Shown: positions 1 to 43,463 of the stretch, one piece after another
Position numbering within the stretch: position 1 is the stretch's first letter
Layout of the letters: every line of letters starts with the position of its first letter
Assembly: GCF_006345805.1 (NCBI RefSeq)
Contig: NW_021835005.1
Span: 1-43,463 of the forward strand
Direction: 5' to 3'
DNA: 43,463 nucleotides
From: Octopus sinensis
Taxonomy: Eukaryota
Made by a program: the position numbers and the translations under genes
The notes under the pieces: generated by a model
What the model saw: the letters and a program-made list of their open reading frames with translations, nothing else
What the model was told of the DNA's origin: nothing
Databases searched by the model: none

Positions 1-462
1 TTTTCGTATCAACCCGTGTTGCTGGATAATTTTTCGTTCTTTAACAATATTGTAGAAGGGAAACTTTTCATAGATTGGAATTTCAATCTTAATCTTTATA
101 GAAATCTATTGTTTCAAGAAAACATAGGATTTCAATTACTTTTAAATTTTACGATTATAAATAACAACACGGGCTGTACCTTCTGAGTCGAAGTCAGGCG
201 CATGTGAACGATGGCACCTCAAAGACTACTGCCAGACTCTGAACGAAAATAAATGAACTACGACCAGGCTCAATAAAAAGAGCCCAAGTTATTGGCTGAA
301 ATTACATACTTGAAGTCAGTGTTGGCAGAAATTAAATCAGCTTGAAAATATACGTTCACTTTACTAAGTAAACACTCGGACTGAGCCCGAACAGCCCGAG
401 TACTGGAGTCGCCACGATATGTATATATTATATATATTAAATATATATATATATAATATACT

Positions 463-627
463 TTATTTAAGCAGCAAAAATTCAATAAAAACCTTTACTC
501 GAAGTTCCCGTTGTGACAGGTTTTGTTGAATTTTCTGCTGCTTTAAATAAGCATATTTGCTATCCACTGGTATTTGAGTACTCTTTTTTCCGCCTTGTTT
601 CACACATTTATGGTGTTACTCCGGTAA
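463..627 (+). mobile_element. Asymmetric inverted-repeat island between (TA)n tracts, probable PLE pLTR relic
   Basis: Arm 463-494 (ttatttaagcagcaaaaattcaataaaaacct) is a near reverse complement of 518-550. The right arm continues as a unique tail to about 627, and both sides are TA microsatellite. Confidence 0.55.
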
Positions 628-669
628 TATATATATATAATATTATATATTTATTTATTATATAATATT

Positions 670-745
<76 letters not shown>

Positions 746-756
746 ATATATATATA

Positions 757-803
<47 letters not shown>
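626..803. repeat. (TA)n microsatellite
   Basis: Direct reading of an imperfect TA run. Confidence 0.95.
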
Positions 804-805
<2 letters not shown>

Positions 806-816
806 TGTGTGCGGAT

Positions 817-971
817 GGCGAAGGAGTGGCTGTGTGGTAAGAAGCTTGCTTCCCAACCAAATGGTTCCGATTCATCCACTGCGTGGCACCTTGAGCAAGT
901 GATTCTACTATAGCTCGGGCCGACCAAAGCCTTATAGTATATTTGTAGACGGAAACTGAAAGAAGCTCGTC

Positions 972-1005
<34 letters not shown>

Positions 1006-1285
1006 AATATATATATATATCTATATATAATATATTATATATATATATTATGTATGTATGATGTATGTATATATGTATGTATGTGTGTATATGTCTATGT
1101 TTTTTATACCTCCACACCGCTTGACAACCGATGCTGGTGTGTTTACGTCCCCGTAACTTAAGAGACCGATAGAATATGTACAAGGCTTACAAAGAATAAG
1201 TCCTGGGGTCAATTTGCTCGACTAAAGGGATTGCTCCAGCATGGCTGCAGTCAAATGGCTGAAACAAGTCAAAGAATAAAAGAAT
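817..1285 (+). mobile_element. tRNA-derived SINE, family A (internal microsatellite)
   Basis: Head tggctgtgtggtaag (A box-like) and ggttccgattca; body gggccgaccaaagcc...ggaaactgaaaga; internal TA/TG repeat; tail gtcaaatggctgaaacaag-aaaaga. Matches 39711-40122 and 20610-21025. Confidence 0.9.
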
Positions 1286-1309
1286 GAAATAATATATAAA
1301 CAATACACA

Positions 1310-1345
<36 letters not shown>

Positions 1346-1986
1346 GTATACAACGCTCTAAAGATCTGCAGAATTTCAGTAATATACATAATTTTGTGGA
1401 GATGCGTTGTACTGAGTTTAAACTCAGGTAAGAAAATTTGGCTTTGCTTCTCAAGTTATTACTGAAAACGTATTTAAACCTTTTTTTCAGATAACTAAAC
1501 GTATTAATTAGCTACTGAGTGAAGTTGAACCATTAATAACACCAGAAGTCTATAGGGTATCACCCGGATCACGAAGCGAAAGCAAAGAAAATAACCACGT
1601 TTATCTGACTTAGTCCACTTTAATCCGTAATTTAATGCAATGGCGTTTATATCCCCCATCAACCTCGCAACGTCAGTGAAGATTCCGTCTCCTCTGTGCG
1701 CAGCATTCCATTACTTCGACTTTCTTATCCTCGAAGCTGATCTGAAAGCAAGAAAGTGCTTCTCTCATAATTTTCAAATTTCTGTATGCTTCAAAAACTC
1801 TAATTGGAAGTTATATTTGGTATTTTTTTAAAATTTATATTTTTAATGCACACACAATAAAGGAATCATACGGTGGTTTGGACACTTGCAATTATTCGAA
1901 TCACGCTTCTGCGAAAACCCGTTTTCATGCTTGGAAAATATTTGAATACATATGTTTATTTCTCTTGTCACGTAATTTTGTTCATA

Positions 1987-2039
<53 letters not shown>

Positions 2040-3949
2040 TGTATATATATATATGTATATTTTTATATACATATAAATACATATTATATAAATATATATA
2101 TATATGTATATATATATATGTATATATATATATTTGTATGTGTGTGTGTGTATCTGTCTTTGTATGATTGTGTATATGTGTGTTGTCTTTGTTTATTACT
2201 TTTTGCAGAAATGGCTTCTTGTTTAGGATTTTCCTTTCATTTATGTGTCAACATTGATGCCGTATTTCGGAATTATCAACATTGGCGCAAAACATTTTGC
2301 TGTTTGGCATGCATTGTTAATATTTACATAATTCCATCATCACCTTTTACTGCTGTCGCAGTTAGAAGGGTGTGTAGAAACGCAATCGTTATTGTTCGTG
2401 TAAAATATTGTTTGCAAACATGTTTATCATACATTAGGCGAATCAAATCTAAAACATTTTATGTGAGAAATCTCAATAGGTGGACTGTATTCGCCTAATA
2501 GACAAACACCAGCACACTCAATTTGGTTTGTGAGTTTCTGTGTCTTTAGTCAACATCCTAAATATAATAACCAAACCTAAAACCCATTGTGAGTTTCAGA
2601 TATTCATGTCGAATATATAAGTATACCATATCCACATTAAAGACGGAAAATTTATTGACGGAAAGCTTCGATTATTGAAAGCAAGCTTTGTTCAGTTTGT
2701 TTCGTCCCGAATCGTGCACGAAGTTTTACTGAAAGAAGTAATCTGTCAGCCAAATAACAAATCCACTGCCAAAATACCCCTAAGGCCAATAAAAGAAACC
2801 AAGTTCCACTGCATTGACTAAATCCTAATAACAATCAAACTAATATTCTATTACCTATTGGCTACTGTTGTGTCCGACATGAAGTATTGTTAACTATTGC
2901 TACTTAACAGTAAAGCACAACCACACTCTGGCTTTGATCTTTAATCTCCAACCCTTTCCAACAACTCACGCAATTTTTCTTTCAGATGTTAACTCAGATA
3001 ATACTTTTATGTTAATTCTACTTCGGCCTGGCGATATTTTATAATTGGTTGGTGATATTTTAGAACTGATTGCAAAGTAATCACTTTTGTTATCACCACA
3101 CTAATTAAAGAACCGATTCAAATGTGCAATTAAATGTGACACTCATCGAATGTACTGCATACTCGTCCATCTACATTTTCCCTTGATACAGTTTATTTCT
3201 GCCTACAGCATGTATAAATCTGAACTCGATGTCTTGCTATGATACACTCTGGCCCTGTTTCTCATTATTACTGATTTCTTAGTTTACTAAGATAAGCTCT
3301 CTTGTAGAATTCTCAATTTCTTTCCAGTTCACGCATTCCCATCTTATATTGATTCCTTACAAGCGAACTAAACTAAAGAATTACAAGGAAAATAGCGGAG
3401 TGTGACGTTTATGTTACCTTTTCGAGAAAATTAACAATTCAGGGAAGTAAATGGCCTCTAACTAGAAATCCAAACCGCGTTGCCATTATCGAGAGATTTG
3501 AGTCTTATAACAACAATAATTGTCTCCTAAACATGAATTAGGTTTCTGGATTTTGAGAGGATAGTAATTGAAACGCAGGGCTGCTAACGCCTTTCCTATG
3601 TAACCTAAATCAGAAACAGCTTTAGTTCGCTAGAAAGATTAGCTTTAATACATGCTGCTGACAACATAATGCTAAATATTTATTCTACGAAAGTGATAAA
3701 CAGTGAAAAGTGAATGTATACATTTATTTACTTTAGAATAATATTTCTCCACGTTTTATCTAGATAAGTACGCCGCTGAACGATTGAGTTCCTTTATGAG
3801 GCTTCACTGTGCTCTTGCGCAAACGTTTTACTTAATATAAGTGAATCTCATCTGCGCTAAAGAGGAATGGAAATTGGGTGTCAAAAAAAGACGCAAACTT
3901 ACATTCTGTCTATGATGTTTTAACGATGAATTAAAAAACTTTTTAAATA

Positions 3950-4319
3950 TTCTTTTCTACTCTAGGAACAAGGCCCGAAATTTTTGGTGAGGGGACAAGT
4001 CGATTAGATCGACACAAGTACGCAACTGGTACTTCGAAAGAATGACAGGTAAAGTCGAGCTTGGCGGAATTTGAACTCAGAACGTAAAGACAGACGAAAT
4101 ACCTATTTCTTTGCTGCTCACAAGAGGCTAAACACAGAGGGGACAAACAACGACAGACAAACGGATTAAGTCGATTATATCGACTCCAATGCGTAACTGG
4201 TACTTATTTAATCGACCCCGAAAGGATGAAAGGCAAAGTCGACATCGGCGGAATTTGAACTCAGAATGTAGCGGCAGACAAAATCTCGCCCGGCGTGCTA
4301 ACGTTTCTGCCAACTCACT

Positions 4320-4322
<3 letters not shown>
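3950..4322 (-). mobile_element. SINE family B, two-module form (tail-1 module followed by tail-2 module)
   Basis: Head ggcagaaacgttagcacgccgggc on the minus strand; B box gagttcaaattcc appears twice; junction gacgaaatacctatttc at about 4095-4110. Confidence 0.88.
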
Positions 4323-4358
<36 letters not shown>

Positions 4359-5429
4359 GTTCTCTTGTGGTCAATTTCTTAGAAACTTATAGAATGAAAG
4401 AAATGCAAATGGTAACAAACATGGCGTTGAAGATATTTGGAAGAGTGATTGGTATCGATGGCAACAAAAAATTGAAACTGTCTCGCCACCTCAACTTAAA
4501 GGTCACTCCTTCATTCAGCGACACTCTGCAAAGAAGCGACGCAAATATTGAATTTTTGTAATATTCATTTCGATCTGTAACCTAGCGGAAGTAGGTTTAT
4601 GAAGAATTAGTAGAGAATTTTTGACAACTATTTAACACATTGATTATCGATAATTTAATATATTGTTTTCAACAATTTAACATTGTTTTCAACAATTCGG
4701 CATAGCGGGAATTTTCGACATTGTGCTATGCTTGTAAGAATAAAATGCTGCGCAATCTAATTACTATTGGAAACACCAGCTGTACTCAGCGCTATTTCTC
4801 GCTTGTTTTAAATAGTTTGTTATATAACATAAGTCATATCACCAATCGTAATTTACTTTCTGAATGTTATTGGGAATTGACACGACAGTATTTCGCAAAA
4901 AATTTTCCAACCAACAACAACCAAAGCGTTTTATAATGTTTCTATACTCAATTGAATTCATTGGATTACGGTTCTAATATTAGTGAGAACCAAAGTAGTA
5001 GAGACATCATGTCTTCAGCCATAGGGAAATCTACCTGTCTAGCAGTTTGGTCTTCTCTAAAGAAAATGACGACAAACCAGCGATATACAGCGTCCGGGTA
5101 TTGTAAAACAGCAGAAATGGCGCTAATTTGGAGGCTCCATCTTGGAGTTGTTGGGTATCAAATACTAAACTTCAATTCATTTTCTACTCCTTTCTTACAC
5201 TTCCTTTTCTTCAGAAAAAATTTTCTTATTGCACTCACATCCTCCCTCTCATCTCCCTCCTTTTCTCTTTTTTTTTAAAACTATTTTTTATCTCTCTTCG
5301 TTTCCTTGTATTATTATTCTTGCATTCTCATTCGTTTTCTTCTCTTCCTCCTATTCTTTTCTTCCTCCTTGTTTTTCTCTTCTTTTTCCTTCTCTCCCTT
5401 CTCCGCCTCTTCCGCCTTCCCTTCTTCTT

Positions 5430-5810
5430 GTTTTGATTTCTATCTACAGGAATATTTTCCCTGATGAGACGAATGGGTCCCTTAAGAGGTCCATAACGTC
5501 GAAATTGCAATAGGGAATTAGCCAATTATTTTCAAGTTATAGATACTAATTTCTATGTCAACCGAAAAGAGTTTTTATCGTGTGGAGAAATAATATGAGT
5601 GATATAACAGCTTTATTGCGGTTTTGGCTGCTATTTTTAAAATGTAAGGGTCTTTTTAACCCTCTTCGTTATAATTGTGACTTGTTCATAATCATAAACG
5701 TTTTTCTTCTTTGTATTTTATGATAACATGTTTTGCCACTTGGCATATTCATAAATAATCTTCATTATCTATAATATATCATCCGTAACGTTTATACATT
5801 ACTTTCCACT
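5430..5810 (+). mobile_element. HHR-bearing repeat, probable PLE pLTR
   Basis: About 290 bp homologous to 17375-17646, contains a hammerhead, and runs into (TA)n at about 5810. Confidence 0.7.
5456..5517 (+). ncRNA. Type I hammerhead ribozyme, canonical core
   Basis: Stem I tttcc/gggaa; CUGAUGA 5461-5467; stem II GACG/CGUC; GAAA 5501-5504; palindromic stem III AUUGCAAU; AUA triplet with predicted cleavage after 5512. Confidence 0.88.
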
Positions 5811-5901
5811 TATATATATATATATAATATATATATATATATAGATATATATACATATATATATATATATATGTATGGATATATGTGTATATATATATGT
5901 G

Positions 5902-5932
<31 letters not shown>

Positions 5933-6059
5933 GTAATATATATATATAAGTACATATATATATATATATGTATATATATATAACATATATATATATGTAT
6001 ATAATATATTAAATATATATATATATATATTATATATATATATATATATATTATATATG

Positions 6060-6090
<31 letters not shown>

Positions 6091-6102
6091 ATATATATGT
6101 AT

Positions 6103-6160
<58 letters not shown>
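5810..6160. repeat. Imperfect (TA)n microsatellite
   Basis: Direct reading. Confidence 0.95.
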
Positions 6161-6161
<1 letters not shown>

Positions 6162-6484
6162 AGCCGAATAAGAAGTAGAAAGTCCTTGGAACAATATTAT
6201 ATATTTGACAAGATAAAAAGATAATAGAAATGGTTTTTCTGATAATTTTTCCATTTTAATAATTAGATGTTTATGAACATCTATTTATTTAAGTGAAAAA
6301 TTATGTGAAAAGTTATTTCTATTCATTTTTTCACACTCACACATACTCACATACACACACACACACTCACACACAAACATACACGCAAACACATATGTTG
6401 GTATGTGTATGTGTGTGTGTGTGTGTGTGAGTGTGTGCGTGTATATATATATATATATAGATATATATACATATATATATATAT

Positions 6485-6541
<57 letters not shown>

Positions 6542-6699
6542 ATGTAATAATACATCTTTGATGCCTCTCTAATGTCTAAAACCACAAATATTACGCGATT
6601 TTTCGTATAGAATTTTCGCATAAACTGGCGTTGCAAATGGAAATGGTACGGAAACATTTCTAACTTATAATTAAAGATGTTATAGAATTTTCTTTATCT

Positions 6700-7000
6700 T
6701 AGAAACCTACCCTTCCAGGTACAAGTCCGGGCAAGGTTGTTTTTGTGGAAGACCAGCAGTCGCCCATGCATACCGGCCTCCCCTCTCCACGCCACCGGTG
6801 TTATCCAAGGGAAAGGCAAAGGGGCCGATACAGCTTGGCTCCTGTGACGTCGCAACTCATTTCTACAGCTGAGTGAACTGGAGCAACGTGAAATAAAGTG
6901 TCTTGCTAAAGAACACAACATTCAGCCCGGTCCGGGATTCGAGCTCACAGCCTCACGATCGTAAGCTCGACGCTCTAACCACTGAGCCATGCGCCTTCAC
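6700..7000 (-). mobile_element. tRNA-derived SINE, family C
   Basis: Minus strand starts gtgaaggcgcatggctcagtggttagagcg (A box) and has gagctcgaatccc (B box). Second copy at 10931-11267. Confidence 0.9.
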
Positions 7001-7060
7001 ACACACACGCACACGTACAATCATGCACGCATATGTACGTATGTATGTATGTATATATAA

Positions 7061-7093
<33 letters not shown>

Positions 7094-7233
7094 TGTGTGT
7101 GTGTACGTGTACACATAAGTTGAAGACAAAAATACCGTCATAATAATTTTAATGATGTTGCACTTAGAGACGATCTGAAATATTCAGTTGAGGCTAACTG
7201 TGACATTTATCTTTATCCAGTGTACACACACAG

Positions 7234-7293
<60 letters not shown>

Positions 7294-7910
7294 ATATCAG
7301 AAAGTTAGTTTATTCATACCATTTCTTTATCTTGCTATGTTTTAGGTTCACTTTAGCTCCGTTTACATTGACGCATTTTCCTGCAGAAAGACAGGAAGTC
7401 GATGATATACGAGCGCAATCATATTGACATCTTGTGAATTTATTCTACTTTTCGCTTGAGAATCATTTCCATTTCCTTTCGATGAATGTTTTAAAAGCTG
7501 ATAGTTCTGGAACAAATTTAGAATATTTATTTAGAAAAACCCGATGTATTTTGCAGAGAATAAAATTGGCCATGTATGTTTCAAGTGTTAGTGTTTCTTA
7601 TGAATACAGAACCCACCCCCACCCAAAAAACTTGGCATATACAAGCATTTAGTGGTTTCCTCAGCTAGTACTCAAATTTCCTGCTTTTTCTCGTTCGTTC
7701 AGGCAAATTACGTTTTCGAAAACAATTTAAATACACAGGTGGGAATGGACACATCAGGTAAAATAAATTATCTCAGGTCATTAATCTTTTTCTTTTTAAG
7801 AAAAATTTACCTCGTCAAATTACATCATGTATTCATAAATTGCACCTTCTATAAACTTGCTTGCTTTTATTATTTAATGCCATAAATGGTAAAACATAAT
7901 CCGCGGTATA

Positions 7911-8299
7911 GAGGAAGCACTCCGTCGGTTACGACGATGAGGGTTCCAGTTGATCCGAATCAACGGAACAGTCTGCTCGTGAAATTAACGTGTAAGTGGC
8001 TGAGCACTCCACAGACACGTGTACCCTTAACGTAGTTCTCGGGGATATTCAGCGTGACACAGAGAGTGACAAGGCCGGCCCTTTGAAATACGGGTACAAC
8101 AAAAACAGGAAGTAAGAGTGAGAGAAAGTTGTGGTGAAAGAGTACAGCAGGGATCACCACCATCCCCTGCCGGAGCCTCGTGGAGCTTTTTAGGTGTTTT
8201 CGCTCAATAAACACTCACAATGCCTGGTCTGGGAATCGAAACCGCGATCCTACGACCGCGAGTCCGCTGCCCTAACCACTGGGCCATTGCGCCTCCACT
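7911..8299 (-). mobile_element. tRNA-derived SINE, family D, with 12-bp TSD
   Basis: Minus strand tggcccagtggttagg (A box) and ggtttcgattccc (B box). TSD atccgcggtata at 7899-7910 and 8300-8311. Confidence 0.9.
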
Positions 8300-9679
8300 A
8301 TCCGCGGTATATACACATCTCGACAGTTGGTCAGTAAGAGGGAGATGAGGTAGATTCTTACACAACACGTTCGAACAACCAGTTTCGATTCTTCGCGTTG
8401 TCTTCAGTTATGGATTCTGGAACCTTTAACGTATGGAGCACACTAATGATAATGCCAAGCATTTGCATAAATCTAACCAATTATAATGGACACGAAGGAA
8501 CATAATCGAATGTGCTTCATGAGTCATACTAGTTTTGTCGGTCAGAGGAAATTAAATACAAGGTTGGATTTTAGGATTTCAGCTGTGCTTATTCAGAAAA
8601 TGAAAACATAAGGAAGTATTTGATTGAATGGATGTGCAAAAATAACTTTGAATAAATAGAAATATTTAATTGTTTATATAAAAGGAGAAACGTACTTTTG
8701 TGTTTATATAAATAGATAAAAATAACGATGCAATTTAGTCATATAAATTGAAGATATCTCAAACAAATCATAGGACGTCATCCACGCTCAAATACTACAA
8801 TGTGAAATAAGAAGAAAGAGGCAAAGAAAGAAAGAAAGAAAGTACAATAGAAAGTAAGAAACAAATAACAGTTGAATGGCCGAATAAGGAGGAAAAAAAA
8901 AGAGAAAACTACGGTATTCTTAAGAGAAAATATCGTTGATTGTTAAAACGTGTTCGAAAATGAATATTAGTTCCTAAGACTATGTTAAACGGTCAAAAAC
9001 AATTTGCAACTCGACCGATTCGGAAGAAATAGGTAAACAGAATGTAAATAGCTGAGTAAAATCAATGATTAATTTGGAAACGGTCCGAAAATTCTTGTGA
9101 ATTTTCCTATGGCAGGTCTACCATAGGAAAATTACAGAGCAAGCTTTTCCTATTTTCGTAAACAATTATTCATCATGTCATTTAAAGAACTTAAGTTGTT
9201 TTTGTTCTGCCGTAATGTACTCTTTGCTGTTAAATGATAACAAATCGACTTCGTGAGTTTAAGCTGGTGCGATAGGGAAAGGTGGGCCATTCTATATTAA
9301 AAGTACTCTTAGTATTTTTGCCATAATCACCAAATATGTATCGAACGTACGTTATGAAGTTTCCTGTTTTGGCCAATGAATACTTATGCAAGTAAAATAA
9401 AATCTTAAATTATCGTATGTAGACCCGATGTAAAATTTCATCCGTGAACTATCGTTGAATACCATTTTGTTACAGCACATTAACAAACTGGCGATGGAAT
9501 TTCTATTAAGCAAGAAATCACAAAAGCTCCTCCAATTCCTGAAAAATATCGAAAAAATTACAAGAGAATTAATAACGATAATGATAATTAAATAATTAGT
9601 ATCCTAAGTTGAGAGGTCAGGGAGAAATCAGCGTAAATTTGAGGTACACTAAATTGTCGTAATATCTATCATGTAGGTA

Positions 9680-9770
9680 TGCCGGGCGAAATGCTTAGCG
9701 GTGTTTCGTCTGTCCTCACGTTCTGAGCTCAAATTCCACCGAGGTCGACTTTGTCTTTCAACCTTTCGGT
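9680..9770 (+). mobile_element. SINE family B fragment
   Basis: gccgggcgaaatgcttagcgg...gaggtcgactttgtctttcaacctttcgg matches the other B copies. Confidence 0.8.
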
Positions 9771-9807
9771 TAATATGTGAGCTTTTACTGTCCCTACACG
9801 ATAGATA

Positions 9808-10384
9808 TTCTTTTCTACTCTAGGCACAAGGCCCTAATTTTTTTTGGGGGGATGGGGTGAGAAGTCGATTAGATCGACCCCAGTATGCAACTGGTACTTA
9901 ATTTATCGACCCCAAAAGGTTAAAAGACAAAGTCGACCTCGGCGGAATTTGAGCTCAGAACAGACAAAACACCTATTTACTACCCACAAGGGGCTAAACA
10001 CAGAGAGGACAAACAAGGACAGACAAACGGATTAAGTCGATTATATGGACCCCAGTGCGTAACTGGTACTTATTTAATCGACCCCGAAAGGATGAAAGGC
10101 AAACTCGACCTCGGCGGAATTTGAAGTCAGAACTTAAAGACATACGAAATAGCTATTTCTTTATTACCCACAAGGGGCTAAACGCAGAGGGGACAAACAG
10201 GAACAGACATAGGTATTAAGTCGATTACATCGACCCCAGTGCGTAACTGGTACTTAATTTATCGACCCCGAAAGGATGAAAGGCAAACTCGACCTCGGCG
10301 GAATTTGAAGTCAGAACGTAAAGACAGACGAAATACCGCTTAGCATTTCACCCGGTGTGCTAACGTTTCTGCCAGCTCGCCGCT
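9808..10384 (-). mobile_element. SINE family B, three-module form
   Basis: One head (to about 10384) and three copies of the gtcgacctcggcggaatttga core. The terminal module carries the alternative tail (ttttctactctaggcacaaggcc on the plus strand). Confidence 0.9.
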
Positions 10385-10930
10385 TTAACTTTAGAAAGAA
10401 TATTAATTCTTGTATTGCTATTTTTATAAGTATTTTATTTTGTCAATAATTGTAGGAGCATAATGTCCCCTCGAAACTTTTATTTCCATCAATATCAGAA
10501 TCACTAATGCTTCCATTGATGCTTTTCTCGGTTCTTCTTCTTTTCTTCTTTTTCTTTGTATTTCCTACTCGAGATGAAGAATGATATGGCTTTCATCGTT
10601 CTTGAAGATTTCTACTTAATATCGAATTTGGGTCAGTTTGAACCATCGAACGTATATTCACATCATATATACACACACATATATATACATATATACATGC
10701 ATCCATACATGCACAAATATATATCTATACGCATGTACATATACGTGTGTGTGTGTGTGCGTATACATTACATATGCATTTACATATATACATTATTTTA
10801 ACAAGACAAAAATTTGATAGTGACTTCGAAGTTTCTGTTTAGTTACCTTTATCAAGATACTCAAAACGTGCGTCTCTCCTAAAATGTTTTGAGTGCCTCG
10901 TCTTCAGCTAGTATTCCATTGTATACGTTT

Positions 10931-11267
10931 GTGACCCCCTTCGGTCACGAATGACTATGGGATTGCACCTAGAAAGTTACCCCTCGAAGCACAAGTTTGA
11001 GCAAGGTTGTTTGTGGAAGACCAGCAGTCGCCCATGCATACCAGCCTCCACTCTCCATGCTACTGATGTTGTCCAAGGGAAAGGCAAACACTGATATACA
11101 GCTTGGCACCTGTGATGTCGCAACTCATTTCTACAGCTGAGTGAACTGGAGCAACGTGAAATAAAGCGTCTTGCTCAAGAACACAACACGCAGCCTGGTC
11201 CAGGGATCGAACTCACAACCTCACGATCGTAAGCTCGACGCTCTAACCACTGAGCCATGCGCCTTCC
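10931..11267 (-). mobile_element. tRNA-derived SINE, family C
   Basis: Homologous to 6700-7000; flanked by a probable TSD ccattgtata. Confidence 0.9.
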
Positions 11268-11514
11268 ATTGTATATATATAAGAATACATTAAAAAAGAA
11301 TCAACTAACACACACACACACACAAAGACACATACGCCCACACCCATACATGCACTCACACACAGATGCCTGCACACACACATGCACTTACACACTCGCG
11401 CACACACAATCACAAATAAAGAATATTCAACCATGAAATGTGGAGTTGGACTCACATGCTCATTGCTTTATATAATCATATATATATATATATACACATA
11501 AATAAATACATGCA

Positions 11515-11569
<55 letters not shown>

Positions 11570-11874
11570 TTATTTATATATATAGATATATCTATATGTA
11601 TGTACATGTATATGTGTTTATATATATTTATAATCCATTGAGAAGAGCCAAAATGCAAAATGGTTGCGGATGATAATAGAATTATCAAAAGCAGTTATGT
11701 ATATTCGAGCTGAGTGAATTATACCATTGTCATTTGTTATCGACTTTGCACTAAGATTTATTGCCTTTTGAACTAGTCATAATAATACAACAGTTACATT
11801 AGATGGAAGCAGAAGAAGAAAATGGAGGGGGGGTAAGAAGCGTAAGAGAAGCGTAAGAGAAACGACAACACCAA

Positions 11875-11978
11875 CACCAACACCAACAACAACAACAGCA
11901 ATAATAATGATGATGATGATGATGATGATGATATTAATAATAATAGTAATAATAATAATAATGATGATGATGATGATG

Positions 11979-12052
<74 letters not shown>

Positions 12053-12068
12053 AATAATAATAATAATA

Positions 12069-12165
<97 letters not shown>

Positions 12166-12185
12166 TGATGATGGTGATGATGATG

Positions 12186-12216
<31 letters not shown>

Positions 12217-12222
12217 TGATGC

Positions 12223-12254
<32 letters not shown>

Positions 12255-12269
12255 ATAATAATAATAATA

Positions 12270-12333
<64 letters not shown>

Positions 12334-12356
12334 TAATAATGATGATGATGATGATG

Positions 12357-12417
<61 letters not shown>

Positions 12418-12435
12418 TGATGATGATGATGATTA

Positions 12436-12468
<33 letters not shown>

Positions 12469-12500
12469 TGATGATGATGATGATGATAATAATAATAATA

Positions 12501-12554
<54 letters not shown>

Positions 12555-12670
12555 GAGTCGGGAAGACACTCGGCAAGAAATGGAAGCAAATTTGAAAGAA
12601 GAAGAAAAAAAAAAAATAATGATGATGATGACGATGATGATGATGATGATAATAATAATAATAATGAAAA
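11875..12670. repeat. Compound (ATG)n/(ATA)n trinucleotide microsatellite
   Basis: Alternating gat and aat blocks; explains the poly-I/M/H/Y ORFs. Confidence 0.95.
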
Positions 12671-13364
12671 TGATCAATAGAACAACACAGAAGACAAGGA
12701 GTAGAATGTAACGGGTGTAAACATCTATTTATACGTATGTATTTCGCGAGATATGTATTTCAAATATGTTGTATATTGTGCAGATCCTATTTTTATCTAT
12801 TCCCAGACTAAATATTCAGACTTGGTCTTCACACTAACGTAGTTTTTCCTGTAAAAACTTGAGGTTACGCAGGAAGTTAGATGTAAAAAAAAAATCCATA
12901 TTAAAGAAGGGATAACTTATACTACAAAAATAGCGAAATATAAAGAAAAAGATATTTAAAAACAAACAAGGAAAAATCATAAAGAAAATGGACCAGAATA
13001 CTTTTTGAATAGTAATATTTTTGGATGATAGTAAATGGCATTTGTCTTTATACACGCGTTTCAAAAGGAAATAAGTGGAATTTTCTCCAAAGAGACATTC
13101 GCTAATCTAAACATGATATTTTCACAAGAGAGAAAAACCCTCGAAAATGAAAAAAATGAAATGGAAAAATAAACGGAGAAAATATAAAAATAAAAGTCAT
13201 TGTTATTAGATGAAGACAGTTGTTCTCGTTGCTGTTTTAATGTTTTAATATGTCTGTTGTTTTTATTCTTTGTGATTTCTGAAGTATCCTCTTCTCTCTG
13301 AATTATGTTCAGTTTTTGTTTTGGTTTGGTTCCGTGTGTGCGTATGGGCGCGCGTATATGTATG

Positions 13365-13790
13365 CGCGTGTATGTATGTATGTATGTATGTATGTATGCA
13401 TGTATGTATGTATGTATGTATGTGTGTATGTATGTATGTATGTATGTGTGTATGTATGTTTGTATGTATGTATGTGTTTGTATGTGTGTATGTATGTTTG
13501 TATGTGTGCATGTGTGTATGTATGTATGGGTGTTTGTATGTATGTATGTATGTATGTGTATGTATGTGTGTGTGTATGTGTGTATGTGTGTATGTATGTT
13601 TGTATGTGTGTATGTGTGTATGTATGTTTGTTTGTATGTATGTATGTGTGTGTATGTATGTGTGTATGTATGTATGTGTGTTTGTATGTGTATGTATGAA
13701 TGTATGAATGTATGTATATATATATATATATGTATGTATGTATGAATGTATGTATGTATGTATGTATGTATGTATTTATGTGTGTGTGTA
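13365..13790. repeat. (TATG)n/(TG)n microsatellite
   Basis: Direct reading. Confidence 0.95.
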
Positions 13791-16164
13791 TCTGCGCGTC
13801 TTTATGTGTATTCGTATGTGTGTGCATCATTATTTCTATAAGAGGAAATTCAAGTTTGACTGTGCGTGTGTATATGTGCTTGTATGTGTGCATGTGTGTG
13901 TGTCTATATGTGCTTGCATGTGTGAGTATGTGTGTGTTTGTGGGTGTCTGCACGTATGTGTCTGTTTGTGCAGATATCGTTTGTTCTTGATCACACGTAA
14001 ATATACTGATAATGCGTACGTGTGTGTGTGTACATTTTATGTTTATTAATGTGTGTATGTGAATATGCTTCCATACATCTATACGTGTGTTCATCCAAGT
14101 TTCTTTTAACTAGAGTCGCGTCCCTGCGTGACCGTGTGTGTCCATGTGTATGGGTGCGTGACTGTGTATATATACCTGTGCATATGTGTGTGTGTGCTTT
14201 CTATGTATGTGTGTGTGTGTCTGTCTGTCTGTATCTCTGTGTGTGCGTGTATGTGTGGCCATGTGCGACTGTAAACAAACATGGTTTCCGTATCGGTAGC
14301 TAATTTACTTATTTCCGCCAGCATCCCTAAGGCTGTTTTAACATTTATACTTAGAATTTGCCATTCCAAAGAGTCATTCTTTATTCCTATTCTCTACTTC
14401 TTGCTGCACATACAACATAGTCAGCCCATTATCCCATTAACTATATATTTTTATTTTGGACTTTTCTAACCTTTTCTTTCTTCTATTCATAACGAGAAGC
14501 AACCTTCTTCTTTCTACATTCATCTTTGTTAAAAGCATGACTATATTTTAATATTACATGGACACATCGAGGTTAAATAAAGAATAAAAATATTGAAATC
14601 TCAACACAGAATCCTTAGAACCATAAGCCACATCAAATGGAAGAAAGTAGCACTTATGTCATTTCCTGTTATATTTCATCTATTTTTGGTTTATTTTTGC
14701 CTTCTGTTATTTCGTTTGGAAATTTTGAAAAGTTTTCGAGTGAACGTATCAATTTGATAAACTCCACGCGCTTCCCAAAATATATATATATATATTTTTT
14801 CTCATTCATTTTGTTTTGCTTTCGATAAATATAAATCGCCAATTGCATAAAATGTTAGAGAAACCTTGCATTAATTTTCTTTGGTTTACGGAATCATCCC
14901 AGATAAAATCAGAAATTCGATAAATTATCCAGCAGTCCTATATCATTTATTGTGTTCGTATCTGATAAATGGTGAAGTCTTTTGGAGAAAGAAAGAATCA
15001 CCTGACAAACATCACCAACCAGATCTTCAGAAATCTTTGAATTTGGGCTTAAGTAATTTTACACATTCCTGTCTTTGAATAATCCTGAGAAATATATGGA
15101 TGTTACAGAACCTCTTTATTATACTGCCATATTGTTTATTGATGTTTAATCTGTTGATGTTCTTCGTTGATGAAATATTTTGGTGAAGATATTGTCGTAG
15201 AAAACTCTGGTGCCTCAGTTAAATATTGGTTTCTGGTTTACTCTCTGGCACTCAAAACACTCTCCCCGACACACCTACGCACAAATGAATGCTACTACGT
15301 AACTTCTATTTTCTTTCAACCACTACTCTGCATTTTCCTTAACATTAAACAATATGCTACGTCTTTTGATAAACCAAAATAGATAAAACAATCTCAAAAT
15401 TAGGAGTTGAACTTTATTTTTAAGTCACTGAAGACACAGACTGGAATAGAGATTGTTGGATGTGAACCGTTTTTAACACTCTGAAGGTGTTCACATTATT
15501 TTGGCTGGGATACAAAAACTACATTTCCGATTAGCGAAAAACGATCGCGAGTATATTTCTTCCGAATGAAAAGCAGTATGCAAGAAGAAAGTCATCTATA
15601 AATTGCAGTTGACGCTGACACACTCGTTTTATCTTCACTTTTATCATCAATCACTTGTGACAATGTAAATGAAGATTTAATGTTTTTTTCTTTCTTACTG
15701 ATTCTGAGGAAGGAAAATCTCATTCTGCAGAAGAATCTACTCTATTTTCCAGGCATTTGTCTTTGTAGCCTGAGGATGATCTAACATAGAATATGTTGTT
15801 ATTCCATCCTCCCAAGAACAAATATACTAAATAAATGAATAAACTAAGGGTGGGGGCGTGTTACAAAAAGGAAAGAAACCGGAAAAGGAAGATGAGTTGA
15901 AGGTAGAAATTGACAGAAGAGTTTATACTGTAGAAGACAAAACCTGGGTATGTACATATCCACGCGCGCACGGTTGTATTTATGAATGTGTATACATGTA
16001 TGCATGTATGTCATTATTCAGTTTTATTTCAAGATTTCTTGCCAATAGAGAAAGAATCGGTTTCTAACCTAGATCTAAGGCTCCTTCATTGAAATTTCAA
16101 CACCAGCACCAATATATTTTTCAATGTATGTATATGTCTTGCAAACAAGGCATATACATACATG

Positions 16165-16374
16165 CAGGAGAAAGAAGGGACTGAGAAAGATGAAAAGTCA
16201 GAAAGAAGGGGAGAGGAAGAGGAGTATATATATATATAATATATATATATATGCACACACACAACACACATATATATGTAAGTAGAGAGTAATATAGAAA
16301 CATTACGAAGGATATATTATAAATAATTAAGATTATTTATGAATATATCAATGGCCAAACATGTTATAAAATAT
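16165..16374. repeat. About 200-bp direct repeat of 16997-17195
   Basis: gactgagaaagatgaaaagtcagaaagaagggg...catgttataaaatat occurs at both places. Confidence 0.9.
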
Positions 16375-16437
16375 GTTTATGTGTAGATTTTGTATGTTTT
16401 ATTTTCTGTATGTATTCTCATGCATATAGTTGCATGC

Positions 16438-16845
16438 TCATATATAAATGATAAACTTCTGGAAATTTCTAAAGATTTTTACAGTTCCACTCATGAGTTG
16501 TAGTCTTCGAATCAGCTGTCCCCTTTCTGGTTTTGAGAAGCCTAATTTCTCAAGACTTTTATTTATGCTGTGTGTTACACATCCCAGTGCACCAATAATT
16601 ACAGATATAAACCTGAACTTGTAATCTGGATAAAGTAACTGCAGATTTATCAATAGTTCAGCGTAGGTATTCACTTCTTTACTCATCAGCTTTATGTTAA
16701 CATCCACTCGACAGCTGATTTCCAAAACTTTACACAGTTTCTCTTCTATATCCCTAATCACTATATCAGGTCTATTGTGTTTACATTTTACTGAGGTATT
16801 CAATTGGACATTCCACCAGTACTCCTTTTTATTATGAGTGGCACG
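16438..16845 (-). mobile_element. Non-LTR retrotransposon fragment, restriction-like endonuclease (Dong/R4-like)
   Basis: Translation YWWNVQLNTSVKCKHNRPDIVIRD...VLEISC...VIIGALG carries the RPD..D/E motif and the C-terminal IIGALG typical of RLE LINEs; 5'-truncated. Confidence 0.85.
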
Positions 16846-16967
16846 TATGCATGTATATGCGTATATATATATCTATATAGGGTAAATACAGTGATCAATA
16901 AAAAGACGTCCCAAATGGTCAAGGTATGACAAGTTCAGTATTAATGCTTTAATGGAAAAAGAAAGTT

Positions 16968-17005
16968 ACTTGGCATTTCGAACTCTAGCCCTTCATCAGG
17001 AGAAA
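16968..17005 (-). ncRNA. Degenerate minimal hammerhead motif
   Basis: Minus strand CUGAUGA-A-GGGC-uaga-GUUC-GAAA-UGCC. Stem II forms, but U16.1 is lost and stem I is poor. Confidence 0.5.
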
Positions 17006-17194
17006 GAGAAAAGCATAGAGAGACTGAGAAAGATGAAAAGTCAGAAAGAAGGGGAGAGGAAGAGGAGTATATATATGCACACACACAACACACATATATA
17101 TCTAAGTAGAGAGTAATATAGAAACATTACGAAGGATATATTATAAATAAAGATTATTTATGAATATATCAATGGCCAAACATGTTATAAAATA

Positions 17195-17646
17195 TAAAGA
17201 AGTAAAACGTTTATAATTATGAACAAGCCAGAATTATAACTAAGAGGGTGGTCTCGAGATTTTCGCATAAATGCTGTGCATGGCATTTGAATTCAAAACT
17301 TGATTGTGTAGATAGAGGTTGAAACATTTCTATTGCCAGTCGGGATTCATGCTATCCCTCAAGGTAAAGTCTTCTTTTGATTTCTATCTATCGTATTATT
17401 CCTCCTGACGAGGCGAATGGGTCCCTTAAGTGGTCCCCAACGCCGAAATAGCAATAGGGAACTCACCAATTATTTTCAAATTGTGGATTCTAATTTCCAC
17501 GTTGCTCGAGGACAGTTTTTATCGTGAGGAGAATTGATATGAATAAATAATGGTTTTATAGTGTTTTTGGTTACATGTAAGGTTTTTTTTAACCCTCTTA
17601 GATATAATTGTGACTTGTTCTTAATTATAAACGTTTTTCTTCTTCA
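17195..17646 (+). mobile_element. HHR-bearing PLE-like relic with short inverted 5' arm
   Basis: 17195-17249 is the reverse complement of 17592-17646. The body is homologous to 5430-5720 and ends at (TA)n. Confidence 0.75.
17400..17461 (+). ncRNA. Type I hammerhead ribozyme, paralogue of 5456-5517
   Basis: CUGACGA 17405-17411; stem II GGCG/CGCC; GAAA 17445-17448; stem III AUAGCAAU (one mismatch from the palindrome); AUA triplet; gggaa. Confidence 0.8.
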
Positions 17647-17661
17647 TATGTGTATATGTAT

Positions 17662-17705
<44 letters not shown>

Positions 17706-18559
17706 TGGTAAAAACGGCAAGATAGCAAAAGAAAGAAAGAGACCTCAATATTACGTAAATAGAGGAAATTTATCTATAAAATAATATGTTACAATTACTC
17801 AATAGTCAAGATAAAACCGCTATATAAAGGGAAATTACTGTGTTATAATTCTGCTACTTATATAAAATAAGATTAAAAGTTCATAGTAAACACGTAAACA
17901 TGGCTAGTCATACGCTCACATATGCGCTCGCGGTCCCACGTGCGTACTTATACGTCACTATGAAAACGTACACATCTTCACTCGCATTTTTCGCCAAATA
18001 TATGCGCATATATATACAAACTCATACACACACACACACGCGTACCGTAAAAGTTCATACATACGTCTATATACGCATAAGCACAAGAAAAACCATGGTT
18101 AAAGGTAACAGAAAAAACATAAGGAAGTATACAAAGCATAAAAACCACGTTCATATACGGACATGCCCTCATATGCACTCATACACACACACACGCCCAT
18201 ATATGTACATATCTGCACATGTTTATATACGCATACACACACACGCATATACAAAAAATGAATATACATATGCTCCCCCCCAAAAAAAATCCCCATAAAA
18301 AATGGAAAAATACTAAGTAAAAACGTCTATATATATATATATATATGCATTCTTATGCCATCACACACGCACATCTAAAACTGTCCACTCATACATATTC
18401 ACACACGTGAATCTATATACACGTCTATATAGGCACAGAAAAAATGCAGGATAGAAGAGTATAAAAAAATTATTATGTGTGAAAATATAAAAATATATGA
18501 AATAATAAAAGGTATAATGAGATAAAAAACTTTTTGGGACGTAATATAGAAAGCAAGTT

Positions 18560-19429
18560 CTATCTGTTTTCTTTAGGGGACCAAAAACGTAACAAATATT
18601 TTGTCACATGTGGGCATGATCCGAAAAGTTCTGTCCTTGATTTTAGACATGTAGGAGGATCTAAGCTGCTTTTCCAGATAAGCCATCTCTCCATGTCGCA
18701 TAGACCGCACTTTCCGCTGCCGTTGGTGTAGGGCTTACATTTGGCCAAAATCTTCCATTTGGCCAAAATATTCGATACCTTTATCTTTTAAAGACCAAAT
18801 ATGATTAGATAATTTTGTCGCTTTTCTTTTGCTCCAGTGCCTAAAACTCAAGGTGTGGTTATTGAACCTGGCCTTGAAATTACCCTCTGTAAGGCCCACG
18901 TATTTCTTCGTCGAAACGGTGTCTTTAGTGGTTATAGAGTCCACGGTAGCTTCATAGATGATGGTCTTGGACATGCAAGCTCCATTTAGCGGGCACAATT
19001 TTTTATTCCTGCATGAACAGCTGTTTTCTTGTTGTGGTTTTTGTGTGTTATGTGTGATTATATTTTTAAAATTGGTAGTTGAACTAAAACTAATTTTTAA
19101 ATTGTGGTTATTGAAGAGTTTCCTATAAGTATGATTAACTGGAAAATGTCTATCTATCAGTGTTAAGAAATATTTACCTATATTGAAGGTCACCTCGGGT
19201 GAGTAAGGGGGTGTAAACCAGATGATCTTCCTATTTCTATTTTCCTCTTCTTTACTGTTGGGCTAGTAACAGGTGTATATTTTATTTTTTCGCTAAAACC
19301 ACTATCTTTTAAAGCCTTATTATAAACTGGGGCAACGCTATTAAAAATGTCCTTATCGGAGGAGAGGCTAGGAATTCTCTTACTAATATTTTTAACTAAA
19401 TGTTTGAATACTATAGGAGGGATGACCAT
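18560..19429 (-). pseudogene. Frameshifted PLE ORF: RT thumb, linker and GIY-YIG endonuclease
   Basis: Three ORF pieces join: IPPIVFKHL...ALKDSG; (IIWFTPPYS) NIGKYFLTLIDRHFP; CSCRNKKLC (CxCx5C); IIYEATV...KYVGLTEGNFKARFNNH (GIY-YIG); CGLC; CPH. Confidence 0.9.
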
Positions 19430-19722
19430 TGTACTAGACTAGTAGCGGTCTTAATTTTCGCATTTATTTTATCAAAATATGTGTGTATGAATTTGTATAT
19501 ATATGCGTATATATTTGGCGAAAAATGAGAGTGAAGATGTGTACGTTTTCATAGTGACGTATAAGTACGCACGTGGGTCCGCGTGCGCATATGTGAGCGT
19601 ATGACTAGCCATGTTTACGTATTTACTATGAACTTTTAATCTTATTTTACTTAAGTAGCAGAATTATAACACAGTAATTTCCCTTTATATAACGGTATTT
19701 TTTCATAGCGTTTTTCAGATGG

Positions 19723-19789
19723 CCAGATAACCGAAGAGATGGTGTTGTGGATTTCCACTTCGGCATCTGAAACTCAGAGTTTTATCTTG
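19723..19789 (+). ncRNA. Hammerhead motif in the inverted pLTR (core variant)
   Basis: Stem I agataa/ttatct; CCGAAGA (U4C); stem II GAUG/CAUC with inner gtgga/tccac; extra U before GAAA 19769-19772; stem III ACUC-A-GAGU; GUU triplet. Confidence 0.72.
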
Positions 19790-19812
19790 ACTATTGAGTA
19801 ATTGTAACATAT

Positions 19813-19876
<64 letters not shown>

Positions 19877-19960
19877 GCCACTTATATTTGAATACTATAC
19901 AAATATTCCTTTAAATAAACATTTCTTTTCATTTTTCTAAATTTAATTATTTAATCGTTA

Positions 19961-19998
19961 CAGTTGAAAAGGTCTCAAAATGACTGAAACCGGTACTG
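19961..19998 (+). ncRNA. Minimal hammerhead with U3-A8 core variant
   Basis: cag-UUGAAAA-GGUC-ucaaaau-GACU-GAAA-CCGGU-A-cug; palindromic stem III ACCGGU; GUA triplet; lies in a short island between (TA)n tracts. Confidence 0.65.
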
Positions 19999-20049
19999 AA
20001 ATGTTCTTTATAAAATTATTTTCGCATTTTCCATTTGACTTATTTTTTC

Positions 20050-20171
<122 letters not shown>

Positions 20172-20178
20172 ATATACA

Positions 20179-20225
<47 letters not shown>

Positions 20226-20248
20226 GTATTTATCTCTCTCTCTCTCTC

Positions 20249-20292
<44 letters not shown>

Positions 20293-20609
20293 GTATATTA
20301 ATGTAGTATAGTTTTATTGAAAAAGTGTGCAATGGAGGTGTTAAAATTACTTCTTAAAGCAAATACGATGCCATTCGAAAATAACTGAGACAAATGAGAA
20401 ACAGGAAATGTAAAACGTTCGGTTAAACTTTAATTTATATTTCAATATTTCGGAGTTCGGAGATAAAATTCCGAAGATTTGCATTATGTTGGCTTTTAAA
20501 GCAATCTTTATTACATACATTATATAGAAAGTAGTTAATTAAACATATGCTATAAACCTGGTAGTTTGCCGGTAAACGGCCTATGGCTGATTGAAGTCAT
20601 CTCTCTCTT

Positions 20610-21025
20610 TCTCTCTTTTACTCTTTTACTTGTTTCAGTCATTTGACTGCGGCCATGCTGGAGCACCGCCTTTCGTCGAACAAATCGACCCCGCGACTTA
20701 TTCTTTTTTGTAAGGCCAGTACTTATTCTATCGATCTCTTTTTGCCGAACCGCTAAGTGACGGGGACGTAAACACACCAGCATCGGTTGTCAAGCAATGC
20801 TAGGGGGACAAACACAGACACACAAACACACCCACGCATATATATATATATATATATATATATACGACAGGCTTCTTTCAGTTTCCGTCTACCAAATCCA
20901 CTCACAAGGCATTGGTCGGCCCGGGGCTATAGCAGAAGACACTTGCCCAAGGTGCCACGCAGTGGGACTGAACCCGGAACCATGAGGTTGGTTAGCAAGC
21001 TACTTACCACACAGCCACTCCTGCG
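20610..21025 (-). mobile_element. SINE family A, full length
   Basis: Reverse complement of 39711-40122. Confidence 0.92.
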
Positions 21026-21425
21026 GTATTATTATAAATGTCACAGGATCTGTTTCAGAAATCTCTCAGTGTTCGTCGGATATGCAAAATAAAGAGAGAG
21101 ACGGAAGCTGAAAAATACGAAAATCTTTATTGATCACTACAATCATTTCGACCCATTCTGCATCGATCCCTTGTGGGTGGGAAACTATACAACTGAGGTG
21201 CATCACCTCGGTGCAGATGTGTCTTCTCGGGTAATGTTCAAGAGGTATCTCGTTAAAATAAACTCCGCTTCGCAAGCTTTTAACTGCGTGTTGATTTCTT
21301 GGGCTTCGTAGATAGAAATGGCAAAATGACGAATACTACCTCTTTCTCATAGAAGATCGATAAAAAGTCAAATGCAAAAAGAAACAAATATACAATAAAG
21401 TGAAAAAAAAATTTATTATACATAA

Positions 21426-21571
21426 CCGTAGCTGTGTGGTAAGTAACTTGCTTACCAACCACATGGCTTCGGGTTCAGTCCCACTGGGTGGTACCTTTGG
21501 CAAGTGTCTTCTACTATAGCTTCGGGCCGACCAAAGCCTTGTGAGAGGAAGTGGTAGACGGAAACTGACGG

Positions 21572-21614
<43 letters not shown>

Positions 21615-21755
21615 ATCAATATATATATATATATATATATATATTGGCCTGCTCGCTTAGCCAGCGGGGTGGCGTCATTTGAAGGCTCAAACAATGCGAA
21701 GCGCATTGTGACCAGCGATGTGTAGCAACATCTGATAGCCTGATCAGTCACGTTG

Positions 21756-21790
<35 letters not shown>

Positions 21791-21998
21791 GTGTGTGTGT
21801 GTGGTGTGTGTGTGTGCGTGTCTGTGTGTCTGTGTTTGTCCCCTTTCATCACTTGATAACCGATGTTAGTGTGTTTACGTCCCCGTAACTTAACGGTCCG
21901 GCAAAAGTGACCGATAGAATAAGATCGATTTGTTCGACTAAAGGCGGTATTCCAGCATGGCCGCAGTCAAATGACTGAAACAAATAAAAGAATAAAAA
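21426..21998 (+). mobile_element. SINE family A with a nested insert in its internal microsatellite
   Basis: 5' half 21426-21575; CA/TA repeats; unrelated segment 21644-21758; 3' half about 21825-21998. Confidence 0.85.
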
Positions 21999-22166
21999 GG
22001 GTTAGTAGATATGGATATACAACTGCACACACACACACACCACACTCGTAGTCTGGTGCGCGTACATACGCACACACACATGCACGCATGGTCTGGTCCA
22101 CATACACACGCTCGCACACGCAACTGAGTAGATGTTATTAAAGTCAGTGACGATTAATGGCCAGAG

Positions 22167-22402
22167 ATACCTATTTCTTTACTACCCACAAGGGGCTAAA
22201 CACAGAGAGGACAAACAAAGACAGACAAACGGATTAAGTCGATTACATCGACCCCAGTGTATAACTGGTACTTATTTAATCGACCCCGAAGGGATGAAAG
22301 GCAAAGTCGACCTCGGCGGAATTTGAACTCAGAATGTAGCGGCAGATGAAATACCGCTGAGCATTTCGCCCGGTGCGCTAACGTTTCTGCCAGCTCGCCG
22401 CC
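22167..22402 (-). mobile_element. SINE family B, single module
   Basis: Full head-core-tail1; flanks ccagagatacc / ccagagagacc are a probable TSD. Confidence 0.9.
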
Positions 22403-23732
22403 AGAGAGACCATACCGCTTCGGGGGTTGTCAAACACGTTGGGGGTACGTTCCACTGGGTCTGGGTCGCGTGTCTTTATGGCTCTTGTTTACGCATAAAT
22501 ACCGACGTAAAGATATGTCACGCGTACTCGCACATATCCACACAGCTGAGCCTATATACCTATATGTATATATAGACACGTTTACATACATCAATAGGCG
22601 CATCTTTATGTGTTTATACACTTAAACACATTCCTGTACATAGATACTTCCACATCTATATAAGTGTATATAAGAATAGACGCATACAAGTATACATGGC
22701 GCTTGCATGATAGTAAATGAACTTTGGCACCATACAGCAGACGCTAATTAGATCAACCACTGACTTAATTAATAATAACAGTTTATCTAATTGTATAGAT
22801 AAATAAACAGGACCTCCCCCATTCTTATTAAGTACCCCACCACAAAAGTTACCAACATCACTGTTAGAGGTTATGCAACCGTCTAAGGAATAAATGTATC
22901 CATAGACATTACTGGTGTAATATCTAACTATGCTCTAAGGTTATCAGTAGTTGGTAATTTAAATGGTAAATCGTGGCTTAATATATTCAGACGGAGCCAC
23001 AATTAACAATTAGAAGTTGATCATTGGTATTAAACGGTATACGTGGGAAATGTATGTATATATTAGTTTTCTGTACACAAGTATTTACCGGTATGTATAT
23101 ATATATTTTCACTCATATATTGAAGCTATATTTCTACTGATGAGTGTAAAGCAATTTTTAGTACAAAGAAGGAAATCGTAAGATACGGAATAGTCCAAAA
23201 GTTTATAAATTTTCTTGTCTATTTTCTCGCATCCAGCCTTGTACAAAAAGAGAAACAAATTTAGAGTGGTTTGTAGACATTTGACCTCTACTTCTAGCGC
23301 ACTGGCGTTGTCCCTCCAGCGCCCTTAATTATAATTATAATTTTCATAATTATATACTTAAATATCAATTTTATTGATATGGTGGTTTTTATACGCTGGT
23401 CACTGGTATGATAATTTTAATGGTTATATCTTCAATTTATACAAATTCACACATGTACTCACACACACATAATACACACAAACACACATACACGCACAAT
23501 TATATGTGATAAGATAAGATCCAAGGATTCAGGTATATAAGGATCCAAGAGGTTAGTAAGCTTCGAGCAGTCCGTAGAAGGTATAAAAAATAACTTTCAG
23601 GAACAACAGTGGTTTATTTACGTAGAAGGTTGTAAATTATCCCCACATCGAAATTCGATAAGCTGAAACGAATTTATATTATAGCTCACCGTTAGCAACT
23701 GGAGTTGATGTGCATGCAAAAACATGGCTATC

Positions 23733-23800
<68 letters not shown>

Positions 23801-23831
23801 AAGATACATACATACATACATACACACACAC

Positions 23832-23862
<31 letters not shown>

Positions 23863-23863
<1 letters not shown>

Positions 23864-24254
23864 TTAATCATATCAAAGGAAAATGAAAATTAATTAAAAT
23901 TTATATTTCCAGTGGTCTAACGTGTAAAAAGTTAGTCCAAAAGACTATATATTAGTCATACGATATAGTGTATATTTAAACACATGAGGAATCCACTCAT
24001 AAGAATTCAACACGCTAGAAAGAACAGCTAGGTTCTATAACCACAAAAATTAGGGATAAAATTCGACAGGAACGAAATGAAAAAAACATTTTACCATCTA
24101 GTTTCCTGGACCAATTGTTTTCTGATTTTAGTTTTCGTTCCTGTCGAATTTTATTCCTAATTTTTGTGGTTATAGAACCTAACTGTTCTTTCTAGCGTGT
24201 GAATTCTATAAGTGGATTCCTCATGTGTTTAAATGTACACTGTATCTTATGACT
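23863..24254 (-). mobile_element. Long inverted-repeat island in (TA)n, probable PLE pLTR relic
   Basis: Arms 23954-24077 and 24133-24254 are close reverse complements. The left arm has a unique extension to about 23863, and a third fragment lies at about 24479-24510. Confidence 0.6.
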
Positions 24255-24304
<50 letters not shown>

Positions 24305-24435
24305 CAGGGTGTCCCCAAAAAATGTATACACATAGTGGTTCGGCAAAAGAGAACGATAGAATAAGTACTAGGCTTACAAAGAATTACAAATTTACAATTA
24401 TTTAAGGTGTGTATACATTTTTTGGGGACACCCTG
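24305..24435. mobile_element. Tc1/mariner-type MITE, 131 bp
   Basis: Perfect 28-bp TIRs cagggtgtccccaaaaaatgtatacaca (24305-24332 and 24408-24435) flanked by TA. Confidence 0.9.
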
Positions 24436-24505
24436 TATATATATATATTATATATATATATATAGATAAGAAAGTTGGTTTGTGGTTATAGAACCTAACT
24501 GTTCT

Positions 24506-24552
<47 letters not shown>

Positions 24553-25759
24553 GATATATGTAGGTATATATATGTATGTATATATATATATTTATATATT
24601 ATATATATATGTATACGTATATATGTATACATACATATTTAAGTACTCTTAGTTGATAAAGGCATCATCTTGTTTGTGGATAGTCAGTGTATGATGCATT
24701 ATTTAACGTGGTTGTCCAACCGCTTACACGCAGTTCCTGTTCATGCAATCTTCGTGTTCATTGTTAAAGCAAATAAATTAGAGAATAACAGATTTCTTGT
24801 CTGTCCTGGATGATTTACTATGTTAATCCAACATTGTAGAGAAATGAGGCAGTGTGCAATTTCCTTACGTATGCAACTAACGCCAACAGCGTAATGGATT
24901 CCATCGGTGCTTTTGGGGATGTTTTATTTTTCCTAATACAAACGCAGCGTGCGGTAGAAGGGTACTTGATCAATCGGCAGGAAAGCAGAACAGAATAAGA
25001 AAACAGCGAAGGATGAGGTAGTGGATTTTCTCACTTTCTTAATTCTACATATGCATTTAATTCCAACGATTTATTCTTCACTAACTACACAAGTACTGTT
25101 CAGCCTTTTGGGCCTTCTCACTGAATAATAATATAGCATTAATATTAATAATTCAAAGAGATATTACATTTCAAAAAATAATTCCATTTTAACATACGTT
25201 CATATTCCGTTTGTAGTTGTGTGAAAATCTGGAAATTGTTTAACGGAGTTAAAGTGGTTAAAGCGTATAATTCAAAATGTTTTCTCGTTTGTCCTCAGAA
25301 CAGTCTTTTCTATATTCCGGTTTCTTCTACTTTCTTCTCTGTAATGTCTCGTTCAGTAAAGCCCATACGTTTTAACTCCTTGAAACCTAAATTCACTTCA
25401 GATTACGATTACACTTTTTTTTTTAATCTGTGACCGCCTATTGGAGAAATTTTGTCCTACGTTGACATTAAAACCATCAATTCCCGTTTATATGGAAAAG
25501 AGTACTTTTTAATATCATAGAACTGCATGTGAAGAGAGTTTTACGTATCGTGCATATTTTAAGAGAATTCTACAAATGTGCAAATAATCAGTAAATGTCT
25601 GATGCAAAATCTACACCCTTATTTTCGGTTCCTTCAGCAGCTGCCCCGGAAGTTACTGGAAAATACATTTTTAATGTATCTGAAGAATATTTACAGATAT
25701 AGCTGAGGCCATCGTCCTGTAGTGGACTGAACATGGGAAAACCAATCCAATCCAAGGTT

Positions 25760-25805
<46 letters not shown>

Positions 25806-25806
<1 letters not shown>

Positions 25807-25904
25807 TCTTTTACTCTTTTACTGGCCATGTTGGAGCACCACCTTTAGTCAAGCAAATCGACCCCAGGGCTAACTCTTTGTAAGCCTAGTACTTATTCTA
25901 TCAG

Positions 25905-25905
<1 letters not shown>
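25806..25905 (-). mobile_element. SINE family A 3' fragment
   Basis: ggccatgttggagcaccacctttagtc...agtacttattctatc matches the family A tail. Confidence 0.8.
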
Positions 25906-25948
<43 letters not shown>

Positions 25949-26671
25949 CAAACTAAGGTTACATTAGACATTTTGTTCCTGATAAGAAACAATCACTGTA
26001 TTATTGATATATATATATATATATATATGCATCTATACACCTTGATACTTTGATAGGTTTCGGTCAGTATTGGTCCAGGCCATGTCTAACTTAATAGCAC
26101 CACCTGACGAATTCTTTCAAATCAGGAATCGGACAACTTGGTCCACACGAGTAGAGAGTTATTGTTTACGGAGGTCTGTTTCTAATTTAATGAGTTTTTG
26201 GTGCAATGTTAAAGAGAGTAGGACCAATTGAGATGAAGGAATTGTGCTGTATTGTTGTTATGAGATGCAAGTGTGATTTATGTTGTGGGCAGAGAGCAGG
26301 ATGCCCAAGTCTTGGGTGTATCTTAAAGGTGATGCCAACAGCATCTGGGCAATGCTGATGGAATATTTTCTACACCATGCAGATGATCTAGCGCTCACAG
26401 CGACGTTGGGGACCAGATTGGAAGACAGTATTCAAGATGGAGACGGACAAAAGTGGAGATTATATATATATATATATATAAAATATAATATAATAAAAGT
26501 AAATAATATCTTTAATAGTTTTTCTTTAAAAAAACAAATTATATTACTTACGGGTAGATTTCGGCATGTAAATATAACCATTAACGGTAGGAACTTTTAT
26601 AAAAGTTCAATATATATTTTTGTATATAAATAAAAGAGGCAGGCAACAGGTTGCTTAGCCACATACGACAC

Positions 26672-26737
<66 letters not shown>

Positions 26738-27184
26738 ACATACATATGTACATTCATACGTATATATGCACATATATTGTGAGATATTATTGTAGTTCAA
26801 CCTTGTGTTTGATTTAAATAGCGATTTTCTATAAGGTTTGTTCGTGAGCAGAAGAATAAAATAGTTGGCCTCTAATTAGTGATCAGTAAACCATGATTTA
26901 GGTTAGCAGAAAATTATTTAGCTTTTAGTTTTCTGCGCCAAAGAGAATAATAATACGTCATACATACATACATACACATATATATATATACATATATATA
27001 CGCACATTTATACATACATACATATCTATGTATTTCTTTGTGTTTGTATAAACACGCACAGACGCACGCACATACACATACATAATACATACATACATAC
27101 ATACATACATAAATTCATACATATACAACATATATGTAACACATATACGCGGGTGATTGTAGATACATGAATATCGCTCTGTCT

Positions 27185-27685
<501 letters not shown>

Positions 27686-29570
27686 GTCTACATAAATCTG
27701 CTTTTCTCTCCCACACAGTCTGTCTGCATATATACTTAGATATCTTATTCTTTTCGTGACATCACTTGCAGTTTTGCATCACACGATGCTTATTAAAGGA
27801 ACAACACGAAGAAATTCGAAGATTTCCAATATATCATTATGTACGTGAGCTTTGAAAATACATCATTAACTGAGGAATATGTTTAATTTTTGTTTTTGAG
27901 CATCAATACCATAAAAGTAATCTAAACTTTTGCCTTACTAATAAGTACTATCTTTATAATCCTTATTAGAATTATACGTATGAATAGTAAGTAAAACTTA
28001 CTAAATTCTTGCTTAGATTCATTAAGCTATCGTTTCTCACGCCATGTTTTATGAAACTCATTTATTTAGCATTGATACCATTCCACTCTCTTCTATTGTA
28101 ATTAATTTCCATTCCTATACTCGTGCTCATTAAACACCCGCAGCGCACATATATTGAATGCATGTAGAACTTCGGAAATATTTATTCATCATCGTTCTCT
28201 TCACAATAATATCATCGTAAGACTTTATTCCAAAGTCTAAATCATTTTTATCTTTTATTTAATAGATTTCTATTAACTTACATTTGCTACCATACTAAAA
28301 ACATAAGTATATTTCTTGAGACTAATGCCGACATAGTCGCATATGTTGCTACCTCTCCATTGATCTAAGTTCCAAACAGACTTGTTAACTTAATTAGCAA
28401 TTTAGATGAAACAAGTTCCATGAACTGGAAGAGAAAGTGCAGACTGTTTGTCTGGCTATTTTTTACAGCATCTAATCTTCCTATTTTACGATTTCTGTTC
28501 AAATTTCGGTCGGAAATTTTACAATACAGAGAATCTTTCTGCCTAACTTCACATTTGCATTGTAGATATGTTTCTTTATTAGCCACACAGGGCTGCACAC
28601 AGACAGAACAAATTACAAGGTAGAGCTTTTCTTTTCGGGGTAAAAAAAAGGGGGTTGGTTTTCGATCAAAAGGGATCGTAAAAGGAAAGAAAGAGGACAA
28701 AAAAGGGGAGGATTAAAAAAAAAAAAAAAAGAAAAGGGGAGAGGAAAAAAAGTTGATTAATAGGGATCGTAATCACAGAAATGTCAATATGAAGTGTAAA
28801 GGGGAGGACAGGTGAGGTTTACCCGTGGAAAGAAAAGCCTACGGAAAAGACCACGGTAACCTCGGTCAATGAAGTCACATGTTATATTTCTTTTTTTTTT
28901 TTTGCAAATAAGCAACTCTCTGTATTAATTTTTACGGTTCATAGAATCATAATCAAGGTGGCTTCGTCATTCATACGTGCCATCCTTGCTACATTCATCC
29001 ATCTTTTTTTAAAACAATAGTAGTCACTCACTGACCCCGCCACCCATACATGAACTCTATGGTGTCTCAATTCCCGGTGGCAGTGAAAACACACACACAC
29101 ACACACACATTATATCCTACATGCTGTTGCCTATCACAACGGGCAATTTAATAGCAAGGACACCACAGTCCACTCTTCCTTAAGAAGTAATATCGGCATC
29201 ATTACCCGATAAAAGCGTAACAATATATTCTCTCTCGAAAGCGCAAAGCGATACTGGCTACGGTATTCGGCAATAAAGTTAAGGGAAAATGCCCCAGGGG
29301 ATACGTTCTGTAAACTAAATACACTTACAATAGTGTCTCTTATATGTAATACAGTGTAAAATGAATATTGTTATTTGCTCGAAGCATTAATGTATACAAG
29401 AATGACACAAGTGTTTGTAAAACTTTGAGCAATGCTTTGAGTGAGGGGTTAACCAATGAATGATAAAGATATTACCGTAACATAAATAGATGGTATATCG
29501 AATACAACGAATCCAATGAGCATTTTGATTATTTATTTATATTTGAAAAGTGGATTTATACCGAAATATT

Positions 29571-29791
29571 TAATTCTTTATTGCCCACAAGGGGCTAAAC
29601 ATAGATGGGACAAACAATGACAGACAAAGGGACACATCGACCCCAGTGCGTAACTGGTACTTAATTTATCGACCTCGAAAGGATGAAAGGCAAAGTCGAC
29701 CTCGGCGGAATTTGAACTCAGAACGTAGCGGCAGACGAAATACCGCTAAGCATTTCGCTTGGCGTGCTAACGATTCTGCCAGCTCGCCGCC
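29571..29791 (-). mobile_element. SINE family B with 15-bp TSD
   Basis: TSD ttataccgaaatatt at 29556-29570 and 29792-29806. Confidence 0.92.
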
Positions 29792-29999
29792 TTATACCGA
29801 AATATTATTACGTTATTAAACAACCTATAGCAGCTAATACAATATCTACAGCTTTCATCCATTGATATTCCCTTAAATATTTTCATTAACTCTGCTGTAT
29901 TGCTCAATTATTTTACAAATACCAGCGGGATTGTCAAGGAAATTACTGAACGAAGACCTCTCAGCCGAAGGTCCTTGTCTTACAAGTTAGTTAGTTACC

Positions 30000-30211
30000 C
30001 CGCTAATGCAGGCTCAACGTAAAAAGCACGGATGCTGGTGCCACATAAAACACACTTAGTACTCTCTGTAAAGTAGTTGACATTAGGAAGAGCATCCAGT
30101 CGTAGAAACCATGCCAAAGCAGATAATGGAACCTGATGCAGCTCTGTATAATCGTCCAACCCCTACTAGCATGGAAAACGGACGTTAAACGGACATTAAA
30201 TGACGATGATT
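30000..30211 (+). mobile_element. Probable retroposon 3' end with (TGA)n tail
   Basis: aggaagagcatccagtcgtagaaac...catggaaaacggacgttaaa...tgacgatgat resembles recalled SINE/RTE-type tails; single copy in this window. Confidence 0.5.
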
Positions 30212-30789
30212 ATGCAGTGAATTGTGAAACTGATACAGCTACAAATATTATCTTGGGGTGTTAACTATTTCTGTTACTCTGTTGTCTTGTATAATTATTT
30301 CTATCTTAGGCATAACATTTGTAGGAGGCCACATTGGATAACTTAAAGCCCTGGATTTCACTGATGGTAATTTCATTGCACCTAAGGGAACACAAATCAA
30401 AGTTAGTTTCGGTAGGATTGGAAGTCATTATGTAAATTCACGTAATAAATTCCTGACAGATATTTCGACTAATTCTGTCGCTCGCCGTCCATCTAATAAC
30501 AATAATAAAGATTAATAAAGAATCGCGAAAGGCTAACAATCTGGGCAAGGCGTGTTGTCGATTAAATCGATAACAGTATTTGTCTGGTACTGATTGTATC
30601 GACTTCGGAATGATTAAACGCAATATTGAACTCGAGAGGATTCGAAGTAATGAGATGGAATTAAATACTACAAAGTGCTGTATCGCATCTACTACTGCGC
30701 AGCTCTTTAGCACAGTCACATTATTATCACTACCCTCATTATTATTACTGCTGCTACCAATTATTATTATTGTTGTTGTTGTTGTTGTT

Positions 30790-30977
30790 AGCGCGCTGGA
30801 AGAAATGCTTAGCGGCATTTCGCCTGTCACTGGATTTTGAGTTCAAATTCCGCCGGAGTCGGCTTTGCCTTTCATCCTTTCGGGGTCGATAAAACAAGTA
30901 CCAGTGAAACACAGAGGTCGATGCCATCCACTAGTCAGCACCCACCAAATTTCAGGCCTTGTGCCTCAGTAGAAAGG

Positions 30978-30980
<3 letters not shown>
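30790..30980 (+). mobile_element. SINE family B, tail-2 variant ending in (ATT)n
   Basis: gagttcaaattccgcc...cctttcatcctttcggggtcgat...aggccttgtgcctcagtagaaagg-attattatt. Confidence 0.85.
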
Positions 30981-31014
<34 letters not shown>

Positions 31015-31120
31015 TATTATTATTATTATTATTATTACTACTATTATTACTATTATTATTATTACTATTATTACTATTAATATTATTATTATTATTAATA
31101 TTATTATTATTATCATTATC

Positions 31121-31152
<32 letters not shown>

Positions 31153-31168
31153 CATTATTATTATTATC

Positions 31169-31202
<34 letters not shown>

Positions 31203-31331
31203 CTATTATTACTATTATTATTATTATTATTAATATTATTATTATTATTATTATTGTTATTATCATTATTATTATTATTATTATTATTATCATTATTATT
31301 ATTATTATTAATATTAATATTATTATTAATA

Positions 31332-31388
<57 letters not shown>

Positions 31389-31410
31389 CATTATTATTAT
31401 TATTATTATT
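30978..31410. repeat. (ATT)n microsatellite
   Basis: Direct reading. Confidence 0.95.
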
Positions 31411-31740
31411 GCTTTTGCGCAACTTCTAACGCTGGAGATGAACAACGGTGTCAGCTGTTCACTACCAGTGAACTAAGGTAATACCTCTTATTTTTCGAGC
31501 GCCTTCCAGACTATTTGAGCGGTTCCAAGCAGTGCTGTTTTCTGCAAGTGCTTGACCCTTTTGCAGCCTCTATTTTTTCTATGTACTTCTCAAGATTTTT
31601 ACTAATTGTTCTCAGGGCTCCGTTAATTATAGACACTATCACCATCTTTTTCATCGACCACAACTGCTTAACCACCCAAGCTAACCTGTCATATCTCTCG
31701 ACTTCTCTTTCTTCCTTATCGCATACCGTGTTGTCAGAAG
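31411..31740 (-). mobile_element. Dong/R4-like LINE 3' end with (TAA)n tail
   Basis: Manual translation DKEEREVERYDRLAWVVKQLWSMKKMVIVSIINGAL...LQKTALLGTAQIVWKALEK* (one frameshift), then a short UTR and aataataat. Confidence 0.82.
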
Positions 31741-32868
31741 ATATGGGTATAAGTGCAGAGGAAATGTTTGATGAGGAAGAGTTTAACCAAGGAGTTGAGA
31801 AGAGGAGGGATGATCTATGAAAATGAGGCGGCGAGCTGGCAGAAACGTTAGCACGCCGGGCAAAATGCTAAGCAGTATTTCGTCTGCCGTTACGTTCTGA
31901 GTTCAAATTCCGCCGAGGTCGACTTTGCCTTTCATCCTTTCGGGGTCGATTAAATAAGTACCAGTTACGTACTGGGGTCGATATAATCGACTTAATCCGT
32001 TTGTCTGTCCTTGTTTGTCCTCTTTGTGTTTAGCCCCTTGTGGGTAGTAAAGAAATAGATCTAGGAAAATGAATATGCATTGTCAGTTTGAAAGAGATAG
32101 ATAGGATATCAAGACTAAAACCACATCGGGGACATGGCTTAAGCAAAGTGATTTGAAACATATTACTGGAAACCTTATATTTGCAGCACATGCCCAATCT
32201 CTTACACCATCTCGCTGAAGTATAACATCTACAAAACTTCTGACACCCAGAAATGCAGACTGTGAAAAGAATGTGGAAAATGTAAACCACTTGGTTAGTG
32301 GATGTGAGAACCTTGTGCAAAAGGAATACAAGCACCACCATGATGAAATATGTCTATTTCTTCATTGGATTTAATGTCGTAAATACGAATACAATGTAAT
32401 GGAGAATTGGTAACGGTTTGTGTCTAGTAAAGTAATGCAGGAGGATGGGAAAGGAAAGATATTCTGGGATTATGATTTTCAGACTGATGGAGTAATTGAG
32501 AAATGCTGACGGGAATTTGTCGTATTGAACAAGGAAGACAAATATTATCAAATCATTGACGTGAATATCGCGAGGAACATGGTTAAAGAAATCATCAAGT
32601 ACTCCAAATTGAAAGTGAAGACGGTAAGACTGATTGGAATGTGAGAAGGTAATGAAAAAGTGATGCCAGTTGTGATTGGAGCATTAAAGTTAATCCCTTT
32701 GATGCTTCAAGACTTCTTAAAGCATTGGGAAATACCATGCAAGATGAGTGCTGCTATGTATTGGGCATATTTTAGGAGAGTATTATCTGAGGTCCTTGAT
32801 GTGACTTGAGTGAGGCCTAAATATTCCGGTGCAGTTTCCATCTATACTGTGGGACAAAGTAATAATTA
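31741..32868 (+). mobile_element. Decayed Dong/R4-like LINE C-terminal region, interrupted by a SINE
   Basis: Manual translation across stops and frameshifts: MHCQF; TWLKQSDLKHITGNLIFAAHAQSL; KCRL(C)..ENVNHLVSGC..EYKHHHD (CCHC knuckle); KIFWDYDFQTD; IIDV; VMPVVIGAL. Confidence 0.82.
31827..32057 (+). mobile_element. SINE family B, full single module with about 15-bp TSD
   Basis: TSD gatcta(t/g)gaaaatga at 31812-31826 and 32058-32072. The central cctttcatcctttcggggtcgat..aagtaccag resembles the MetaSINE domain (recall). Confidence 0.92.
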
Positions 32869-33750
32869 TTCTTTCTACTAGAGGTACAAGACCTGAAATT
32901 TTGGCTGGAGTGGGTTAATCAATTACATCAACCCCAGTACTTGATTGGTACTTTATTGATTGTTATTTTATTGATCCTGAATTGTTAAATTTTGTCCGAA
33001 GCGCAAACGACTCGACCAGGGGCATAAAGCCAATAATTCTGAGAGGAGGGGTCAACCGATACCATCCACCGCAATGTTTGACTGGTGCTTCACTTTATCT
33101 ACCTCACGATAATAAAAAGAAATATCGAATTCAGCGAGATATAAAACTGAGAATACCAAGAGCCGGAAAAAGTGTCGCAAGACAATTTTTCCGATAATGT
33201 TTCTTCCTAATTTAGGCATAAAGCCTAAAATTTATGAAGAGGGCTCTACACGATTACATTGACCCCAGTACTCAAGTGTTACTTACTTCATCGACTCAAA
33301 AAGATAAAAGGCAAAGTTGGCCTTGGTTACTCAGAATGTAAACACGGACGAAATGCCGCTGAGCATTTTGTCCAGAGTGTCATTATATCAGCTGACCGGC
33401 TTAGTTTTACCGATAATAATAAGAAATAATACTTTCTACTAAAGGCACAAGGCCTCAAATTTTGGGGGAGGGGACTAGCCGATTAATTTATCGACTCCGA
33501 AAAAGTGAAGGCAAGGTCGACCTCGGCAGAATTTGAACTCAGAATGTAGCGACAGGCGAGGTGCTAATGGTTCTGCAAGAGCCAAACGGATTCATCGATA
33601 CCATCGAACCCTATATTTAACTAGTACTCTACATTATCGGCCTCGGGGGGATGAAAGGTAAAGTTGATGGCAGTGAAGTCCTAGTTCATGACATAGGACC
33701 AGAAGGAAAGATGCTAAGCATTTTGTGCGACGCGCTAACGATTTTGCAAC
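32868..33750 (-). mobile_element. Cluster of several decayed SINE B (tail-2) copies
   Basis: Repeated tttctacta..ggcacaaggcc..aaattt, gacccc and ggcaaagtcgacctcgg motifs at about 32870, 33020, 33200, 33430 and 33600. Confidence 0.7.
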
Positions 33751-34822
33751 TCCGAATCATGATCTCAACAAAATGGCTGCATTTTTAGTGCAGCTTAGTA
33801 ACGTACGTGGATCAGTGGTTTGTATTCTTCTATTAACTGTGACATGTTGAATAAAATAAACTGTCTTTAAACTGGTAAGTGGAACAGTACCAAGTTTTCA
33901 CTATAAAGCTGATAATTCTATTAGAATCACAAATATATATTACAGGTGTGATTTTGATTGAAAGATATTTTGGTTGGTTCTGTCGTGCGCCGACTTCACC
34001 AAAAGTAGTAGCAACAATAGACAAAAATATGAGCGGCCGATCGGTGATGTGAACGTATATTTTTACAGCAATAAAACACAGTAATAAGAGATTCATAAAT
34101 CTGTCTTTTCTCGTTAAATGGAAATCCCATATGTCTATTATGATGACATTTGCTGTTGTCCTCCTACTATATCTTCATTTTGGATTCATTACAATCTCGA
34201 CTTTTTCCTTTCTTCTTCGATTTGTTGCTGTTGTTTCATGCGCTTTCAAGAGGTGTTATTTTGATATTTGCATGACAGGATATACTAGCAGGCTTTTAAC
34301 GTAGAAAATTTATAGATTACATATGTGTTTGTACGAGTGCTGGACAAATGTATTTATTATATTCATCTGCCTGGAGGTTTGGGAGCAAAAGTCAGTTTAA
34401 TACAGCATTTATGGTTTGACATTCTGTCGTATTTTTAACAATATGGCGACCGAAAAACAAGTAGAGTAGATACATCACCCTTCCAAAGAAAGTTTATAGA
34501 AGCTTTTTCTAGTGACAACATCAAAGCGTTTTGCTGAGATTGCTTCAAATAAGGAATCTTTAAATTTAAAGAGACCGCTAACCTAGAAGTATCAAAGGCT
34601 ACACTGCGTTAGAGAGCACTCTAATTCTTTGCCTGAAGAAGTATTTAAAACAAGAAAGCGAACATAAGATGATCACACCAAAAATTGACGCAGGATACCT
34701 ATGGAAGTATTTCTTCCTCAATTTGGCCTCCGAATGCAACGCGTTCCTTACAGCCATTTTTCGTCGCTGAAATATAAGAAAATTTTACGTTTTACTGAAC
34801 ATTATTTCAATTGAATATATTT

Positions 34823-34964
34823 TAACTGGTACTTAATTTATCGACCCCGAAAGGATGAAAGGCAAAGTCGACCTCGGCAGAATTTGAACTCAGAACGTAA
34901 CGGCAGACGTAATACCGCTAAATGTTTCGCCCAGTGTAATAACGTTTCTGCCAGCTCGCCGCCT
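34823..34964 (-). mobile_element. SINE family B, 3'-truncated
   Basis: Head and core present, tail absent. Confidence 0.88.
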
Positions 34965-35146
34965 TTGTAAGGCTGTGAGTGGACATTTATGGTAGGACTT
35001 TCTATTTTGATTCGCTTATCTTAGTTCTTAAATGTTGAAATTTTGGGCTCGTTCTGCTCCCTTGTCAATTAAGGACAGTGTGTAATTCCTGTAGAGGAAA
35101 GTATCATTTCATTCATGAAGTCTAATGTCACGGATGTTTGCATCCG

Positions 35147-35749
35147 ATACCTATTTCTTTATTACCCACAAGGGGCTAAACATAGAGGGGACAAACAAGG
35201 ACAGACATAGGTATTAAGTCGATTACATCGACCCCAGTGCGTAACTGGTACTTAATTTATCGACCCCGAAAGGATGAAAGGCAAAGTCGACCTCGGCGGA
35301 ATTTGAACTCACGACGTAATGGCAGACGAAATACCTATTTCTATATTACCCACAAGGGGCTAAACACAGAGGGGACAAACAAGGACAGACATAGGTATTA
35401 AGGCGATACATCGACCCCAGTGCGTAACTGGTACTTAATTTATCGACCCCGAAAGGATGAAAGGCAAAGTCGACCTCGGCGGAATTTGAACTCACAACGT
35501 AATGGGAGACGAAATACCTATTTCTATATTACCCACAAGGGGCTAAACACAGAGGGGACAAACAAGGACAGACATAGGTATTAAGTCGATTACATCGACC
35601 CCAGTGCGTAACTGGTACTTAATTTATCGACCCCGAAAGGATGAAAGGCAAAGTCGACCTCGGCGGAATTTGAACTCACAACGTAACGACAGACGAAATA
35701 CCGCTAAGCATTTCGCCCGGCGCGCTAACGTTTCTGCCAGCTCGCCGCC
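35147..35749 (-). mobile_element. SINE family B, three tandem 183-184 bp modules under one head, with TSD
   Basis: atacc junctions at 35147, 35331, 35514 and 35698; flanking gatgtttgcatcc(g/a)atac is duplicated. Confidence 0.93.
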
Positions 35750-36263
35750 TGATGTTTGCATCCAATACTGCCATTTCCTTTCGTTATAACGAACAAATAA
35801 TATGGTGTGCTTGACATGGGATGGCATGAATGGAAGACAATGTTTGGAATCCGTAGGTTTTTCACTAAATGTCGATCTTTATTTGGTTCATGAATTTATT
35901 AAAATAGCTAAAAATGTGAGTTGGTTGTGGTTGTATTCCGTAGTGAATTTTTAGACACCCAAATAAAATAAGTGTATGTATGTACTTACCACACCAAATT
36001 GCCGCCATATAAACAAAACACATACACTGTCTGTACGACCGCCAATATATGGATATAAAGATATATATATATAATAGAAATATTAAAATTACTAAGTCTC
36101 TCTAAAGGAGATTACGGCAGCGTTACTGGAAATTAATAGTTATTGCCATACTTATATGGCAGTCTTATAAATATAAGATTAAAGCTGTCGCTGATTAGCT
36201 CCAAGAGGCCACCACCTCAAGCTAGCCTATTTGACACACAACCTGCGTCCATTATAAACTTCG

Positions 36264-36312
<49 letters not shown>

Positions 36313-36315
<3 letters not shown>

Positions 36316-36568
36316 TTAAGTATAGGAAAGAATGGAGCTGAACGAAGATTTAACAAAATTCCTTTATTTCATTTTCTCTTCTTTTTTTGTTCAGCTCCAT
36401 TCTTTCCTATACTTAATATATAAAACTTCAAATTTCCGCACTAAGGCACGGATTTTATGCCCCATGGTCGTAACTTCAACCGTGCCCTTTCTGTTGTGAA
36501 TTTTGCTACCCAGGTATCGGTTATCTTTTGAATTATCCGTAATAAGATAATTCATTTATCTACTTCAA

Positions 36569-36570
<2 letters not shown>
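36313..36570 (+). mobile_element. Asymmetric inverted-repeat island in (TA)n
   Basis: Perfect 31-bp arms 36313-36343 and 36389-36419, followed by a unique tail to the next TA tract. Confidence 0.55.
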
Positions 36571-36604
<34 letters not shown>

Positions 36605-36666
36605 CATATATATATATATTTATATGTCTGTATATATTCGTATATTGGGGAAATATATATATATGA

Positions 36667-36711
<45 letters not shown>

Positions 36712-36986
36712 ATATTTTTATGCTCGAGTGTTATCGTTTCGTTTCGTTTAGTCGTGTTTTTCACTTGTCTCATTATATTGAATTCATAGGCAGAGTAGCG
36801 TGCAAAACCAATTTCCTTCTCAAAACTTATACGCGTACACACTCACGCACACACGCACGCACGCACACACATACACAAACACATAGACACGCTTACACAT
36901 ACACACACAAATGCATACATGCATTCATGCATTCATGCAAATATATATATACATATGCGCATCAACAAATATGAGAATAGTATGCA

Positions 36987-36987
<1 letters not shown>

Positions 36988-37031
<44 letters not shown>

Positions 37032-37143
37032 CACTACCACTACCACTACTACTACTGCCACTACTACTACTACCACCAACACTACTACTACAATCATGAC
37101 CACCACCACCGCCATCACCACCACCACTACTAATACTACTACA

Positions 37144-37187
<44 letters not shown>

Positions 37188-37188
37188 C

Positions 37189-37219
<31 letters not shown>

Positions 37220-37270
37220 ATACTATTGCCACCACCACCACCACCACCACAATCACTACTACTACTATTA
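36988..37270. repeat. (ACT)n/(ACC)n microsatellite
   Basis: Direct reading; explains the poly-T/V/S ORFs. Confidence 0.95.
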
Positions 37271-37654
37271 ATAAATGTAGAAGAAACACATACCATTGCG
37301 TCGTTACCAAATTGTTTAAGCTGAAGCCAGAGAAAGTAACGAAGTAACAGACATTGATATTATTTTTTTGTTACTTCTACAGTATTTCCAACACTTTGTT
37401 CTATTGCTTTCTCTTACGTTCGTTTCATACCATTTGGTTTTATTTCTGGCTTCCTTTACCTCAGTTTCGTCATGGAAACAAAGATATTGATCATAAAATC
37501 CAGTCATGTGAAAAAGTTTGAATTTTCGTTACTTCCCCCTTTTTTTTCCACCTCTCATTTCTCGCGCATTTCTTCACCTCTGCTTAATATCACAGGCCAA
37601 CCAATTCCTGGGTATATTCGTGAGTACATACATACATATATGTGTGTATGTATA

Positions 37655-38005
<351 letters not shown>

Positions 38006-38789
38006 GTGAGTGCGACTTCTTTAATAGTACTTAGTACTTGATTTCTATTTATATAATTTGAAAATATTTTATAAAGTTTTGAAGAAATATTTTAAGATAT
38101 AGCACATATATTATTTTTTATTCATTTTCTCGAAGAAGAAATGAGAATTTCTATCGGAAACATCCTTAATGCAACATTAACTAAATGCAAAACATTACCA
38201 ATTATTTTATTTCGAATGAAAAATGTTTTTCACTGTATTTTAGTTCCATGTTGCGAAGCGTTTAAGAGAATACCAAAAGAGATTCCTTGCATAAATGAAG
38301 GCCAAAGAAAATATATAAATAGAAAACCATATGAGGAAGAATGCAACCAGTCAAGTAAATAACGAATCTATGGAATTCCATAAATAAAAACAAAAACAAC
38401 AAACAAACAAAAACAAAAGTAAATGGTTCGAAATAGTTGAAAATTTTCACAAAACCATTTTCACACAGTGGCTAATCATTATCATATTGAAATATATATA
38501 TATATGCGTACGCATGCGTGCTTATATATATGTAGTCATATAATGGTATGCATATACATAAATATGTGTGTATATATGTCTGTCTGTGTCTGTGTTTAGA
38601 TATATATGTAAGCAAATGTGTATTTGTGTATATACATGTATATATATACATATACATACATAATAAATATATATATATATATGCATAATAATGATAATAA
38701 CAACAACAACAACAACAACAACAACAATAATAATAATAATGATAATAATATATCATTGTTGAATTGCTACGTGGTGGTTCTTCTCTAAT

Positions 38790-38838
38790 CTATATATAAA
38801 TATATATCTATACACACACATATATATATATATACATA

Positions 38839-38896
<58 letters not shown>

Positions 38897-38985
38897 ACAT
38901 ACATATATATATATATAATATATATATATATGTGTGTTTGTGTGTGTGTGTGTGTATATACATACAAATAAACATATACTTATAT

Positions 38986-39016
<31 letters not shown>

Positions 39017-39128
39017 ACACGCTACATACACACACACACATATATATATGTATGTATCTATCCATATATCTATATCTATCTATATATATATATATATATA
39101 TATATTATGTATATATATATCTATGTAT

Positions 39129-39217
<89 letters not shown>

Positions 39218-39248
39218 ACGTATATATACATACACATATATATATATT
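38790..39248. repeat. (TA)n/(CA)n microsatellite field
   Basis: Direct reading. Confidence 0.93.
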
Positions 39249-39710
39249 GTTGCCTTATACAAAATACGTATACTGAGAAATACATTTATGTATCACACTT
39301 CAGAACATAGTGTCTGTGACTTTTAATAAAAAGCATATTCAAAATTCAACGTTCTATCAAGGTAAATACCATTTTGAAAATCTAATATGAACAAAAAATA
39401 AAGATTCGCTGGAATCAAACTCCATTTGAATCATTTCGTTCTAAATTGCTCATGACATTTAATATAATACAATATAATATGATATATTTCTATATGGATG
39501 TATATATACACTTACATGTGTACATGTATGTATGTATGTACGTATGTATTTATGTATCTATATATCTATCTTTCCATCTATCTATCAGTCTATATTCAAC
39601 TTACGGATTCAGAATTTGAATTGTGTAGATAGTCGTTGACACATTCTTGCCGGTCGGGACACATGTTAAGCCCCAATGTATATTTTTTTGTGCTAAAATC
39701 TATGTATATA

Positions 39711-40122
39711 GGCGCAGGCGTGGCTGTGTGGTAAGTAGCTTGTTTACCAACCACATGATTCCGATTTCAGTCCCACTGCGTGGCACCTTGGGCAAGTGTC
39801 TTCTACTATAGCCTCGGGCCGACCAAAGCCTTGTGAGTGGATTTGGTAGACGGAAACTGAAAGAAACCCGTCGTATATATGTATATATATGTACGCGTGT
39901 CTGTTTGTGTGTCTGTGTTTGTCCCCCTAGCATTGCTTGACAACCGATGCTGGTGTGTTTATGTCCCTGTTACTTAGCGGTTCGGCAAAAGAGACCGATA
40001 GAATAAGTACTGAGCTTACAAAAGAATAAGTCCCGGGGTCGAGTTGCTCGATTAAAGGCGGTGCTCCAGCATGGCCGCAGTCAAATGACTGAAACAAGTA
40101 AAAGAGTAAAAGAGTAAAGAGA
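39711..40122 (+). mobile_element. SINE family A, full length
   Basis: tRNA-like head, internal TA/TG repeat, and (agtaaaag)n tail. Confidence 0.92.
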
Positions 40123-40370
40123 GTGTATGAATGTTCTGAAGATCCATTTTTATTTCCAAACTTCGAAACTGCAAGTGAGGACTAACCTTTTATTTTTTTT
40201 ATTTAAGTTTTGAATTTTATATGTCATGTCGCCTGCCGAGGGTGTTTATGGTTGAGGAAAAAGGATATGAGCATTTATAGTGGCTTTATGGAAGTTTTGA
40301 CTGCTATTTCTAGGCAAATAAGCGTTTTAAACCCTCTCCGTTTTAACTGCGATTTATTTACATTATTGAC

Positions 40371-40500
40371 CTCTACCAAATCCACTCACAAGATTTTCGT
40401 CGGCTTGAAGATATAGTAGAAGACACTTGCCCAAGGTGCCACGCAGTGGGACTGAACTTGGTACGATGTGGTTGGTAAACAAGCTACTTACCACACAGCC
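40371..40500 (-). mobile_element. SINE family A 5' fragment
   Basis: Reverse complement of the family A head. Confidence 0.85.
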
Positions 40501-40900
40501 GTGTTATATAAGCTCGGATAGGCTAGACCGTTATGAATGAGATTCATAACATATAGGCTACAGACAAAACTAAATCTTGATATTCTAATATTTTGAATAC
40601 GTTTAATAAATTTGCTTCGTGTATTTAAGCCAGAATGTTCTTAAATAATGTCCTGCTATTTAAAAAGTTTCGACTGAGGAGGTTTATACGCAAGCACGCT
40701 TACGTAACTTCTCAAACAACGAATATTAAATGCATTAACATACCAGAATATCAGGACTTGCTTTTGACTTTGTTCTGCGCACACTCATGTACACGTGTAT
40801 GTATCTCTGTACTTGAGTATATACATATACATATATATACATATATAAATATATATATATATATACAGACATACAGTCACACAGACAAACACACACACAC

Positions 40901-40936
<36 letters not shown>

Positions 40937-40948
40937 CACACCACACAT

Positions 40949-40994
<46 letters not shown>

Positions 40995-42473
40995 TTTATA
41001 TATATAGAGAGAGAGAAAAAGCGCGTGACAAAAGATCGAGTTCTAACACCTAGTTATTAGTATTACTATGACTAAGTGAAAAATTAATATATGTGTGTGT
41101 GTTTGTGTGTGTGTGCGTGTGCGTGCTTGCGTGCTTGCGTGCTCTAGCCTCTATACTTGCGCTCTGGTGTGTGTCGTCTATACTATGTAACTTGTCGTCA
41201 TAATTAATATTGAAAATAATTTAATTTTTCGATAATTTGATAATGTGTAGAATATAATTTCATTTCTTTTAAAACTGAAATTACTTTCTCTGACTTTTTA
41301 TTGATAAATTTCCTCAAATTCTACATAAGAATTAAAACGTAAGTGCAGCTAAGTCTGTTGAAATATATACAGTGAAAATTTCTTATAACTATACATAGAA
41401 TTCATTTAAATTTATAATTTAATTGAATTACCATGGCATGGTCGTCACATTCCTCAATACACATGGTTGCCAGCATAATTAACCTGAACTCTGTATTATA
41501 GTGAATTGGCGACACGACCGAAGAGCTTTGCTTTATTGATTCCATTGTTCGACTTCATTTCGCCCAAGACACTTTAAATAAATTTTAGCTCGCTGATTTA
41601 CATATTCTTCAACAAGCCATTAGTAATATCTGCAATTATTATCTCACAAATCATAGTTGGAGTCTAAATATATTAAAAATGTGACATACTAACTTCAACA
41701 CCGATATCACCAGTGACGTGAAGCCAACATAATAATATAAACACAGTGTAAAATAGCTACACATGGTTATGAATAATATATAGGTATTTTTAATGAAGAA
41801 CACTGTTTAACATAGGTCAGCAATATGTTAAAATTCTGAATGTGATATCTTATCTTTCTATTAATCTAGATAAACGCAATCAAGTTTAATACGTATAGTA
41901 AAATTGCTTTAAAATCTACTGCTATTATCGGAACATTGAATTTCTATGATGTAAAAATCAATTTAGATTTGAAGGTAAATTTATATTAAAAAACATAATT
42001 CGTTAAAAAGAATATACATAAATAACTAAAGAATTTGTGTTACAAGACAACACAAGGAGATGCTGCATTAGACCGTATTCATATTTCTATCGACAAATTT
42101 GATAATCGTAATATTTTAATTTGCATATCTATATATACATATATATATTACCGCATATCTCGAGTGAACGCTCTCAGATTGGCACATCATTTTCAAACCA
42201 CGTTCTCTTTCCAACAAAGAAACGAAAGACTCACATTAGTACAGTCCATCTACCTGTAATTACTTATAGAAACCAAACTGTTAAACATTCCTTCTGCACA
42301 CCTGTTCGTTAATCCTTCTGGACTTATGGGTTGTCAGATGAAATTTGTTTTTCTTCTATTTATTTTAATCCTTTCGAATGTTATCTGAATTATACCTAAA
42401 ACTATTTTTATCGTAGTGTTGTATGTTTTTTTGTAGCTCTATTCCCCCTCTACAACTTCTCTCTATTCTCTTA

Positions 42474-42690
42474 TTCCTTTATTCTTTTACGTGCTTCAGT
42501 CATTTGACTGCGGCGATGCTGGAGCACACTGCCTTGAGGGGTTGTAGTAGAAAAAATCGCCCCCGGGTCTTTTTTTTTAAAGCTAGTATTTATCAGTTTC
42601 TTTGGCTGAACTGCTATGTTACAGGGATGTAAACACACCAACACCGGTTGTCATGCGGTAATGGAGGACAAGCGCGGGCACAAAGACACA
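42474..42690 (-). mobile_element. SINE family A 3' half, diverged
   Basis: cagtcatttgactgcggcgatgctggagcac...gtaaacacaccaacaccggttgtc. Confidence 0.8.
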
Positions 42691-42720
42691 CACACATCCA
42701 TTCATACATACATAATACAT

Positions 42721-42798
<78 letters not shown>

Positions 42799-42874
42799 TA
42801 TAATATATATTTATATACATATTATTTACATTTGAAGGATATTTGTCCTCATCTTTGTTGTTAACATCGTTTCT

Positions 42875-43231
42875 GCTTGAGAGGCGGTTGGATGGAACCT
42901 ACACTCGCCTCCTTATGAGAGCTCAAAATCTCTCGTGGAGGCGCCATCCAACCAAACTGCAAATATATGGGAAACTACCACCTGTGTCATCTCTTGTGAA
43001 AGGTAGGAGAGTCCAGTTTGCTGGACATTGTTGTAGAGCTGAAAAAGAAGTAATTTCTACTCTTCTCCTCTGGAAGCCATCTACTCGCAACACCAGAGGG
43101 CGCACACTCTCCTACTCTGATGTAATCTCCAGGGATACAGGCATCCAGCAACAGGACCTCCGTAATGCCATGATGGACCGTGAAGTCTCGACTACGGTCT
43201 CGACTACGGTCGAACAATGATGACGATGATG
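42875..43231 (+). mobile_element. RTE-type LINE 3' end, 5'-truncated
   Basis: LDGTYTRLLMRAQNLSW...RRVQFAGHCCR...LLLW...RGR...DTG...AMMDRE is a typical RTE C-terminus, followed by a tgatgacgatgat tail. Confidence 0.82.
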
Positions 43232-43239
43232 TAGGTGTG

Positions 43240-43296
<57 letters not shown>

Positions 43297-43463
43297 GCGT
43301 GCGCCCACAAGTATTGTTATTAATCTGTGCGTCTATATGTCTTTGCATTGACTTAAACGTATGAATGTGCGCATCTGTTTGTCTGTGCGTCTCGCACGTC
43401 AATCTCTCTGTTCCTGTGCGTCAATTTCTAACTGTTAAAATCTCTCAATACAGCAAAACTCTG

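What the first reader, a model, noticed from the sequence alone, without database searches (positions are those of the whole stretch)
17400..17461. Paralogous hammerhead shows compensatory stem II change
Seen: relative to 5456-5517, stem II changes from GACG/CGUC to GGCG/CGCC (A-U to G-C), and the only core change is at the free position 7 (U to C), while flanks have diverged. Inference: the structure was under selection between subfamilies, which is within-window support for a functional ribozyme family.
Basis: partly seen in the sequence, partly recalled or inferred. Interest (0 to 1): 0.75.

Follow-up and report, generated by a model that had tools for sequence, protein, structure and literature searches.

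The report
Fossil hammerhead retrozyme with compensated stems
This is a worn copy of a 550-base non-coding repeat carrying a hammerhead ribozyme motif whose paired bases changed together at least four times between subfamilies, so the fold was likely selected while the element was jumping, but today's copies decay freely and the kind of element is already known.

Summary
Both hammerheads belong to a dispersed, ORF-less repeat of about 551 bp (123 copies analysed; probably an octopus genome). Its insertions look Penelope-like: 5' truncation, partial tandems, inverted upstream pieces, 3' ends in microsatellites. The change is a subfamily marker: 82 A-U, 31 G-C, 10 other. It is one inherited event, not independent decay. 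Across six subfamily consensuses the 11 core bases never change, and all six variable positions of stems I and II form three complete pairs (four compensatory events), while 59 of 321 flank columns vary. So the type I hammerhead fold was likely selected in the source elements. Individual copies are not constrained: 17 core mismatches against 19-21 expected. The position-7 U is CpG decay. The flanks are homologous (81%). Copy 17400 has a broken helix I pair and a broken helix III palindrome. It is a new member of a known kind (non-LTR retrozyme or non-autonomous Penelope-like element). This scan has noted similar octopus families on other DNA. Cleavage and expression are untested.

The parts
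17400..17461 (+). Type I hammerhead motif, copy B (subfamily G1). Helix I 17400-17404/17457-17461 (damaged); core CUGACGA 17405-17411; helix II 17412-17415/17441-17444; helix II extension 17416-17440; GAAA 17445-17448; helix III and loop 17449-17454 (palindrome broken at 17450); U16.1 at 17455; A17 at 17456, predicted cut after 17456
   Evidence: sequence, alignment to family, folding
17413..17443 (+). The compensated pair 10.2-11.2 (G17413-C17443; A5469-U5499 in copy A), a marker of subfamily G1
   Evidence: both alleles at both places seen in 4 of 4 public runs laid
17260..17650 (+). Forward arm of insertion B: 5'-truncated piece of the 551-bp unit, from 144 nt upstream of the core to about +250, running into a TA microsatellite (3' end approximate)
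   Evidence: microsatellite 17653-17705
17103..17249 (-). Inverted arm of insertion B: 3' end of the unit (+198 to +351), 88% identical to the family consensus
5456..5517 (+). Type I hammerhead motif, copy A (subfamily G2): core and all helices formally pairable (one U.G in helix I), palindrome intact, N7 = U by CpG decay
5426..5819 (+). Insertion A: 5'-truncated unit from -35 to the preferred 3' end (about +355), followed by (TA)n
   Evidence: microsatellite from 5811

Best explanation
The motif is a decayed genomic copy of a type I hammerhead carried by a roughly 551-bp non-coding, head-to-tail repeat unit, which likely cut its own RNA and was likely pasted into microsatellites by a Penelope-like reverse transcriptase and endonuclease supplied in trans. 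Shown: the unit, its lack of an ORF, its insertion anatomy, the subfamily ladder with compensated pairs and an unchanged core, and the unconstrained decay of copies. Inferred: a succession of source elements had to keep helices I and II, the core and the palindromic helix III in order to be copied, and the A-U to G-C change was fixed on one branch of that succession and then inherited by every G1 copy. Inferred further: transcription through a partial tandem gave RNA with two hammerheads, which cut (possibly as a dimer through the AUUGCAAU palindrome) to a unit-length RNA that was closed into a circle, and copying round that circle or along an uncut multimer gave the more-than-unit insertions. 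Circle versus uncut multimer is not decided here.
For: Family: 46 matches per DNA search as lower bounds; 124 matches to a 21-nt 3' motif against 0 for the reversed control; 132 anchored rows, 123 kept. Pair counts of 123: 10.2-11.2 = 82 A-U, 31 G-C, 10 other; 2.2-1.2 = 71 C-G, 36 U-A, 16 other; 10.3-11.3 = 67 C-G, 11 A-U, 7 G-C, 38 other (mostly CpG decay). Six group consensuses: core 0 of 11 variable (N7 is C or A), helix III and loop 0 of 6, helices I and II 6 of 18 variable and all in 3 full pairs (chance 0.0045 for that arrangement), flanks 59 of 321. The structural partner ranks 1, 1, 2 and 2 among 396 columns for linkage. One extension pair goes G-C to G.U to A-U along the ladder, and the 72-nt extension of G6 folds as a near-perfect hairpin, -26.6 kcal/mol. 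True register 84.6% paired, covariation score 0.266; slid registers 28-60% and 0.07-0.16. Anatomy in 82 copies: 43 end at +343 to +360, 44 have a microsatellite right after the 3' end, 35 run upstream into the unit's own 3' end, 30 exceed one period, 24 have an inverted upstream piece; longest stop-free frame 56 aa. One true tandem dimer, hammerheads about 549 bp apart (L092). This anatomy is the one described for Penelope-like elements (PMC8557442, passages). Neutral decay: in copies found by flank only, 17 core mismatches against 18.9-20.8 expected, 10 of 24 cores intact against 39-43% expected. 24 of those 30 copies run through the predicted cut site and none of the 6 truncated ones starts at it.
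Against: No cleavage or expression data. No autonomous partner found: the unit matched none of 29 other loci of the Penelope-like family that abuts L092, and a Penelope-like ORF piece lay within the fetched flank of only 5 of 123 rows, in mixed orientation. The groups were defined partly by the stem states, which is circular; flank-only clustering recovered only the coarse split, and the tree is poorly resolved (3 of 65 branches well supported; 5 changes by parsimony for G-C versus A-U, although one origin is not ruled out). At least four flank columns are almost as tightly linked to 10.2 as its partner (phi 0.78-0.87 against 0.88), so this one pair could be chance co-occurrence on one branch. 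The invariance of the 3' half is partly built in, since many G4-G6 copies were found by a 3' motif and rows were kept by anchors. In hammerhead-ascertained sets the core looked more conserved than flanks (4.9% against 7.7%, p = 0.012; similar), which I ascribe to ascertainment. Minimum-energy folds do not form helix III, and the Rfam scores are far below cut-off.
Confidence: 0.8

Rival explanations
1. The copies are 5'-truncated stubs of the pseudo-LTR of an autonomous Penelope-like element whose coding body I did not find; the hammerhead was selected in that element.
For: Most Penelope-like hammerheads in genomes are single stubs, some in close inverted pairs (PMC4209133, parts 1-2 read). The genome is rich in Penelope-like ORF remnants (168 matches).
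Against: Where copies extend upstream of the unit start they enter the unit's own 3' end (35 of 82 copies; also by eye in G4-G6), never a shared coding body. No frame over 56 aa. No match in 29 loci of the nearest Penelope-like family.
Confidence: 0.1
2. The stem II change and the other paired changes are chance co-occurrences in a master lineage with no selection on the fold.
For: Each pair is a single inherited event; several flank sites changed on the same branch as 10.2-11.2; groups were partly defined by the stems.
Against: All 6 variable positions of helices I and II fall in 3 complete Watson-Crick pairs (0.0045 before asking for complementarity), two events are transversion pairs, no uncompensated change is fixed in any group, and slid registers score far lower.
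Confidence: 0.05
3. The genomic copies, including this one, are kept by host selection as working ribozymes.
For: Core mismatches were lower than flank mismatches in hammerhead-ascertained sets; A/T core sites stayed slightly lower in the flank-ascertained set (5 of 166 against about 5%).
Against: Flank-ascertained copies show 17 core mismatches against 18.9-20.8 expected. Only 32 of 68 copies keep the core and 12 of 68 keep core and helices; copy B is not among the 12.
Confidence: 0.04
4. Both stem II changes are independent decay in these two copies.
For: Both are transitions, and A and B differ at 10 of 62 places.
Against: Neither site is in a CpG. Joint decay is expected in 0.1-0.5% of copies, yet 31 of 123 carry G-C and 82 carry A-U, each with its own linked flank alleles.
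Confidence: 0.01

Closest known systems
Metazoan non-LTR retrozymes (Cervera and de la Pena 2020, PMC7229834, passages seen; Li, Clavereau and Pollet 2026, bioRxiv 10.64898/2026.07.22.740005, parts 1-3 of 5 read)
   Same: Non-coding, low-GC, head-to-tail unit with one type I hammerhead; 2-bp helix III with a tetraloop; monomers, partial tandems and a dimer; proposed dependence on Penelope-like enzymes.
   Different: Unit of 551 bp, above the 170-400 nt of the 2020 paper but inside the 51-972 bp range of the 2026 preprint. Copies are mostly single or 1.x units, with no long arrays found. Helix II carries a 3x3 internal loop and a hairpin extension of 22 to 72 nt in place of a short loop 2. All subfamilies are old (median 7-9% from consensus). 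Expression, cleavage and circles are not shown here.
Hammerheads in pseudo-LTRs of Penelope-like elements (Cervera and de la Pena 2014, PMC4209133, parts 1-2 of 4 read; review PMC6765202, passages)
   Same: Type I topology, G10.1-C11.1, palindromic 15.2-16.2 and loop 3, short helix I, single and close inverted copies. [quoted passage not shown]
   Different: No unpaired base between 9 and 10.1; a 4-bp helix II with an extension rather than a 7-8 bp helix; no RT and GIY-YIG ORF found with the unit.
Insertion anatomy of endonuclease-bearing Penelope-like elements (Craig et al. 2021, PMC8557442, passages seen)
   Same: Partial tandem, inverted 5'-truncated copy upstream, bias for microsatellites such as (TA)n.
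   Different: No coding body; the mobilising clade (Neptune, Naiad or other) is not identified.

Membership tests
Type I hammerhead ribozyme | Conserved core CUGANGA, GAAA, UH in type I order | tested here: met
   Present in both window copies and in all six group consensuses
Type I hammerhead ribozyme | Helices I, II and III pairable around the core, with covariation | tested here: met
   Met for the family consensuses and for copy A; four compensatory events. Copy B has a C.A mismatch in helix I
Type I hammerhead ribozyme | Rfam hammerhead model above gathering score | tested here: not met
   14.6 bits to Hammerhead_3, E = 2.4; none of the 30 best RF00163 loci holds this unit. The long helix II extension probably costs score (inference)
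Type I hammerhead ribozyme | Loop 1 to loop 2 tertiary contact | not testable with these tools
   Helix II has an internal loop, not a terminal loop, 4 bp from the core; no 3D RNA tool was available
Type I hammerhead ribozyme | Site-specific self-cleavage | not testable with these tools
   Needs an assay
Non-LTR retrozyme | Non-coding unit of a few hundred bases with one type I hammerhead | tested here: met
   551-bp period, longest stop-free frame 56 aa
Non-LTR retrozyme | Head-to-tail tandem arrangement with at least two hammerheads | tested here: met
   Dimers in L092 and L242/L295; 30 of 82 copies exceed one period. No longer arrays seen; the window copies are sub-unit length
Non-LTR retrozyme | Expressed as linear and circular unit-length RNA | not testable with these tools
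   No RNA run was listed
Autonomous Penelope-like element | RT plus GIY-YIG ORF between the terminal repeats | tested here: not met
   No ORF in the unit; no consistent link to ORF remnants
Penelope-type insertion | 5' truncation, partial tandem, inverted upstream piece, microsatellite target | tested here: met
   35, 24 and 44 of 82 copies for upstream read-through, inverted piece and microsatellite; copy B has the inverted arm
Penelope-type insertion | 30-40 bp tail on one arm; spliceosomal intron near the hammerhead | tested here: inconclusive
   3' ends blur into TA repeats. An acceptor-like stretch ends just before helix I (seen), but there are no RNA data

The most novel reading that the evidence does not exclude
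The family is a fossil record of a circular self-cleaving RNA evolving step by step. Six subfamilies preserve a compensatory path through a G.U intermediate, a helix II arm that varies from 22 to 72 nt while staying a hairpin, and matching 3x3 A-rich internal loops in helices I and II (G3, G4, G6) that would dock on each other in place of the usual loop 1 to loop 2 contact, making this a distinct structural variant of the type I hammerhead.
Probability: 0.2. Interest if true: 0.55.

Novelty: new member of a known kind. Interest (0 to 1): 0.3.

Why it matters
It turns a weak two-copy hint into a sound case that the hammerhead fold was needed for this element's spread, and it shows where the selection acted: on source elements, not on inserted copies. 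That bears on the open question of whether hammerheads in Penelope-type elements matter for mobility or only ride along (raised in PMC8557442, passage). The subfamily ladder offers natural variants for cleavage assays. A specialist would not be surprised: compensatory changes among such families were reported in 2014, and the element type is described.

Tried and rejected
Rfam scan of the window gave only microsatellite-driven miRNA hits. Folding z-scores of the two motifs were not significant (-0.6 to -1.6). Unsupervised flank-only clustering separated only G4-G6 from G1-G3 cleanly. Search for an autonomous parent through the ORF remnant beside L092 and near all copies found none; the L092 junction may be a template switch or a nested insertion, and one locus cannot tell. 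Pfam gave nothing useful for the L092 and L091 remnants and a sub-cut-off GIY-YIG hit for the window remnant. Sequencing runs: no RNA holder listed; shares were all under 0.2 and only contigs could be laid. The U-A cells at pair 10.3-11.3 (6 of 123) were rejected as covariation, being double CpG decay. One-sided intermediates at 10.2-11.2 (3 A.C, 3 G.U) are no more than decay predicts (10.7 expected), so no amplified intermediate was seen. Rows dropped: one of a 99.7% identical local duplicate (69 to 68); 9 of 132 anchored rows (1 other family, 5 mis-anchored, 3 rearranged); 3 more with short loops in the slide test (120 rows); one search used 82 G1-G3 copies with enough flank. The Lunse et al. 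paper on dimer cleavage was not held and is known to me only through PMC6765202. Paper searches listed no paper on an octopus hammerhead family; PMC7229834 has no 'octopus' or 'cephalopod' in its main text. I did not open supplements, those of the bioRxiv preprint are closed, and Repbase and Dfam were not available, so the family may be catalogued there. I did not search the literature for the internal-loop motif.

Full report
Observation. Both motifs are present as described. They have the type I hammerhead order: helix I 5' strand, CUGAnGA, helix II, GAAA, a two-pair helix III with a tetraloop, UA, helix I 3' strand. The helix II difference is A5469/T5499 against G17413/C17443. The two 62-mers differ at 10 places. 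Three lie in helix I, one is N7, two are the compensated pair, three lie in the helix II extension and one in loop III. The flanks are homologous: the copies align over 5426-5711 and 17370-17644 at 78.7%, with 173 of 213 flank letters and 52 of 62 ribozyme letters alike (p = 0.71). On two copies alone the hint is weak: random placement hits both sides of some pair in 22% of draws.

The family. The window is a whole unplaced contig of a 2.72-Gb genome. I take it for an octopus genome from recall (microsatellite load, a 184-bp repeat resembling an octopus SINE); no call tested this. DNA and motif searches found a dispersed family (counts are lower bounds). I parsed 132 full hammerhead rows and kept 123. 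The unit has a period of about 551 bp and no stop-free frame over 56 aa. Of 82 G1-G3 copies with enough flank, 43 end at +343 to +360 from the core, 44 have a microsatellite right after the 3' end, 35 run upstream into the unit's own 3' end, 30 exceed one period and 24 have an inverted piece upstream. L092 is a tandem dimer. Copy B is a forward arm (17260 to about 17650) with an inverted arm (17103-17249); copy A spans 5426-5819. This matches the anatomy given for Penelope-like insertions (PMC8557442, passages). Related sequence was laid in 5 of 5 public runs tried, under five organism codes, and both alleles at 17413 and 17443 appear in all 4 runs; these are contigs and do not show linkage.

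The stem II change. At pair 10.2-11.2, 82 of 123 copies have A-U, 31 have G-C and 10 have something else. Independent decay would give the double change in 0.1-0.5% of copies, and neither base is in a CpG. The G-C state travels with its own flank alleles, so it marks a subfamily and counts as one event. Five of six groups have A-U and G1 sits at one end of the ladder, so A-U to G-C is the likely direction; the tree is weak and has no outgroup. One-sided states (3 A.C, 3 G.U) are within what decay predicts (10.7 expected). N7 is C in both G1 and G2; the U in copy A is CpG decay.

Selection on the fold. Grouping copies gave a ladder G1-G2-G3-G4-(G5, G6), with flank consensuses 1.9% to 17% apart. 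Among the six consensuses, 59 of 321 flank columns vary, none of the 11 core bases does, and helix III with its palindromic loop does not. Six of 18 positions in helices I and II vary, and they form three complete pairs: 10.2-11.2 (A-U, G-C), 10.3-11.3 (C-G, A-U, G-C) and 2.2-1.2 (C-G, U-A). The chance of that arrangement is 0.0045 before complementarity is asked for. Without using groups, the partner ranks 1, 1, 2 and 2 of 396 columns for linkage, and the true register beats six slid ones (84.6% paired and score 0.266 against 28-60% and 0.07-0.16; one slid register reached 3 two-sided pairs against 4). In the extension, one pair goes from G-C through G.U to A-U, and the 72-nt arm of G6 folds as a near-perfect hairpin. 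Caveats: groups were partly defined by stem states; flank-only clustering resolved only the coarse split; four flank sites are nearly as linked to 10.2 as its partner; and the 3' half was partly fixed by my search motif and anchors.

Copies are not constrained. In sets found through the hammerhead, the core looked better kept than flanks (4.9% against 7.7%, p = 0.012). In 30 loci found through the downstream flank only, 24 span the ribozyme; they have 17 core mismatches against 18.9-20.8 expected, and 10 intact cores against 39-43% expected. Only 12 of 68 copies keep core and helices; A is among them and B is not. All groups lie a median 7-9% from their consensus, so no young subfamily was found.

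Mechanism. Shown: a non-coding head-to-tail unit, Penelope-type insertion shapes, a compensated fold among subfamilies, neutral decay of copies. Inferred: the RNA cut itself after A17, perhaps as a dimer through the AUUGCAAU palindrome (intact in 85 of 123 copies; dimer cleavage is the model in PMC4209133 and PMC6765202), and was copied by a Penelope-like enzyme in trans. Copies read through the cut site and none of 6 truncated ones starts there, which fits a ligated circle or an uncut multimer. No autonomous partner was identified.

Comparison and verdict. It works like, and on the testable features is, a metazoan non-LTR retrozyme or non-autonomous Penelope-like element (PMC7229834, passages; bioRxiv 10.64898/2026.07.22.740005, parts 1-3 of 5). 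Compensatory changes among such families are already in print (PMC4209133). My five searches listed no paper on an octopus family, with supplements and repeat databases unseen. Earlier notes of this scan describe similar octopus families on other DNA; none matched this sequence. Interest 0.3: a clean, quantified case of a known kind.

Noticed in passing
window 18738-19262 (-), with an inverted repeat at 17813-18032 and 19480-19699: Broken Penelope-like remnant (end of RT, cysteine-rich linker, GIY-YIG; Pfam GIY-YIG E = 0.013, below cut-off) 1.1 kb downstream of copy B on the other strand, with a 220-bp inverted repeat at 95%. Assignment to the Neptune clade would be from recall.
   Followed up: partly
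window 39607-39680 and 40156-40358 (+); 16279-16374 (-): A third, interrupted and more diverged piece of the same repeat (flanks only, 72-81% to consensus) and an inverted 3'-end fragment.
   Followed up: partly
L092 3100-5490: The tandem dimer directly follows about 120 bp belonging to another Penelope-like family, whose ORF remnant lies inverted just upstream; possibly a template switch, possibly a nested insertion.
   Followed up: partly
L168-L197 (RF00163 hits): Other, unrelated type I hammerhead families in the genome: an abundant short one with a palindromic helix III, a 431-bp dimer (L173/L174), and relatives with long helix II extensions (L175, L184, L191).
   Followed up: no
L273 about 1786 (-); L120 and L134 (-): Two further hammerhead-like motifs of other families, one with a different 8-nt palindrome in helix III.
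   Followed up: no
window 17360-17393 and the same place in all subfamilies: A splice-acceptor-like stretch ends just before helix I, as reported for Drosophila virilis Penelope; the nearest donor-like site is only about 30 nt upstream, which seems too short for an intron.
   Followed up: no
window 9976-10335, 35147-35702 and single copies: 184-bp tandem repeat units, recalled as an octopus SINE.
   Followed up: no
window 16441-16872 (-) and 42804-43217 (+): ORF pieces that look like ends of non-LTR retrotransposon proteins (from recall, no Pfam hit for the first).
   Followed up: no

What the first reader, a model, noticed from the sequence alone, without database searches (positions are those of the whole stretch)
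17776..19820. Ribozyme missing from the sense pLTR, with a breakpoint at about the cleavage site
Seen: the two inverted arms match closely, except that the sense arm (junction at about 17816) lacks about 84 bp equal to 19697-19780, which holds the HHR 5' stem I strand, core and stems II-III. The deletion ends within about 1-2 nt of the predicted scissile bond (after 19781), with only a gt microhomology. Inference: possibly a fossil of reverse transcriptase running off a self-cleaved RNA end and jumping templates, directly linking HHR cleavage to PLE integration.
Basis: partly seen in the sequence, partly recalled or inferred. Interest (0 to 1): 0.75.

Follow-up and report, generated by a model that had tools for sequence, protein, structure and literature searches.

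The report
Ribozyme deleted from one Penelope copy
One copy of an abundant Penelope-type jumping gene lacks 84 bases holding most of its hammerhead (self-cutting RNA) motif, likely through an ordinary short-homology skip on uncut sequence; across the family most shortened copies begin at the motif's front edge, and a smaller excess begins at its predicted cut site.

Summary
The 84-nt deletion is real but single: 1 of 240 copies with both flanking anchors. Its 3' end lies 1-3 nt 5' of the predicted scissile bond and keeps T19781, a base a cleaved RNA would not carry; a GT microhomology explains it, and another copy uses the same GT from a different start (L139). The proposed family test gave a mixed result. 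The main pile-up of 5' breakpoints is at 19717-19720, the ribozyme's front edge (21 of 51). At the cut site there is a twofold excess in the sister subfamily (25 of 84 against 11.7 expected), a weaker one in this subfamily, and none in older subfamilies, including those with the canonical core (4 of 48). Two seamless head-to-head fusions sit exactly on the cut. Verdict: this locus is most likely an ordinary skip (about 0.7); run-off from cleaved RNA here about 0.12; occasional in vivo cleavage in the family about 0.3. Earlier scan notes report both patterns in other genomes. Reads could not confirm the locus.

The parts
17650..17701 (.). (TA)n tract at the 3' end of the insertion (target microsatellite)
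   Evidence: sequence
17704..17767 (-). optional 3' 'tail' of the element, present in the left arm and absent from the right arm; outer end approximate
   Evidence: many copies carry it, others end at the 19820-19828 equivalent
17768..17817 (-). 3' pLTR downstream of the deletion (= 19779-19828), keeps the 3' strand of stem I
17815..17818 (-). deletion junction, GT microhomology; 84 nt missing
   Evidence: 1 of 240 copies
17818..18032 (-). 3' pLTR upstream of the deletion (= 19480-19694)
18033..19479 (-). 5'-truncated body: broken 3' end of the ORF (Cys-rich linker, GIY-YIG-like end; longest open frame 18735-19262) and 3' UTR
   Evidence: Pfam GIY-YIG E=0.013, 16.2 bits, below the 22.6 cut-off
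19480..19828 (+). inverted 5' arm: second pLTR copy, intact ribozyme motif, no tail
19695..19780 (+). segment missing from the left arm (84 nt, three placements)
19717..19720 (+). main family-wide 5' breakpoint cluster, at TCAG|ATGG just before stem I; inferred RNA 5' end
   Evidence: 21 of 51 breaks in 4 of 37 positions; p 2e-8 against uniform, no microhomology correction
19725..19787 (+). type I hammerhead motif with variant core (U4C, G10.1-U11.1, GUU triplet); predicted bond 19781/19782
   Evidence: C at position 4 in 54 of 57 young and 60 of 61 sister copies; canonical in 6 of 6 old-b copies
19820..19873 (.). (TA)n tract at the other end of the insertion
   Evidence: sequence

Best explanation
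One copy of a multi-thousand-copy Penelope-like element has lost 84 bases of its 3' terminal repeat, likely by a single skip between two GT dinucleotides on uncut sequence, and not by copying a self-cleaved RNA. Shown: the deletion, its rarity, the retained base 5' of the predicted bond, and other small deletions ending in the same few bases. Inferred: the reverse transcriptase, starting in the tail and moving 3' to 5' on the RNA, slowed on entering the folded ribozyme region (19772-19787), let go, and re-annealed 84 nt upstream by the GT match; repair of a later DNA break by the same microhomology gives the same product and cannot be told apart here. Inferred for the family: most short copies end where the copied RNA begins (19717-19720), 60 nt upstream of the bond, so uncut RNA is the usual template.
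For: 1 of 240 copies with both anchors has a gap of this size. The right end can be no further 3' than 19781. 2-3 nt microhomologies are about threefold enriched among this family's junctions. L139 is a 37-nt deletion from 19742 into the same GT, keeping the same bases, L408 nearly so. Direct deletions end at 19777-82 in 7 of 15 independent cases with ends in 19764-99 (my tally, leaving out this locus and one found only by the site-directed pattern; window chosen after seeing the data; p 0.007), and most keep bases 5' of the bond. Deletions of 37-89 nt elsewhere in the pLTR occur in DNA contigs (8 joints listed). 21 of 51 breaks lie at 19717-20, against 3 rows (2 independent) of 28 at 19781-83 on roughly the same genome span (anchors differ). 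Older subfamilies show no excess at the bond: 4 of 48, 7.1 expected; 1 of 22 in the group tied to the canonical core. In the Anolis PLE, ribozyme mutants still insert in vitro and no RNA-seq ends were found at the site (PMC11167929, parts 1-2 of 4 read).
Against: There is a real excess of 5' breakpoints at 19781-83 in the sister subfamily: 25 of 84 against 11.7 under a microhomology-weighted null, the best of 28 three-base windows (p 1e-4). This subfamily shows 13 independent breaks at 19778-84 against 6.4-7.6 (p 0.03-0.07). The only two fold-backs of 23 with no loop, insertion or microhomology are both centred on 19781/19782 (L250, L318). An untemplated A in the cDNA is a common RT habit (own knowledge) and would supply the missing base. 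U4C ribozymes can keep enough activity in vivo (PMC3088659, one passage read). Stalling at the fold is not measured.
Confidence: 0.7

Rival explanations
1. The RT ran off the 5' end of a ribozyme-cleaved RNA at 19782, added one untemplated base and jumped to another template at 19696.
For: End within 1-3 nt of the bond; twofold family excess at 19781-83; two seamless palindromes on the bond; the same logic explains R2 5' junctions (PMC3774820, abstract).
Against: Needs an added base, a chance GT match, and an acceptor 85 nt short of the 5' fragment's end; L139 repeats the GT end with the same retained bases; the core is U4C, G-U, GUU and the ribozyme fold costs about 12 kcal/mol against the MFE as a monomer (-11.5 vs -23.6); no excess in older subfamilies.
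Confidence: 0.12
2. The segment was removed as a spliceosomal intron before reverse transcription (PLE pLTRs carry introns).
For: The segment starts at a donor-like G|GTATTT and two AGs lie at 19776-79; in D. virilis Penelope an intron ends at helix I (PMC4209133, parts 1-2 read).
Against: No placement is GT..AG; either AG needs an extra indel; 1 of 240 copies; the known intron lies upstream of the ribozyme, not across it.
Confidence: 0.04
3. Assembly or consensus error in an inverted repeat on a small unplaced contig.
For: The window is a whole 43-kb contig; no independent read evidence for the junction was obtainable.
Against: Clean junction with 2-nt microhomology, like other copies' junctions; flanking arm sequence is closer to the family majority than the right arm is.
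Confidence: 0.07
4. Family-level rival for the 19781-83 excess only: it comes from sequence and structure, not cutting (TAT matches to TA-repeat targets, stem I self-complementarity, an alternative 19772-19799 hairpin whose loop is 19782-88).
For: 13 of the 25 excess-window breaks are called at 19783, mostly with microhomology running to 19785-89; junctions whose interval covers 19782 are 12 against 6.1 (p 0.02) and 14 against 12.5 in the pooled set; the hairpin is in the MFE fold.
Against: The excess survives the microhomology-weighted null; the comparable TA sink at 19792 shows none (5 vs 5.5); seamless palindromes are not explained. My test of hairpin strength by subfamily failed (mostly picked the inverted arm).
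Confidence: 0.5

Closest known systems
Endonuclease-bearing Penelope-like elements (Penelope/Poseidon, Neptune, Nematis); insertion unit as in PMC8557442 (passages read)
   Same: pLTR with hammerhead, adjacent inverted 5'-truncated copy, optional tail, (TA)n targets, C-terminal GIY-YIG-like end; a Cys-rich linker before it points to Neptune/Nematis type (inferred, no tree built)
   Different: this copy's sense pLTR lacks the ribozyme; tail about 65 nt rather than 30-40; RT domain not present in this copy and not sought
PLE hammerheads, D. virilis-like variant (PMC4209133, parts 1-2 of 4 read)
   Same: type I motif in the pLTR, bulged base in helix II, short helix III, AG-ending pyrimidine tract just before helix I
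   Different: young subfamilies carry U4C, G10.1-U11.1 and GUU throughout; activity untested
PAc Poseidon of Anolis (PMC11167929, parts 1-2 of 4 read)
   Same: two 3' ends defining a tail; most insertions appear to come from uncut RNA
   Different: here a twofold excess of genomic 5' ends at the predicted bond in one subfamily; that paper found no RNA ends there
R2 HDV-like ribozyme setting the element's 5' junction (PMC3774820, abstract only)
   Different: in R2 cleavage defines the normal 5' end; here at most a small minority of copies, and this junction is an internal deletion

Membership tests
EN+ Penelope-like element | pLTR with adjacent inverted 5'-truncated copy | tested here: met
EN+ Penelope-like element | optional tail at one end | tested here: met
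EN+ Penelope-like element | C-terminal GIY-YIG endonuclease | tested here: inconclusive
   Pfam PF01541 E=0.013, below cut-off, on a broken frame
EN+ Penelope-like element | telomerase-like RT domain; clade by phylogeny | not tested
   copy is 5'-truncated; no full-length copy was fetched
Type I hammerhead ribozyme | three helices round the core, conserved with variation across copies | tested here: met
   helices kept across four subfamily groups; judged from example rows, no formal covariation count
Type I hammerhead ribozyme | canonical core CUGANGA, G10.1-C11.1, GAAA | tested here: not met
   this copy and 54 of 57 young, 60 of 61 sister copies have U4C; U at 11.1 in 56 of 57 and 60 of 61; met in 6 of 6 old-b
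Type I hammerhead ribozyme | self-cleavage | not testable with these tools
   needs an assay
Run-off and jump from a ribozyme-cleaved RNA (R2-like) | junction begins at the first base of the 3' cleavage product | tested here: not met
   begins 1-3 nt earlier; rescuable only with an untemplated base
Run-off and jump from a ribozyme-cleaved RNA (R2-like) | family 5' ends pile up at the bond | tested here: inconclusive
   twofold in sister, weak in young, none in old subfamilies; main peak elsewhere
Spliceosomal intron loss | GT..AG ends, recurrence among copies | tested here: not met

The most novel reading that the evidence does not exclude
A minority of this family's insertions were copied from RNA that its hammerhead had already cut in vivo, even with a U4C/G-U/GUU core: the twofold excess of 5' ends at 19781-83 and two seamless head-to-head fusions centred on the scissile bond are genomic fossils of PLE ribozyme activity, and this deletion may be one of them (about 0.12 for the locus itself).
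Probability: 0.3. Interest if true: 0.6.

Novelty: new member of a known kind. Interest (0 to 1): 0.33.

Why it matters
The role of PLE hammerheads is open: the papers read call it unclear (PMC8557442) and show insertion without cleavage in vitro (PMC11167929). One deletion cannot settle it, but the family profile is a cheap in vivo readout. It says uncut RNA starting just before the ribozyme is the usual template, and leaves a small, testable signal at the bond. If that signal is cleavage, it would be genomic evidence that PLE hammerheads cut in animals and that cut RNA is sometimes integrated. I found no such profile in print in three searches on PLE or retrotransposon ribozymes (listings only for most hits; the library lacks most subscription papers; supplements not read).

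Tried and rejected
Rfam scan: no hammerhead family hit, only microsatellite noise. Repeat finder swamped by microsatellites. Splicing: rejected on boundaries and recurrence. Two-step deletion through the nearby TAGCG/GTTTT repeats: needs two deletions and an insertion, less parsimonious than one substitution plus one deletion (by inspection). Reads: only assembled contigs were offered, no RNA holder on record; in four DNA-type runs no listed piece bridges 17817/17818 and in four guessed-RNA runs no joint skips the segment; the tool states such blanks prove nothing, so neither is used as evidence. First null had an edge artefact at 19764 and a biased de-duplication of the old-subfamily set; replaced. 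One search produced nothing (no headers). Hairpin stability by subfamily mostly grabbed the inverted arm and is not used. The neighbouring canonical-core family (about 80% identity between copies) was too diverged for the exact-anchor test, so that replicate was not done. Samples: 58 of 58 rows analysed, 100 of 297, 100 of 116, 55 matches from the first part of 287, rows past the 30th picked by eye as non-intact, 54 of 524. Rows breaking outside each window were dropped before counts. The null used a sister-subfamily reference for all groups in 19766-95.

Full report
Setting. The window is a whole 43,463-base contig of a 2.7-Gb, microsatellite-rich animal genome. At 17704-19828 lies a 5'-truncated Penelope-like element between two (TA)n tracts. 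Reading on the minus strand it has the broken end of an ORF with a Cys-rich linker and a weak GIY-YIG match, a 3' UTR, and a 3' pLTR with tail; an inverted second pLTR copy, without tail, sits at 19480-19828. The HHR region has 2118 first-look candidates in the genome.

Observation. Confirmed. The left arm equals the right arm minus 84 nt, placeable at 19695-19778, 19696-19779 or 19697-19780 because GT stands on both sides. The arms differ at 9 of 215 upstream positions, all private to one arm or the other, so the insertion has had time to change.

The ribozyme. On the plus strand: stem I 19725-30 with 19782-87, core 19731-37, stem II with a bulged base, GAAA 19769-72, a three-pair stem III, triplet 19779-81. 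Older subfamilies have the canonical core (6 of 6 old-b copies with U4 and C11.1, 1 of 6 with GUC), which fixes the predicted bond at 19781/19782. The young and sister subfamilies carry U4C (54 of 57, 60 of 61), U at 11.1 (56 of 57, 60 of 61) and GUU (all). U4C lowers activity in vitro but sufficed for a viroid in vivo (PMC3088659, one passage). As a monomer the ribozyme fold is -11.5 against an MFE of -23.6 kcal/mol.

Is the deletion recurrent? No. With exact anchors on both sides, 1 copy has a gap of 0-30 nt, this one, and 239 have 31-110 nt. That also counts against splicing, as do the ends, none of which is GT..AG.

The junction. A cleaved RNA would begin at 19782. The left arm keeps at least T19781. 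The cleavage model needs one untemplated base, a coincidental GT, and a landing point 85 nt inside the 5' fragment. The uncut model needs only a 2-nt microhomology, a class about threefold enriched in this family's junctions. L139 deletes 19742-19778 into the same GT and keeps the same bases; L408 is similar. Of 15 independent direct deletions ending in 19764-99, 7 end at 19777-82 (my tally; window chosen after the fact; p 0.007), and most keep bases 5' of the bond, so they passed through uncut sequence. This suggests, without showing, that copying falters at the 3' edge of the folded region. My rough weighing gives 0.12 for cleavage at this locus.

The family test. I collected broken copies with patterns that demand an exact downstream anchor and mismatches upstream, fetched them and called breakpoints by script. 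In the young subfamily 46 breaks in 19734-84 are spread broadly. A pattern aimed at 19778-84 found 15, 13 independent of this locus and a duplicate, against 6.4-7.6 expected (p 0.03-0.07). In the sister subfamily 25 of 84 breaks are called at 19781-83 against 11.7 under a microhomology-weighted null (p 1e-4, best of 28 windows); 13 of them are at 19783, a natural sink for TA-rich flanks, and only 12 intervals cover 19782 (6.1 expected, p 0.02). A tail-anchored set gave 9 of 41 against 6.3 (p 0.17). Older subfamilies gave 4 of 48 against 7.1; a twofold excess would be unlikely there (p 0.0002), including the group tied to the canonical core (1 of 22), the opposite of what cutting predicts, though that sample was partly hand-picked and the null used another subfamily's sequence. 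Among 23 short fold-backs, the only two with no loop, insertion or microhomology are centred exactly on 19781/19782 (L250, L318), and two more are centred 2 nt away with a TA overlap; this is the best evidence for a discrete end at the bond.

The larger signal is elsewhere. Of 54 analysed matches of 524, 51 break in 19696-19732 and 21 of these at 19717-20, against 3 rows at 19781-83 on about the same genome span. Some of the 21 are fold-backs at the natural TGGCCA palindrome, and no microhomology correction was applied. The site is TCAG|ATGG, which reads both as an initiator-like motif (recalled) and as a splice acceptor; Penelope has its start site and an intron in the pLTR, the intron ending at helix I (PMC8557442 passages; PMC4209133). 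I infer it is the usual RNA 5' end. Earlier scan notes on other genomes report this front-edge pattern and, in one, an excess at the cut in two of four families; they prompted.

Reads. Only assembled contigs were available; they neither confirm nor deny the junction, nor show splicing.

Verdict. A real, single, most likely ordinary microhomology deletion in a known kind of element.

Noticed in passing
window 17405-17460 (+) and 5461-5515 (+): Two copies of another, older hammerhead-bearing repeat family with a canonical core; 104 candidates, about 80% identity, canonical pattern matched in 13 of 30 loci; inverted arms 17136-17249 / 17592-17701. The element studied here sits beside it in the (TA)n tract.
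   Followed up: partly
window 16999-16960 (-): A third, compact hammerhead motif with canonical core and a four-pair stem II; related pieces at 16176-16374 and 5659-5821.
   Followed up: no
equivalent of 19584-19656: A 73-nt deletion upstream of the ribozyme shared by at least six loci and seen in DNA and guessed-RNA contigs; not GT..AG; a propagated sub-lineage.
   Followed up: partly
L250/L251 and L318: Perfect head-to-head palindromes with no microhomology centred on the predicted scissile bond.
   Followed up: partly
L237, L331, L344 (equivalent of 19774-19787): The same 11-nt deletion removing stem III and the cleavage triplet in three older copies: inherited or recurrent.
   Followed up: no
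family-wide, 19732 and 19768: The ribozyme core drifts from canonical in old copies to U4C and G-U in the young, abundant subfamilies, which kept spreading.
   Followed up: partly
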